Positions 1-64,000 of a stretch of DNA of 64,000 nt are shown one piece after another; the stretch's first letter is position 1; each line of letters starts with the position of its first letter. The notes below the pieces were generated by a model. That model saw only the letters and a program-made list of their open reading frames with translations. It searched no databases and had not been told where the DNA came from. The stretch is taken from positions 1-64,000 of the forward strand of contig JAZQAZ010000041.1 in assembly GCA_045545475.1 (NCBI GenBank), written 5' to 3'. Both the position numbers and the translations under genes were made by a program. Source of the DNA: Clostridia bacterium (GTDB lineage: Bacteria > Bacillota > Clostridia > CAKSNL01 > HGM11501).

Positions 1-73
1 TGATATTTTTACACATATTTATAATTTCAACTGCAAAATCTTTTGCTTTATCAAGCATTATGCTTTCTGCCAT
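1..73 (-). CDS. Probable four-helix-bundle protein (23S rRNA IVP/bAvd-like, TIGR02436-type), 5' part only; runs off the window edge
   Basis: Not in the ORF track. Manual translation from ATG at 73 gives MAESIMLDKAKDFAVEIINMCKNI, with an SD-like AGGATGTGA just upstream. The DKAKDFAVEII pattern resembles helix 1 of Firmicutes four-helix-bundle proteins. Only 24 codons are visible. Confidence 0.55.
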   Translation of the reverse strand, partial: MAESIMLDKAKDFAVEIINMCKNI

Positions 74-100
74 ATACTCACATCCTATCAATTTCTTTTA

Positions 101-308
101 GCTAAATTTTGCAACAAGTTGCAAGGCTAAATTATTACGCTTTGCTCCATAGCTAAATAACTCCTTCGGAGCAGCTAAATTAAATTCGCATTATAGCTGA
201 CCGCAGGTCAATTTAGCTACGAAGTAATTTAGCGTGCGTCAGCACATTTAGCTCGCTGCCAAGCGAATTTAGCTGAATAGATTTAACTTTGTTAAATCTA
301 TTCTACCA
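101..308. repeat. Modular hairpin array: 4x GCTAAAT followed by 4x ATTTAGC heptamers, separated mostly by short hairpins and ending in a 13-bp-arm palindrome
   Basis: GCTAAAT at 101, 126, 152, 174. ATTTAGC at 211, 227, 246, 267. Spacers include TTGCAAC-AA-GTTGCAA, CTCC-TTC-GGAG, TGACC-GCA-GGTCA, TAC-GAA-GTA, GTGC-GTCA-GCAC, TCGC-TGCCAA-GCGA and GAATAGATTTAAC-TTT-GTTAAATCTATTC. Confidence 0.9.
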
Positions 309-328
309 CACCATGTAAAAAAACACAA
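300..328 (-). promoter_or_regulatory. Putative sigma-A promoter reading into the hairpin array
   Basis: TTGTGT (328-323), 17-nt spacer, TAGAAT (305-300) preceded by TG (extended -10). Confidence 0.5.
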
Positions 329-356
329 TACAAAATAAAGAAAAAAACAGAAGGCA

Positions 357-1628
357 TCAGCCTTCTGTTCCTGTACTTTTTATATTGTTTGTATCTTCTC
401 TTTCAACCAATACGCTCTTGCTGTCTTCAACCGCCTCTTTTGTGACGATTATTCGTGATATGGAAGGCTCAGAGGGAATCTCATACATTACGTCTCCCAT
501 AATTCCTTCAATGATAGCACGAAGACCTCTTGCACCGGTTCCACGTTTTATTGCCTTCTCGGCAATTGCCAAAAGAGCATCCTTTTCAAATTCAAGCTTA
601 ACTCCGTCATAGTCGCAAAGATGTGTATACTGCTTAACAATGGCGTTTTTCGGAACGGTGAGGATATTAACCAAAGCATCCTTATCAAGATTTTCAAGAG
701 CAACCACAATGGGAAGTCTTCCTATAAATTCAGGAATAAGACCGAACTTCAGCAAATCCTGAGGCTCAACCTTGGAGAAATATTCGCCGGTATCCATATC
801 CTTTTTGCTTTCAACATCGCTTCCGAATCCAACCACGTTGCTTCCAAGTCTTTTCTTTATTATCTTTTCAAGACCGTCAAAAGCACCGGAGCAGATGAAA
901 AGAACATTGGTTGTATCAAACTGTATAAACTCCTGATGTGGGTGCTTTCTGCCACCCTGGGGAGGCACGTTTGCAACTGTTCCTTCAAGTATTTTAAGCA
1001 AAGCCTGCTGAACACCTTCTCCGCTCACATCTCTTGTAATGGAAGGGTTTTCGCTTCTTCTTGAAATTTTATCAATTTCGTCAACATATATAATGCCTCT
1101 CTGTGCTCTTTCAACGTCATAATCTGCCGCCTGAAGGAGCTTTAAGAGAATATTCTCAACGTCTTCACCCACATAGCCTGCCTCTGTCAGTGCAGTTGCA
1201 TCCGCAATAGCAAAAGGAACATCAAGAATTTTCGCAAGAGTCTGTGCCATATAGGTTTTTCCCACTCCTGTAGGGCCAAGAAAAAGAATGTTACTCTTTT
1301 GAATTTCAACCTCGCCGTCCAATTTACCTGCCACTCGCTTATAGTGATTGTAAACCGCAACAGCCAGACTTTTTTTTGCCTGTTCCTGACCTATTACATA
1401 CTCATCAAGACGCTCTTTAATTTCTCTAGGCTTTAACAACTTGAAATTCACCGATGTGCCTTTAGCAGGAGCGAATTCGAGATCATCATTTTCTTCCGAT
1501 ATAATATCATAACAAACTTCTATGCATTCGTCGCAGATATACGCCCCGGGGCCTGCGATTAGCCTGTTGGCTTCCCCCTGAAGCTTTCCGCAAAACGAAC
1601 AGCATATTTTCTTTTCAGAATCTTTCAC
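357..1628 (-). CDS. clpX: ATP-dependent Clp protease ATP-binding subunit ClpX
   Basis: N-terminal Zn finger CSFC..ICDEC, Walker [25 protein letters not shown] and PPQGGRKHP. Confidence 0.98.
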
Positions 1629-1650
1629 AATAAAACCTCCAAAAGGATTA

Positions 1651-2229
1651 TTATCTCTCCGAAATAATTTTATCTATAATGCCGTAGTCTTTCGCTTCTT
1701 CTGCTGTGAGATAATAATCGCGCTCGGTATCTTCTATAACCTTGGAAAGCTCACGACCCGTATTCTCAGAAAGAATGGTATTGAGTTTATCCTTGATTCG
1801 CATCATCTGGTTTGTCATGATTTCAATGTCCGTCGCCTGTCCCTGATATACACTGCTTAAGGAAGGCTGATGAATCATAATTTCGCTGTTGGGAAGTGCT
1901 ATTCTCTTTCCCTTGGCACCGCTTGAAAGCAGGAACGCCCCCATGGATGCCGCCATACCGATGCAGATTGTGGATACGTCGCACTTTATATATTTCATGG
2001 TGTCATAAATTGCAAGGCCGTCTGATACAGAGCCACCCGGACAATTTATATAAAGGCATATATCCTTATCAGGATCTTCACTTTCAAGATATAAAAGCTG
2101 TGCAATAATACTGCACGCAGTTGCATTATCAAGCACCCCGTTCAAGAAAATTATTCTGTCCTTAAGAAGTCTTGAATAGATGCTTTCCCCACTGGAATAT
2201 TCCTCTCTTGCACTCATAGCATTAACCAT
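1651..2229 (-). CDS. clpP: Clp protease proteolytic subunit
   Basis: [19 protein letters not shown] (catalytic Ser), IMIHQP (His), ERDYY (Asp); lies between tig and clpX. Confidence 0.96.
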
Positions 2230-2289
2230 GAAAAATCCTCCTTTTTTTAGTATATATAAGGCGGTCAGAAGACCGCCTTTATACTTATA

Positions 2290-3840
2290 TTATTCAGCAT
2301 CTGCTGCTTTCTTTGTTGTTTTCTTTGCTGCGGGTTTCTTTTCGCCCTCAGCATCTGCTGCCTTTTTTGTTGTCTTCTTTGCTGCGGGTTTCTTTTCACC
2401 TTCAGCGTCTGCTGCCTTCTTTGTAGTTGTCTTCTTTGCTGCGGGTTTCTTTTCGCCCTCAGCATCTGCTGCTTTCTTTGTTGTCTTCTTTGCCGCGGGT
2501 TTCTTTTCGCCCTCAGCGTCTGCTGCCTTCTTTGTAGCCTTCTTTGCCACCTGCTTTGCATTTGCAGCAAGAATATCAAGAGCCTTATTGTTAACGATAT
2601 CGCTCTTCATAGCATCGATGTTTGCATTCATAAGCTCGCGAATTTTATCCTTTTCCATCTTATAAACTTCAGCAATCTTATTGAATTCTGCTTCAACATC
2701 TTCGTCAGTAGCTTCTAAGCCTTCAACTTCTGCAATCTTTTCAAGAACAAGACTTCCGAGTACCTGAGCCTTAGCGGAGGGCTTCATCTGCTCTTTCATC
2801 TGCTCTTCTGTCATGCCGGTGTACTGAAGGTAAAGCTTCATGTCGATACCCTGACTCTTTAATCTGTATGCATAGTCCTCAACCATCTTTTCAGCCTGAT
2901 TGTCTACCATGCACTCGGGAAGGTCAATTTCAGCACCTGCAACTGCTGCTTCAAGAGCTGCATTTTCAATTTCACGCTTTTCATTTTCAGCAGCGTTCTT
3001 TTCAAGTTTTGCACGAACATCAGCCTTAAGTTCATCAAGTGTGTCAAACTCGCTTACGTCCTTTGCAAATTCGTCGTCAAGTTCGGGAAGTTCCTTAACT
3101 TTAATAGCCTTTAATGCTACCTTGAATGTAGCGTCTTTGCCCTTTAATTCTTCAGCGTGGTACTCTTCGGGGAATTTAACATTAACGTCAAATTCTTCGC
3201 CGATATTCTTTCCAACAATCTGATCTTCAAAGCCGGGAATGAAGGAGCCGCTTCCAAGCACAAGCTCATAATCTGTTCCCTTTCCGCCTTCAAATGCAAC
3301 ACCGTCAGCAAAGCCTTCAAAGTCTATAGTTGTGGTATCGCCCATAGCTGCAGCTCTGTCTTCGATTGTTACCATTCTGGAGTTCTTCTCACGCATATTG
3401 CCGATTTCAGCGTCAACATCTTCGTCTGTAATCTTGAATTCAACCTTTGCGATTTCAACACCCTTATATGTACCGAGCTTAACTTCAGGCTTGGTATATA
3501 CTTCTGCGGTGAATACAAAAGGCTTATCCTCTTCTCCGATTGTTACTATATCGATTTCGGGCTGAGATACGGGAGAGATTTTTGCTTCTTCCACTGCATT
3601 ATCATATGCATCCGGAATTACAAAATTTACTGCATCCTCATAAAATACTCCAGCACCGTACATTTTCTCAATCATTTTTCTGGGAGCTTTTCCCTTGCGG
3701 AAGCCGGGAACGTTAATGTACTTAACGTTTTTCTGGTATGACTTTTTCATACCTTCCTCGAACACGTCAGCAGCCACTTCAATTGTAAGCTTAACTTTGT
3801 TCTTTTCCACATTTTCAAGTGTATAACTCATTTCTTTCAT
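2290..3840 (-). CDS. tig: Trigger factor with a Lys/Ala-rich repetitive C-terminal tail
   Basis: Ribosome-binding motif PGFRKGKAP, FKBP domain (GSGSFIPGFEDQ, FPEEYHAEEL), ELDDEFAKDVSEFDTL. Confidence 0.97.
   Translation of the reverse strand: MKEMSYTLENVEKNKVKLTIEVAADVFEEGMKKSYQKNVKYINVPGFRKGKAPRKMIEKMYGAGVFYEDAVNFVIPDAYDNAVEEAKISPVSQPEIDIVTIGEEDKPFVFTAEVYTKPEVKLGTYKGVEIAKVEFKITDEDVDAEIGNMREKNSRMVTIEDRAAAMGDTTTIDFEGFADGVAFEGGKGTDYELVLGSGSFIPGFEDQIVGKNIGEEFDVNVKFPEEYHAEELKGKDATFKVALKAIKVKELPELDDEFAKDVSEFDTLDELKADVRAKLEKNAAENEKREIENAALEAAVAGAEIDLPECMVDNQAEKMVEDYAYRLKSQGIDMKLYLQYTGMTEEQMKEQMKPSAKAQVLGSLVLEKIAEVEGLEATDEDVEAEFNKIAEVYKMEKDKIRELMNANIDAMKSDIVNNKALDILAANAKQVAKKATKKAADAEGEKKPAAKKTTKKAADAEGEKKPAAKKTTTKKAADAEGEKKPAAKKTTKKAADAEGEKKPAAKKTTKKAADAE
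2293..2544 (-). repeat. Coding tandem repeat, ~4.6 copies of 54-57 bp (KKTTKKAADAEGEKKPAA)
   Basis: Equivalent positions at 2293, 2347, 2401, 2458 and 2512; units differ mainly at synonymous sites. Confidence 0.95.
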
Positions 3841-3926
3841 CCTTTCTCAAAGCTAAACCCACTAACTGCAGTTTAGCCTTTCTAAAGCTATATTATACCA
3901 TATAATAAAAATTTTTCAAGTACTTT

Positions 3927-4604
3927 TTACAATATAATTTTTTTTGGCAAAAACGATAAATAGTCACACGAAACAAGGGCTGTGAATGGTGAAATTTCAT
4001 TATAACTATCCATATTTTCGCTGTGCAGATGTCCGTAGAGCACACATTTTACGGAATAACGCTCTGCAATCTCTAAAAACCCTTCATACGGAGGATAATG
4101 GATTGCCGCTATAAGCTCCGTTGCGCCTCTCTTTTTTGCATCCTCTAAAGAAAGCTCCATCCTTATAAGTTCCCGTTTATATATCTTATCATCTTCACCT
4201 TTAAAATCCTTGTCAGAGGGCGTTATCCATCCCCGTGATGCACAAACGCCGATATTACCTATCGTGAAAGAGTTATTATGGATGAAGTGAATTGTGTCAT
4301 AACCTTGTTCTTCTTTGAATTTATTAAGCTTTGACATGGTGGTCCACCAATAATCATGATTCCCTTTTGATATAATTTTCGTTCCGGGAAGTTTATTTAT
4401 AAAATCAAAATCGGCTTTTGCTTCCTCAAGGTATGTTGCCCAGGAAATATCTCCCGGAATTATTACATAATCTTCTTTTGTAATCTCTCTTTCCCAGTTT
4501 TCCTTTATTCTGTAAACATAATTTTCCCACCGTTTACCGAATATGTCCATAGGCTTTTTCACACCCATGGGTAAATGCAGGTCGGAAATCGCAAAAATCG
4601 CCAT
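3927..4604 (-). CDS. Calcineurin-like metallophosphoesterase
   Basis: Motifs SDLH, PGDISW, GNHDYWW, HYPP and YGHLH. Confidence 0.9.
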   Translation of the reverse strand: MAIFAISDLHLPMGVKKPMDIFGKRWENYVYRIKENWEREITKEDYVIIPGDISWATYLEEAKADFDFINKLPGTKIISKGNHDYWWTTMSKLNKFKEEQGYDTIHFIHNNSFTIGNIGVCASRGWITPSDKDFKGEDDKIYKRELIRMELSLEDAKKRGATELIAAIHYPPYEGFLEIAERYSVKCVLYGHLHSENMDSYNEISPFTALVSCDYLSFLPKKIIL

Positions 4605-4623
4605 AATAAACCTCCTTTCTTGA

Positions 4624-4800
4624 GTCTTAAAATTTCAACAAAGAAATTTTAAGACGGATATTTCGAAAAAGCGTTCAAGCTTTTTTGAAATGCAAACGAA
4701 AAATCCGAACAGGATTTTTTCGCTACGCTTTTTTAACAAATGAATAGGCTTTCTACTTAAAATTTCAACAAAGAAATTTTAAGACGGATATTTCGAAAAA
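4624..4800. repeat. Intergenic hairpin-series element with an exact 45-bp direct repeat
   Basis: CTTAAAATTTCAACAAAGAAATTTTAAGACGGATATTTCGAAAAA at 4626-4670 and 4756-4800. Each copy contains an 11-bp-arm palindrome, and two more hairpins follow the first palindrome. Confidence 0.85.
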
Positions 4801-4936
4801 ATTTGTTTCTTTTAAGAATAATATTTCAATTTACGGCAAAACTAATTTTGTACCTCAAAAGTACAAATATTTCTGATATATCACTTTTATTATTGCGCAT
4901 AAAAATGATATATCGGCCCTGAAAGGATTTGTTTTC

Positions 4937-5107
4937 ATGAATAAAAACACACACCGTCTTGACGGAATCGTATGTGACGCAGAAAAGTGCGCCTACAACG
5001 AAAACCACGAATGCCACGCAACTTCTATTAAGGTTGAATCCGGAAATGCAACAAAGGCAAACCAGACAGAATGCAGTACCTTTAAAAACAAGTGCGAAAG
5101 TTGTTAA
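4937..5107 (+). CDS. Small Cys-rich DUF1540-like protein (56 aa), missed by the ORF track
   Basis: MNKNTHRLDGIVCDAEKCAYNENHECHATSIKVESGNATKANQTECSTFKNKCESC; Cx4CxYN..C..I.V..T.C.TF pattern; SD GAAAGGA at 4921-4927; terminator directly downstream. Confidence 0.85.
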   Translation: MNKNTHRLDGIVCDAEKCAYNENHECHATSIKVESGNATKANQTECSTFKNKCESC

Positions 5108-5120
5108 AATCCTCTCTTTG

Positions 5121-5153
5121 AAAACAGCGTGCAGTTTCTGCACGCTGTTTTTT
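5121..5153 (+). terminator. Intrinsic terminator after the DUF1540-like gene
   Basis: AAAACAGCGTGCAG-TTT-CTGCACGCTGTTTTTT. Confidence 0.85.
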
Positions 5154-5244
5154 AGCTAAAAAACTCTGTTGCTTTTTTCAACGAGAATTTGCAAATAACG
5201 TCCAAGCGGTTTGCAAATATAATCAAAAATTCAGCGGGGAATTT

Positions 5245-6744
5245 TTATGCTAAGAATTCATTTACCCTTAAAATCATTTCTTCTTTCTTTGTAACATCCG
5301 GGAATCTTACTTCCTTATCTTTAAGAGCTGCTAAAGATTTAGGAGGAGTCATATTTCCTATTTCCGAAAGCTTTTCGATAAGAAGAAATTCATCGTCTGT
5401 CACAGGTGCATCATCCTCACCCATAATTGCAGATACAACGCTTCCGCTGAACTTAAACGGACTTGCAGTGGATGCGATTATCGTTTTGGTTGAATCATGA
5501 GTCTGTGCAAGATACTGTTCATAAACATTTTCGGCAACCGCTGTATGGGTGTCCATTACATATGAATAGTTTCTTTCAATTTCGCTTATCGTACGCATGG
5601 TAAATTTATCATCGCAGTAAGCCGCATAAAAGTTTTCTTTAAGTTTTGCCTTTATATCATCGGGAACTTCGTAGCTTCCCTCTTCAGAAAGCTTTGCCAT
5701 AAGCTCCTTAACAAGCTCAGAATTTTCACCGGACATATGGTATAAAAGTCTTTCAAGATTACTGGAAATAAGTATATCCATAGACGGCGAAATTGTCTGA
5801 ACAAAAGCACGATTCTTATTGTAAACACCGGTTCTGATAAACTCGGTTAAAACATTGTTGCTGTTTGAAGCACAAATAAGTGTCTTTATCGGAACTCCCA
5901 TTTCCTTTGCATAATATGCCGCAAGAATATTTCCGAAGTTTCCTGTGGGAACACAGATGTTTACTTCTTCGCCGCAGGAGATCTCCTTGTTTTTTACAAG
6001 CTCCGCATAAGAGGATACATAGTAGACAATCTGCGGTAGAAGTCTTCCCCAGTTAATGGAATTTGCACTGGACAATTCATAACCTCTCTCACGGAGTTTT
6101 TCTTTAAACTCTACATCCGAGAAGATTTTCTTAACGCCGCTTTGTGCATCGTCAAAGTTTCCTTCAATGGCATAAACTCCAACGTTATATCCTTCCTGGG
6201 TCTGCATCTGAAGCTTCTGTATTTCAGAAACTCCTCCCGTGGGATAAAAGACAAATATTTTTGTTCCCGGAACATCACGGAATCCTTCAAGTGCCGCCTT
6301 ACCGGTATCTCCGCTTGTAGCAACTAAAATTGCAACCTTTTTATCGGTTCCTGTCTTTTCCATGGATGTGGTGAGAAGATAGGGCAAAATCTGAAGAGCC
6401 ATATCCTTAAATGCACATGTGGGACCGTGCCAGAGTTCCAATACATAAGTATGTTCGTTAAGCTTATATATGGGAGCTATGGTGTCAGTTTCAAACTTTT
6501 CCTTGGTATAAGCCTTAGAAGTACAGTCCTTTATCTCATTTCTTCTGAAATCGGTTAAGAAAAGGCTAAATATTTCCGTTGCCCTTTCACTGTAGGACAT
6601 GTTTCCCAGTGCCACAATTTCATCAAGTGAAAGATAAGGTATTTCTTCCGGGACAAAAAGACCTCCGTCACTGCACAGGCCCTTTACAATTGCCTCAGAC
6701 GCAGTGATTTCAACGCTTTTATCTCTACTGCTGTGATATAACAT
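5245..6744 (-). CDS. thrC: Threonine synthase
   Basis: DGGLFVP, ELWHGPTCAFKD (PLP Lys), ATSGDTG, SANSINWGRL, PTGNFGN and SPSMDILISSN. Confidence 0.96.
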   Translation of the reverse strand: MLYHSSRDKSVEITASEAIVKGLCSDGGLFVPEEIPYLSLDEIVALGNMSYSERATEIFSLFLTDFRRNEIKDCTSKAYTKEKFETDTIAPIYKLNEHTYVLELWHGPTCAFKDMALQILPYLLTTSMEKTGTDKKVAILVATSGDTGKAALEGFRDVPGTKIFVFYPTGGVSEIQKLQMQTQEGYNVGVYAIEGNFDDAQSGVKKIFSDVEFKEKLRERGYELSSANSINWGRLLPQIVYYVSSYAELVKNKEISCGEEVNICVPTGNFGNILAAYYAKEMGVPIKTLICASNSNNVLTEFIRTGVYNKNRAFVQTISPSMDILISSNLERLLYHMSGENSELVKELMAKLSEEGSYEVPDDIKAKLKENFYAAYCDDKFTMRTISEIERNYSYVMDTHTAVAENVYEQYLAQTHDSTKTIIASTASPFKFSGSVVSAIMGEDDAPVTDDEFLLIEKLSEIGNMTPPKSLAALKDKEVRFPDVTKKEEMILRVNEFLA

Positions 6745-6799
6745 AAATAAACCTCCGGGTAATGCACATCTTCCCTTTTTAAGATATGCTTATTTGACA

Positions 6800-6828
6800 T
6801 ATAAAAAGCGGCATTGCCGCTTTTTATA
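6800..6828 (-). terminator. Perfect inverted repeat, likely intrinsic terminator
   Basis: TATAAAAAGCGGCA-T-TGCCGCTTTTTATA immediately after the 6837-7247 gene. Confidence 0.7.
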
Positions 6829-6836
6829 ATTTGTGA

Positions 6837-7247
6837 TTAAAGATATTTTTTAAGTCCTTCGCTGAGTTCATCTTCCTTGATGCTGATTGTGATTGTAAGG
6901 TTAGCATTTGCTTTTTCGCAAACCGCAGCTGCCTTATCAAGCATAGTTTCAAGAGCGGGTACATCGTTAGATCCTACAATCTTTGTGATGCTGTCAACAA
7001 AAATATCACATATATCGAAATCCTGTGAGAGAACACCGCAGATTACGCCGTAAAATGCATCATAATTTTCAACTGCATATTCCTCTGTATTAATCAAACG
7101 AATTTTAGAACTGAGGTCATAGGTGTGTCTTGTTCCCTTGTTGATAAATACGATACTGCCCTTCTGGGAATCGAGTGCTGCGTGAACCGCATCAATGAGA
7201 GTTTTGGTTTTTCCTGTTCCTTTTTCACCTACAATAATTTTTAACAT
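6837..7247 (-). CDS. Small P-loop NTPase-like conserved clostridial protein
   Basis: N-terminal Walker A GEKGTGKT and Walker-B-like IFVDS; SD GGAGG upstream. Confidence 0.75.
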   Translation of the reverse strand: MLKIIVGEKGTGKTKTLIDAVHAALDSQKGSIVFINKGTRHTYDLSSKIRLINTEEYAVENYDAFYGVICGVLSQDFDICDIFVDSITKIVGSNDVPALETMLDKAAAVCEKANANLTITISIKEDELSEGLKKYL

Positions 7248-7324
7248 AGCCGTTACCTCCTGTGTTTTTTATAGGAATATACTTCCTTATTTACATTGTA
7301 CTATATATTGCACAATTTTTCAAG

Positions 7325-8650
7325 TTATTTTTTTAATTTTTCATAAAGTTCTTCGGCCTGTGCCTCATAACCGGGTTTTCCAAGGAGTGCAAACATATTT
7401 TTCTTGTATGCTTCAACGCCCGGCTGATTGAAAGGGTTAACTCCCAAAGTATAACCGGAGATACCGCAGGCCTTCTCGAAGAAGTAAACAAGAGAACCGA
7501 AATTGTATGCATCAAGTGTATCAATTTCAAGAACGATATTCGGAACATTTCCGTCTGTATGTGCAAGTAATGTTCCGAGGAACGCCTTGTTATTTACATA
7601 GTCCATTGTCTTTCCTGTAAGGAAATTAAGACCATCAACGTTTTTCTCGTCATTTATAACGGTTACATCGTTCTCGGGAGTTTTAACGGTAAGCACCGTT
7701 TCAAACATATTTCTTCTTCCCTCCTGGATGTACTGACCAAGAGAGTGAAGATCTGTGGAAAAATCAACAGCTGCAGGGAAAATGCCCTCGTTATCCTTAC
7801 CTTCGGATTCTCCGAAGAGCTGCTTCCACCACTCACCAATATAATGAAGTCTGGGCTCGTAGTTTGCAAGGATTTCAAGAGTTTTGCCCTGACGGTATAA
7901 TATATTTCTTACCGCAGCATATTCCGTGCAGGCGTTTTCCTCTGATTCGTACTCCTTCATGGCGTCATATGCACCCTGCATCATAGCGTCGATGTCAATA
8001 CCGGCTGCTGCAATGGGAAGAAGGCCAACTGCTGTTAAAACAGAGAATCTTCCACCTACATCATCGGGCACAACGAATGTAGGATAGCCCATTTCGTCGG
8101 CTAAATTTTTAAGAGCACCCTTTTTAGCATCTGTCGTTACATAAACTCTGCCCTTTGCAGTGCCGTATTTTTTATTAAGAGCATCAGTCAGAAGTCTGAA
8201 GGCAATTGCAGGCTCTGTTGTTGTCCCGGACTTGGATATAACGTTTACGGAAAAATCCTTATCCTCTAAAAATTCCATGAGCTCGTGCATATAGTTTCCG
8301 CTAATATTGTTTCCTGCATAAATAATTATGGGAGCGTTTCGCTTTTCCTTGGGAAGAAGGTTTGAAAAAGATGAATTAAGCATTTCAATTGCCGCTCTTG
8401 CACCAAGGTACGATCCACCGATGCCTACAACCACAAGTACATCGGAATTTTTCTTTATTTCCTCTGCCGCCGACTTGATTCTTGCAAACTCTTCTTTATC
8501 ATAGTTTTCGGGAAGGCGTACCCAACCTAAAAAGTCGTCACCGGCACCTCCGCCCTGCTCAACCAATTTCTTTGCTTCTGCAATCTGTCCTTTAATTGCA
8601 TCAAGCTGCCTTTTTTCGATTCCTGTTTTCGAATAATCAATTCTTACCAT
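7325..8650 (-). CDS. pgi: Glucose-6-phosphate isomerase
   Basis: [36 protein letters not shown] and [12 protein letters not shown]. Confidence 0.97.
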
Positions 8651-8671
8651 ATCAAATGTCCTTTCTATACC

Positions 8672-10348
8672 TTAAAACAGTCCTGTTATTTTACCCTGTT
8701 CGTCCACATCGATTTTTTCAGCGGCAGGAACCTTGGGAAGTCCGGGCATAGTTAATATGTCGCCTGTCAACACAACGATAAATCCTGCACCTGCAGATAC
8801 CTTTACATTCTTAACCGTAACGGTAAAGTTTTCGGGTGCACCGAGCTTTGTAGGATCATCAGAGAAGCTGTACTGCGTCTTTGCAATACAAACGGGAAGA
8901 TTTGCAAAACCAAGCTCCGTAAGCTCTGCAATCTGCTTTTTAGCAGCAGGAAGCACGCTGATACCGTCGCCCCCGTAAACCTTTTTAACGATTGCTTCGA
9001 TTTTATCTTCGATGGAGCCGGAAAGTTCATAAGAGAATGTAAAATCACCCTTTTCTTCTTCGCAGAGACGAACGACTTCCTTAGCAAGCTCTTCTCCACC
9101 CTTTCCGCCTTCTGCCCATACTGTTGAAAGCACGGTATTAACAGAAAGCTCGCGGCACTTCTTAATTACGAAATCAATTTCCGCATCTGTATCTGTGGGG
9201 AAACGGTTAACAGCAACCACGCAGGGAAGCTTGTATACGTTTTTGATGTTAGATACGTGACGGAGAAGATTGGGTATACCCTTTTCAAGTGCTTCGATGT
9301 TTTCTGTTGCAAGCTCTGTCTTTAAAAGACCGCCGTGCATCTTAAGTGCACGTACTGTTGCAACGATAACAACCGCATCGGGTGTCAAACCTGCCATACG
9401 GCACTTTATATCGAGGAACTTTTCTGCACCGAGGTCAGCACCGAAGCCTGCCTCTGTTACTGTGTAGTCACCCATTTTAAGTGCAAGCTTTGTAGCCATA
9501 ACGCTGTTACAGCCGTGTGCGATGTTTGCAAAGGGTCCGCCGTGTACAAATGCAGGAGTTCCCTCAAGTGTCTGAACAAGGTTGGGCTTTATAGCATCCT
9601 TTAAAAGAGCTGTCATAGCACCTGCAGCCTTTAAGTCCCCTGCTGTTACAGGCTTATTGTCATAGGTGTAGCCTACGATAATTCTCGAAAGTCTTTCCTT
9701 AAGGTCTTTAATTGAAGAAGATAAGCAAAGCACAGCCATAATTTCGCTGGCAACGGTAATGTCAAAGCCGTCTTCCCTGGGTGTTCCGTTTGCCTTACCG
9801 CCCATACCGTCAACGATGAAACGAAGCTGACGGTCGTTCATGTCAACACAACGTTTCCAGGTGATTCTTCTGGGGTCGATTCCGAGAACATTGCCCTGCT
9901 GAATATGGTTATCAAGCATTGCGGCAAGGAGATTGTTTGCCGCACCGATTGCGTGGAAGTCACCCGTAAAGTGAAGATTTATATCTTCCATGGGTACAAC
10001 CTGGGCGTAGCCGCCGCCTGCCGCACCGCCCTTAACGCCGAATACGGGGCCTAAGGAAGGTTCACGAAGAGCAACGGTTACGTCCTTGCCGATTCTTGAA
10101 AGTCCGTCAGCAAGGCCGATTGTTGTGGTGGTTTTACCCTCTCCCGCAGGTGTGGGTGTTATTGCAGTAACCAAAATAAGCTTACCGTTTTTCTTATCGG
10201 TCTCGTTTATTAAAGCGGGATCGATTTTTGCCTTATAACGGCCATAAGTTTCAAGGTATTTCTCATCAACATGAGCTTTTTCTGCGATTTTTGTAATATG
10301 CTGCATTTGGCAGCTCTGAGCTATTTCTATATCGGATTTATATTCCAC
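8672..10348 (-). CDS. fhs: Formate--tetrahydrofolate ligase
   Basis: [35 protein letters not shown] and TMPGLPK. Confidence 0.98.
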
Positions 10349-10360
10349 GAAAATGCCTCC

Positions 10361-13300
10361 TTACTTGAAGTAGCGTACAGCCGCTTCAAACATCTTAATA
10401 TCATAATTGCCGGGAACGTTTTTATAAAGTCCGTTTCCGATTCTTTCGCTGTGTCCCATTTTACCTATTACTCGTCCGTCGGGTGATGTGATACCCTCGA
10501 TAGCACATACGGAGTTATTGGGATTGAAGTGGATATCGTCTGTAGCACAGCCTTCAAGGTCAACATACTGTGTTGCAATCTGTCCGTTTTTCGCAAGCTC
10601 TGAAACAAGCTCTTCACTTGCAAGGAATCTTCCTTCGCCGTGGGAAATCGGAACATTATATACCTCACCCACATTTGTAAATGCAAGCCAGGGAGATTTA
10701 TTTGATGCAATTTTAGTTCTCACAATTCTTGACTGGTGGCGTGCAATTGTGTTGAATGTAAGTGTGGGGCAGTTTTCATCGGTATCAATAATCTTACCAT
10801 ATGGCACCAAACCAAGCTTTATGAGTGCCTGGAAGCCGTTACAGATACCTGCCATAAGACCGTCACGTTTTTCAAGAAGGTTTGTCACTTCTTCTTTTAC
10901 GATTGCATTTCTGAAGAATGCAGTGATGAACTTACCGCTTCCGTCAGGCTCGTCACCACCGGAGAAACCGCCGGGAATGAAGATGATCTGTGCTTCCTTT
11001 GTCTTTTCGGCAAAGTATTCCGTACTTCTCTTTATTCCGTCCGCTGTAAGGTTATTGATTACGATAATTTCAGGTTCTGCCCCTGCATCTCTGAGTGCCT
11101 TTGCGGTATCAAATTCGCAGTTTGTTCCGGGGAACGCAGGAATTAATACCTTTGGCTTTGCACACTTAAATGCAGTAGTATATCTCTCTGTGGCAGAAAA
11201 TTCATAATTTTCGTATTTCTTACCCTCTGTAGGAATGTTGCAGCTGAATACAGGCTCAAGCTTTTCTTCGTAAAGCTTTAAGATTTCGCTTGTCTTAACA
11301 GCTTCACCTCCGAAAGTAATAGCACCGTCGCAGGTTACGAAACCAATGGTATTATCCATATAGGAATCGTCATTTACTTCGACAACGAAGGATCCGTAGG
11401 AATATCCGAAAATATCGGAAAGTGAAATTCCGTCTTCAAACTTAAAGCCAAAGCCGTTACCAAAGCCCATTTTCATTATGGCTTCTGCAACGCCGCCGAA
11501 GCAAGGAGTATAAACTGCTACGGCCTTGCCGGTTCTTACAAGCTCTGTAACCTTATTAAAGGTAGAAATGAGAGATTCGGTCTTAGGAAGATTATTCTCA
11601 TCAAGTTCCGCCTTTAAGTGAATAACTCTGTTACCCGATGCCTTGAATTCTGGAGAAACTATGTCCCCTACCTTTGCGGTTGTAACTGCAAAGGAAACAA
11701 GTGTGGGAGGAACATCTAAGTTTTCAAAGCTTCCGCTCATGGAGTCCTTACCGCCAATTGCACCAATTTTTAATTCCTTCTGTGCCTTAAATGCACCAAG
11801 AAGTGCGGATAAAGGCTGACCCCAGCGCTTAACGTCCTTACCGAGTCTCGGGAAGTATTCCTGGAAAGTAAGATATACATCATCGAAAGACGCACCTGAT
11901 GCAATTAACTTACACACAGATTCGATAACTGCAAGATAAGCACCGTGATAGGGACTCTTTTCGGTTATGAAGGGGTTATATCCCCAGGCCATAAGAGAGC
12001 AGTCATCGGTGTGCTTTTTCTCAACAGAAATTTTCTGCACCATTGCCTGAGCAGGTGTAAGCTGGTTTTTACCGCCGAAGGGCATAAGAACAGTTCCTGC
12101 TCCGATTGTGGAGTCAAAACGCTCGGAAAGACCACGCTTTGAGCATACATTAAGGTCAGATGCAAGGGCTTTCATATTTTCGGTAAAATTGCCCTTAACT
12201 TCTTTGTCCTCGTAAACTCCCTTTACGCAGAGTGCATCAATGTGCTTTTCGGCACCGTTGGAGTTTAAGAATTCTCTCTTTATATCGCATATCTTCTTGC
12301 CGTTCCATACCATTGTAAGACGCATATCATCTGTTACGGTTGCAACGGGGCAAGCCTGAAGGTTTTCCTTTTCGGCCAGAGCAAGGAATGCATCAACATT
12401 TTCCTTTTCAACAACAACAGCCATTCTTTCCTGAGATTCGCTTATTGCAAGCTCTGTTCCGTCAAGTCCTTCATACTTTTTCGGAACCTTGTTAAGGTCG
12501 ATATAAAGACCGTCTGCAAGCTCACCTATTGCAACGGAAACACCGCCTGCACCAAAGTCGTTGCAGCGCTTGATCATACGGCTTGCTTCTTTGTTTCTGA
12601 AAAGTCTCTGAAGCTTTCTCTCTTCGGGAGCATTACCCTTCTGAACCTCTGCACCGCAGGATTCAAGTGATTCTACAGTATGTGACTTGGAAGAGCCTGT
12701 TGCACCGCCGCATCCATCACGGCCGGTGGAGCCGCCAAGCAAGATTACAACATCCCCTGCATCAGGTCTTTCACGGCGTACATTTTCTTCGGGGGCCGCT
12801 GCAATAACCGCACCGATTTCCATTCTCTTTGCCGCATAACCGTCATGATAAAGCTCATCAACAATACCTGTTGCAAGACCAATCTGGTTACCGTATGAGG
12901 AATAGCCTGCTGCCGCAGTTGTAACAATCTTTCTCTGGGGAAGCTTACCTTTAAGAGTCTCCGACAAGGGCTTTAAGGGGTCTGCCGCACCTGTTACACG
13001 CATAGCTCCGTAAACGTAGCTTCTGCCGGATAACGGGTCTCTTATAGCACCGCCTATGCAGGTTGCCGCACCACCGAAGGGTTCAATTTCCGTAGGATGG
13101 TTATGTGTTTCGTTTTTGAAGAGCAATAACCAGGGCTCTTTTTCGCCGTCAACAGTAACGTCGATTTTTACTGTGCAGGCATTGATTTCTTCGGATTCAT
13201 CCAACTTTTCAAGCATTCCGTTTTTGCGGAGATACTTAACAGCAAGTGTTGCAATATCCATAAGGCAAACGGGCTTTGTTCTGCCAAGGGCCGCCCTTGT

Positions 13301-14050
13301 TGCAACATATTCGTCGTAAGCTTTTTTTAGAAGTTCATCTTCAAACTCGACCTTATCAATGATTGTACCGAAGGTAGTGTGACGTCAATGGTCAGACCAG
13401 TACGTATCAATCATTCTGATTTCTGTGATGGTGGGGTTTCTCTTTTCGGAAACGAAATAATCACGGCAGAATCTGATATCGTCAATGTCCATGGCAAGTC
13501 CGTATTCAGCGATAAATGCCTTTAAACCTTCCTCGTCAAGGTCTATAAAACCGTCAAGTGTCTTAACTTCTGTGGGGATTTCAAAGTCAGTTTTTAAGGT
13601 TTCCGCCTTGTCAAGCGATGCCTCTCTTGACTCAACGGGGTTTATAACATACTTTTTGATTTCCGCAACTTCATCCTCTGTAAGCTTTCCCGAAAGAGCA
13701 TAAACCTTTGCTGTTTTTACCACTGGTCTTTCTCCGCAGGAAATAATCTGAATACACTGGGAAGCAGAATCTGCTCTCTGGTCAAACTGACCGGGAAGCG
13801 GTTCAACCGCAAAAACCGTGTATCCTGTAAAATCCATTTCTTCTGCCACATCATCAAGCTGTGGCTCGGAAAATACGGTTTTCTTAGCATATTCAAAAAG
13901 TTCCTTATCTATATTTTCCGCATCATAGCGGTTTATAATGCGGACATCGGTAAGATTTTTTATTCCGAGAAAAGTTACAACATCGGAAAGAAGGGCTTTA
14001 GCTTCATTCGCAAGATGCTTTTTCTTTTCAACATATACTCTGTATACCAT
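10361..14050 (-). CDS. purL: Large-form phosphoribosylformylglycinamidine synthase (1229 codons) interrupted by one in-frame TGA at 13385-13387; recoded gene, pseudogene or sequence error
   Basis: ORFs 13385-14050 and 10361-13261 share a frame and are joined by 41 open codons: DTYWSDH*RHTTFGTIID...KPVCL-MDIATL. Motifs KNETHNHPTEIEPFGGAATC, CNDFGAGG, SESQERMA, FPGTNCE, GICNGFQ and MGHSER are present. Confidence 0.93.
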
Positions 14051-14063
14051 TTTCTTCCTCCGT

Positions 14064-15329
14064 TTATTTTATTGCTTTAAGCGCTCTCTGTCCTATATCA
14101 TTTCTGTAATAAGCATTGTCGAAGCTGATTTTCTTAACAAGGGCGTATGCTTTTTCTATTGCACCTGCCAAATTTTCATCTGTTGCGGTTGCACCAAGCA
14201 CTCTTCCGCCGTTTGTTAAAAGCTTTCCGTCTTCCATTTTCGCTCCGGCAACGTATACGTTGTCTGAAATTTCGGAAGGAATTGTCATAACAAAGCCTTT
14301 TTCATAGCTTTCGGGGTAGCCCTTCGACGCCATAATTACACAGCATGCACTGCCAAAACCGAACTTTACTTCGGTTTCTGAAAGCTTTTCCTCTGTTACC
14401 GCCTTCATTACGGTAAGAAGGTCAGACTCCATCAAAGGAAGCACAACCTGTGTTTCGGGATCGCCGAAACGGCAGTTATATTCGATAACCTTGGGGCCTT
14501 TTTCGGTGAGCATAAGTCCGAAATAGAGACAGCCCTTAAAGGTTCTTCCTTCGCTTTTCATTGCCTCGATTGTGGGAAGGAAAATTTTTTCCATACACTC
14601 ATCGGCAATATCCTTTGTATAATAGGGATTGGGGACAACTGTCCCCATACCGCCGGTGGTAAGACCAGTGTCGTTATTCCCTGCCCTCTTATGGTCCATT
14701 GATGATACCATGGGCTTTACAACGTGTCCGTCGGTAAATGCCAAAACAGAAACCTCTGGACCTGTCAGGAATTCTTCGATAACTATGTTATCTCCGCTCT
14801 TTCCGAAAACCTTATCCTCCATCATGGACTTAACGGCAGCTTTTGCTTCCTCTCGTGTCATTGCAATAATAACACCTTTACCGAGAGCAAGACCGTCAGC
14901 CTTTATAACTGTGGGGATGGGTGCTGTGTCCAAATATTTAAGTGCCGCATCCATATCAGAAAATACTTCATATTCCGCTGTAGGAATGTGATATTTTTTC
15001 ATTAAATTCTTTGAAAAAACCTTGCTTCCTTCAATTATAGCAGCCTTTTTATCTGGACCGAAACAAGGAATTCCCGCTTCCGTAAGAGCGTCAACCGCAC
15101 CTAATACCAAAGGATCATCGGGAGCAACAACCGCATAGTCGATTTTCTCGGAAACTGCAAATTCAACGATTTTTTCTATTTCCTTTGCACCGATATCAAC
15201 GCAGGTTGCATCCATTGCAATTCCGCCGTTTCCGGGAAGTGCATAGATTTTTTCAACGTCTTTGTTTTCTTTCAACTTTTTAATTATGGCGTGTTCTCTT
15301 CCGCCACCGCCAACAACCATTAATTTCAT
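14064..15329 (-). CDS. purD: Phosphoribosylamine--glycine ligase
   Basis: GGGGREHA, KADGLALGKGV, EYNCRFGDPETQ and TNGGRVL. Confidence 0.96.
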   Translation of the reverse strand: MKLMVVGGGGREHAIIKKLKENKDVEKIYALPGNGGIAMDATCVDIGAKEIEKIVEFAVSEKIDYAVVAPDDPLVLGAVDALTEAGIPCFGPDKKAAIIEGSKVFSKNLMKKYHIPTAEYEVFSDMDAALKYLDTAPIPTVIKADGLALGKGVIIAMTREEAKAAVKSMMEDKVFGKSGDNIVIEEFLTGPEVSVLAFTDGHVVKPMVSSMDHKRAGNNDTGLTTGGMGTVVPNPYYTKDIADECMEKIFLPTIEAMKSEGRTFKGCLYFGLMLTEKGPKVIEYNCRFGDPETQVVLPLMESDLLTVMKAVTEEKLSETEVKFGFGSACCVIMASKGYPESYEKGFVMTIPSEISDNVYVAGAKMEDGKLLTNGGRVLGATATDENLAGAIEKAYALVKKISFDNAYYRNDIGQRALKAIK

Positions 15330-15346
15330 TTAAGAATCCTCCCTTA

Positions 15347-16531
15347 TCAGTGGTGGAAAAGTCTCATTCCGGTAAATGCCATAACCATGTTGTACTTGTC
15401 GCAGGTGGAAATCACAACATCGTCACGGATGGATCCGCCTGGCTCTGCAATGTAGGAAACACCGCTTCTCTTTGCTCTTTCGATGTTGTCATCAAAGGGG
15501 AAAAATGCATCGGAGCCAAGTGCAACGCCTGTAATTGTGTCAAGATATGCTCTGATTTCATCGTCTGTCAGAGGCTCGGGACGCTGTGTGAAATACTTCT
15601 GCCAGTTACCTTCAGCACAAACATCTTCTTCATTTCTGTTGATATATCCGTCAATTACGTTATCTCTGTCAGCTCTTCCGAGGTCATCTCTGAAGGGAAG
15701 GTTCAATACCTTATCATACTGACGCATATGCCAGGTGTCAGCCTTTGTACCCGCCAAACGTGTGCAGTGGATTCTTGACTGCTGACCTGCACCAACGCCG
15801 ATTGCCTGGCCCTGATATGCATAGCAAACAGAGTTTGACTGAGTGTATTTCAATGTAATCAATGCAATTATAAGGTCGCGCTTAGCACCGTCGGGCATTT
15901 CCTTATTTGCTGTTACGATATTTGAAAGAAGCTCTTCGTCAATTTTGAAGTTGTTTCTTCCCTGCTGGAAGGTAATACCGTAAACTTCCTTTGTCTCAAC
16001 TTCAGCCGGAACGTAAGAAGGGTCAATCTTTACGATGTTGTAGCCGCCCTTTCTCTTGGTCTTTAAGATTTCAAGAGCTTCGTCTGTATAGCCGGGAGCG
16101 ATAACACCGTCGGAAATCTCTCTCTGAATAAGCTTTGCTGTTGTAACGTCGCAAACGTCGGAAAGTGCAACCCAGTCACCGAAGGAGCACATTCTGTCGG
16201 TTCCTCTTGCTCTTGCATATGCACATGCAAGGGGGGATTCGTCAAGACCTTCGATATCGTCAACGAAGCAGGCTTTCTTAAGCTTATCGGATAAAACCTC
16301 GCCTACTGCCGCACTTGTGGGGCTTACGTGCTTGAAGCTTGTAGCAGCAGGAAGGCCAAGTGCTTCCTTTAATTCCTTAACGAGCTGATAGCTGTTAAAA
16401 GCATCAAGGAAGTTGATGTAGCCTGGCTTACCGTTTAATATTTCAATGGGAAGCTCTGATCCGTCTTTCATATATATTTTAGAAGGCTTCTGATTTGGAT
16501 TACAACCGTATTTAAGTTCAAATTCTTTCAT
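15347..16531 (-). CDS. purH: Stand-alone AICAR transformylase (PurH C-terminal-domain type)
   Basis: LKYGCNPNQ, SFKHVSP, KYTQSNSV, GAGQQSRIHC, SDAFFPF and PGGSIRD; 394 aa, with no N-terminal cyclohydrolase domain. Confidence 0.9.
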   Translation of the reverse strand: MKEFELKYGCNPNQKPSKIYMKDGSELPIEILNGKPGYINFLDAFNSYQLVKELKEALGLPAATSFKHVSPTSAAVGEVLSDKLKKACFVDDIEGLDESPLACAYARARGTDRMCSFGDWVALSDVCDVTTAKLIQREISDGVIAPGYTDEALEILKTKRKGGYNIVKIDPSYVPAEVETKEVYGITFQQGRNNFKIDEELLSNIVTANKEMPDGAKRDLIIALITLKYTQSNSVCYAYQGQAIGVGAGQQSRIHCTRLAGTKADTWHMRQYDKVLNLPFRDDLGRADRDNVIDGYINRNEEDVCAEGNWQKYFTQRPEPLTDDEIRAYLDTITGVALGSDAFFPFDDNIERAKRSGVSYIAEPGGSIRDDVVISTCDKYNMVMAFTGMRLFHH

Positions 16532-16541
16532 TTTAATACCC

Positions 16542-17252
16542 TCACTTATTCTTATTAATTATAATATCTTCTGTTTTTCCGCATTCCAAGCAAACTGTTC
16601 TTACGAAAAGAGAAACCTTGTTATCCTCGTTTAAGTTTTCCCATACCAAATCAGCAAGCTCCTTTGCGGTATTGGGAAGCTCGACTTCTTCGGGCTCTCC
16701 GTAGAAGGAAGGAATGGGATTTCCGTCGCACTTATAGGTGTGAATGAAGTGGCCTATTCCCCTGCGCATTTCATAGTTATAGAAAAATCTGTTACAAACA
16801 TCAGGATTTCCGTTTGCACTCTTAAGTATGGACATTTTATAGGTAAATGCCTTGTCATTATAGTAAAGTGCACCTGAAATACGGGGTGTGAAGTTGGGAG
16901 CATCCGGCTCAAACTCTCTTGTCATCAAGGCTTCTTCAAAGGTTTTTCCGTCCTTCATAAAGTCATAGATTGTGTTTGTCTGATCGCCGTTTGTTATTAT
17001 ATCGCAACCGGAAAGTGCAAGATAAGGATTGTAGATAATTAAACTGGGATCTTGTAGCTTTGATTCATCAAAAGCCTTTGTTCTCATTCCGCCTTCAAAG
17101 CTTTCAAAAACTCTGTTTCTGGAGTTTTCGCTTCGTCCCATTATAAAATATGCAATCATCGCATTTTTTCCGTCAGCGGATGTACCGATTACGATACCGC
17201 GTCCGGGATATGTATTTTCAGATAAAAGTTTTGATAAATCAAATAAAGCCAT
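16542..17252 (-). CDS. Stand-alone IMP cyclohydrolase (PurO-like family)
   Basis: YPGRG, YFIMGRSENSRNR, TNGDQT and EPDAPNFTPRISG; adjacent to the short AICAR transformylase. Confidence 0.85.
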   Translation of the reverse strand: MALFDLSKLLSENTYPGRGIVIGTSADGKNAMIAYFIMGRSENSRNRVFESFEGGMRTKAFDESKLQDPSLIIYNPYLALSGCDIITNGDQTNTIYDFMKDGKTFEEALMTREFEPDAPNFTPRISGALYYNDKAFTYKMSILKSANGNPDVCNRFFYNYEMRRGIGHFIHTYKCDGNPIPSFYGEPEEVELPNTAKELADLVWENLNEDNKVSLFVRTVCLECGKTEDIIINKNK

Positions 17253-17269
17253 TTTAATACCTCCGATTC

Positions 17270-17869
17270 TTATAATTCGCTTGCCACTTTTTCAACTGCC
17301 ATGGGAAGGATTTTCCATTCAGCTTCCTCCATTACTCTCTTTTGGAGAATTTCGGGAGTGTCCCCTTCCTTTATTTCAACGGCCTTTTGCATAATAATTT
17401 TTCCGCCGTCGGGAATTTCGTTTACAAAATGAACTGTCGCCCCTGTCACCTTTACGCCGTAGGAAAGTGCCGCTTCGTGCACGTGCAATCCGTAAAAGCC
17501 TTCGCCGCAGAAGGAAGGAATGAGTGACGGGTGAACGTTTATGATACGCTCGGGATACTTTTTGGTGAAGTTTTCGCTTAAAATCACCATAAAGCCTGCA
17601 AGAACGATTATGTCAATCTTCTTTTTGGTTAAAAGGTCAATAATCGCACCTTCAAATTCCTCTCTGGTTTCATAATTCTTTTTAAGTACTACGGCTGTTT
17701 CAACCCCTGAATTTTTCGCACGCTCCAGTGCATAAGCATCAGCCTTGTTTGATATTACAAGGGAAATTTTGCCGCTTTTTATAATGCCGGATTTTTCCGC
17801 ATCAAGCAACGCCTGAAGATTTGTGCCGCCGCCCGATACCAAAACTGCAATATTTTTCATAATTTGCAC
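17270..17869 (-). CDS. purN: Phosphoribosylglycinamide formyltransferase
   Basis: VSGGGTNLQA, LAGFM, INVHPSLIP and GATVHFV. Confidence 0.96.
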   Translation of the reverse strand: MQIMKNIAVLVSGGGTNLQALLDAEKSGIIKSGKISLVISNKADAYALERAKNSGVETAVVLKKNYETREEFEGAIIDLLTKKKIDIIVLAGFMVILSENFTKKYPERIINVHPSLIPSFCGEGFYGLHVHEAALSYGVKVTGATVHFVNEIPDGGKIIMQKAVEIKEGDTPEILQKRVMEEAEWKILPMAVEKVASEL

Positions 17870-17870
17870 C

Positions 17871-18911
17871 TTACATTATTATTTTTTCTTCGGATTTTAC
17901 GATTTCGCCGATTATGTAAGCATCCTCTCCGTTTGCCTTAAGAGTTTCGATGGCAACATCAGCATCTTCTTTTGCAACAACGATGCTCATACCAACACCC
18001 ATATTGAAGGTGTTAAACATATCGTGCTCAGAAATGCCTCCCTTTTCCTGTAAGAGCTTGAAGATAGGAAGCACCTTTACGGCATTCTTATCTATCTTTG
18101 CACCGAAACCATCGGGAATGCTTCTCGGAATGTTTTCATAGAAGCCACCGCCGGTGATGTGGGAAATCGCTCTTACCTTTGCCTTTTCAAGAAGGGCAAG
18201 AACAGGCTTAACATAAATTTTTGTGGGTGTCAAAAGAGTTTCGCCGAGGCTCTTTCCGCCAAGAGCCTCAAGGGGAGTCTTAAGATCAGCGTTTTCAACA
18301 TCAAACACCTTTCTTACAAGGGAAAAGCCGTTTGAGTGAACACCGCTTGAAGGAAGGGCGATTACAACGTCTCCCTCTTCCATTTTCTTATTGTCTATAA
18401 TCTTTGTCTTGTCAACAACGCCTGTTGAGTAACCCGCAAGGTCGTATTCGTCAACAGGATAAAATCCCGGCATTTCCGCAGTTTCACCGCCGATTAATGC
18501 CGCACCTGCCTGAACACATCCCTCTGCAACACCTTTAACGATATCTGCGATTCTTTCGGGGATATTCTTGCCGCAGGCAATATAGTCAAGGAAGAATAAG
18601 GGCTTTGCGCCGCAGCAGATAATGTCGTTTACACACATTGCAACGCAGTCGATACCAACTGTGTCATGCTTGTCCATAAGGAAAGCAATTTTTAATTTTG
18701 TTCCGACACCGTCTGTTCCGCTGACTAAAACGGGCTTAGTTATGCCCTCAAGATCAAGCTCGAAAAGACCGCCGAAGCCGCCTACATCGGAGCATACACC
18801 CTTTGTCATTGTTTTTGCGATGTGGCTTTTCATAAGCTCAACCGCTTTGTAGCCTGCCGTAATATCAACACCTGCTGCTGCATAGCTGTCAGATTTAGAT
18901 TTCATATTCAT
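17871..18911 (-). CDS. purM: Phosphoribosylformylglycinamidine cyclo-ligase
   Basis: [38 protein letters not shown] and TFNMGVG; start moved to ATG 18911 on the basis of SD AAGGAG. Confidence 0.96.
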
Positions 18912-18916
18912 ATTAA

Positions 18917-20341
18917 TTACTCCTTTCCGTTCCAACAATAAGTACATAATTTACAAGGCTCTAAGCCTATTGCTTTTATAAGTCCTTCCAGGGACTGGAA
19001 TTCAAGGGATGCAAAGTTGAACTTTTCGCATATTTTCTTACGAAGTGCCTTTCCTCTTTCTGTAGAAAAGTCGCTGTATTCCTCAATATACTTTTCTCCT
19101 TCTTCTCCCTCAAGCTCCAGAATAATATTTCGTGCAATCAGGTCATAATCTCCCGTACCTCTTGAGAAATTCAGGAATTTGCATCCGTACATAATGGGAG
19201 GACAGGCAGAACGCATATGAACTGCCTTTGCACCGTTTTCATAGAGAAATTCAACGGTTTCACGAAGCTGTGTGCCTCTTACAATTGAGTCATCCACAAA
19301 CATAAGGCTCTTATCCTTTATAAGTTCGTGTACAGGAATCTGCTTCATTTTCGCAATCCTGTCTCTCTCCTTCTGCTTTGCGGGAGTAAAGCTTCTCGCC
19401 CAGGTGGGTGTATATTTTATAAAAGGTCTTGCGAAGGGGATTCCGCTTTTATTTGCATAACCTATTGCATGGGGAGTTCCCGAATCGGGAATTCCGCAAA
19501 CAGAATCTATTCCTTCTGCATTACCCAGCATTTTATCGTTTTCAGCCATTATTTCGCCGTTTTTATAGCGCATTGCTTCAACGTTTATTCCTTCATAGCT
19601 TGTGGCGGGATATCCGTAATAACTCCAGAGGAAGGTACAGATTTTCATTTTCTCCCTTGCAGGAGACAATACCTTTATGCCATCGGGAGAAAGCTCCACA
19701 ATCTCTCCGGGGCCAAGCTCCCTCTCGTCCTCATAGCCCAGCTTTTTATAGGCGAATGACTCAAAGGATACACAGTATCCGTCCTCACACTTACCTATCT
19801 GAACAGGAAGCCTTCCGACTTTGTCACGGGCGGCAATAATATGTCCGTCATTTTTAAGTAAAAGAAGGGATGCCGTTCCGTCGATAACTTCCTGTGCATG
19901 CAGTATTCCCTCAACAATGTCCTTTTTTTGTCCAATCAAGGATGCCACAATTTCAATGGAGTTTACATTTCCGTTTGTCATTATGGCAAAATGACCGCCA
20001 CGCTCATTTAAATACTTCTCGATAATTTCCTCGGCATTGTTTATCCTTCCTATCATGGAAAGGGCGTAAACGCCTGCCTCGGAACGAATTAAAAGAGGCT
20101 GGGGATCGGTGTCGCTTATGCATCCGATTGCCGCATTTCCCTCCATCTCATCGAATATATCTTCAAACTTTGTTCTGAAAGGTGAATTTTCTATATTGTG
20201 TATGTCTCTCTGAAGACCTTTTTTTACATCATATGCCGCCATACCGCCACGCTTTACGCCAAGATGCGAATGGTAGTCTGTCCCGAAAAAAACGTCGCTT
20301 ATGGCGTCGCTTTTTTTGGTTGCTCCGAAAAATCCGCCCAT
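18917..20341 (-). CDS. purF: Amidophosphoribosyltransferase, variant starting MGG (no N-terminal Cys)
   Basis: PRPP-binding motif [16 protein letters not shown]-terminal CTYC; position in the pur operon. Confidence 0.9.
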
Positions 20342-20378
20342 AATGTTCCTCCTTGCTGTAATTATGAATTTATGAGTT

Positions 20379-20873
20379 TTACTTGTTCATTTCCTCAGAA
20401 AGTGCCTTGTCTTTTTCCAAAACCTTTTTGGCATCTTCGATTCTCTTTGCATCAAGCTTTGCTGCAAGTTCTTTATCCTCTACCGCAATAATCTGTGCAG
20501 CTAAAAGTGCCGCATTTCCCGCACCGTTTATCGCAACAGTTGCAACAGGGATACCCGTGGGCATCTGAACGGTGGATAAAAGTGCATCCATTCCGTCAAG
20601 ATTTGAGCTTTTGCAGGGGATTCCTATTACGGGAAGGGTTGTGTTTGCTGCAATGGCACCGGCCAAATGTGCCGCCATACCTGCCGCCGCAATGATTGCA
20701 CCAAAACCGTTAGCCCTTGCATTTACTGCAAAATCTCTTGCCTCTACAGGCGTTCTGTGAGCGGAATAAATATGTATTTCAAAGGGGATTCCAAGGGAAT
20801 CCAACATATCTGTCGCTTTTTTAACGATAGGAAGGTCTGAATCGCTTCCCATTATAATTCCAACTTTTTTCAT
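20379..20873 (-). CDS. purE: N5-CAIR mutase / AIR carboxylase catalytic subunit
   Basis: IMGSDSD, SAHRTP, AGMAAHL and QMPTGIPVATV; start moved to ATG 20873 (SD GAGGT), because the longer ORF runs into the riboswitch terminator. Confidence 0.96.
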   Translation of the reverse strand: MKKVGIIMGSDSDLPIVKKATDMLDSLGIPFEIHIYSAHRTPVEARDFAVNARANGFGAIIAAAGMAAHLAGAIAANTTLPVIGIPCKSSNLDGMDALLSTVQMPTGIPVATVAINGAGNAALLAAQIIAVEDKELAAKLDAKRIEDAKKVLEKDKALSEEMNK

Positions 20874-20904
20874 TTTTTCTACCTCATTTCCTGTGTTTTT
20901 CCTT

Positions 20905-21020
20905 AAAAAAACGCAAACTGGGCACACTATCCCCTATGGGAGAGTGTGCCCAGACGGTCGGCTCTTAAGTAATTTCTGCTCCCCGGTGGTAACCCACCCA
21001 ATCCGTCAGTTGCAGAAACC
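20905..21020 (-). ncRNA. ZMP/ZTP (pfl) riboswitch with overlapping intrinsic terminator
   Basis: Minus strand reads TTTCTGC-AACTGACGG..GGTGG-GTTA-CCACC-GGGGAGCAGAAA..linker..GCCGACCGTCTGGGCA. GACGG/CCGTC can form the pseudoknot. Terminator CTGGGCACACT..AGTGTGCCCAG-TTTGCGTTTTTTT overlaps the aptamer 3' end. Lies upstream of the pur genes and fhs. Confidence 0.93.
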
Positions 21021-21034
21021 TTTTTATACATAGC

Positions 21035-21063
21035 ATTTTAGCATAAAAAGCCATTTATGTCAA
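21035..21063 (-). promoter_or_regulatory. Sigma-A promoter of the pur operon
   Basis: TTGACA, 17 nt, TAAAAT with TG extended -10, just 5' of the riboswitch. Confidence 0.85.
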
Positions 21064-21085
21064 GACACACGCATTTTAATTTGCC

Positions 21086-22597
21086 TTATTTTACAGGCTG
21101 ACTTGCTTCCTTCTGAATAACGTCGTGTGCGCCGCCTTCAATAATACTTGTGGAGCTTACAAGTGTGAGCTTTGCCTTTTGCTGAAGTTCGGGGATTGTA
21201 AGTGCTCCGCAGTTACACATTGTGGACTTAACCTTGCTTAAGGAAAGTGCCACATTGTCCTTTAAGCTTCCTGCATAAGGAACGTAGGAGTCAACGCCCT
21301 CTTCAAAGGAAAGCTTTTTATCTCCGCCCAGGTCATATCTCTGCCAGTTTCTTGCACGGGCACTTCCTTCGCCCCAGTATTCCTTATAATATGTTCCGCC
21401 GATGCTTACTCTGTTTGAGGGGCTTTCGTCAAAACGTGCGAAATATCTTCCAAGCATTACAAAATCTGCACCCATTGCAAGAGCAAGTGTGATGTGGTGG
21501 TCATATCCGATACCGCCGTCGGAGCATACAGGAATGTATACTCCCTTTTCCTTGAAGTATTCGTCTCTCGCCTTACAAACCTCAATTAATGCTGTTGCCT
21601 GACCACGGCCGATACCCTTTGTTTCTCTTGTTATGCAGATGGAGCCGCCGCCGGTACCAACCTTGATAAAGTCAGCACCGCAGTCAGCCAAAAATCTGAA
21701 GCCGTCTGCATCAACTACGTTACCTGCACCAACTTTTACGCTGTCGCCGTATTTTGCTCTTATCCATTCGATTGTAAGCTTCTGCCATTCGGAAAAGCCT
21801 TCGGATGAGTCGATACATAAAACGTCAGCACCTGCTTCAACCAATGCGGGAACACGTTCTGCATAGTCTCTTGTGTTGATACCCGCACCAACCACATAAC
21901 GCTTTGATGCATCAAGAAGCTCATTGGGGTTCTGCTTATGTGTATCATAATCCTTACGGAATACGAAATAGCAAAGTCTTCCTTCATCGTCAATTATGGG
22001 AAGGGAATTAAGCTTATTATCCCAGATAATATCGTTTGCAACTTTTAAGGTTGTGCCTTCCTTTGCAACTATGAGTTTATCAAAGGGAGTCATAAACTCC
22101 TTAACCTTTGTGGCAGGATCCATACGGCTTACGCGGTAGTCTCTTCCGGTAACGATACCCACAAGCTTACCCTCGGGTGTTCCGTCCTCTGTAACAGCAA
22201 CGGTGGAGTGTCCTGTCTTTTCCTTTAATGCAACAACCTCGGCAAGTGTGCCTTCGGGAGAAATGTTAGAATCGCTTTTTACAAAGCCTGCCTTATGGTT
22301 TTTAGCGCGCTTTACCATTGCAGCCTCGTCTTCAATTGTCTGAGAGCCGTAGATAAAAGATACTCCGCCTTCTGTCGCAAGTGCAACAGCAAGTCTGTCA
22401 CCTGATACAGACTGCATAATTGCAGAAACCATAGGGATATTCATTGTGATTGCCGGCTCTTCCCCCTTTTTATATTTTACAAGGGGTGTTTTAAGGCTTA
22501 CATTAGCGGGAATGCAGTCGCTTCCCGAATAGCCTGGGATTAAAAGATATTCGTTAAATGTATGTGAAGGTTCGTTTATAAAAGTAGCCATTTTCAT
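21086..22597 (-). CDS. guaB: IMP dehydrogenase with CBS domains
   Basis: [30 protein letters not shown] (catalytic Cys), SDGG, YWGEGS and [10 protein letters not shown]. Confidence 0.95.
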
Positions 22598-22603
22598 TCT
22601 CCT

Positions 22604-23020
22604 TTACTGTGCTTTAGTTTCGCAGTAGATACAGCGATATACGTTTTCTTCTTTGTCGGTAAGTTTGAATATGTGGTCAAGCTCCTGCTCAACGCTTGTT
22701 ATGCATCTGGGGTTTTTGCACTTAATAACATTCTTAAGGGTTTCGGGTGTTGCGATAGTTTTCTTTTCAACCAAAACGCCGCCCTTTATTATGTTAACCG
22801 TAACACCCGGGTCAACATAGCCTATAACATCAAGGTTAACGTCGATATCGGCATCAATCTTTATTATGTCCTTTTTACCGAGCTTTTTGCTTGCCACATT
22901 TTTTATGATGGCAACGGAGCAGTCAAGGTTATCAAGCTCTAAAAGCTCGAAAAGTCTCATTCCTCTGCCCGAAGTAATATGGTCAATTACAAGACCGTTA
23001 TTAATTGAATCTATATTCAT
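22604..23020 (-). CDS. pyrI: Aspartate carbamoyltransferase regulatory chain
   Basis: [16 protein letters not shown], Zn ligands CKNPRCIT and YRCIYCE. Confidence 0.93.
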
Positions 23021-23937
23021 TTTTCCGCCTCCTCAAGAAGCATTAAGATAAGAGCCATTCTTATATATTTTGCATAAAGTACCTGCTTGAAATAACATGC
23101 TCTGGGATCATCATCAATTGCAACCGCAATTTCGTTTACTCTCGGAAGAGGATGGAGTATACATAAATCCTTCTTTGCATTTTTAAGCTTATCAGGGACC
23201 AAAATATAGCTGTCCTTAAGTCTTAGATAGTCTTCCTCGTTGAAGAATCTTTCCTTCTGTACTCTTGTCATATAGAGTATGTCAAGTTCTGGCATTACCT
23301 CTTCAAGATTTGTTGTCTGTACATATTCGATGCCCTTTTTCTGAAGTACATCCTTTTTAACATAGCTTGGAAGCTTAAGCTCCTCGGGCGATATAAGGAC
23401 GATTTTTATTCCCTCATATCTTGAAAGTGCATTTATTAAAGAATGTACCGTTCTTCCAAACTTTAAGTCGCCGCAAAAGCCAACGGTAAGATTATTAAGT
23501 CTTCCCTTTTCCTTACTTATTGTAAGAAGGTCTGCAAGTGTCTGCGTCGGATGATTGTGACCGCCGTCACCTGCATTTATAACGGGAATCGAAGCATTGT
23601 TTGCCGCAACAAGCGGTGCACCCTCTTTAGGATGGCGCATTGCAATAATGTCCGCATAACAGCTTATAACCTTTGCCGTATCGGCAACACTTTCACCCTT
23701 TGATGCCGATGAGCTCTGTGCCTCGGAAAAGCCGAGTACATTTCCGCCAAGCTCCATCATTGCCGCTTCAAAGCTTAATCTCGTTCTTGTCGAGGGCTCA
23801 AAAAACAGCGTAGCAAGCTTTTTGCCCTTGCACTTTTCGGAATATTTTGAAGGATTTTCTATAATGTCTTCTGCCGTAGCAATAAGTGAATCAATTTCTT
23901 CTGTCGTCAAATCCAGTATGTCGATAAGACTTCTCAA
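23017..23937 (-). CDS. pyrB: Aspartate carbamoyltransferase catalytic chain
   Basis: [28 protein letters not shown] and HPLPR. Confidence 0.97.
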
Positions 23938-23973
23938 TTAAGTGCGCCTCCTTTTAATTTTATATCGCTTTAA

Positions 23974-24618
23974 TTATTTCTTTTCAATCCAGCTTTCGTC
24001 AGAGGGGTTGTCTCTGAATGCGATAAGCTTCTTGATGTCTTCTTCCTTGATATAGTTTTCTTCTGCCGCAACGTGTGCGATAACGTCAAAGTTTGTCAGG
24101 CTTACGTTCTTAACATTTGCTTCTTCAAGGCGAGCCAAGCCCTTTTTCATACCGTAAGTGAAAATGCTTACGATACCGAGAACTTCTGCACCTGCTTCAC
24201 GAAGTACGTTTACAACTTCGATAACGCTTCCGCCTGTTGAAATAAGGTCTTCAACAACTACAACCTTCTGTCCGGCCTCAAGCTTACCTTCTATCTGGTT
24301 CTGTCTTCCGTGATCCTTTGCTCCTGAACGAACATAGCCCATAGGAAGATCCATAAGGTGAGCGGTGATTGCCGCATGAGCAATACCTGCTGTGGATGTA
24401 CCCATAAGTACCTCAACATCGGGATAGTTTTCCTTTATAAGCTTTGCAAGGCCTTCTTCAACATCGCATCTTACCTTAGGAGCTGTAAGAGTCAAACGGT
24501 TGTCACAATATACAGGGCTTTTGATTCCGCTTGCCCATGTGAAGGGCTCTTCGGGGCGGAAGAAAACCGCCTTTATTGAAAGCAAATCTTTTGCAATTAA
24601 TTTTTCCATTATAGTCAA
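23974..24618 (-). CDS. pyrE: Orotate phosphoribosyltransferase
   Basis: [20 protein letters not shown] and [11 protein letters not shown]. Confidence 0.97.
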
Positions 24619-24625
24619 TCCTTTC

Positions 24626-25324
24626 TTAATCTACAAATTCAGCAATACATCTTTCGTATGCCGCAACGGGATCTTCCGCCGCTGTTATGGGGCGGCCTAC
24701 AACGATGTAGTCGCTTCCGATTTTCTTTGCCTCGGCGGGTGTCATAACTCTCTTCTGGTCACCCACATCACCGTCAGCAAATCTAACACCGGGAGTTACT
24801 GTCAAAAACTCCTTGCCGCAACTTTCATGAACCTTTTCCGCCTCCAAGGGTGAACACACAACACCGTCAAGTCCCGCTTTTTTAGCGTTACCTGCATAGT
24901 GCATTACAACCTTGTCGATGGGTTCCTTTATAAGAAGGTCATTTTCCATTCTTTCCTGGTCGGTTGATGTAAGCTGTGTTACAGCAATAAGCAAAGGTCT
25001 TGTTCCGTCGGGACGGGTAAGTCCTTCTATTGCCGCTTCCATCATGGAAATTGTTCCTGCCGCATGAAGGTTTGTCATATCAACGTCAAGACGGGACAAA
25101 ACGTTCATGGACTTTTTAACGGTATTTGGAATATCGTGAAGCTTAAGGTCTAAAAATATCTTATGGCCTCTCTTCTTTATTTCCTTTACTATTTCAGGGC
25201 CTTCTGCATAGAAAAGCTCCATTCCTATTTTAACAAAGGGCTTTCTGCCGCTGAACTTGTCAAGAAACTCAAATGTCTGCTCCTTGCTTGAAAAATCGCA
25301 AGCAATAATTACATCCTTACCCAT
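24626..25324 (-). CDS. pyrF: Orotidine-5'-phosphate decarboxylase
   Basis: [24 protein letters not shown] and VVGRPIT. Confidence 0.97.
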
Positions 25325-25325
25325 T

Positions 25326-26237
25326 TCACTCCGCCTTTCCTATTATTTCACTTAAAGAATTTATATTGTACTTATCCATAACACGGGGCAAATCCTCGAT
25401 TATGTCACGGCAGGCATAAGGATTTACAAGGTTTTCCGCACCTACCTCAACAGCCGTTGCACCCGCCAGCATCATTTCTATTACGTCTTCTGCCGATCTT
25501 ACACCGCCCATTCCGATAACGGGAATTTTCACGTTCTGTGACACCTGGTATACCATTCTTACTGCCACGGGGAAAATTGCAGGTCCTGAAAAGCCGCCCA
25601 TTTTATTGGCAATAACAAACTTTTTGGTCTTAAGGTCAATCCTTGAGCCAAGAAGTGTGTTAATTAAGCTTATTCCGTCAGCACCCGCCTCTTCGCAGGC
25701 TTTTGCAATGGATACTATATCCGTTACATTGGGAGAAAGCTTTATTATAACAGGCTTGGTTGTAACCTTTTTAACAGCTTTTACAACCTCTGCCGCACTT
25801 TCGGGGTTTGTGCCGAAGCTCATTCCGCCGCCGTGAACGTTGGGGCAGCTTATATTTACTTCAAGCCATCCAACCTGCTCACATTTGTCGATTTTTTCGC
25901 AGGTGTAAGCATATTCTTCCAAAGAAAATCCGCTTACGTTTGCCATTACCTTTTTATTAAAACATTTTGAAAGCTTGGGAAGCTCTTCATTTATTACCTT
26001 TTCAACACCGGGATTCTGAAGACCAACGGCGTTTATCATACCCTCGCTACACTCTGCAATTCTGGGTGTGGGATTTCCGAATCTTGCTTCCTTGGTTGTT
26101 CCCTTAAAGGAAAATGTTCCGAGGATATTAATATCGTAAAGCTCTGCAAATTCATAGCCGTAGCCAAAGGTTCCGCTGGCGGGAATTACGGGATTGTCAA
26201 GAGTAATTCCCAGAAGGTCTACGCTCATTTTTCCCAT
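25326..26237 (-). CDS. pyrD: Dihydroorotate dehydrogenase class 1B catalytic subunit
   Basis: [33 protein letters not shown] and GGFSGPAI. Confidence 0.96.
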
Positions 26238-26959
26238 AATATTTCCTCCTTTTTAAGGACGGGGCCGTCCTTGCAGATTCTTTTATAGCCCGTTACGGTT
26301 TTGCAGGAGCAACCCATGCATGCACCAAAGCCACAGCCCATTCTCTCTTCAAAGGAAAACTGACCGCTTACCTCTGTCGCCTTGTAAATTGCCTTAAGCA
26401 TCGGCTCGGGACCGCAGGTGTAAAAATAAGAATAGTTAAGTTCTTTTATGGCATCTGTTACAAAGCCCTTGATTCCGTAAGAGCCGTCAACCGTTGTAAC
26501 AAAAACCTCTGCACCGAGCTCTTTAAATTCATTTTCGTAAAAAACCTCGCCCTTGTTGTTAAACCCAAGAACAACGCTTACTTTCTTGCCTTCCCCGATA
26601 AGCTTTTTGCAAAGCATGTATAAGGGCGGAACACCTACACCGCCGCCAAGGAGAAGAACATTTTCTCCCGAAGATGCTGTATCGTATCCGTTACCGAGAC
26701 CCGTTAAAACGTCAAGTTTTCCTTCTTTCATTTTCGCCATTTCCTCGGTGCCCTTACCTACCACCTTATATATAATGGTAAGTTCTTCGCCCACCGCATC
26801 GCATACGGAGATGGGACGGCGGAGAAAAAGACCGTCAAGCTTGATGTTTACAAACTGACCGGGCGCTGTAATATCAGAAATATCTCCCGAAAGAGTCATC
26901 TTCATTACGTTGTCGGTAAGATTAATATTTTCTTTTATGTCAAGTAAAACCTGTTTCAT
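26225..26959 (-). CDS. pyrK: Dihydroorotate dehydrogenase electron-transfer subunit
   Basis: LRRPISV, GGGVGVPP and [2Fe-2S] motif MGCGFGACMGC..CKDGPV. Confidence 0.95.
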   Translation of the reverse strand: MKQVLLDIKENINLTDNVMKMTLSGDISDITAPGQFVNIKLDGLFLRRPISVCDAVGEELTIIYKVVGKGTEEMAKMKEGKLDVLTGLGNGYDTASSGENVLLLGGGVGVPPLYMLCKKLIGEGKKVSVVLGFNNKGEVFYENEFKELGAEVFVTTVDGSYGIKGFVTDAIKELNYSYFYTCGPEPMLKAIYKATEVSGQFSFEERMGCGFGACMGCSCKTVTGYKRICKDGPVLKKEEILWEK

Positions 26960-26970
26960 TATTCTACCTC

Positions 26971-29900
26971 TTATGCATCAATGGTGGAGATTGTAAGAGT
27001 CGTCTCCTCCAAAACGTCAAGCAATACCTTTACTGTGTCAAGTGCGGTAAAGATTGTAACGTTATTTTCGGTTGCATAGCTTCTTATCTGATAACCGTCA
27101 TTTGCCTGGCTTGCCGCACCGATATCCTTTGTATTAATTACATAAGCGATGTGTCCCTGACGGAGAGCATCAAGTATTTCTTCGCTTCCGTCGGAAAGCT
27201 TTTTAAGCACATGGGTACGGATTCCGTTAGCCTTCAAGAAATTAGCTGTTCCTTCCGTTGCCTCAATGTTGAAGCCTAAGTTATAGAATCTTCTAATCAA
27301 GGGAAGTGCTTCTTCCTTATCCTTATCTGCGATTGTGGCAAATACGGTGCCGTAGTTCTGAAGCTTCATTCCCGATGCCTGAAGAGCCTTGTAAAGAGCA
27401 CGGTTTAACTTATCGTCATAACCGATTGCTTCACCGGTTGACTTCATTTCGGGAGAAAGATATGCATCAAGTCCTCTTATCTTATTGAAGGAGAATACGG
27501 GAACCTTTACATACCAGCGCTTCTTTTCAGCAGGATAGGTTTCAAAAATCCCTTGCTCCTTTAAGCTCTTGCCCATAATAACTTCTGTAGCAATATCGGC
27601 TAAGCTGTAGCCTGTGGACTTGGAAAGGAAGGGAACTGTTCTTGAAGAACGGGGGTTAACCTCGATAATATATACATCTTCCTTTTCATCAACGATGAAC
27701 TGGATGTTGAAAAGTCCCACGATGCCGATGCCAAGACCGAGCATTTTCGCATACTGAAGAATTGTACCCTTTACTTTATCTGAAATGCTGAATGAAGGAT
27801 ATACGCTGATGGAGTCGCCCGAGTGAACGCCTGTTCTTTCAACAAGCTCCATAATACCGGGAACGAAAACATCCTTTCCGTCGCAGATTGCGTCAACCTC
27901 AACCTCTTTACCCTGAATGTACTTATCAACAAGTACGGGCTTGTCCTCGTCAATTTCAACAGCAGTCTTTAAGTAGTGGCGAAGCTGATCTTCGTTTGCA
28001 ACTATCTGCATTGCTCTTCCGCCAAGAACAAAGCTGGGGCGAACCAGTACGGGATAGCCGATTTCCGATGCCGCCTTTATACCGTCTTCAATCTTTGTAA
28101 CAGCCTGTCCCTTGGGCTGAGGAATGTTTAATTCTCTTAAAATTCTTTCAAAGCTTTCTCTGTTCTCCGCTCTGTCAATAGCCTCACAGTCGGTACCGAT
28201 AATCTTAACGCCGTGCTTCATCAAAGGCTCAGCCAAGTTAATGGCTGTCTGACCGCCCAAGGAAGCAATTACGCCTTCGGGCTTTTCAAACTCGATGATA
28301 TTCATAACATCCTCTGTTGTGAGAGGTTCAAAGTAAAGCTTGTCAGCTGTTGTATAGTCGGTGGAAACTGTTTCGGGGTTATTGTTTATGATAATAGCTT
28401 CATAGCCCGACTTCTTTATTGTCATAACCGCATGAACGGTGGAATAGTCAAATTCTACACCCTGACCGATACGGATGGGTCCTGCACCAAGAACGATAAT
28501 CTTTTTCTTGTCTGTAAGTCGGGATGCATTTTCTCCCTCGTAGGAGGAGTAGAAATAGGGAATGTATGCACCTGTGTGGCAGGTATCCACCATTTTGAAT
28601 ACGGGGAAAATATTATTTTCCTTTCTTAATGCATATACATCCATTTCGGACATATCCCACATCTTTGCGATAAATTTATCGCTGTAGCCTATCTTCTTTG
28701 CTTCCTTAAGAGTTGCAATGTCACCCCTGTTCGTCTTTACGGTTGCTTCAAAGTCAACAATTTCCTTAACAGCAGAAAGGAAGTAGGATGTGATTTCTGT
28801 TATCTTGTGAATATTATCAACAGTCTCGCCTCTTCTGAAAAGCTCGGAAACTGCAAAGATGTTATCATCCTTGAAGGTCTTTATATATTCGGTAAGTTCA
28901 GAATCTGTCATATTGTCAAACTTGGGAAGGTAGAAATGATATGCACCTGTTTCAAGCGAACGCACAGACTTTAAGAGACATTCTTTCAAGTTACTTCCGA
29001 TACCCATAATTTCACCGGTAGCCTTCATCTGTGTACCAAGGGTGTTGGGTGCAGATGCAAACTTATCGAAGGGGAATCTGGGGAACTTCGCAATTACATA
29101 ATCAAGACTCGGGTTAAATGCCGCATTTGTATTTGCAATGGCAATTTCGGTAAGCTCCATACCAACGGCGATTTTGGCAGTAACCCTTGCAATGGGGTAT
29201 CCGCTTGCCTTGGATGCAAGTGCAGAAGAACGGGAAACTCTTGGGTTTACTTCGATTAAGTAATATTCGCTTGTCTCGGGATTAAGTGCAAACTGAACGT
29301 TACATCCGCCCTCTATCTTAAGCTCCTTAATAAGCTTAATGGCACTGTCGTTAAGCATCTTTTCGTCTTCTTTGCTTAAAGTCATTATGGGTGCAACAAC
29401 CAAAGAGTCACCTGTGTGAACACCAACAGGGTCGATATTCTCCATTCCGCAGATGGTGATTGCTCTGTCGGTGGAATCACGCATAACCTCAAACTCAATT
29501 TCCTTATAGCCCTTAACGCTCTTTTCAATCAGTACCTGATGAACGGGAGACAATTTAAAGGCATTAAGACCAACTTCAATGAGCTCTTCTTCGTTATATG
29601 CAAAGCCGCCGCCTGTTCCGCCAAGGGTAAATGCAGGACGGAGAACAACGGGATAACCGATTTTCTTTGCCGCTTCCTTCGCCTCTTCAAGGGAATATGT
29701 TATTTCAGAAGGAATTGTAGGCTCGCCTATGGACTGGCAAAGCTCCTTAAAAAGTTCTCTGTCTTCGGCTCTTTCAATACTCTCGCTGCTGGTACCGAGA
29801 AGCTCAACACCGCATTCCTTTAGGATTCCCTTCTTTTCAAGCTGCATAGCAAGATTAAGTCCTGTCTGACCTCCGATTCCGGGAACGATGGCATCAGGTC

Positions 29901-30144
29901 TTTCATATCTTAAAATCTTAGCGATATACTCAAGTGTCAAAGGCTCCATATAAACCTTGTCCGCAATTGAAGTATCCGTCATAATTGTTGCGGGATTGGA
30001 GTTACAGAGTACAACCTCGTAACCCTCTTCCTTAAGAGCTAAGCACGCCTGGGTTCCCGCATAGTCAAATTCAGCCGCCTGACCGATTACGATGGGACCC
30101 GAACCTATTATAAGTACCTTTTTAATATCAGTTCTCTTTGCCAT
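26971..30144 (-). CDS. carB: Carbamoyl-phosphate synthase large subunit
   Basis: GSGPIVIGQAAEFDY, duplicated HTGDS/HSGDS and EVNPR motifs, GQGVEFDY, C-terminal MGS domain. Confidence 0.97.
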   Translation of the reverse strand: MAKRTDIKKVLIIGSGPIVIGQAAEFDYAGTQACLALKEEGYEVVLCNSNPATIMTDTSIADKVYMEPLTLEYIAKILRYERPDAIVPGIGGQTGLNLAMQLEKKGILKECGVELLGTSSESIERAEDRELFKELCQSIGEPTIPSEITYSLEEAKEAAKKIGYPVVLRPAFTLGGTGGGFAYNEEELIEVGLNAFKLSPVHQVLIEKSVKGYKEIEFEVMRDSTDRAITICGMENIDPVGVHTGDSLVVAPIMTLSKEDEKMLNDSAIKLIKELKIEGGCNVQFALNPETSEYYLIEVNPRVSRSSALASKASGYPIARVTAKIAVGMELTEIAIANTNAAFNPSLDYVIAKFPRFPFDKFASAPNTLGTQMKATGEIMGIGSNLKECLLKSVRSLETGAYHFYLPKFDNMTDSELTEYIKTFKDDNIFAVSELFRRGETVDNIHKITEITSYFLSAVKEIVDFEATVKTNRGDIATLKEAKKIGYSDKFIAKMWDMSEMDVYALRKENNIFPVFKMVDTCHTGAYIPYFYSSYEGENASRLTDKKKIIVLGAGPIRIGQGVEFDYSTVHAVMTIKKSGYEAIIINNNPETVSTDYTTADKLYFEPLTTEDVMNIIEFEKPEGVIASLGGQTAINLAEPLMKHGVKIIGTDCEAIDRAENRESFERILRELNIPQPKGQAVTKIEDGIKAASEIGYPVLVRPSFVLGGRAMQIVANEDQLRHYLKTAVEIDEDKPVLVDKYIQGKEVEVDAICDGKDVFVPGIMELVERTGVHSGDSISVYPSFSISDKVKGTILQYAKMLGLGIGIVGLFNIQFIVDEKEDVYIIEVNPRSSRTVPFLSKSTGYSLADIATEVIMGKSLKEQGIFETYPAEKKRWYVKVPVFSFNKIRGLDAYLSPEMKSTGEAIGYDDKLNRALYKALQASGMKLQNYGTVFATIADKDKEEALPLIRRFYNLGFNIEATEGTANFLKANGIRTHVLKKLSDGSEEILDALRQGHIAYVINTKDIGAASQANDGYQIRSYATENNVTIFTALDTVKVLLDVLEETTLTISTIDA

Positions 30145-30146
30145 AA

Positions 30147-31361
30147 TCACGCCTCCGTTACATCATATACAATTTTTCCGTCACAAACTGTCATTATACA
30201 TTTTCCCGAAACAGTCCATCCTTCAAAGGGTGTTGCCTTTCCGAGAGATAAAAATTCATTGCTGTCTACTTTGTATTCGCTATTTAAATTCCATACGGTA
30301 AAATCATTTCCCGTATCTATGCCGAAACGCTTTTTAGGATTTATCGCCATAAGCTCTATAAGCTTTTCCAATGTTATAACGCCTTTTTTCACAAGGTGAG
30401 TATAAAGAACGGAAAATGCCGTTTCAAGACCTACTATTCCAAAGGAGCTTCCCGAAAGTCCTTTGCTCTTTTCTTCCGCCGAGTGAGGTGCATGGTCGGT
30501 TGCAATCATATCGATTGTGCCGTCCTTTATGCCCTCAATTAATGCAAGGCGGTCTTCCCTTCCCCGAAGGGGTGGATTCATCTTGAAGCGTCCTTCTTCC
30601 TTAAGGTCAGCATCATCCATTACAAGGTAGTGAGGGCCTGTTTCGCAAGTTACGGGAAGACCTTCTTTTTTAGCTTGCCTTATAAGTTCCACGCTTTCCT
30701 TTGCAGAAATATGGCAGACGTGATAGTCGCACCCTGTTTCCCTTACAAGGTTAATATCTCTTTCAATCTGCTTATATTCGCTTTCGGAGCATATGCCTTT
30801 GTGCCCGTGTGCTTTTGCATATTCTCCGTCATGAATGTAGCCGCCTTTAAGAAGTTCATTAACCTCACAGTGAGCTGCGATAATCTTACCTTCTGCCTTT
30901 GCAATTTCCATAGCCTTTCGCATCATGTCGTCTGACTGCACTCCACGGCCGTCATCCGAAAAGGCAATTACATTATCAGCCATGCCCTGCATGTCGGAAA
31001 GAACTTCGCCTTTTTCTCCCACCGTAATTGCACCGTAAGGATACACCCTGATTTTTGCATCTTTTTCTATTATATCTGTCTGCTTCTTAAGATTCTCCAC
31101 GCTGTCCGGCACAGGATTTAAGTTAGGCATGGTGAAGCAAGCTGTGTATCCACCCTTTGCCGCCGCCATAGTTCCTGACAAAACCGTTTCTTTATAAGAA
31201 AATCCCGGCTCACGAAAATGCACATGCACATCGCAAAAACCGGGAAAAACAACATATGAAGGAGAAATGTCACAAAGAGCCGCATGGGACAAAAACTGCA
31301 TAGCGGCACTTTTTTCTTTTTCTGTCATACCAATGTATTTCGCCATACACTTTGTTTCCAT
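30147..31361 (-). CDS. pyrC: Dihydroorotase (start uncertain, short N-terminus)
   Basis: DVHVHFREPG, MPNLNP, FSDDG, KMNPPLR and ATDHAPH. Confidence 0.94.
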   Translation of the reverse strand: METKCMAKYIGMTEKEKSAAMQFLSHAALCDISPSYVVFPGFCDVHVHFREPGFSYKETVLSGTMAAAKGGYTACFTMPNLNPVPDSVENLKKQTDIIEKDAKIRVYPYGAITVGEKGEVLSDMQGMADNVIAFSDDGRGVQSDDMMRKAMEIAKAEGKIIAAHCEVNELLKGGYIHDGEYAKAHGHKGICSESEYKQIERDINLVRETGCDYHVCHISAKESVELIRQAKKEGLPVTCETGPHYLVMDDADLKEEGRFKMNPPLRGREDRLALIEGIKDGTIDMIATDHAPHSAEEKSKGLSGSSFGIVGLETAFSVLYTHLVKKGVITLEKLIELMAINPKKRFGIDTGNDFTVWNLNSEYKVDSNEFLSLGKATPFEGWTVSGKCIMTVCDGKIVYDVTEA

Positions 31362-31384
31362 TTAGCATCCTCCTTTCAAATTAT

Positions 31385-31502
31385 AACAAAAAGTCTCACC
31401 GGATTTCGGCAAGAACAAACATACAAAAAGGCTGATGCAGATTTTTTCTGCACCTTTCAAGGTATTTTTTATCTTGCCGATATCTCTGTATCGTCTTAAA
31501 GA
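31385..31502 (-). promoter_or_regulatory. PyrR-type attenuator leader (binding loop, antiterminator, terminator)
   Basis: Minus strand TCTTTAA-GAC-GATA-CAGAGA-TATC-GGCAAGA matches the CUUUAA plus CAGAGA-loop pattern of PyrR sites. TCGGCAAGA can pair with downstream TCTTGCCGA, which otherwise forms terminator TCTTGCCG-AAATC-CGGTGAGA-CTTTTTGTT. Confidence 0.78.
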
Positions 31503-31514
31503 TTAATTTGAATA

Positions 31515-31543
31515 ATTATAACACAAACTCACTTTTTTGTCAA
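31515..31543 (-). promoter_or_regulatory. Sigma-A promoter of the pyr operon
   Basis: TTGACA, 17 nt, TATAAT (perfect consensus). Confidence 0.88.
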
Positions 31544-31646
31544 TAAAAAACAGGCATATTTTATTAATAAGATATTAATAAAAATTTTAAGTGACAAACA
31601 CACTTTTTTGTGATATAATATTAGTTGATAATAAAATGTAAGGAGT

Positions 31647-34139
31647 GTGCCTATGAAAGCAAGATTTTTATCCTGTCTCATGACAGTTATTATGATAATA
31701 TCTTTTGTTGTTCCCGCTTATTCTTCGGAGCTTTATCCCGATATCATTTTATCCGGGCACACCTCTTTGCTCATTCCGGAAACCGATAAGTCCGAATACA
31801 CCTACACCGTTTGTTATGTATCATCAGACGGCACGCTTATCCCAACAGACGAAGCCTCAATTGATGTTTCCGACCTTCCGGACGGAGTTAATTTCGATAT
31901 AGGTACCGGTGTTGCAACAGTTTTCGACTATGCAGAAGAGGGCGATTCGTTTACCATTACCGTTACTCCTCCCGATTCTCAGCCAAAGCTCCATATCAAA
32001 AAATATACCGTCACTTTGGGCTACAACATTTTGGTCAACGGCGACTTTTCCTCTTCTCCCGAAGGAAGCGGATGGGATAAAAGAAATTCATCCCATTTTA
32101 CTCTGAAAAATTCAGTCCTTACCTTTGACCTTAACGAATCTGGAAGTGCCACCTATCTCCTTATGCAGGAAGATAAAATTTTTCTTGAAACCGAAACTCT
32201 TTACGAATGTTCTTTCGAAATAAGAACTTTCACAACAGATAAACCCTACGAAGAACCCGAAATTTATTCAGAAACAATCGGTGAGTCTGCAGTTGTATAT
32301 CTTACAAATCCGCACTATCCCGAATGGACCACATTAAAAACGCCTTTAAGGGTTTCTGAAAACGGTGATTTCATTTTCACGTTAGCTATTACTCCTGAAG
32401 ATTCTCCCATTCACGTTTCTTTAAGAAACGTATGCTTAAAAAAAGCGGTCTCCCATCCCACATCTCTGGAACTTTATATCCCGCAGGCATTCAGCGTTCC
32501 CAAGACAGAATTTATAACAGCTCCTCTTGACATATATGTCCTTGACCAGGAAGGAAATGTCACTGTCGCAGAAATTCTTTACGAATCTCTTTCCGCATCA
32601 GAATTTGTAACTGTTGAAGATGAGACCATAACCATAACAAATTCCGCCCTTCCCGGAGAATATCAGTTCAAAGCATACCTTAAAAGGTATCCTGAAATCA
32701 GCGAAATTTTCACCATCAGAATTACCGACTCCGGCATAGATAACGGAAACTTCGAATCCGACCAGAGTGAAGAATCCTGGATTGCTTCAGGCAACGGCGA
32801 ATATTCCATAATAAAAGATAACAGCAATTCCTACGCAGCTTTTGCTCCAGGCAGTGACGTGGGCGTTATGTATAATAATGCATATGTTTCATTCAAAGCA
32901 CAGCAAAGCTACGTATTCAAGGCCGATTTAAGAACAAAATATTCAGACTTAGACGTGTTTGTTACTTTTATTATAGAAGATAAGGATAACCCCGAAAATT
33001 TAATTCTATGTGCATATTTTGAACCTGATACCGCATGGAATTCATATAAGGCCGTATTCACTCCCGAATATGATATCAACGGTCGCTTTATTGTTGCCAC
33101 TAACATCCCCGGCGGAAGCGACGAGCAGGTTTTATATCTTGATGATATTGAAGTTGTATCTGCCATAATTGCCGCAGAACGCGTAAAAATCAAAGGGACT
33201 CCTTCCCGTGGAAATACCCTTACAGGCTCCTTTGAATTCATAAACAACTTTGACGGAGAAAGTGCCAGCATCACAAACTGGGCATTGGCTCCTTCTGCTG
33301 ACGGTCCGTATACAACACTGAGCTATTCAAATATATCGGAAATTGAAGTCACGGAAGATATGGAAGGAAGTTACCTTCGTTTTGAAGTTACCCCCATTTC
33401 CTTAACCGCCGGAATCTTTGGTGAAACCGTATATTCAAAGCCTGTCAAAATCCAGAAAAAACGTCCAAACGTGACATACGAGGATCCGGATGACGAAGAA
33501 AATACCGGAATTCACGACGAAGAAAAAAAGCCACGCAAGGATTCCCCTGAATATATCTCTCCGGTTAAAATCCCGGATGAGCCAATAACTGAACATTATT
33601 TCACTGACATGCATGGCCATTGGGCAGAAGACTCTGCCCATATACTTGCCTCTGCCGGTGTGGTAGAAGGTTATTCCACAGGCTCCTTTGCTCCCGATAA
33701 GCTGGTTACAAGGGCAGAGTTTTGCGCATTCCTTATGCGAAGTCTCGGTCTTGAAGAAGGAATTTATTCGGGTCGTTTTTCAGACGTATCTCCTCAGTCC
33801 TGGTACGCCGGAATAATACAGACAATATATAACTGTTCACTCATAACAGGCATAAGCGAAAACGAATTTGCTCCCAACGCTCCCATAACGAGGGAGCAGA
33901 TTGTCACCATACTGATGCGTGCCTATAACCTTATTAAGACAGACTCTTCTGTTGTGGCATCCACTCTTCCTTATACCGACAGTGGAGAAATTTCCCCCTA
34001 CGCTTTAACAAGCGTAACCAAGGCATATTCTCTTGGACTATTAGAAAATTCAGATGGACTTTTACGTCCACTTGATCCTGCCACGAGAGCTGAGACAATA
34101 ACTCTTTTGACAGAATTTTTATCTCTTATTGGTACTTGA
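31647..34139 (+). CDS. Secreted S-layer-homology (3x SLH) protein with CBM-like and Ig-like domains
   Basis: Signal-peptide-like N-terminus (probable start ATG 31653); two NG(D/N)F-initiated beta-rich domains; C-terminal FTDMHGHWA..TRAEF, FSDV..SWY..TREQ and YTD..TRAE repeats. Confidence 0.85.
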   Translation: MPMKARFLSCLMTVIMIISFVVPAYSSELYPDIILSGHTSLLIPETDKSEYTYTVCYVSSDGTLIPTDEASIDVSDLPDGVNFDIGTGVATVFDYAEEGDSFTITVTPPDSQPKLHIKKYTVTLGYNILVNGDFSSSPEGSGWDKRNSSHFTLKNSVLTFDLNESGSATYLLMQEDKIFLETETLYECSFEIRTFTTDKPYEEPEIYSETIGESAVVYLTNPHYPEWTTLKTPLRVSENGDFIFTLAITPEDSPIHVSLRNVCLKKAVSHPTSLELYIPQAFSVPKTEFITAPLDIYVLDQEGNVTVAEILYESLSASEFVTVEDETITITNSALPGEYQFKAYLKRYPEISEIFTIRITDSGIDNGNFESDQSEESWIASGNGEYSIIKDNSNSYAAFAPGSDVGVMYNNAYVSFKAQQSYVFKADLRTKYSDLDVFVTFIIEDKDNPENLILCAYFEPDTAWNSYKAVFTPEYDINGRFIVATNIPGGSDEQVLYLDDIEVVSAIIAAERVKIKGTPSRGNTLTGSFEFINNFDGESASITNWALAPSADGPYTTLSYSNISEIEVTEDMEGSYLRFEVTPISLTAGIFGETVYSKPVKIQKKRPNVTYEDPDDEENTGIHDEEKKPRKDSPEYISPVKIPDEPITEHYFTDMHGHWAEDSAHILASAGVVEGYSTGSFAPDKLVTRAEFCAFLMRSLGLEEGIYSGRFSDVSPQSWYAGIIQTIYNCSLITGISENEFAPNAPITREQIVTILMRAYNLIKTDSSVVASTLPYTDSGEISPYALTSVTKAYSLGLLENSDGLLRPLDPATRAETITLLTEFLSLIGT

Positions 34140-34164
34140 CAAAAAGTATTCCGAGTGCTATAAT
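34136..34164 (+). promoter_or_regulatory. Sigma-A promoter of thrS
   Basis: TTGACA, 17 nt, TATAAT with TG extended -10. Confidence 0.88.
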
Positions 34165-34184
34165 AACCAATGAATTAAATAAAA

Positions 34185-34394
34185 AGCGATGAAGGAAAGA
34201 GTAGTAAATTTAAGTTTGTTCAGAGAGAGAAACAAATGGCTGTGAGTTTCTTACAAGCACTTTTATGAAAACCGCTCCAGAGCTGCTTTGCCGAAAATAA
34301 GTAAGCATTGCCGTAGCCTTTCGTTAAAGGAAATCAAGTTAAAACCAAGGTGGAACCGTGTATTATGCACCCTTGAATTTCAAGGGTGCTTTTT
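34185..34394 (+). ncRNA. T-box riboswitch, Thr (ACC) specifier
   Basis: AGTA, AGAGA and GGCTGTGA stem-I motifs; GAAA-ACC specifier at 34271-34273; T-box AAGGTGGAACCGTG at 34347-34360; terminator GCACCCTTGA..TCAAGGGTGC-TTTTT. Confidence 0.93.
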
Positions 34395-34424
34395 ATTTTG
34401 TAATTAATTGAAAGGATTGATAAT

Positions 34425-36203
34425 ATGTCAGAAGAATTAAACGTACAGGTATCAGCGGAGGAAGAGCTTAAGACTCTCCGCCACTCTGCATCCCACATTA
34501 TGGCACAGGCTGTAAAGAGACTTTTCCCGAATGTTAAGCTTGCAATAGGCCCCGCCATTGATACAGGCTTTTACTATGACTTTGATACCGAAACCCCCTT
34601 CTCTCCCGAAGACCTTGAAAAGATTGAAGCGGAGATGAAGAAGATTGCAAAGGAAAACTTAAAGATTGAACGCTTTGAGCTTTCCAGAGCCGAAGCACTT
34701 GAGCTTATGAAGGACGAGCCATATAAGACCGAGCTTATCAACGAGCTCCCCGAAGGCGAAGTAATTTCCTTCTACAAACAGGGCGAATTTACAGACCTTT
34801 GTGCAGGTCCTCACGTTAACTATACATCTAAGGTAAAGGCATTTAAGTTGCTTTCTGCAACCGGTGCTTACTGGAGAGGAAGCGAAAAGAACAAGATGCT
34901 CACCCGTATCTACGGTGTTGCATATAAGACAAAGGATGAGCTTGAAGCAGACCTTGCTCAGAGAGAAGAAGCTAAAAAGAGAGACCATAATAAGCTTGGC
35001 CGTGAGCTTGAATTTTTCACAACAAGCGACCTTATCGGTCAGGGTCTTCCCATCCTTCTTCCCAAGGGTGCAAGAGTAATTCAGCTTCTTCAGCGTTTCG
35101 TTGAGGATACAGAGCAGTCTAAAGGCTGGCTCCTTACAAAAACTCCCTATATGGCAAAGAGCGATCTTTATAAGGTATCCGGTCACTGGGATCACTATCT
35201 TGACGGTATGTTCGTTTTAGGCGATCCCGAAAGCGACAAGGAAGTTTTCGCACTCCGTCCCATGACTTGTCCTTTCCAGTATCAGGCATATCTTAACAGA
35301 GCACGTTCCTACCGAGATCTTCCCTTAAGATACAACGAAACCTCCACCCTCTTTAGAAACGAAGCATCCGGAGAAATGCACGGTCTTATCAGAGTTCGTC
35401 AGTTCACAATTTCCGAAGGTCACTTGATGTGTACTCCCGATCAGCTTGAAGAAGAATTCAAAAACTGCCTTGAGCTTGCAATTTATATGCTTAAGACTCT
35501 TGGTCTTTACGAAGATATTTCCTACCGTTTCTCACAGTGGGATCCTGCTGATAACGAAAAGTACATCGGAACAGCCGAAGACTGGGATGAAGCTCAGGGT
35601 ATGATGAAGAGAATTTTGGATCACCTCGAAATCCCCTACAAGGTTGGCATTGGCGAAGCTGCTTTCTACGGCCCCAAGCTTGACATTCAGATTAAGAACG
35701 TATTCGGTAAGGAAGATACACTCATCACCATCCAGATTGACCAGTTCTTAGCTTCCAAGTTCGGTATGGAATATGTTGATGCAGAAGGCAACAAGAAAAA
35801 CCCCTACATCATCCACCGCACATCCATCGGTTGCTATGAAAGAACACTTGCCCTTCTCATCGAGAAATATGCAGGTGCATTCCCCACATGGCTTGCACCC
35901 ACTCAGGTTAAGGTTATGTCCCTTTCCGAAAGACATGCTGACTATGTTTCAGATATCGCAAAGGAAATGGAAAAAGCAGGAATCAGAGTTGAGCTTGATA
36001 CAAGAAATGAAAAAATCGGTTACAAAATCAGAGAAGCTCAGCTTGAAAAGGTACCTTACATGGTTGTTTGCGGCGATAAGGATATCGAGGCAGGCACAAT
36101 CTCCGTAAGAAGCCGTAAGGGCGGCGAGCAGGAATCCATGACGCTCGACCAGTTTATCGCAAAGATTCAGAAGGAAGTAGCAGAAAAAACATTAAACATA
36201 TAA
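34425..36203 (+). CDS. thrS: Threonine--tRNA ligase (lacks the N-terminal TGS domain)
   Basis: RHSASH, DLCAGPH, RDHNKLG, RPMTCP, FRNEASG, AFYGPKLD and EKIGYKIRE. Confidence 0.98.
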   Translation: MSEELNVQVSAEEELKTLRHSASHIMAQAVKRLFPNVKLAIGPAIDTGFYYDFDTETPFSPEDLEKIEAEMKKIAKENLKIERFELSRAEALELMKDEPYKTELINELPEGEVISFYKQGEFTDLCAGPHVNYTSKVKAFKLLSATGAYWRGSEKNKMLTRIYGVAYKTKDELEADLAQREEAKKRDHNKLGRELEFFTTSDLIGQGLPILLPKGARVIQLLQRFVEDTEQSKGWLLTKTPYMAKSDLYKVSGHWDHYLDGMFVLGDPESDKEVFALRPMTCPFQYQAYLNRARSYRDLPLRYNETSTLFRNEASGEMHGLIRVRQFTISEGHLMCTPDQLEEEFKNCLELAIYMLKTLGLYEDISYRFSQWDPADNEKYIGTAEDWDEAQGMMKRILDHLEIPYKVGIGEAAFYGPKLDIQIKNVFGKEDTLITIQIDQFLASKFGMEYVDAEGNKKNPYIIHRTSIGCYERTLALLIEKYAGAFPTWLAPTQVKVMSLSERHADYVSDIAKEMEKAGIRVELDTRNEKIGYKIREAQLEKVPYMVVCGDKDIEAGTISVRSRKGGEQESMTLDQFIAKIQKEVAEKTLNI

Positions 36204-36209
36204 AAAATC

Positions 36210-36245
36210 AAAAACGCCTTGAGCCAATGGCCCAAGGCGTTTTTT
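36210..36245. terminator. Bidirectional terminator between convergent genes
   Basis: AAAAACGCCTTGAGCC-AAT-GGCCCAAGGCGTTTTTT. Confidence 0.85.
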
Positions 36246-37486
36246 CATACCTCTTTCGTTTCAAAAGCCAGTTCTTTTTCTCTGTCGTTTTCAAGGAAAA
36301 GTGCTGTAGCTTTTTTATTTGTGCAAAGTATATTTCCGAATGTAACATTTTCAATTTCGCTCTTTTTAAGGTGTGTGTGGCAAAATCCGAATCCGACTCT
36401 TCCTTCTTCTCCGACTACAATGTTGCCGATATATGAATCCTTTAAGGTCTTGCACATTGAAACCGCATAAGTTCCGTTGCCGTATACGTTTTTAATGCTG
36501 ATATTGTAAATTTCGCCCATCACGGAGTGGCGTGTACTTACATAAGCATCAGCCGAATCCCCTATTCGCACATTGTACTGACTCTTGTATTCCTTCCGCC
36601 TGCGCATATCCGTAACGCCGTCAATGTCAATATTATAAATCTTATTGCCGTTTTCGTTTAAAAGTCTTACGTTTGAACAGATATAGCAATCCGTTGCCAC
36701 ATTTCTTATTTTAACGTCGTGAATATCCGTATCCTTTCCCGTTACAAGATAGCCTAGCCTTGTTTCAAAGCCGCCAAGTGCCGTTAATGCAACAGAATCA
36801 TCCTCAGTAAAACCCGTGATATTTTCAATCAGTATATTATTGCAACCCACACGAAGGTCAAGTCCGTCGGCATTTTTTATGTAAGTTTCCTTGTAATTTT
36901 TCGGAAGTTCATTTTCATAATGCACGCCGTTTTCGTCAATTCTCGAAAGGTCAGCGCAAAAATTTATATTTCTGAAAACCGAATCTCTTACACAGATGTT
37001 TGTTATTGCCCACCAGCGCTGTTTTTCGATGCGGATGTTTTCAACCGTAAGATTTCTCACATTTACCATTAAAATAACGGTGTTTTTCGATATGTGCGGA
37101 AGTCCGTTTTTAAGGCTTGTGGATTCGGAAAGTCCGTTGTAGTTACCACCGGATAAACAAGCATTTCCGATCCCTCTTATAGTAATATTCTTCTGTTCAT
37201 CTGCAAGGGTCCTTTCCCCTTCTTCTTTAACCTTTTCATTTGCAAACATATTGGCATATACCCCGTCAGCCAAAACCAAAAAGGCATTATCAATTATGAT
37301 TTCTATATCCGAAGGAAGATAGATGGTTTCTTCTATCACCCACTTATTTCCCCCTGTTCTTTCGTTAAGCTTTGGAATTAATACGGAGTTAACTCCTTCT
37401 TTCTTTGCTTTTTTTATAGCAAGAGTTATACTTTCAGAATCGTTTTCACCTAATGTTTCATTCGGTGTAATATACATAAAAGCCAC
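36245..37486 (-). CDS. Parallel beta-helix protein, GH28/pectin-lyase-fold-like, no signal peptide
   Basis: DSESITLAI N-terminal cap, repeated N(I/L)xIxN(I/V) rungs, and NADGLD..EDDSVAL resembling the GH28 NTDG and DD motifs. Confidence 0.65.
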   Translation of the reverse strand: MAFMYITPNETLGENDSESITLAIKKAKKEGVNSVLIPKLNERTGGNKWVIEETIYLPSDIEIIIDNAFLVLADGVYANMFANEKVKEEGERTLADEQKNITIRGIGNACLSGGNYNGLSESTSLKNGLPHISKNTVILMVNVRNLTVENIRIEKQRWWAITNICVRDSVFRNINFCADLSRIDENGVHYENELPKNYKETYIKNADGLDLRVGCNNILIENITGFTEDDSVALTALGGFETRLGYLVTGKDTDIHDVKIRNVATDCYICSNVRLLNENGNKIYNIDIDGVTDMRRRKEYKSQYNVRIGDSADAYVSTRHSVMGEIYNISIKNVYGNGTYAVSMCKTLKDSYIGNIVVGEEGRVGFGFCHTHLKKSEIENVTFGNILCTNKKATALFLENDREKELAFETKEV

Positions 37487-37565
37487 ATCCTTTCACATTC
37501 CGAGTTTAGCATACATCCCTTTCCTTGTCAATAAAAAAACCGCCGAAAACTTGCGGTTTTTATCA

Positions 37566-39944
37566 TTATTTCGTTATCGTAATTTCTCTCGTTTCGCCGT
37601 TCCACTCTACATTGTAGCCGAGCTGTTCAGATACGAAGCGAAGCGGAATAAAGGTTCTCGAATCCTTGATTTCAGGAGCAACCCGAAGTGTATAACGGAC
37701 AGGTCCGTAAGTAGGATCATCCACATACACAAGATTGTTTCTGATCTGCATGGTTATATTCCCTGTTGCAGTTTTTATCGTTACAGTCTGATTGTAACCT
37801 TCCCACGAAATTTCCGCACCCATTTCCTCAAGGAGTCCTCTTAACGGAATAAGCGTGGAACTTGATGCCGGATCTATGAAAGGAGCTACATCCATTACCT
37901 TTGTCGTGGTTTCTCCATTTTTTTCCACTACAATTTCGTTAGAATCTATTTTAAGTTTGTAGCTTTCCTTTTTTGCAATCAGTTCATCTTCATAATCGTC
38001 CTTCGCCTGGAAAAAGTTGATATCAGAACAAGCAGCTCTTCCCGAATAGCCCGATAATATGTAGAATCTTATATATCTTGCAGTTACCCTATCGGTAAAC
38101 CTGTACATTCTTGTTTCAAGGCTGTTTTTATTGGTGTAATCGGAAAATACAAACTCCCAGTTTTTACCGTCAAGAGATGCTTCCACTTCGAAGTCGTGCC
38201 ATACTCCGTGAAAATCATCGGTCTGACGCGGTGTATAGGAAAATCCCACAAGTGTGTAGGTATCATTCATATCAATTGTATATGTCCAGGGAGCTTCCAC
38301 ACCGGTCTCTGTCTGCCAAAAGGTTTCATTTGATTTATCCAGTGCCGCTACGGCCTTGCCACCCCAGGTATCAAAATCAGTTTCAGCAGAAAATCTCGTT
38401 TTATCAACCAGATAGAGCTTATTTTTCTCTTCCAGATTGATAAACTCATCATAACTTATCATATCGAGATTTTTATCTTCCTCCATAAAATCAAGCTCTG
38501 CAACAGTTGCAACTCCACCCCTGGAGGATGTAATATTCATTCTTACCTTTCTGACCTTTATATTGCCGTAAAACTTAATATCAGCCCTGCTTTCACTTCC
38601 CGAAAACTCCAGGTCTCTTATTTTTTTAAACTCGCCATCCGCTGTATCAGATACCCAAAGTTCTGCTTCCGTAAATCTTCCTGATGGGCTGTCCTGACGA
38701 GGCAGATATGACAATCCCGAAATCACCACATCCTCCGGGAAGGTTATATCAAGAGTGTAAGGAGGTTCTTCCATCCATACAACAATAGCATCATTTGCGG
38801 TAAACTTAGAATGCCAGTAGGAGTTTTTATCGTCGTCTATGGCACGCTCCGGTCCCACAGATGATGAATTTGATTTTATTGTCCAGTTGTTTTTATCCTT
38901 TAATACAGGCTTTTTCTCTTCGGTAACCGCATTTTTGCTTCCCGGTGCAAAAACATCGATTTCTGCTGCTGTGCAAAAGTCGTCTACGGATTCTGTTATT
39001 ACTATTCTCAGTGCCTTATAAAAGCCTTCTTCAAGATATGCGTCCACAGTCTCCCTTGTTGCCGTAAGGTTATTAGGATATGCCTTTTCTCCTATTTTCT
39101 TGTAGTTTACGCCGTCAACGCTTCCGTAAAATTCTGCCCTTTTCCATATTCCTGCGCCGGAATTATCAATCGTAAGCTGACGCGGTACGTACCTTACTCC
39201 GCCAACATTTAAGGGTTCAGGGAACACAATATCGATTGTAAAAGGAGGCTTGTCCTGACCTGTTATTTCACCGTTTTCCACAGTATAGGCAGAATGCCAC
39301 AGCCACTTCATATCGTCATTAAAGGCGTTATATATACTGTCCTTTTCACTTAAGGTAGAGCTTGCAGTTACAACCCAGCCTTTGGAATCGTATATTTCAC
39401 CAATATCCGATGTCACGCCTTCCGTGCTTTTAAGTACCTCGATTTCTGCCGCGGTACAAAAGTCGCTTTCGGACTGTGTTATAATTATTTTTATTGCCTT
39501 GTATGTTCCGTTTTTCACGGGGATATCTGTGATTTTTCTTGTTGTAATTATATCATTGGGCATCGCAAAGCTTCCTATTTCAAAGAAATCAATGCCGTTG
39601 GTACTGCCTTCAACCTTACCCTTTTGCCATATTCCTGCCGCAGAATTTCCCTGATTTAACTGTCTTGGTGTATAGCGGATTCCGCCTACCTCAATTGCTT
39701 CGGGGAATACTATATCCACATAGAAAGGTGCCTTATCCTGACCGGTAATTTCCCCGTCTTTATCAGTATAGTCAGAATGCCAGAGGTAGTTTGCTTCTCC
39801 GTCAAAGGCATTTCTTATGGTTGAGTTCCCTTTTTCGCTTGATGCCTTAACAGTAAAATTTTTACTGTCGTAAACCTCGGATGCAAAAGAGGGTACCGCA
39901 AGCAAAGTAAACATAATTAAAAATGCTGTTATAAACTTTTTCAT
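37566..39944 (-). CDS. Secreted protein: 4 F5/8-type-C (discoidin/CBM32-like) domains plus a C-terminal copper-amine-oxidase-N (stalk) domain
   Basis: MKK signal peptide; four W(H/Q)(S/T)..Y(T/V/L)PRQ units; C-terminal TLIPLRGLLE and RTFIPLRFVSEQLGYNVEW. Confidence 0.85.
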   Translation of the reverse strand: MKKFITAFLIMFTLLAVPSFASEVYDSKNFTVKASSEKGNSTIRNAFDGEANYLWHSDYTDKDGEITGQDKAPFYVDIVFPEAIEVGGIRYTPRQLNQGNSAAGIWQKGKVEGSTNGIDFFEIGSFAMPNDIITTRKITDIPVKNGTYKAIKIIITQSESDFCTAAEIEVLKSTEGVTSDIGEIYDSKGWVVTASSTLSEKDSIYNAFNDDMKWLWHSAYTVENGEITGQDKPPFTIDIVFPEPLNVGGVRYVPRQLTIDNSGAGIWKRAEFYGSVDGVNYKKIGEKAYPNNLTATRETVDAYLEEGFYKALRIVITESVDDFCTAAEIDVFAPGSKNAVTEEKKPVLKDKNNWTIKSNSSSVGPERAIDDDKNSYWHSKFTANDAIVVWMEEPPYTLDITFPEDVVISGLSYLPRQDSPSGRFTEAELWVSDTADGEFKKIRDLEFSGSESRADIKFYGNIKVRKVRMNITSSRGGVATVAELDFMEEDKNLDMISYDEFINLEEKNKLYLVDKTRFSAETDFDTWGGKAVAALDKSNETFWQTETGVEAPWTYTIDMNDTYTLVGFSYTPRQTDDFHGVWHDFEVEASLDGKNWEFVFSDYTNKNSLETRMYRFTDRVTARYIRFYILSGYSGRAACSDINFFQAKDDYEDELIAKKESYKLKIDSNEIVVEKNGETTTKVMDVAPFIDPASSSTLIPLRGLLEEMGAEISWEGYNQTVTIKTATGNITMQIRNNLVYVDDPTYGPVRYTLRVAPEIKDSRTFIPLRFVSEQLGYNVEWNGETREITITK

Positions 39945-39957
39945 TTTGTCGCCCTCC

Positions 39958-42693
39958 TTATCCTAAATGATATGCTACGCTCTTTGCCATAGCAACATCT
40001 GCTGTTTTACCTCTTCCGAGAAGGTATAATCCGCTATCAACCGTAATAGTCCAGTCAAAGCAATCGGAAAGATATGTAACGGGAACATAAACCATTCCGC
40101 CCTCTGCGATTGCAGGTGCCGTAAGAGTTCCGATAACTCCGTTTATTCTTACTTCATTGCTTCCGAGTGTTGTATAAGTCCATCTGTAATCGGTGATTTC
40201 ACGGTCAACAAGACGGAACGCCTTTACATATAAAAGATTTCTTGCAGCATCGTATTCAAGCTTTGATTCACCGTACATCATCTCAGCAATAGTGTCCATA
40301 GGAACATAAAGTGTTCCGTTTCTCTCAATGGGTGCAATTCTTATGTCAGGCTCGTAGACAAACACCTTTGCTCCGTCAACAATCATTTTAGTTTTTCCCG
40401 GAGCTAAAATTACGGTATCCGAAAGCGCCTTTCTTTCTTCCTCCGAAAGAGTTGTTTCGGGAATTTCTGTATATACATAATTGAATCTTCCCATAGGTGC
40501 ACTGTTTCCGTCTCTGTATACGTCAAGTATATTTCCGCTTGCGATTTCTCCTGCACCATCAACCCACTTAAATTCCATATCAATTGTTCCCGCAAGGTTT
40601 AAGTCATTTCTGGGTATTGCAACCTGAAGTACATTTCCTTTTACGGTATAATCAATATCCGAAACAGTATTCCATGTGCCGTTTTCCCATTTTTCAAGTT
40701 TTTTATCTGCTCGGTTAAAAGCAAAATCATAGCCTTCCCATCCTGTCGCTCTGTTACGGTCTATATTTATGTAAAGGTGAATAAATTCATTTGTACCCGT
40801 CTTTATAGCTTCCTCTGTCTTTACATAGAAGTAGAGATTTTCGCTGTCACGAGCCACCTTTGCACGGCTTATTGCATTGTTAAGAGTTGTTGTAATTTCT
40901 TTTCCGCCCACAAGTATTCCGTTACGTGCGCTTTGCGCCTTATCGTTTATAAATTCAGGAGTAACACTGTCCCAGGCAGATACATCGCCTGTTATATCAA
41001 TTGTCTTTTCGCTTCCTGCCACAGGCACCGGGCGCACACCTTTATATTTTCTTACAAAGTCGCAAAGGAGGTTGTAATAGTCATCCTTAAGCGCACCGTT
41101 TGATGGTTCCATATCACGGCTGTTTTCATCATCGAAGGTGTCAACGAAAGCATTTTCATAGTTTCCGTAAATCTTGTTACGGATTGCAGTCCATTCATTC
41201 CATCCGTCAATATAACAGAAGGCAGGGTCTGTATCTAAAATCTGTGCCGCCTGCTCACGCATAAAAATAGCGCTTCTTGCGTTGTTGGGGCTGTAATCTT
41301 CGCCGAAGACTTCAGAATATCCCCTTCCCTTTGTATCGGCATTTGACATAATTCCGACCTCGTTATATCCGTAGATATAGGAGTGGTTGATTGCTGTTCC
41401 GAGTGTCATAGCCTCAACTCTTCCATCAGCTCTGTCAGTTCTTCCCCAATGGTGGAGAGGATAGTTTTCAAGCCACTGCCACTGTGGATCCGGCACTTCA
41501 TCGCTGATGCCAAATTCACGGCTTCCGTTTGTTCGTATGTTTACATTGTCAAATATTTCCGTAAGCAAGGCTATAAGCTCGGGATCCTTCTCCTTTTTAG
41601 CCTCATGCATAACCGCGTCTCTTCCGGGAGAGCACACAAGCGGTTTTCCCTCCCACATAAACACAAGGTCGGAATAGGATTCATTTTTAATTACATTAAA
41701 GTAAAATGCCGAAAGAGAATCAAAGGCATACCTTGCATTGAATATGTAGCAGGAAACCTTCGGAGCATCAATCCCGTCCTCTCTTGCATCGTGAAATGCC
41801 GAAAGAAGAACATTCTGAGGACCGACAAAAGTCATATCATTATTGGTGTAATCAAGAAAAATTGCATCTATTCCTGCATTGGCAAGCCACTGGGCGTGAC
41901 GGCGATATACCCAGTATTCATAGGAGGAGTAATAGCCAAGAAGAGGCTCTGCCCAGTAATATACGCCATTTTTGTCCCAGGCTTCATGCTCATAATCGTC
42001 CTTTGAATCGGGATATTTCTTTATTATTTCAGCAGGAATATAGGGATTTACATTACTGCGCTCAAACCAGTTCCAGTACATAATCCCCGTAACGTGTTCG
42101 CCCTCTTTTACGGGACCTGCTTCTTCAAAGGAAGCAACTTTTCGTCCAAGGTCGTCTGTTGCCGCCCAGGTATCTGAATAGTTATCTATAATATTTTCAT
42201 CAGGCACAGGCAGAATTTCAGGAGTATAGCTTTCCTTATTGAAGGTAATGCTCTTTATTTTCACATAATTATCGTGAGCATAGGTTGAGGTTAAATAAAT
42301 ATCGTGTACACCTGATATTTCCTTAATGTTGGCTGTAAACTTACTTTTTTCGGCGTGGTTAACCAAAACATATCCTAAAATTTCTCCTTCGGGATCATCC
42401 GCCTTAACCTTTACGGCATCGCCGTTGGAACCATAGGGCAACAAACAGGACGCTTCAATTGTAACAGATTTTATCCCGGTCATATCAATGCCCTTAAAGC
42501 CTAAATATGCCTTATCTTCAATTACGACATAGCCGTCCTGAACAAAGCGTGCTGTTCCCCTGTCTTCTGCATCCGTTACATTTTTGGTAAGCCCTTCTGC
42601 ATTTATATTAAATGCAAAAAACGATGCTGTAAGACAAAGAATTGTGAGTAATGCAAGTATTTTTTTCATCGCCATAAAACATCCTTCCCTCAT
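39958..42693 (-). CDS. Secreted putative glycoside hydrolase (GH99/GH71-like barrel) with an N-terminal CBM6-like and a C-terminal stalk domain
   Basis: Signal peptide; GVHDIYL CBM-like segment; WAEPLLGYY, RRHAQWLANAGIDAIFLD, IDGWNEW and SRDMEP; C-terminal LYVPM and VYVPV..FDW. Confidence 0.65.
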   Translation of the reverse strand: MREGCFMAMKKILALLTILCLTASFFAFNINAEGLTKNVTDAEDRGTARFVQDGYVVIEDKAYLGFKGIDMTGIKSVTIEASCLLPYGSNGDAVKVKADDPEGEILGYVLVNHAEKSKFTANIKEISGVHDIYLTSTYAHDNYVKIKSITFNKESYTPEILPVPDENIIDNYSDTWAATDDLGRKVASFEEAGPVKEGEHVTGIMYWNWFERSNVNPYIPAEIIKKYPDSKDDYEHEAWDKNGVYYWAEPLLGYYSSYEYWVYRRHAQWLANAGIDAIFLDYTNNDMTFVGPQNVLLSAFHDAREDGIDAPKVSCYIFNARYAFDSLSAFYFNVIKNESYSDLVFMWEGKPLVCSPGRDAVMHEAKKEKDPELIALLTEIFDNVNIRTNGSREFGISDEVPDPQWQWLENYPLHHWGRTDRADGRVEAMTLGTAINHSYIYGYNEVGIMSNADTKGRGYSEVFGEDYSPNNARSAIFMREQAAQILDTDPAFCYIDGWNEWTAIRNKIYGNYENAFVDTFDDENSRDMEPSNGALKDDYYNLLCDFVRKYKGVRPVPVAGSEKTIDITGDVSAWDSVTPEFINDKAQSARNGILVGGKEITTTLNNAISRAKVARDSENLYFYVKTEEAIKTGTNEFIHLYINIDRNRATGWEGYDFAFNRADKKLEKWENGTWNTVSDIDYTVKGNVLQVAIPRNDLNLAGTIDMEFKWVDGAGEIASGNILDVYRDGNSAPMGRFNYVYTEIPETTLSEEERKALSDTVILAPGKTKMIVDGAKVFVYEPDIRIAPIERNGTLYVPMDTIAEMMYGESKLEYDAARNLLYVKAFRLVDREITDYRWTYTTLGSNEVRINGVIGTLTAPAIAEGGMVYVPVTYLSDCFDWTITVDSGLYLLGRGKTADVAMAKSVAYHLG

Positions 42694-42701
42694 AGCTGTT
42701 T

Positions 42702-42775
42702 TATCACATCCGTGATATTATCACGGTGTTATATTATGTTTTTTTCATTATACTATCACGAAAAAAAAAAGTCAA
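42702..42775 (-). promoter_or_regulatory. Sigma-A promoter with a downstream palindromic operator candidate
   Basis: TTGACT (42775-42770), 17 nt, TATAAT (42752-42747); perfect inverted repeat CCGTGATA-T-TATCACGG at 42710-42726 plus an extra TATCAC at 42702. Confidence 0.65.
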
Positions 42776-42860
42776 TATCTATTTAAATTATGACACAATT
42801 TAATAAATTTCAAAATAAGTAAAACGGCAATTCTTGCACAAACTAAGCCTTAAGAATAAC

Positions 42861-42899
42861 AAAAGAGGCTTGTCGATGAAACCACCGACAAGCCTCTTT
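42861..42899 (-). terminator. Intrinsic terminator
   Basis: AAAGAGGCTTGTCG-N10-CGACAAGCCTCTTT directly after the 42901 stop. Confidence 0.85.
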
Positions 42900-42900
42900 A

Positions 42901-45825
42901 TTACTTTGTTATTGTAATTTCCCTTGTTTCGCCGTTCCACTCAACCTTATAGCCGAGCTGTTCAGATACGAATCTTAAGGGGATAAAGGTTCTTCCGTCG
43001 TAAATTCTGGGAGGTGCAATTAAAGTATATCTTACCTTATCGTACTTTGCAGGATCGCCGTCGGATACATACACACGATCATCCCATATTCTCATTGTTA
43101 TGGTAATTTTACCTTTTCCGTCTTCTTTGGTTATGCCTATCTCCTGCTTTTCGCCGTCCCAGGTAATAGTTGCTCCCATTTGTTCAAGAAGAACACGAAG
43201 AGGAATAAATGTGATATCGCTCTTTATAAAGGGCGCAACATCGCTTGTTACTGTGTAAGCTTCTCCTGCCTTTTCGGCTAAAATTTCATTTTTACCGATG
43301 GTAAGAACATACTTTTCACTTTCTGACTTTATGAAGCTTTCCTGTCCTTCCTTGCTTCTGTAAACGGAAATTTCAGATGCTGATATACCGTCGCCGATTC
43401 CTGTGTAAACAGTAATTTCAACATACTTTGCCTTTGCGGGAGCAGGAAGATATATAATCTGCTCACGAAGAGCCTTTTCCATCTTTCCTCCGCTTAAGGC
43501 AAGGTCATAGTTTTCGCCGTCCGTGCTTACCGCTATGTCAAAGTCCTCCCACAGACCGCTGAATGCGTAGTGTCTTAAGGGGAATACGGAAATAGCCGCA
43601 ATTTCTGTTTCGGTGGGAAGTGTGATTTTTATGGTGTCGCCCTTCTTACCTGTCCAGTTTGTTGTATAAATTCCGTCATTAAGCTTCTTTATCTGCTCGC
43701 CCGCAGCATCTTCAACAACAGCATTTTCAATTTCGTGTATTCTCACCGAATCATATGCAGAAGCTTCCACGGTTTTAAGCTTTTCGTCGGCTGCGAAGAA
43801 ATTAACTTCCGCCATCATTCCGTAGCCTGCAGGAGTTTCCTTTATCACAACCTTAAGACGCTTTACAATAACATTTGCATGGAATGCTACATACATATCT
43901 CTTTCGGTTTTATCACCTGTGTATTCTCCGATGTGATAAAATTCTCCTGTATCATCGCCGGATACATAAACATCATATAAAGTCGGTCTTCCTCCGACAG
44001 AATCCTGACGTGGAGTCATAACGAAGCCCGAAAGTGCCACAGCCTCTTTTGCCGTAAAGAGCATATCGTGTGGAGGATCTACCTTGCTTGTAATTGTCGA
44101 GCCTTCGTTGGTATAATCGGAATGCCAGTAGCTTTTCTTGTTGCCGTCAAGCGCTCTGTCAAGTTGCTGCCCTTCCTTTGCATTTGATGCAACCGCTGTC
44201 CAGTTTTTCTGAGGAACTATTTTTACGTTTCCGAAGTAGGTATCATCACTGCTTGTGGCAAGAGATGCCATAGCACTTCCCGTCGGAACCGTTCCGTCCT
44301 GTCCTTCTCTGAAGTCAACTTCTCCGGCAGTTGCGAAACCTCCGTTACTCTGTGTAATTTCAATTACAATTTTCTTTGCAAGATAAGTTGTTCCAAGGTC
44401 TATAAAAGCGTCATTTTTTTCCTCTGCATTTATAGTTCCGCTTTTTATCAGAACGGGAGTTTTATCATCATTTTCTGCTGCATATATGTTATACTCTTCC
44501 CATCTTCCCGTTGCAAGATCCTGACGGGGGCTATATATAATAGCATTTATATTTCTTGCCACAGGGAAAGTAAATGTAAGTCTGAATGGTGCTTCGTCAC
44601 GGCTTACGATTGTGCTTCCTTCTGCAGTATAGGCTGAATGCCAGTAGGAATTTCTGTCGCCGTCAATAAGCTTTTTAAGAGAATCATCAGCACCGCTTCC
44701 CTCTATTTTCCACTTCGTCTTATCAGCGCCCTCGCTTGTTGCCTTTTCCGGTTCGCCCAAATCAGCTGTGCCGCCATAACTTTCGGGAGAAACGGTATCA
44801 ACGCCGTCTTTCGCTTTTATAAAATTCATTTCAGCGCAGGTGCCGTAGCTTGCCGAGCTTTCAACTATTTCATACTTAATCTTTTTCACTTCAATATTCT
44901 TTGAAAATTCAGCCACCTTATCAGAGGCATCATCCTTTGCCGTGCCCTTATAAATAAGTACATATGGAGATGAGTCGCTGCTTGCTGCGTAGATATTGTA
45001 TTTTGTTGCACGTCCCACATTCATATCCTGACGGGGTACATAGACAACGCCCGATATTGCAGTGGATGCCGGGAAGGTGTATTCCAATGTGAAAGGCGGG
45101 AAACCATTCACGTCTCCGTCCTTTCTTACATAGCTGTGCCAGTAAGTACTCTTATCTCCGTCGATAGTGTTTTCAGCCTTGTAAAAGTTATCTGTAACAA
45201 CGCTTGAAACAGAAACTTTTACTCCTTTTAAATCAACGCCGTCAAAATTCTTCTTAAGGTCTACACCGTTAACGGTAAATTCCTTTATAGGCTCGCCATC
45301 CGGCTTAACACCGTTTTTTCCCTTTAAGAAGCCAAGCTCTGCTGCAGTGCCGTATTTTCCCTCGCTGGCGAAAATTTCAAGTACAGCAACCTTTGCCCTG
45401 TAGGTTTTATCGAAGTTTGCAACATATTCCGTTTTATATCCTATTGCAATATAGCCTGTATGTACCGCAACCGGTGTGTCTGTTTCATTTTCCGCGAGAT
45501 ACATTGTATAGCCGTGAATTCTTCCAAGCTGCATATCCTGTCTGGGTGTGTAGCAAAATCCCGATATATCACGCACGTCTGGGAATTTCACGGTAATTCT
45601 GTAGGGTGCTTCATGGCGGGCTGTAATTACGCCGTTTTCAGCCTCATAGTATGAGTGCCAATAGGTGTTTATATCGCCATCTATTATATTTTTTATGGAA
45701 TTCTGATAGGATTCGCCGGTAACTTCCCAGGAAGCTTTATCAGTATATTCATTATCTGCCGCAAGGGACATAAATGTTCCCATTGCAAGGGTAAGAGCAA
45801 TTAAAAGTGCTAATATTTTCTTCAT
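42901..45825 (-). CDS. Secreted protein: 5 F5/8-type-C (CBM32-like) domains plus a C-terminal stalk domain; paralog of 37566-39944
   Basis: Four YWHS..PRQD units plus a degenerate fifth; C-terminus RTFIPLRFVSEQLGYKVEWNGETREITITK is almost identical to the paralog's. Confidence 0.85.
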   Translation of the reverse strand: MKKILALLIALTLAMGTFMSLAADNEYTDKASWEVTGESYQNSIKNIIDGDINTYWHSYYEAENGVITARHEAPYRITVKFPDVRDISGFCYTPRQDMQLGRIHGYTMYLAENETDTPVAVHTGYIAIGYKTEYVANFDKTYRAKVAVLEIFASEGKYGTAAELGFLKGKNGVKPDGEPIKEFTVNGVDLKKNFDGVDLKGVKVSVSSVVTDNFYKAENTIDGDKSTYWHSYVRKDGDVNGFPPFTLEYTFPASTAISGVVYVPRQDMNVGRATKYNIYAASSDSSPYVLIYKGTAKDDASDKVAEFSKNIEVKKIKYEIVESSASYGTCAEMNFIKAKDGVDTVSPESYGGTADLGEPEKATSEGADKTKWKIEGSGADDSLKKLIDGDRNSYWHSAYTAEGSTIVSRDEAPFRLTFTFPVARNINAIIYSPRQDLATGRWEEYNIYAAENDDKTPVLIKSGTINAEEKNDAFIDLGTTYLAKKIVIEITQSNGGFATAGEVDFREGQDGTVPTGSAMASLATSSDDTYFGNVKIVPQKNWTAVASNAKEGQQLDRALDGNKKSYWHSDYTNEGSTITSKVDPPHDMLFTAKEAVALSGFVMTPRQDSVGGRPTLYDVYVSGDDTGEFYHIGEYTGDKTERDMYVAFHANVIVKRLKVVIKETPAGYGMMAEVNFFAADEKLKTVEASAYDSVRIHEIENAVVEDAAGEQIKKLNDGIYTTNWTGKKGDTIKITLPTETEIAAISVFPLRHYAFSGLWEDFDIAVSTDGENYDLALSGGKMEKALREQIIYLPAPAKAKYVEITVYTGIGDGISASEISVYRSKEGQESFIKSESEKYVLTIGKNEILAEKAGEAYTVTSDVAPFIKSDITFIPLRVLLEQMGATITWDGEKQEIGITKEDGKGKITITMRIWDDRVYVSDGDPAKYDKVRYTLIAPPRIYDGRTFIPLRFVSEQLGYKVEWNGETREITITK

Positions 45826-45840
45826 TTTAAGTCCCCTCCT

Positions 45841-48522
45841 TTAGTTTAAGTAAGTTGCCGCAGTTTCTGCAACAGCTGTATTAATATCCGCTCTTGACAA
45901 AGCAACAGCACCGCTTGAAAGCGTTACTGTCTTGAAGCCAAAGCATTCTGAAAGCAGGCTTACGGGAATTAATACAAGTCCGTTTTCTTCAATTATTGTA
46001 TTTGAAAGCACGGTGTATTTTCCGTTTACGTGGGCAAAGCCCTCTCCAACCTTGGCGTAAACATGCATATCGTTTACGATTGTTTCATTTTCAAGACCGT
46101 GGTTTTTAAGAAGTACCATTTTTTCTTCCGCATCCATATATACCTTGGATACGCCGTATCCTAGAATTTCTTCAACGGCTGTCATGTGAAGATAAATATT
46201 TCCGTTTATTTCCTTTGCAAAAATTCTTGTGTCGGGCTCATAAACGTTCATAACAGCACCTGATACAGCCATTTTGTTTGAGCCTGCCTTAATAACGGTT
46301 GTTCCTTTAAGTGCGGCTCTTTCCGAAGCTGTCATCGTCTTTAAGTCAATTGTTGTATAGAGATAGTTAAAGCGACCTGCGGGAGCAACAACGCCGTGCT
46401 CGTAAAATCTTAAAATATCGCCGTTTTCTTCCGATGCATCTGCCCACTTAAATTCAAACTGAGCATAATCTCCGCCAATTAAACTCTTAGGAAGTGCAAT
46501 CTGAAGGATGTTACCCTTTACTGTGTAAGCAGCTTTGCCGATTTCGTTCCAGGTATATCCGCCGGCATTTGCTGAAACTGCTCCCATAGCGTTTAAGTTA
46601 AGAGCATAGTCATATCCTTCCCAGCCTGTTGCACGGTTTCTGTCGGTATTAAGATAAAGATGGAAGCTCTTACCTTCGTTTATCTTTATATCTTCCAAGG
46701 TTTCTGCATAGAAATAGTAATGATCCGAATCCCTTGCAACCTTAGATTTTATTATGCTATTTTCAACTGTATTGGTATAGGTGTTTCCGTGTGCTGCAGA
46801 ATCTCTCACATATTCAATCTTATCGTTTCTGTATTCAGGTAAAACTGATGCCCAATCTGTTGCATTACCGTTTATGTCAATTGTAATTTCAGCAGATGCT
46901 GTTGCAACCTTTCTTACGCCCTTATATTTTCTTATAAAGTCGCAAAGCAGGTTATAATAATCGTCACGAAGTGCTCCCTTTACAGGCTCGATATCACGGC
47001 TGTTTTCAGAGTCATAAAGATCAACAAAGCCGTTTGCCCATTTTCCTCCATAGTTATTCTGACGGTTTGTCTTGAATTCGTTCCAACCGTCAATCATTAT
47101 GAATGTGGGATCAATTTCCAGAGCACGGGAAATCTGTTCTTTAAAGAAATAACCCTCGTTCATGGCACCTGAACGGTAATCTTCACCGAAGGCCTCGGTA
47201 TAGCTTCTTCCCTTGGCATAAGGATCTGAGAAGCACCAGGTTCCGCTTCCGACATAGGAGTGGTTTCTCGCAATACCTGCTGTGGTAAATTCAACTCTTC
47301 CGTCTCTTTCTCCCCTTGCCTTTTGCGGATAGTCTTCAAGCCATTCCCATTCGTTGGCGTGATCACGGTTTGAGAAGTGTTCTTTTACTTTAGCCATAAG
47401 ATACTTATCTTCTGTTGAGCATGTAGCAGAATCTATGGCATTTTCTATTTCGCCGAAGATTAAAGGCTTTCCGTCACGGTAATACCAGATGTCGGAATAA
47501 TCATCCTCAACAAAGAAGTTAAGATAATATGCCTTTGCCTGCTTAATTGCCCAATCCCAGTAGTTTGAGGTGTAACCCGAAATTCTCGGAATGTCAACGC
47601 CCGCTTCCTTAGCATCACGAAAAGCCTCGGCCATAACCTTAGTTTGCTTTAAGAAGATATAGTCCGCATTGGACCAGTCAAAGAAAAGTGCATCAACCCC
47701 GGCGTTTGCAAGCATTTCGGCATGACGACGATATACCCAGTAGTCATTGCTTCCGTAAAAACCGAAAAGAGGTTCATCCCAATAAAGCACACTCGCTCTG
47801 CTTCCGAGCTCCCACGCCTTATTGTAATAGTCATCCTTTGCTTCGGGATGTGCCTTTATTACATTTTCAATAATATAGGCATCGGCTATATCATAAGCAG
47901 TATGCCATGTCCAGTAAAGCACACCTATTTCTCTTTCGCCTTCTTTAACTTCTCCTGCCTCTTCATAGGACGCAACAGTTCTTCCGAGAGCATCGGTTGC
48001 AACCCAGGTATCAGAGAAGTTATCAACTATTTTTTCATCGGGAACAAATCTTGTTTCCGCTCTTTTATACTCTTCCTTTGAAAGCGTAAGGCTCTTTATA
48101 TAAACCTTATAACTCTCAAATTCGTTAAGGCCGTAGCATGAATATATGTAAAGATCGTGAGCACCCGATATTTCCTTATCAACAGGAACAGAGAAGGTGG
48201 TCTTTTCATCATCTCCCACGGTGATAACGCCAAGCACCTCTCCGGTCTTGGGATTGTCGGCACGAACCATAAATGCATCGCCGTTTCTGCCTCCGCCCCA
48301 GAATGCATTCATATGAAGTGACTTAACGCCCGTCAGATCCACATTCTTAAAACAGATGTAGCCTCCTGCGGGAATCCACGCTCCGCTTCCGGAGATTACT
48401 TCCTTTTCACTTTGCTCTGCACTTATGCTCTCTGCATTAAGCACAGTTTCTCCTGCAGCCATTATTCCAACCATCTGTAAAGCCAGAATCAATGTAAGCA
48501 GGATGCAAACAAATTTTTTCAT
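45841..48522 (-). CDS. Secreted putative GH99/GH71-like hydrolase with CBM6-like and stalk domains; paralog of 39958-42693
   Basis: DTWVATDALGR, YWDEPLFGFY, YRRHAEMLANAGVDALFFD, IDGWNEF, SRDIEP, DDYYNLLCDFIRKYKG and NRATGWEGYD, all shared with the paralog. Confidence 0.65.
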   Translation of the reverse strand: MKKFVCILLTLILALQMVGIMAAGETVLNAESISAEQSEKEVISGSGAWIPAGGYICFKNVDLTGVKSLHMNAFWGGGRNGDAFMVRADNPKTGEVLGVITVGDDEKTTFSVPVDKEISGAHDLYIYSCYGLNEFESYKVYIKSLTLSKEEYKRAETRFVPDEKIVDNFSDTWVATDALGRTVASYEEAGEVKEGEREIGVLYWTWHTAYDIADAYIIENVIKAHPEAKDDYYNKAWELGSRASVLYWDEPLFGFYGSNDYWVYRRHAEMLANAGVDALFFDWSNADYIFLKQTKVMAEAFRDAKEAGVDIPRISGYTSNYWDWAIKQAKAYYLNFFVEDDYSDIWYYRDGKPLIFGEIENAIDSATCSTEDKYLMAKVKEHFSNRDHANEWEWLEDYPQKARGERDGRVEFTTAGIARNHSYVGSGTWCFSDPYAKGRSYTEAFGEDYRSGAMNEGYFFKEQISRALEIDPTFIMIDGWNEFKTNRQNNYGGKWANGFVDLYDSENSRDIEPVKGALRDDYYNLLCDFIRKYKGVRKVATASAEITIDINGNATDWASVLPEYRNDKIEYVRDSAAHGNTYTNTVENSIIKSKVARDSDHYYFYAETLEDIKINEGKSFHLYLNTDRNRATGWEGYDYALNLNAMGAVSANAGGYTWNEIGKAAYTVKGNILQIALPKSLIGGDYAQFEFKWADASEENGDILRFYEHGVVAPAGRFNYLYTTIDLKTMTASERAALKGTTVIKAGSNKMAVSGAVMNVYEPDTRIFAKEINGNIYLHMTAVEEILGYGVSKVYMDAEEKMVLLKNHGLENETIVNDMHVYAKVGEGFAHVNGKYTVLSNTIIEENGLVLIPVSLLSECFGFKTVTLSSGAVALSRADINTAVAETAATYLN

Positions 48523-48555
48523 AATTTTATTCCTCCTTTTTTAATGTCTATTATT

Positions 48556-48602
48556 ATTTTACCACAAAAAAATGTCCTTTTCAAGGACGAAAGGACATTT
48601 TT
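48556..48602 (-). promoter_or_regulatory. Sigma-A promoter overlapping the upstream gene's terminator hairpin
   Basis: TTGAAA (48584-48579), 17 nt, TAAAAT (48561-48556) with TG; inverted repeat AAAATGTCCTTT..AAAGGACATTTT spans the -35. Confidence 0.6.
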
Positions 48603-48611
48603 CAGGTACTT

Positions 48612-49952
48612 TTAGATACAAACGTAAATTATATCTTCAATGGGGTTTTCTACGCTGTCAAGACGAAGAAGGACTCCGCTTGAGGCATTGATGCAGAGGC
48701 CGATAGTGTCAGTTCCTTCGTTTATAAGATGCTGAAGACCGTCTTTTCCCGATACCTCGTATATTCTCATCTTTTCTTTAAGCTTAATACTGAAGGTGTT
48801 TCCGACATTATAGTCACGGTTAAGAATGTAGATGTAATTATTTCCATATCCGTCTTTGAATGTCCCCACAGAGCATCTTTTGGGAAGACTTTCCATATCA
48901 AAAATGTCGGATGTGCCGATGTCTTCCCTGAAGTGTGTGTTGAAATATTCGTCTTCTTTAAGCACTTCATCACTGTGGTATATATGCTCACTTGTCAAAG
49001 CCATAAAGGTTTTGCCGAGCTGTTCCGCTTCTCCTAAGGCCTCTTTTATTGTATCGTAGAAATATTCCTTTTCTCCCTCAAAGGAAAGCATTTTACGGGG
49101 TTCATCATATCCGTCGGGCCCGCAGCCGCAGCCCGTAGCACCGTATACCTGAAGTGCCTTTGCTCCGTACATAAGAGCATAGAAAATCTGAAGGCGAATC
49201 TGTCCCTTTTCAAGGAGCTGGGGATAGTTTTTATGCGTTCTTATTGCTGACCAGTAAAACCAGAAGGGCGTATTCCTCTTAAGGGACTCTTCCCTTGCAA
49301 CGCCCAAATCCTTCCATAAAAGGGAATTGTCAAGCTGATCTTCTGTGTTTGCATTTATGGGCGGTGCACCGTAGGGATAATGGTCAAAGCACACAACGGG
49401 AGGTTTAACTTCATCAAGGAATTTCTTGACATAATAAGGATATAAATTATTCTTCCAGTTATATTTCGGATTGTACCATGGATTGTAAATTGCAAGATTT
49501 AATTTCCCCGGAGCATGCTTGAAAAACCAGTCCGTCTGCTCTGCGGCTGAGGCTATATCCTCATCCTCCCATGGCTCATCCCATATGTAATAGCCTTTTA
49601 CGCAAGGCTCATCCCCATAAAGCTTTATGACATTTATAACATCCTCTTCCGTGGTCTTAAGGCGGGGCTTACACTGGAAGCCTCCGAAAAGGTCTAAATT
49701 CTGCACAATTAAATCAAGTCCCTCTTCGTTGCAGACCTTTATGGCCTTGGGAATTGTATCGGGATGCGTCCACCCAAGCTCAATCTGATTAAGGTGAGCT
49801 TCCTTTAAGTTTTTGATTATTCGCTCTGTTGCTTCATAGCTTAAATCCTCTGAGCTTTTTCCCGCAACCTTAAATGTGGAAATGATGAATTTATCCTGAC
49901 GGTAGTCTCTTAAAGGATTTCCTATAGGTGCATAGGTAAGTTTTTTGGTCAT
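48612..49952 (-). CDS. Uncharacterised cytoplasmic protein, clan GH-A-like TIM barrel
   Basis: GYYIWDEP, CFDHYP, ALMYGAK and C-terminal YILNRDY; no signal peptide. Confidence 0.5.
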   Translation of the reverse strand: MTKKLTYAPIGNPLRDYRQDKFIISTFKVAGKSSEDLSYEATERIIKNLKEAHLNQIELGWTHPDTIPKAIKVCNEEGLDLIVQNLDLFGGFQCKPRLKTTEEDVINVIKLYGDEPCVKGYYIWDEPWEDEDIASAAEQTDWFFKHAPGKLNLAIYNPWYNPKYNWKNNLYPYYVKKFLDEVKPPVVCFDHYPYGAPPINANTEDQLDNSLLWKDLGVAREESLKRNTPFWFYWSAIRTHKNYPQLLEKGQIRLQIFYALMYGAKALQVYGATGCGCGPDGYDEPRKMLSFEGEKEYFYDTIKEALGEAEQLGKTFMALTSEHIYHSDEVLKEDEYFNTHFREDIGTSDIFDMESLPKRCSVGTFKDGYGNNYIYILNRDYNVGNTFSIKLKEKMRIYEVSGKDGLQHLINEGTDTIGLCINASSGVLLRLDSVENPIEDIIYVCI

Positions 49953-50055
49953 AACAATTCCCCCAATAAATTTAAGTTTATTTCAGTATATCACAAAAAA
50001 GGTTAAAAGCAATAGTAAAAAACGAAACGTTTTTATAAAAAAGCCGCAGCTTCCC

Positions 50056-51258
50056 TTAGCATATCTTGATTAATCCCCCTTCTCCGGGCTGAAGATTTAC
50101 TGTCAGCTTTTTTCCTGACAGTATAAAATCTCCCTCAGAATATAACGAAAGCGCCTCCTTTGAATAAATTGTAAGGCTGTTTTCGTTTTTATAATCGTAG
50201 TTTACAAGATAGATATATCCGTCTTCAAAAAAGCCTGCCACGGCATTTTTACCCTCGATTGTTTCTATGGCGCCGAAGGAGGTAAATTCCTCCGCGCCCT
50301 TTTCCCCTGTTCCGATATGGAAGACAGCCAAAGACTCCTTATCAAAAAGGATATCTCCTATGGGCTTTATTATTTTGTTTATTGCCTGCGCATCATAATA
50401 ATGCGCCATCTTATTTCCTTCACGGTCGCAGAAGGCGTTGTCCCACCGCCAGAAATCATCATAAGGCACCAGCCAGTAGGTAAAGTAGGAAATCCTCTTC
50501 ATTCCGTAGGCAAGGCTCATATTCACTTCCCATGATATTTCGGCTCTCGTTAAATCACGGTAAGGGCCGTGGCAAATTAAAAGCACTATAAGCATTGCGG
50601 GGATGTTGTACTTTTTGGCTTTTTCGCGCACCATTGAGATATTTTCAAAAAATCCGCCTCTGTCATCCTCTTTTTCTGCCGCTATGCGAATAAGTCTTTC
50701 ACGCTCCGAAATACCTGAGTCTGATTTTATCTCATCCCTTGCATCACGGCCGCGGAAATGATAGTGGTCATAGCTTATGAATGGTGGCTTTACGATTTTT
50801 ATGAATTCTTCAAGATATTCTTCATAGCCCTCTGTTCCGAGCTGCTTGTTACTTGCATAGTTGGGGAAAAGATTTATAACGCATTTCCTTTCGCTGTCAT
50901 AACGGCGGAAAGCATCAACCATTTTTGAAAGAATGGAAAAATTCTCTTTTCCCGGCTCATCTGTTAAATCGTAGCCTATCACAGTAGGACAGTCCTTATA
51001 CTCAGAAACTATGCGCTTTACAATTGCTTCAACTTTATCCTCTGCATTTTCCCAGTATGCATTTTTCAGCTCCGCATCCTCCACATATGCCCTTATTCCG
51101 TATTTTTCAAGGAGCGGAATTACCTTTTTATTTACTTCATATCCGAAATTAAGTGTTGCCAGAGTTATGCCCGCTTCTGCCATATCGCGGATACACTCTT
51201 CCTTTACAGCGTGTTCGCCATCCGGCCCGTAAAAATATGTAATATCAAATTTATCCAT
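50056..51258 (-). CDS. Uncharacterised cytoplasmic protein, GH-A-like; distant paralog of 48612-49952
   Basis: GYDLTDEP, SYDHYH, SLAYGMK, YFTYW and YLVNYDY, collinear with the neighbour's motifs. Confidence 0.5.
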   Translation of the reverse strand: MDKFDITYFYGPDGEHAVKEECIRDMAEAGITLATLNFGYEVNKKVIPLLEKYGIRAYVEDAELKNAYWENAEDKVEAIVKRIVSEYKDCPTVIGYDLTDEPGKENFSILSKMVDAFRRYDSERKCVINLFPNYASNKQLGTEGYEEYLEEFIKIVKPPFISYDHYHFRGRDARDEIKSDSGISERERLIRIAAEKEDDRGGFFENISMVREKAKKYNIPAMLIVLLICHGPYRDLTRAEISWEVNMSLAYGMKRISYFTYWLVPYDDFWRWDNAFCDREGNKMAHYYDAQAINKIIKPIGDILFDKESLAVFHIGTGEKGAEEFTSFGAIETIEGKNAVAGFFEDGYIYLVNYDYKNENSLTIYSKEALSLYSEGDFILSGKKLTVNLQPGEGGLIKIC

Positions 51259-51324
51259 AGCTTCACTCCCCTATAGAATCAGTTAACGATTCAGATTTCT
51301 ATGTTTTTGAGATAATCCGCAGAC

Positions 51325-51407
51325 GAAGACAAGGGGACGGTTCTATTGTCTCATCGCATCACATACCGTAACAGTTTTCAAGACAGCAGAACCGTCCCTT
51401 TGTCTTC
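51325..51407. repeat. REP-like inverted repeat with 27-bp arms and a GGGACGGTTCT/AGAACCGTCCC core
   Basis: GAAGACAAGGGGACGGTTCTATTGTCT (51325-51351) and AGACAGCAGAACCGTCCCTTTGTCTTC (51381-51407); 3 differences from a perfect inverted repeat. Confidence 0.85.
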
Positions 51408-51500
51408 AGCTACGAAGTAATTTAGCGTGCATCAGCACATTTAGCTCGCCGTAGGCGAATTTAGCTGAATAGATTTAACTTTGTTAAATCTATTCTACCA
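51408..51500. repeat. Second, partial copy of the hairpin array at 215-308
   Basis: Identical to 215-308 except loop GTCA to ATCA and TCGC-TGCCAA-GCGA to TCGCC-GTA-GGCGA. Confidence 0.95.
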
Positions 51501-51520
51501 TATATTCCCGCCAAATTCAA
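51492..51520 (-). promoter_or_regulatory. Putative sigma-A promoter reading into the second array copy
   Basis: TTGAAT (51520-51515), 17 nt, TAGAAT (51497-51492) with TG extension. Confidence 0.6.
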
Positions 51521-51533
51521 GAGGCTGATATCC

Positions 51534-51570
51534 AAAAGAACACGGACTTCTTTGGAAGTCCGTGTTCTTT
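51534..51570 (-). terminator. Intrinsic terminator after azlD
   Basis: AAAGAACACGGACTTC-TTTG-GAAGTCCGTGTTCTTT. Confidence 0.85.
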
Positions 51571-51878
51571 CACATAAATTTCATTATTGTTTCTGCAATA
51601 AAAACTGTGATGCAGCCTGCCGCCGCAACGGTAAGTAAGCTCTTTTCCATATAGGAAAGAATGAGTGCCACCAAAAAGCCGGAAAGTGCCGAAATCCACG
51701 ATTCCGTAGAATAAAAAATCGCAGGAATTGTCATTACCGTAAGTACCGCATAAGGCACATAATAAAGAAATGACAAAACAAATCTCGATTTAATTTTTTT
51801 CTTGAATAAAACAAGGGGAAGCATTCTTATAAGATATGTAATTCCCGCCATTACCAAGAGATAAATCCAAAAACTCAT
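51570..51878 (-). CDS. azlD: AzlD-family branched-chain amino acid exporter, small subunit
   Basis: Hydrophobic 102 aa with TYLIRMLP and FLYYVPYAVL; follows azlC. Confidence 0.85.
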   Translation of the reverse strand: MSFWIYLLVMAGITYLIRMLPLVLFKKKIKSRFVLSFLYYVPYAVLTVMTIPAIFYSTESWISALSGFLVALILSYMEKSLLTVAAAGCITVFIAETIMKFM

Positions 51879-51890
51879 ACCTACGCCTCC

Positions 51891-52598
51891 TTACGCCGCT
51901 TCTTCCACATCAACAGGATGCAGGAAGGCAAATACTGCACTTGCCAAAACAGCACAGATAATTACCGAGAATCCATTTGGAACGGTTGACAAAAGCGGTA
52001 TATATTTAAACATACAGCTTAATACAATGGCAAAAAGCACGCAAAGTGCCGTTGCACCATGCTTTTTGCAGGGAGGAACAACGATTGCAATGAACATTGC
52101 ATAAATTGCAATACCGAGTGCCGATGTTATAGAATCAGGAAGTATGTCACCCGCCCAGGCACCAAGAAGAGTCCCGAGGCTCCATCCGAAGTAAGGTGTT
52201 ATAATAAGACCGTATAAAAACCGTTTCCCCACGCTTCCCTTAAGGCTTGATGCCACGGCAAAAACCTCGTCGGTATTGACAAAGGAAATGACAAATCGGT
52301 CAAAAAGATTTACCTTATCCGAAAGCTTCTGTGAAAGGGAAATCGACATAAGAGCGTATCTTAAGTTTATTATTATCTGGGAAAGTGCCAGTTCAAAAAG
52401 TGTCCCTCCTGCGGCAATTATGGGCACTGCCGCAAGCTGACCTGCCGAGGTCACATTTGTCATTGATATAAAAAGTGTTTCAAGTATGGAAAGGCCCTGC
52501 CCTACGGTGAAAATACCAAAAGCAAAGGATACTGAAAAATAGCCGAGGCAGATGGGAATTCCTGCAACGAGGCCTTTCTTAAAACTGTTGTTGTCCAA
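51891..52598 (-). CDS. azlC: AzlC-family permease
   Basis: PICLGYFSVSFAFG, SAGQ, INLRYALMS and NTDEVFA; probable TTG start at 52598. Confidence 0.88.
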   Translation of the reverse strand: MDNNSFKKGLVAGIPICLGYFSVSFAFGIFTVGQGLSILETLFISMTNVTSAGQLAAVPIIAAGGTLFELALSQIIINLRYALMSISLSQKLSDKVNLFDRFVISFVNTDEVFAVASSLKGSVGKRFLYGLIITPYFGWSLGTLLGAWAGDILPDSITSALGIAIYAMFIAIVVPPCKKHGATALCVLFAIVLSCMFKYIPLLSTVPNGFSVIICAVLASAVFAFLHPVDVEEAA

Positions 52599-52662
52599 AA
52601 TAAAACCTTCTCTCAAAATTTTGCAAAGAAACCGCCGTGCCATAAGGCACGGCAGTTAAATG

Positions 52663-54048
52663 TCAAACTTTAATAACGCCGATTCCCTCTAATACGGAGA
52701 ATCCGAGAATTAAAAGGATACAAATAGGTGCTACATATTTTATCATGAATGAGAACATCTTCTTTTTCTTGAATTTACCCGTAAGTTCCACCTCTTCAAC
52801 CAAAGCAGAAGGCTTCAAGACGTAGCCTACAAAAATACAGGTGCAGAATGCAACAATCGGCATAAGCACACTGTTGCTGATAAAGTCAAAGAAAGATAAG
52901 AAGTCCATTCCTATAGGCTTTACATTGCCCCATAATCCAAAGCCAAGCGATGAGGGAACACCCATAAGAAGGCAAAGTATAAATACGAAAATACAAGAGA
53001 AATTTCTGTTCCACTTAAACTTATCGCAGAAAATGGATACTATAGTCTCCATAAGGCTTATGGACGATGTAAGAGCTGCAAAAAGCACAAGAATGAAAAA
53101 TGCTGCACCGATAATATGGCCGCCGGGCATCTTTTCAAATACCTGAGGAAGAGTTGCGAACATAAGACCGGGACCTTTGCCAAGCTGATCGGCTCCAAGT
53201 GTTGTGATTACTGCCGGAACTATCATAAGACCGGCAATAAAAGCTATACCCGTATCAAAAATTTCTATTTGCTTAACAGAGCCTTCTATACTTACATCTT
53301 TTTTCATATATGAACCATAGGTTATCATAATGCCCATAGCAAGGCTCATTGAATAGAAGAGCTGACCCATAGCTGCAAGCACTGTGGTTCCTGAAAACTT
53401 TGTAAAATCAGGAGTAATGTAGTAAAGAACACCTTCCATCGCGCCGTCCATACATACAGAATATACCGCAATAACGATTGAAAGAATTGCAAGTACGGGC
53501 ATCATTATCTTGCTTACTTTTTCTATGCCTTTTTCAACACCGAAAAATACAACGATTGCAGTTGCTGCCATAAATATGAAAAACCAAACCAAAGGCTCTT
53601 CAACCTTTGATATAAACGTGTCAAAGAAAGTTATTGTACTTTCATTACCTTCTACAACTTTTTTTGTGATTTCAGCCGCCGCACTTCCGTTTCCTGTAAC
53701 ATAAACTGAAAGGTACTTTGCAACCCATCCGCCGATTACAGAATAGTACGGCAGAATAATTATAGGAACTATTGCTCCTAAATATCCAATAAATGAAAAA
53801 CGTTTATCAAGAGCTCGGAATGCACCTATTGCACTTAAACCTGTTTTTCTTCCGATTGCAATTTCAGCTGTCATCAAGGCAAAGCCGAAAGTAAGTGCAA
53901 GAATTATATATGTAAGAAGGAATATACCTCCTCCGTGCTGTGCCGCAAGATAGGGAAAACGCCATATGTTTCCAAGACCGACAGCGGAACCTGCCGCCGC
54001 AAGCACAAATCCGATTTTACCGGTAAAGCTGCTTCTTTTAGTTTCCAT
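52663..54048 (-). CDS. Sodium-dependent transporter, NSS/SNF family
   Basis: GSAVGLGNIWRFPY, GQLFYSMSL, YGSY, GPGLMF and AALTSSISL. Confidence 0.95.
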   Translation of the reverse strand: METKRSSFTGKIGFVLAAAGSAVGLGNIWRFPYLAAQHGGGIFLLTYIILALTFGFALMTAEIAIGRKTGLSAIGAFRALDKRFSFIGYLGAIVPIIILPYYSVIGGWVAKYLSVYVTGNGSAAAEITKKVVEGNESTITFFDTFISKVEEPLVWFFIFMAATAIVVFFGVEKGIEKVSKIMMPVLAILSIVIAVYSVCMDGAMEGVLYYITPDFTKFSGTTVLAAMGQLFYSMSLAMGIMITYGSYMKKDVSIEGSVKQIEIFDTGIAFIAGLMIVPAVITTLGADQLGKGPGLMFATLPQVFEKMPGGHIIGAAFFILVLFAALTSSISLMETIVSIFCDKFKWNRNFSCIFVFILCLLMGVPSSLGFGLWGNVKPIGMDFLSFFDFISNSVLMPIVAFCTCIFVGYVLKPSALVEEVELTGKFKKKKMFSFMIKYVAPICILLILGFSVLEGIGVIKV

Positions 54049-54114
54049 TCAATCTCCTCCAAAAGTAATTATCGACTTAGTATAGCACAAAAGTCAATTT
54101 ATGTCAATTTTTGT

Positions 54115-54930
54115 TTATCTTACAAAATCAAGAATATCTTCTTCCTTAAGCGAAAGAACTTTTACCATCATTTCACACTTAGGCAAATAATACTCATCAT
54201 AATTATGAACGTTATGTGAATCGCTTCCGAAAACGAACTTACATCCGCATTCCTTTGCAATATTAAACATTCTTATTTCCTCAGCCTTTTCTATTGTTGT
54301 CTCATCAAAAACCTTCATTGAGCCGATGTTTATTTCCACGGCAATCCCCTTTTCTGCCGTAGCAGAAAAAAGATACTTCATTTTATCGTCGGTAAGCATT
54401 CTTTTAAGTTCGTTATTGTCATAGGGACAGCAAACCGCATCAAAGGGATGTGCCATAGATAGAATTTTTCCGCTTACGGGGCTGTTTAATATATTGTAAT
54501 ACGCCCTTTCCATAAATTCAAGATGCACCGCTTTGTAGTCCGGTTTTGCATACTCAGCAGGCATGGTCTTATGAGTGTGGGAATTAGGAACAATTATAAA
54601 ATCAAACTTTTCTGCACACTCCTCTGTTATTGCCACTCCATGTTCAGGACTGTATTCCGCTTCGCAACCGAAGTAAACCTCTATTCCTTCTTTATCCGCT
54701 TTTTCTATTTCTTCTTTAATTGTTGCAAGATGGTCATAGTTCTGTATTTCGTAAAAGATAAAGTCAAGAGGTTTATACGATGCATCCCAAAAATGATCCG
54801 CAAAACCAATTTTTTTAAGGCCCATTTTTCTTGCCTTTTCTATGTATTCCTTTGCATAAGCATCACGGTATGCACAAAGCGAGCGTTCCGTATGAATATG
54901 AAAATCGTGCTTAATTTCCATCATTATCAC
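54115..54930 (-). CDS. PHP-domain metal-dependent phosphoesterase
   Basis: HDFHIHT, ADH, GCEAE, AHP, EIN and GSDSH. Confidence 0.85.
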   Translation of the reverse strand: MIMMEIKHDFHIHTERSLCAYRDAYAKEYIEKARKMGLKKIGFADHFWDASYKPLDFIFYEIQNYDHLATIKEEIEKADKEGIEVYFGCEAEYSPEHGVAITEECAEKFDFIIVPNSHTHKTMPAEYAKPDYKAVHLEFMERAYYNILNSPVSGKILSMAHPFDAVCCPYDNNELKRMLTDDKMKYLFSATAEKGIAVEINIGSMKVFDETTIEKAEEIRMFNIAKECGCKFVFGSDSHNVHNYDEYYLPKCEMMVKVLSLKEEDILDFVR

Positions 54931-54931
54931 C

Positions 54932-56881
54932 TCACTGTACCTTTATGGTATAAGTTTTTCCTGCACACAGTGCACCCTTTGAATCAAAAGCCCGGCATGT
55001 AAGTTCAAGCGTCTTATCCTTATAGGGTGAAAAATCAACATTGATTGTATACGGAATTCCGTAACCTACTCCGATATCCACACCGTTCAAAGAATAAACA
55101 ACATAGGCGAAATCGTTTTCAAGTGTCTTCACATAAGCATGAAGAGAAATCATTTCCGCAGGAACTGTCACATTGTTTCCGACTTCAAAGCTGTAGGTAG
55201 CATTTGTCGCTTCCTCTCCCGAAATATAGGCACTGTTTCCAACAGCATTTTTGAAAGATTCATAATATGTAGCATTTCCGGAAAATTCGAATTTACGTCC
55301 GCCGGCATCTTGTGTTTCAAAAAGATATGCCGCAACCACACCGGGATATTTTATCGGGAGATAGGTAAAGAGATCCTTTATCTGTGAAGAAGAATATTCG
55401 GTAAGGTCGGCCCCGGTTTTTCTGTCTATGTATGACGCTCCGCTTTCCGAAATCATAATAGGCTTTTTATGTCCATAAAGAGACACAATCGTATCCAAAA
55501 GTGATGCAAAGCGGCTCCTGTCAACGCCTTGTCCAAGGGGATCGGTTTCCGGCTGATATTCAGCATAAAGCGATATGCCGACATAATCAACATAAGCATC
55601 TCCGGGATAATAAAATTCCATATTGTTGGCGGGATAGAAATTGGGAGACCAGACCATCGCACAGTTTGGGGCATATTTATGGAAAATATCTGCCACATAG
55701 CGGAATCTCTGGATGTACGCTCCGTAATCGGTGGTATACCAACTGTTTGTTTCGTCATTCATTTCGCACGCAAAACGTATTAAGGTTTTTGTACCAAGTG
55801 CTTTTATATCCTCAGCCAGTTTTACATAACGTGAATCTTCGGGGGTAATACTCAAAAGGTCATTAAGGTCTTTAACCTGAAGAGCATACTGTATAATTTT
55901 ACCTTGCTCTGCTGCAGCCTTGAAAGCCTGCTCGTAAGGCTTTATGTCATCGTAACCGTAAACAATGAATCCCGCTGCTTCTTTGCCTATAAGGTTTTCA
56001 AACTGCTGCATATAAGAAGGTTCGCTTCCCATAAGCGTAACACCAAGCTGAACTCCTGAATCCGGCTCGTAAAGTGCACCAAACTTTTTTCTTCCCGAAT
56101 AATTTTCATTACCCGAAGTAACAAAAATCTGCACAGTACTTCCGCTTAAATCTCCTCTTCTCGATGCATCGATTGCCGCCTGAGGAAGACCTGCAATTTC
56201 CCAATAATAGGATTCTCTTTTATAACATGCAACAGTTTCGTCCACCATTCCCAATGCATTATAGCACTTGCCAAGATGGTTATAGAGCATAGCATCACTA
56301 TATGCATCACTCTTCTCCAGGAATACCGGAGCAACTTCTCTGAATTTTTCAATTGCCGCTGCATAGTTGCCACTGTTTTCAAGATTAATGGCTTCCGACC
56401 ATACCTTCCAGAAGTTAGATACTTTTATACCGCTGTTCTCTATTTCATAAACCAAATTTCCTGCACCGGGACTTTCAACCTTTACGCTTCCGTCCCAGGA
56501 TACTTTTGCATCAAGTGCCTCAAGCACCGCACGAATGGGAAGATATGTTCTTCCGTTAACAATGGTTGCTGCGGCATCATTATAAATTTTCGTTCCGTTT
56601 CTGTAAATTGCCGACTCACCAATTTTGCATGTAACGGTAGTTACGCCCTTTGTCACAATCGCCGTACTCTGCTCAGCGTCCCAACGTACAGTTGCACCGT
56701 AAGCTTCCATCGCAGCACGCAAAGGAACCATTGTTCTTCCCTCCGCACTTATAAACGGATAGCCTGTGGAATCGTTGAATCCCACCTTGACATTGTCTAT
56801 AACAACATCAGTTGCCATAGCAGGAACCATTCCGAAAACGATACTTAACAAAAGTACTGTCGCCAAAAAAATCCTTTTCAT
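54932..56881 (-). CDS. Secreted protein: N-terminal stalk domain, TPR-like segment and GH26-like catalytic domain
   Basis: Signal peptide; RTMVPLR and RTYLPIRAV; YNHLGKCY helical region; RFACEMN (acid/base), VWSPN, YYPGDAYVDYVGIS and KPIMISESG (nucleophile). Confidence 0.78.
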   Translation of the reverse strand: MKRIFLATVLLLSIVFGMVPAMATDVVIDNVKVGFNDSTGYPFISAEGRTMVPLRAAMEAYGATVRWDAEQSTAIVTKGVTTVTCKIGESAIYRNGTKIYNDAAATIVNGRTYLPIRAVLEALDAKVSWDGSVKVESPGAGNLVYEIENSGIKVSNFWKVWSEAINLENSGNYAAAIEKFREVAPVFLEKSDAYSDAMLYNHLGKCYNALGMVDETVACYKRESYYWEIAGLPQAAIDASRRGDLSGSTVQIFVTSGNENYSGRKKFGALYEPDSGVQLGVTLMGSEPSYMQQFENLIGKEAAGFIVYGYDDIKPYEQAFKAAAEQGKIIQYALQVKDLNDLLSITPEDSRYVKLAEDIKALGTKTLIRFACEMNDETNSWYTTDYGAYIQRFRYVADIFHKYAPNCAMVWSPNFYPANNMEFYYPGDAYVDYVGISLYAEYQPETDPLGQGVDRSRFASLLDTIVSLYGHKKPIMISESGASYIDRKTGADLTEYSSSQIKDLFTYLPIKYPGVVAAYLFETQDAGGRKFEFSGNATYYESFKNAVGNSAYISGEEATNATYSFEVGNNVTVPAEMISLHAYVKTLENDFAYVVYSLNGVDIGVGYGIPYTINVDFSPYKDKTLELTCRAFDSKGALCAGKTYTIKVQ

Positions 56882-56917
56882 TTACCTTACCTCTGTTTCT
56901 CATATTATCGGTTATGT

Positions 56918-56976
56918 ATTATATCACTTATTCAAGTTTATGTCAAACAAAAAGCACCCATAGGGTGCTTTTGTTT
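56918..56976 (-). promoter_or_regulatory. his operon terminator followed by a consensus promoter for the GH26-like gene
   Basis: AAAAGCACCC-ATA-GGGTGCTTTT hairpin; TTGACA (56946-56941), 17 nt, TATAAT (56923-56918). Confidence 0.8.
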
Positions 56977-57760
56977 ATCTTAATTTTTCAACCACTTTTA
57001 CTCCTGTTGACCTTATCTTATCTTCCCATTTCGAAAATTCGTACATAATAGTATCCTTTGCGTGGGAATCGCTGGAAAAAATTACGCTTCCGCCCTTTTC
57101 TTTTATATATTCAATCATTTCAAAGGAAGGATAAGGCACGGTTCTGTAGCCGCGGGAAATCGCTCCCGTATTTATTTCAAAAGGAACGCCCGAAGGAATA
57201 AGCACATCAACCGCCTTTTTCCATGCTTTTTTGTAGCGCTCGCTTTCCGTATCGAATATAGGTGTTTTTTCCTCGAACTTTTCAAGCAGATTAAAATGGC
57301 CTATGATATCACAGTTTAATTTATTTACAACATCTGCAACCACTTCATAATACCTTTCCGCAAAAGAAAGAGTGTCTCCTCCGAAATATTTATCCGCTGC
57401 TTTTTTCATGGTTTCCGCATCAGAATCTACCACCACATATTCATCCTCTATTTTAACATAGTGAACCGAGCCTATGACATAATCGTACATAGAAACATTC
57501 TCGGAGGAATAGTAGTCGCTCTCAACGCCCAGGTATATCTTTATTTTATCCTTGTATTTTTCCTTCAGTGCTTTTATCTCCTCTATGTAAAGAGGCTTTT
57601 TTTCACACTTTATGCAGTAGCTTTTGTCATAAAACGTAATTCCGTGGACGGAAAAGCCCATTTCCTCCATTCCCATTTCAATGGCAGATAAAACCATTTC
57701 CTCGGGAGAATTTTTTCCGTCACAGAAGGTTGTATGCATATGGTAATCTGTTTTAATCAA
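56975..57760 (-). CDS. hisK: Histidinol-phosphatase, PHP family (HisK/HisJ type)
   Basis: [25 protein letters not shown] and SSDSH; last gene of the his operon. Confidence 0.85.
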
Positions 57761-58407
57761 TTTGTCATCTTCTCCTGCTTGACTTTTTTATCTATAACGT
57801 GACGGGAGGCAAGTTCTTTATGGATGTCCTCTAAAGAAATGCCCGCTTCAATCATTAATACCATAACGTGATAGCAAAGGTCTGCAATTTCGTAAATTGT
57901 TTCCTTTTTATCCTCAGCCTTTGCCGCAATAATAACCTCGGTGCACTCCTCGCCCACCTTCTTTAAAATCTTATCAATACCCTTTTCAAAAAGATAGGTA
58001 GTGTATGAGCCTTCCTTCTTTTCCGTCTTTCTGCCTTTTATAAGCTCCAGTAAGCCTTCATAGGAAAATTCCTTAAGTTCTTCACTCTCCCATATAGATT
58101 TGGTAAAGCAGGAATCCGTTCCGGTGTGGCAGGCAGGTCCATCCTTTTCCACCATCACAACCAGGGCATCATTGTCACAGTCTGCCGTGATTGACACAAT
58201 ATGCTGATAGTTTCCGCTGGTTTCGCCCTTTAACCAGAGCTCATTTCTGCTTCTGCTGTAAAAGCAGGTAAGTCCCTTCTCCATGGAAATTTTAAGACTT
58301 TCTTCGTTCATATATGCAAGGGTTAAAACCTTTTTAGTTACAGCATCCACCACTATTGCGGGAATTAACCCCTTTTCGTCAAATTTAAGTTCTTTAATAT
58401 CAAGCAT
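57757..58407 (-). CDS. hisIE: Bifunctional phosphoribosyl-AMP cyclohydrolase / phosphoribosyl-ATP pyrophosphatase
   Basis: [31 protein letters not shown] and ADLCYH. Confidence 0.96.
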
Positions 58408-58425
58408 TGTTAAGTCCGTCCTTTC

Positions 58426-59184
58426 TTATAATCTAACGGGTATATTTTCTTTTTTAAGTGATTCTTTAAGCGTTTTTATTTCTACTTCGCCGAAGTGGAA
58501 AATTGATGCAGCCAAGCCTGCATCCACCTTGGGAAGAGTCTTAAAGAGCGTAGTGAAATCTTCAACACAGCCCGCACCGCCCGATGCGATAACAGGAACA
58601 TTTACGGCCTCGCATACAGCATCAAGCATTTCAAGGTCAAAGCCTTTTTTAACTCCGTCTGTGTCAATGGAATTAAGCACAACCTCGCCCGCTCCCATAT
58701 CCACACATCTTTTAATCCAGCTGATGGCTTCCATCCCGGTGTTTTCACGTCCGCCCTTGGCAAACACCCGGAAAACTCCGTCAACTCTTTTAACATCAGC
58801 AGAAATTACAACGCACTGATTTCCGTAAAGCTTTGCCGCTTCTTCAATAAGTCCGGGATTTCTGATTGCACCAGAATTTACGCTTACTTTATCCGCACCG
58901 CATTTTAACACTCTGTCAAAATCCGTCACTGTATTTATTCCACCGCCAACGGTCAGAGGGATAAATATCTTTCTTGCAACCTCAGTAAGTATATCGGTGA
59001 AAAGTGCCCTTCCTTCGCTGGAAGCGGTAATGTCATAAAACACCAACTCATCGGCTCCCATATCGCTGTAATATTTTGCCAACTCAACGGGAGAAGACAC
59101 GTCTGAAAGACCTTTAAAATTAACACCCTTTACCACCCTTCCGTCCTTAACATCCAGGCAGGGAATTATTCTTTTCGTTATCAT
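58426..59184 (-). CDS. hisF: Imidazole glycerol phosphate synthase cyclase subunit
   Basis: KRIIPCLDV, GADELVFYDITAS, GADKVSVNS and ASIFHF. Confidence 0.97.
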   Translation of the reverse strand: MITKRIIPCLDVKDGRVVKGVNFKGLSDVSSPVELAKYYSDMGADELVFYDITASSEGRALFTDILTEVARKIFIPLTVGGGINTVTDFDRVLKCGADKVSVNSGAIRNPGLIEEAAKLYGNQCVVISADVKRVDGVFRVFAKGGRENTGMEAISWIKRCVDMGAGEVVLNSIDTDGVKKGFDLEMLDAVCEAVNVPVIASGGAGCVEDFTTLFKTLPKVDAGLAASIFHFGEVEIKTLKESLKKENIPVRL

Positions 59185-59894
59185 TTTGCCACCTCAATTG
59201 CTTCCTTAAGGTCAATTGCACCAATGTAGTATGCCTTTCCTATAATGGCCCCGTAAATATCAAGTGCTCGTAGTTTTTTCACGTCTTCAATAGAGGAAAC
59301 TCCACCGGATGCTGTAATGTTTACGGAAAACTTTTCTGAAAGCTCCTTATAAAGAGCGTGGTTTGTTCCCTGCATCGCGCCGTCCTTTGAAATGTCGGTG
59401 CAGATAAGGGTTGAAACCCCAATTTTTTCCATTTTTTCGCAGAAGGAAAAAGCATCGTGACTGCTTTTTTCCGTCCATCCCGAAATTGCTACAAAGCCGT
59501 CCTTTATGTCAACTCCGACGGCAATTTTTTCACCGTACTTCTCTACCGCCGCCTTTAAGAATTCCTCATCCTTTACTGCCGCCGTACCTAAAATCACCCT
59601 ATCAAGACCAATGTTTATATACTTATCAACGGTTTCCATATTTCTTATTCCGCCGCCAAGCTCGGCGAGAAGATTGGTGTTTTTAATTATGTTTTCTACG
59701 GTTTCAAGATTCGGAGTTGTTCCGTCCTTTGCACCCTCCAAGTCCACAAGGTGAATACAGGTCGCACCGCAGGCTTCAAACTCTTTTGCAACAAGTAAAG
59801 GATTTTCATTATAAACTGTCATTTCGTCGTAATTGCCCTTATAAAGACGAACCGCCTTGCCTCCGTATAAATCTATTGCAGGAAATATAAGCAT
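59181..59894 (-). CDS. hisA: ProFAR isomerase
   Basis: PAIDL..GKAVRL, HLVDLEGA, GGGIR, TDISKDG and SGGVSS. Confidence 0.97.
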   Translation of the reverse strand: MLIFPAIDLYGGKAVRLYKGNYDEMTVYNENPLLVAKEFEACGATCIHLVDLEGAKDGTTPNLETVENIIKNTNLLAELGGGIRNMETVDKYINIGLDRVILGTAAVKDEEFLKAAVEKYGEKIAVGVDIKDGFVAISGWTEKSSHDAFSFCEKMEKIGVSTLICTDISKDGAMQGTNHALYKELSEKFSVNITASGGVSSIEDVKKLRALDIYGAIIGKAYYIGAIDLKEAIEVAK

Positions 59895-59897
59895 CCG

Positions 59898-60509
59898 TCA
59901 TCCCTCACTTTCACAAAAAGCCTTAAGTATTTTAAGTCCCACGTCTCCGCTTTTTTCAGGATGGAACTGACAGCCCGATACATTTCCCTTTTCAACTGCC
60001 GCTGTCAGGGGAGCACCATAGTCGCTTACAGCGATTACACTGTCACATTCTGCTCCGTAATAAGAATGAACGAAGTAAACAAAATCCCCATCCTTTATAT
60101 ACTTAAAAAGCTTTGAATCTTTAGTAAACTTAAGTGCATTCCAACCTATATGAGGAATTTTAAGCTCTTTCGGAATAACCCCTTCAATCGGACGAATTTC
60201 TCCCTTTATTAACCCCAGTCCTTCATGTTCCCCGTACTCATAGCTTTTTTCAAAAAGCATTTGCATGCCGAGGCATATTCCCATTATGGGTTTACCCTTT
60301 GCAGCTTCTTCTTTTATTACGTCAAAAAGACCTGTATCACGAAGCTTTTTTGCCGCATCTCCAAAAGCACCAACGCCGGGAAGAATTATTTTTTCAGCAT
60401 TCTTTATTTCTTCGGCTTCTCCTGTAACAAACGCCTTTGCACCAATCATATCAAGGGAGCTTTTAAGTGAGAAAAGATTCCCCACTCCGTAGTCAACTAT
60501 CGCAATCAT
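59898..60509 (-). CDS. hisH: Imidazole glycerol phosphate synthase glutaminase subunit
   Basis: DYGVGN, LPGVGAF, GICLGMQ, PHIGWN, YFVHSY and QFHPEKS. Confidence 0.97.
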   Translation of the reverse strand: MIAIVDYGVGNLFSLKSSLDMIGAKAFVTGEAEEIKNAEKIILPGVGAFGDAAKKLRDTGLFDVIKEEAAKGKPIMGICLGMQMLFEKSYEYGEHEGLGLIKGEIRPIEGVIPKELKIPHIGWNALKFTKDSKLFKYIKDGDFVYFVHSYYGAECDSVIAVSDYGAPLTAAVEKGNVSGCQFHPEKSGDVGLKILKAFCESEG

Positions 60510-61105
60510 TAAAGCACTCCCTTTGTTGAAGGTATTTCGTTTTTCGCCGCTTCGTCTATTGACACGGCAGTTCTCAAGCTTCTGGCAACCGATTTATAAA
60601 TTCCCTCAATAATGTGATGAGAATTCATGCCGGAAAGCATTTTAATATGGAGATTGCATTTTGCATTGTCGGAAAATGCAAGAAAAAACTCCCTTACAAG
60701 TTCCGTATCAAAGTCCCCCACCTTTTCTGTGGGGATTTGGGCATCAAATACCAGATAGCTTCTGCCGGATAAGTCCACTGCAGAAAGAATAAGTGCTTCA
60801 TCCATAGGAAGAATCATAGAGCCGTAGCGGCAGATTCCCTTTTTGTCGGAAAGTGCATTTGCAAAAGCATCTCCCAGGGCAATTCCGATATCCTCTGTTG
60901 TGTGGTGATAGTCAACAAAGGTATCTCCCTTGCAGGTAAGCTCTATATCAAATCTTCCGTGCTTTGCAAAAAGCGTCATCATGTGATCCAAAAAGCCACA
61001 GCCGGTATTGATTTTGCTTTCTCCCTTACCGTCTAAATCTATCTTAAGATAAATATCTGTTTCATTTGTTTTTCTTTTTATTTCTGCTGTTCTCAAAGTT
61101 ATCAC
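60509..61105 (-). CDS. hisB: Imidazoleglycerol-phosphate dehydratase
   Basis: RKTNETDI, FLDHM, DYHHTTED, PMDEAL, NSHHIIE and PSTKGVL. Confidence 0.97.
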   Translation of the reverse strand: MITLRTAEIKRKTNETDIYLKIDLDGKGESKINTGCGFLDHMMTLFAKHGRFDIELTCKGDTFVDYHHTTEDIGIALGDAFANALSDKKGICRYGSMILPMDEALILSAVDLSGRSYLVFDAQIPTEKVGDFDTELVREFFLAFSDNAKCNLHIKMLSGMNSHHIIEGIYKSVARSLRTAVSIDEAAKNEIPSTKGVL

Positions 61106-61107
61106 CC

Positions 61108-62163
61108 TTATTTTATTATTTCGGAAAGTGCCGCTAAAAGTGCTTCCATCTCCTCACGGCTTCCCACGGTTATTCTGTTATAATCCTTTATTCTTTCCTT
61201 TGTGAAATGGCGTACAAGTATGCCCTTTTCACGAAGCTTTATATATATTGCTTCTCCGCTCAAAACACTATGCTTTGCAAAAATGAAATTTGCTTTTGAA
61301 TCCGTAAGGGTAAATCCAAGTTTTTCAAGCTCTTTCTTGGTGTATTCCCTGGTATCAACAATTTTTTCAAGATTTGCTTTTGTATATTCCTCATCGTTTA
61401 ATACACCAAGACCCGATGCCTGAGTCATCATGTTTACGTTATAGGGATTGGTGGAATACTTAATGGTATTAAGATCTCGTATCAGTTCAGGATTTCCGCA
61501 ACCGAAGCCAAGGCGTGCTCCTGCCATGGAACGGGACTTTGAAAATGTTCCCGTAACCAGAAGATTGTCGTATTTTCTTACCAGTGAAACTGCACTTTCG
61601 TTTCCGAAATCCACGTAAGCTTCGTCAATTACCACCACGTTGTCTCTATTATTTTTAACGATTTCCTCAATTTCGGAAAGCGTCAGATAAATTCCCGTGG
61701 GTGCATTGGGGTTTGCTATTATAATGGTTTTTCCCGCATTAAAGTATTTTTTAATGTCTATAGAAAAATCCTCTTCAAGCGGAATTTCCTCATAGGGTAC
61801 GCCGTTTAAATCCGCAAACACCGGATAAAAGCCATAAGTTATGTCAGGAAATACCGCAGGGGTATTTTTATCGCAAAACGCCATAAATGCAAAATTAAGT
61901 ATTTCATCAGAGCCGTTGGTCATAAGTACTTCATCATAGGAAAGTCCCAGTATTTCCGCCATTTTCTCGGTAAGTGCCCTGCATTCCGGATCAGAATAAA
62001 GCATAAGCTTTTCCGCTGCCTCGCTTGCTGCTTTAACAGCCTTTTCGGAAGGCGGATAGGGCGATTCGTTGGTATTTAGCTTTATATACTTACGCTCTTT
62101 GGGCTGCTCCCCCGGTGTATAGGGCGTAAGGCTTTTTACTCTTTCATTTTGAAATCTGCTCAT
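61108..62163 (-). CDS. hisC: Histidinol-phosphate aminotransferase
   Basis: KLNTNESPYPP, NGSDE, NPNAPTG, DEAYVDF and TFSKSRSMAGARLG. Confidence 0.96.
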   Translation of the reverse strand: MSRFQNERVKSLTPYTPGEQPKERKYIKLNTNESPYPPSEKAVKAASEAAEKLMLYSDPECRALTEKMAEILGLSYDEVLMTNGSDEILNFAFMAFCDKNTPAVFPDITYGFYPVFADLNGVPYEEIPLEEDFSIDIKKYFNAGKTIIIANPNAPTGIYLTLSEIEEIVKNNRDNVVVIDEAYVDFGNESAVSLVRKYDNLLVTGTFSKSRSMAGARLGFGCGNPELIRDLNTIKYSTNPYNVNMMTQASGLGVLNDEEYTKANLEKIVDTREYTKKELEKLGFTLTDSKANFIFAKHSVLSGEAIYIKLREKGILVRHFTKERIKDYNRITVGSREEMEALLAALSEIIK

Positions 62164-63437
62164 ACTTCCTCCGTACGGATCACCGCACTTTTTGCGTGAG
62201 CGGTAAGTCCTTCCTTTTTTGCGAAAAGTTCAACATCCTTTGCCACATCAGCCAGTGCATCTTTAGTAAAGTAAGTATATTGTGTTTTCTTTATGAAATC
62301 GTCAACGGACAGGGGGCTTGAAAACTTAGCTGTACCGCTTGTGGGAAGTGTGTGGTTGGGACCTGCAAGGTAATCGCCCAGTGCTTCGGGGCAGTTTCTT
62401 CCCATAAATATGGATCCTGCATGGCGGATTGAATCAAGATAGTCAAAGGGATTATCCACACAAAGCTCCAGATGCTCGGGAGCAATTTCGTTGGCAATTT
62501 CAATTGCCGCATAAAGATTTTCCGCAACAATAATTTTTCCGTTATTGTCAATGGATTCCCTTGCAATTTCACTCCTTAAAAGAAGGGGAATCTGTTTTTC
62601 CAGTTCTTCCGATACGGCCATTGCAAGTTCATATGAATCCGTAACTAAAACCGCACTCGCAAGCTTATCATGCTCTGCCTGGGAAAGAAGGTCCGCCGCA
62701 ACATGAGATGCGTCGGAGGCACCGTCAGCCACAATTAAAATTTCGCTGGGGCCTGCAATCATGTCAATGGAAACCATGCCGAATACCTGCTTTTTAGCCT
62801 CCGCAACAAAGGCGTTTCCGGGGCCTACGATTTTGTCAACCTTGGGCACAGACTCTGTTCCGTAAGCAAGTGCCGCAATCGCCTGTGCTCCGCCCACCTT
62901 TATAATTTTATCAACACCTGCAACATATGCCGCAGCAAGTATTACAGGATTCACCTTACCATCCTTACCGGGAGGTGTTACCATAACCACCTCCGGGCAT
63001 CCTGCAATTTTCGCAGGGATTGAATCCATTAAAACAGTGGAAGGATAAGCCGCCGTACCTCCGGGAACATAAAGCCCCGCTCTGTCTACCGGAATGATTT
63101 TCTGTCCCATTACGATTCCCGGCTCGTCATTTATTATAAAGCTTGTCCTTTTCTGCTTTTCATGAAACTTTCTTATGTTTGATGCGGCTTTTTCAAGCAC
63201 TCTGATAAACTCCGGTTCAACGGATGCCACCGCTTCCTTTATCTCCTCATTTGTAACAACCATGTAAGAAAGCTTAGCACCGTCAAACTTTTCGGTGTAT
63301 TCCAAAAGTGCCTTATCTCCATTTTTTCTTACATTATCTATTATATCGGAAACAATGGCAGTAACGTCAACCTTTGGTTCTACTCTTGCGAAGATTTCCG
63401 ATGCGGGAACCTCGCCGTATTTCATTATTTTAATCAT
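62160..63437 (-). CDS. hisD: Histidinol dehydrogenase
   Basis: [32 protein letters not shown] and GPNHTLPT. Confidence 0.98.
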
Positions 63438-63438
63438 C

Positions 63439-64000
63439 TTATTTATCCTCCGCTGTCTGTTTCTTTAAAGATTCAATTACCTTTTCCATAAGATCTCCTT
63501 TGAACTTGAATGCAGACTTATTGGCAATAAGTCTTGCACTTATGGGAACTATTTCCTCTTTTACCTCAAGGTCGTTTTCTTTTAATGTAGTTCCTGTTTC
63601 AACTATGTCAACTATCACATCCGACAAGGATAAAATCGGGGCAATTTCAATTGAGCCGTTTAAGTGAATGATGTCAATATCTCTTCCCTTAGCCGCATAA
63701 TATGCCTTTGTAATATTGGAAAACTTAGTAGCAACCCTTAAAGGGCGCTCGGTATTTTCCCTGAAATCACGCTTTGCGGCAACCGCCATGCGACATTTTC
63801 CGATATCAAGATCCAGAAGCTCATAAACCTCAGGTTCATACTCAAGCAGTATGTCTTTTCCCGCAACTCCGATATCAGCGGCTCCCCTCTCCACATAAAT
63901 CGCAACATCGGAAGGCTTTACCCAGAAGTATCTTACACACTTTTCTTCGTTTACAAAGATCAGTTTTCTGTTCTGTTCCTTTATCGAGGGACACGGAAAA
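63439..64000 (-). CDS. hisG: ATP phosphoribosyltransferase, short form (5' end outside the window)
   Basis: The frame stays open to the window edge (..NRKLIF..VKPSDVAIYVERGAADIGVAGKD); ATKF, GSIEIAP and DIVETGTTL; no C-terminal regulatory domain. Confidence 0.95.
   Translation of the reverse strand, partial: FPCPSIKEQNRKLIFVNEEKCVRYFWVKPSDVAIYVERGAADIGVAGKDILLEYEPEVYELLDLDIGKCRMAVAAKRDFRENTERPLRVATKFSNITKAYYAAKGRDIDIIHLNGSIEIAPILSLSDVIVDIVETGTTLKENDLEVKEEIVPISARLIANKSAFKFKGDLMEKVIESLKKQTAEDK

Follow-up and report, generated by a model that had tools for sequence, protein, structure and literature searches.

A tagged hairpin array and its four-helix-bundle gene as the probable front part of a mobile gene cassette in gut Clostridia

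The first nucleotides of a contig (C41) from a 2.74-Mb Clostridia bacterium genome hold a cluster of short repeats interspersed with small hairpins, set between a promoter-like stretch and the truncated start of a gene, and raise the question of what kind of element joins such an array to such a gene. The window referred to below is the whole stretch of 64,000 nucleotides that was analysed, which begins this contig. On its + strand, GCTAAAT starts at positions 101, 126, 152 and 174 and ATTTAGC at 211, 227, 246 and 267, with a degenerate tag, ATTATAGC, at 190; the heptamers, their two opposed blocks and the ninth tag thus lie where an earlier sequence-only reading had placed them. Genome-wide, both heptamers together occur 171 times, which gives an expectation of 0.011 per 173 bp against the eight observed, and clusters of eight exist only here and on contig C18. 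Block 2 (98..181, - strand) comprises four ATTTAGC tags in the sense direction and three hairpin spacers, and its mirror, block 1 (190..274, + strand), comprises four tags plus the degenerate one and four hairpin spacers. Most of the spacers had been described as perfect hairpins; that at 133-151 is a short stem with purine-purine mismatches, and an additional perfect 13-bp palindrome at 275..303 (hairpin 0) had been missed. Folding of window positions 85-300 gave z = -5.6 as RNA and z = -5.9 as DNA, with 0/200 shuffles as good in either case. The layout does not fit CRISPR, as already noted, since the tags are 7 nt long, form two inverted blocks and have self-complementary spacers, where a CRISPR array would show direct repeats of 23-50 nt and spacers of foreign origin.

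The array is followed on the - strand by a short leader (74..100) with a purine-rich stretch at 81-86 that may serve as a ribosome-binding site, and by the 5′ end of the gene (1..73), of which the contig end leaves 24 codons, identical to the start of a full gene on C18. The C18 copy differs from the window at 3 positions in 310 nt (99% identical), and its gene is complete. The 122-residue product matches PF05635 (E 7.8e-29) and TIGR02436 (116 bits, cut-off 24), so that a family assignment first made from 24 residues is confirmed by a gene with an identical start, above the curated cut-off. Its closest relatives come from gut Clostridia, mostly Oscillospiraceae-type MAGs, and three further paralogs in this genome each have a two-block array of another tag. 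The PDB entries 2RLD (E 6e-32) and 2GSC (E 2e-26, profile) match, each with five chains, and by analogy we infer a pentameric ring for the cassette protein. The proposal of one repeat per subunit is not borne out, with 4-5 tags per block vs five chains in these solved relatives. Sequence and profile searches gave no match between the cassette protein and Avd itself; PF05635 is reported as homologous to Avd (PMC10053308), a protein described as a positively charged pentameric barrel (PMC6182149). Two unannotated gut contigs among phages matched the gene, plasmids matched only the cargo, and six pattern matches in viral contigs were chance occurrences inside ORFs.

A promoter had been placed at 328-300 and assigned to the element; by eye it reads TTGTGT-17-TG-n-TAGAAT (- strand). 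A consensus scan did not call it, and its -35 matches the consensus at 3/6 positions; the -10 box is supported by the junction analysis. Homology to C18 and other copies ends within the hexamer TAGAAT (300..305, - strand), a hybrid -10 box that forms the left junction, and the crossover would lie at or next to its TA (305-304). Hairpin 0 overlaps this box and, from comparison of the copies, is the first part of the cassette. Everything beyond, with the extended -10 TG at 308-307 and the weak -35 at 328-323 (306..328, - strand), is conserved in the empty sites of relatives. The -35 region and the -10 TA belong to the host, and the promoter is not part of the element. A host terminator behind clpX follows at 343..372 (- strand).

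Comparison of copies argues strongly that the array and adjacent gene belong to a non-autonomous gene cassette of gut Clostridia, of which they form the front part, about the left quarter, and that this cassette is mobile is very probable. The C18 cassette measures 949 bp, beginning at the TA of the host -10 box and ending with a 24-bp motif ahead of a rebuilt -10 hexamer, and its cargo is a 107-aa gene with weak inorganic-pyrophosphatase matches. By comparison, the order is the TA of a host sigma-A -10 box, nAAT, hairpin 0, block 1, block 2, the four-helix-bundle gene, an exchangeable small cargo gene and a right end about 0.6-1.4 kb downstream. The right end consists of GCATCTAAA and 14 further nucleotides (a conserved 24-bp motif) and then TAnAAT, which restores a -10 box to the displaced host gene. 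The orientation is constant, with the host promoter reading into the cassette, and further cassettes are added in series at the junction so restored. The suggestion of a mobile module stands; its conserved right end, which defines the mobile unit, had escaped notice.

Several lines of evidence support insertion. At the window locus, the clpX terminator, the promoter and the downstream gene are all present in three of nine relatives (G010, G002 and G003), with no insert between them; the remaining six have other neighbours or are cut. Since the downstream gene of these empty sites sits behind the C18 copy in the present genome, the two copies probably bracket one inserted block or are strain variants. 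Searches recovered neither the right end of the window copy, which lies outside the assembly, nor the contig ahead of C18. Among 23 pairs of cassettes that share cargo and are 92-100% alike inside, 22 have unrelated flanks beyond both hexamers, the exception being one site present twice, and two more sites behave in the same way on one side each. A second, decayed and gene-less copy in the window (51272..51497, - strand; 94% identical over 97 nt) has the same left junction, hairpin 0, three tags and a degenerate right end at 51297-51272. No clean empty alleles were found for this site or that of C18; different neighbourhoods or a remnant appeared instead, with G010 carrying a shorter remnant at the former. 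In contigs from three gut metagenome runs, depth increases from the left hexamer onwards and ends with the right one, and the contigs include a gene-less joint of the array straight to the right end. A back-joint was seen in one contig only, which tandem copies explain equally well.

Within 85 loci of close homologs (at least 75% protein identity), the left core (TAnAAT and hairpin) was present in 53, the right motif in 35 and both in 32, and loci without the left core had the right end in 3/32 cases. All loci together gave 87 distinct right ends, 71 of them with a left core. These 71 two-ended units, a sample biased toward the gene because 80 loci had been fetched with it, are 154-1373 bp long; the gene is present in 31, another 32 are short units without it and 8 have other cargo, while a tag array without the gene is found in 21. 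TG precedes the hexamer in 59/71, and TTG stands where the -35 is expected, again in 59/71. In an even draw of 401 Clostridia genomes, 33 contained the right end (control matches, 0), and PF05635 was found in 31 of these vs 111/366 of the others, a comparison in which kin are not independent. The third base goes with the hairpin type in the left hexamer, but in the right one it differs among members of a single cargo lineage, and by hand count the two hexamers are identical in 11/31 units, with TA on both sides. These observations place the probable crossover at or next to the TA; one site is just as consistent with a left hexamer that derives from the host. A unit of 169 bp, without the gene, combines the same ends with a different, tag-free hairpin core and recurs in several families (L127, L128, L139, L143, L148, L167, L177, L183 and L187). 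A third end variant of GCATCTAAA (G000:C24:27276 and 27033, C46:24634; L055, L068, L085) lies beside REP-like palindromes and a putative DUF559-like endonuclease gene.

A sister end type has the same GCATCTAAA box, a different tail of 13-14 nt and then CCA, by which it rebuilds tRNA CCA ends. It was found in 32/401 genomes; the -10 type is present too in 16 of these, against an expectation of 2.6. The CCA is followed by a hairpin and in many cases by another array, so that units stack, and tRNA genes lie within 1.5 kb upstream in 9 of the 30 tRNA-type loci viewed. No four-helix-bundle genes (0/26) were present among ORFs upstream of these ends. The gene, the array or both are missing from many cassettes, which, together with the tRNA-type ends, argues that mobility belongs to the ends and that array and gene form one passenger module. 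Right ends of the tRNA type with very varied cargo stack behind tRNA genes at G000:C47:57836, C3:988, C42:2475 and C9:1820 and in L312-L341.

No recombinase or transposase was present among the ORFs of any unit or its vicinity in the loci viewed. The candidate movers are correspondingly tentative: an HUH/Y1-type enzyme and a serine recombinase are equally conceivable, and a tyrosine recombinase or some other enzyme is somewhat less probable still. Cassette ends were absent from the five tyrosine recombinase matches of this genome, from the seven large serine recombinase loci viewed (of eight matches) and from the single Y1 gene. The end motif was likewise missing from 30 serine recombinase loci elsewhere with 1.5-kb flanks, and right ends occurred in 0/30 Y1 loci; both families are common in end-positive and end-negative sets alike. 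A stand-alone 276-aa tyrosine recombinase was found in 18/26 end-positive vs 4/26 end-negative genomes and was rejected as the mover: inverted repeats of its own flank a promoter, and the association was put down to shared lineage. A pattern scan of metagenomes gave eight matches, of which five looked like genuine ends on inspection; a recombinase accompanied none of them.

The 276-aa recombinase gene (G000:C20:109099-109927, L342; L346-L357) is followed by an inverted pair of 20-nt repeats around a promoter-like stretch and often precedes a TetR-like or surface-protein gene, an arrangement that resembles a promoter-inversion switch and is common in these Clostridia. A RAYT-like Y1 gene at G000:C30:129615-130121 contains GTAG-type palindromes. 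Similar palindromes occur in the promoter region downstream of clpX in G003 (L122), a region that seems to be an insertion hot spot.

What, then, is the array that this cassette carries? The unique spacers of 78 GCTAAAT arrays were analysed on the sense strand. Stems of at least 4 bp were formed by 90/114 and 54/109 unique spacers, vs shuffle means of 3 and 11. Block 1 has no GNA among 49 triloops (TNC, 31/49) and no GNNA among 56 tetraloops (TNNC, 28), and block 2 has GNA in 28/75 triloops and GNNA in 9 tetraloops, with neither TNC nor TNNC. GNYA loops exceed GNRA loops by 19:9 and 6:3. Mismatches follow the same division: A-C outnumber G-T by 11 vs 3 in block 1, while block 2 has 22 G-T vs 6 A-C and 96 G-A vs 4 C-T. 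Loops and mismatches thus favour folding of the antisense strand in block 1 and of the sense strand in block 2, and the placement of the GNA and GNNA loops points to folded DNA, not RNA. In this connection, GNA mini-hairpins are described as far more stable as DNA than as RNA (PMC13037366). A nearest-neighbour DNA model of the window copy favoured the antisense strand in both blocks (-14.8 vs -12.1; -10.9 vs -9.5), so that the asymmetry of block 2 was not reproduced. The two blocks had also been proposed to pair into a multi-branched structure; in 180 tag pairs from 45 arrays, none of the 18 deviating pairs was compensated, and such a conserved fold was dropped. On balance, we favour an array that acts as a folded-DNA landing pad for the four-helix-bundle protein.

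The explanation of the whole that we hold with moderate confidence is a cassette that inserts at -10 boxes and carries the array as a passenger, a DNA landing pad for its protein. An enzyme acting in trans would cut and join at a YA dinucleotide, probably via a circle. Each DNA strand would fold its own block into mini-hairpins, leaving the 7-nt tags exposed as a tandem row that, we infer, the cognate four-helix-bundle ring binds. Ring binding would most likely repress or insulate the cassette's own transcription, and the ring might also coat a single-stranded transfer intermediate.

That the array acts instead as RNA, either as a structured 5′ leader or as an antisense RNA pair bound by the ring and giving translational or attenuation feedback, would leave the cassette part unchanged; we consider it unlikely. 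The array of the -10 type is transcribed as a leader, it stands behind the -10 junction without a second promoter in 49/81 GCTAAAT loci, and its RNA fold as a whole is good, as given above. One metatranscriptome contig spans the array, for which DNA carry-over is possible. The related motif Gut-1 is annotated as RNA (PMC2864571), and Avd is described as working with RNA (PMC6182149). Against these points, the loops of block 1 are optimised for the antisense strand, UNCG accounts for 1/56 tetraloops and GNYA exceeds GNRA. Furthermore, hairpin 0 begins upstream of any likely transcription start, and many tRNA-linked loci have the promoter of the gene downstream of the array; a -10-like box lies between array and gene in 10/15 such loci with other tags.

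Array and gene are regularly associated, as had been predicted: a two-block tag array lies upstream of 124/209 distinct four-helix-bundle genes in the collected loci, and tag type follows protein clade. The arrays fall into eight tag classes, and the other 85 genes show simple tandem heptamers, flanks cut short or no recognisable array. A tree was built from 73 proteins (31 of 82 GCTAAAT rows and all 42 others), leaving out the 85 genes without a tag class. The eight tag labels require seven changes on it, the minimum, vs a shuffled mean of 38.1 (0/200). Host families are mixed on this tree, and single genomes carry several tag/protein pairs. A matching array 3′ of the gene, which had also been proposed, was found only in odd loci such as L101 and L051. 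In rearranged forms (L101:1750-2470, L051:830-1500, L098), the gene lies between inverted tag arrays or block 1 restarts right after it. Two-block arrays of plain, hairpin-less tandem heptamers stand before four-helix-bundle genes or within the same cassette ends in L012, L014, L258, L264 and L123.

The match between tag and clade can come from physical linkage alone, and a less probable alternative than the RNA one takes the array as a neutral, self-homogenising palindromic repeat (REP/BIME-like) that hitch-hikes with the gene. The 21 gene-less tag arrays among 71 units are in line with this, as are the variable number and rearrangement of arrays (L101, L051, L098) and genomes in which the cognate gene was not found. 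Specifically, among five genomes with gene-less arrays, a close CGATAT-clade gene was clearly present in two, one with a stop; in G089 and G338 a GCTAAAT-clade gene was absent. The alternative is weakened in that at least four tag types freely exchange cargo, ends and hairpin 0 with one another, yet no clear tag/clade mismatch appeared in 73 rows. Moreover, the spacers vary and still keep their stems far above the shuffled level, and all eight tags of an array stay alike.

Least probable of all, array and protein would be part of a mobility machine, for instance a single-strand origin or packaging signal with a coat protein whose ring recruits a host enzyme, a view in line with one tagged block on each strand, the occurrence of GNA mini-hairpins in primase sites (PMC13037366), PF05635 in 31/33 end-positive genomes and the lack of a dedicated recombinase among the ORFs viewed, and opposed by the 19/71 -10-type units without a tag array, the tRNA-type ends without four-helix-bundle genes upstream (0/26) and the constancy of the ends while the tags change.

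The cassette resembles several known systems in part. MITEs and Correia elements are small, non-autonomous, multi-copy and intergenic, change promoters and have TA at their junctions. The cassette shares filled and empty alleles and multiple unrelated sites with MITEs; it differs in terminal inverted repeats of only about 4 bp, asymmetric ends, fixed orientation and carriage of genes. TA stands on both sides, as a possible target-site duplication, and the full hexamer is identical in 11/31 units. Integron cassettes are promoterless small genes with a conserved 3′ site that insert behind a promoter and stack in arrays. By contrast, the present right end is non-palindromic, with no attC-like hairpin; no integrase was found in or beside the units and no fixed platform was found, insertion being directed instead to tRNA ends and to a large number of host promoters. 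REP/REPIN elements with RAYT and IS200/IS605 elements (HUH Y1) have DNA hairpins by the junction, a strand-specific design and no true target duplication. The conserved non-palindromic right end and its absence from the Y1 loci set the cassette apart from these, and the lack of ends beside large serine recombinase genes (7 own-genome loci, 30 others) sets it apart from serine-integrase elements. No reverse transcriptase or TR/VR pair, as in diversity-generating retroelements, was evident in the ORF lists of the loci.

The 23S rRNA intervening sequence (PMC4990558) lies in an rRNA gene, with its ORF inside a long hairpin. The present cassette lies between the clpX terminator and a protein gene; the likeness to intervening sequences and Avd kin is the PF05635 protein, and the difference is that both repeat blocks stand upstream and do not bracket the gene. 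Closest to the window array is Gut-1 (RF01706), which Weinberg et al. (2010, PMC2864571) list among non-coding RNAs with no assigned function. It occurs in gut bacteria and likewise repeats a short tag between small hairpins that vary. Of the three paralogous loci in this genome, two have arrays that matched the Gut-1 model on both strands, with scores of 74.9, 66.3 and 50.3 bits; the window array gave no match up to E 10 (positions 1-400), and thus none at 50 bits, nor did L001 give one, while the tag-hairpin-tag architecture is shared. Gut-1 spans a single block, and its tag is of the GTGAAAT type. The window array differs in its tag, each of its blocks is half of a mirror pair, and it is tied to a gene and cassette ends.

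The openly accessible literature that we searched contained no report joining PF05635 genes to such arrays or describing ends that target -10 boxes. The locus is very probably a mobile cassette with a Gut-1-like array, the array probably being the DNA partner of its gene, and it connects the PF05635 family with the Gut-1-type motif, both of them orphans of long standing. The cassettes land in promoters without destroying them, capture host transcription for small cargo genes and replace the host -35 region by their own end, so that they could reshape expression in rumen and gut Clostridia. A bolder and clearly more doubtful reading is a platform-free cassette system in which one recombinase serves -10 boxes and tRNA CCA ends, the target being rebuilt each time, and in which the rings recognise by sequence the 7-nt tags displayed between DNA mini-hairpins, several orthogonal tag/protein pairs coexisting in one cell. 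The mover would be a new promoter- and tRNA-targeting recombinase. If this reading is true, PF05635 would gain a function, Gut-1 would be reclassified as DNA and a promoter-targeting integration tool could follow; the eight tag/protein pairs offer built-in specificity controls for a cheap and direct binding test. Elsewhere in the window, the C-terminal end of trigger factor (2290-2560) contains five Lys/Ala-rich repeats (KKPAAKKTTKKAADAEGE-like) that resemble a histone-like tail.
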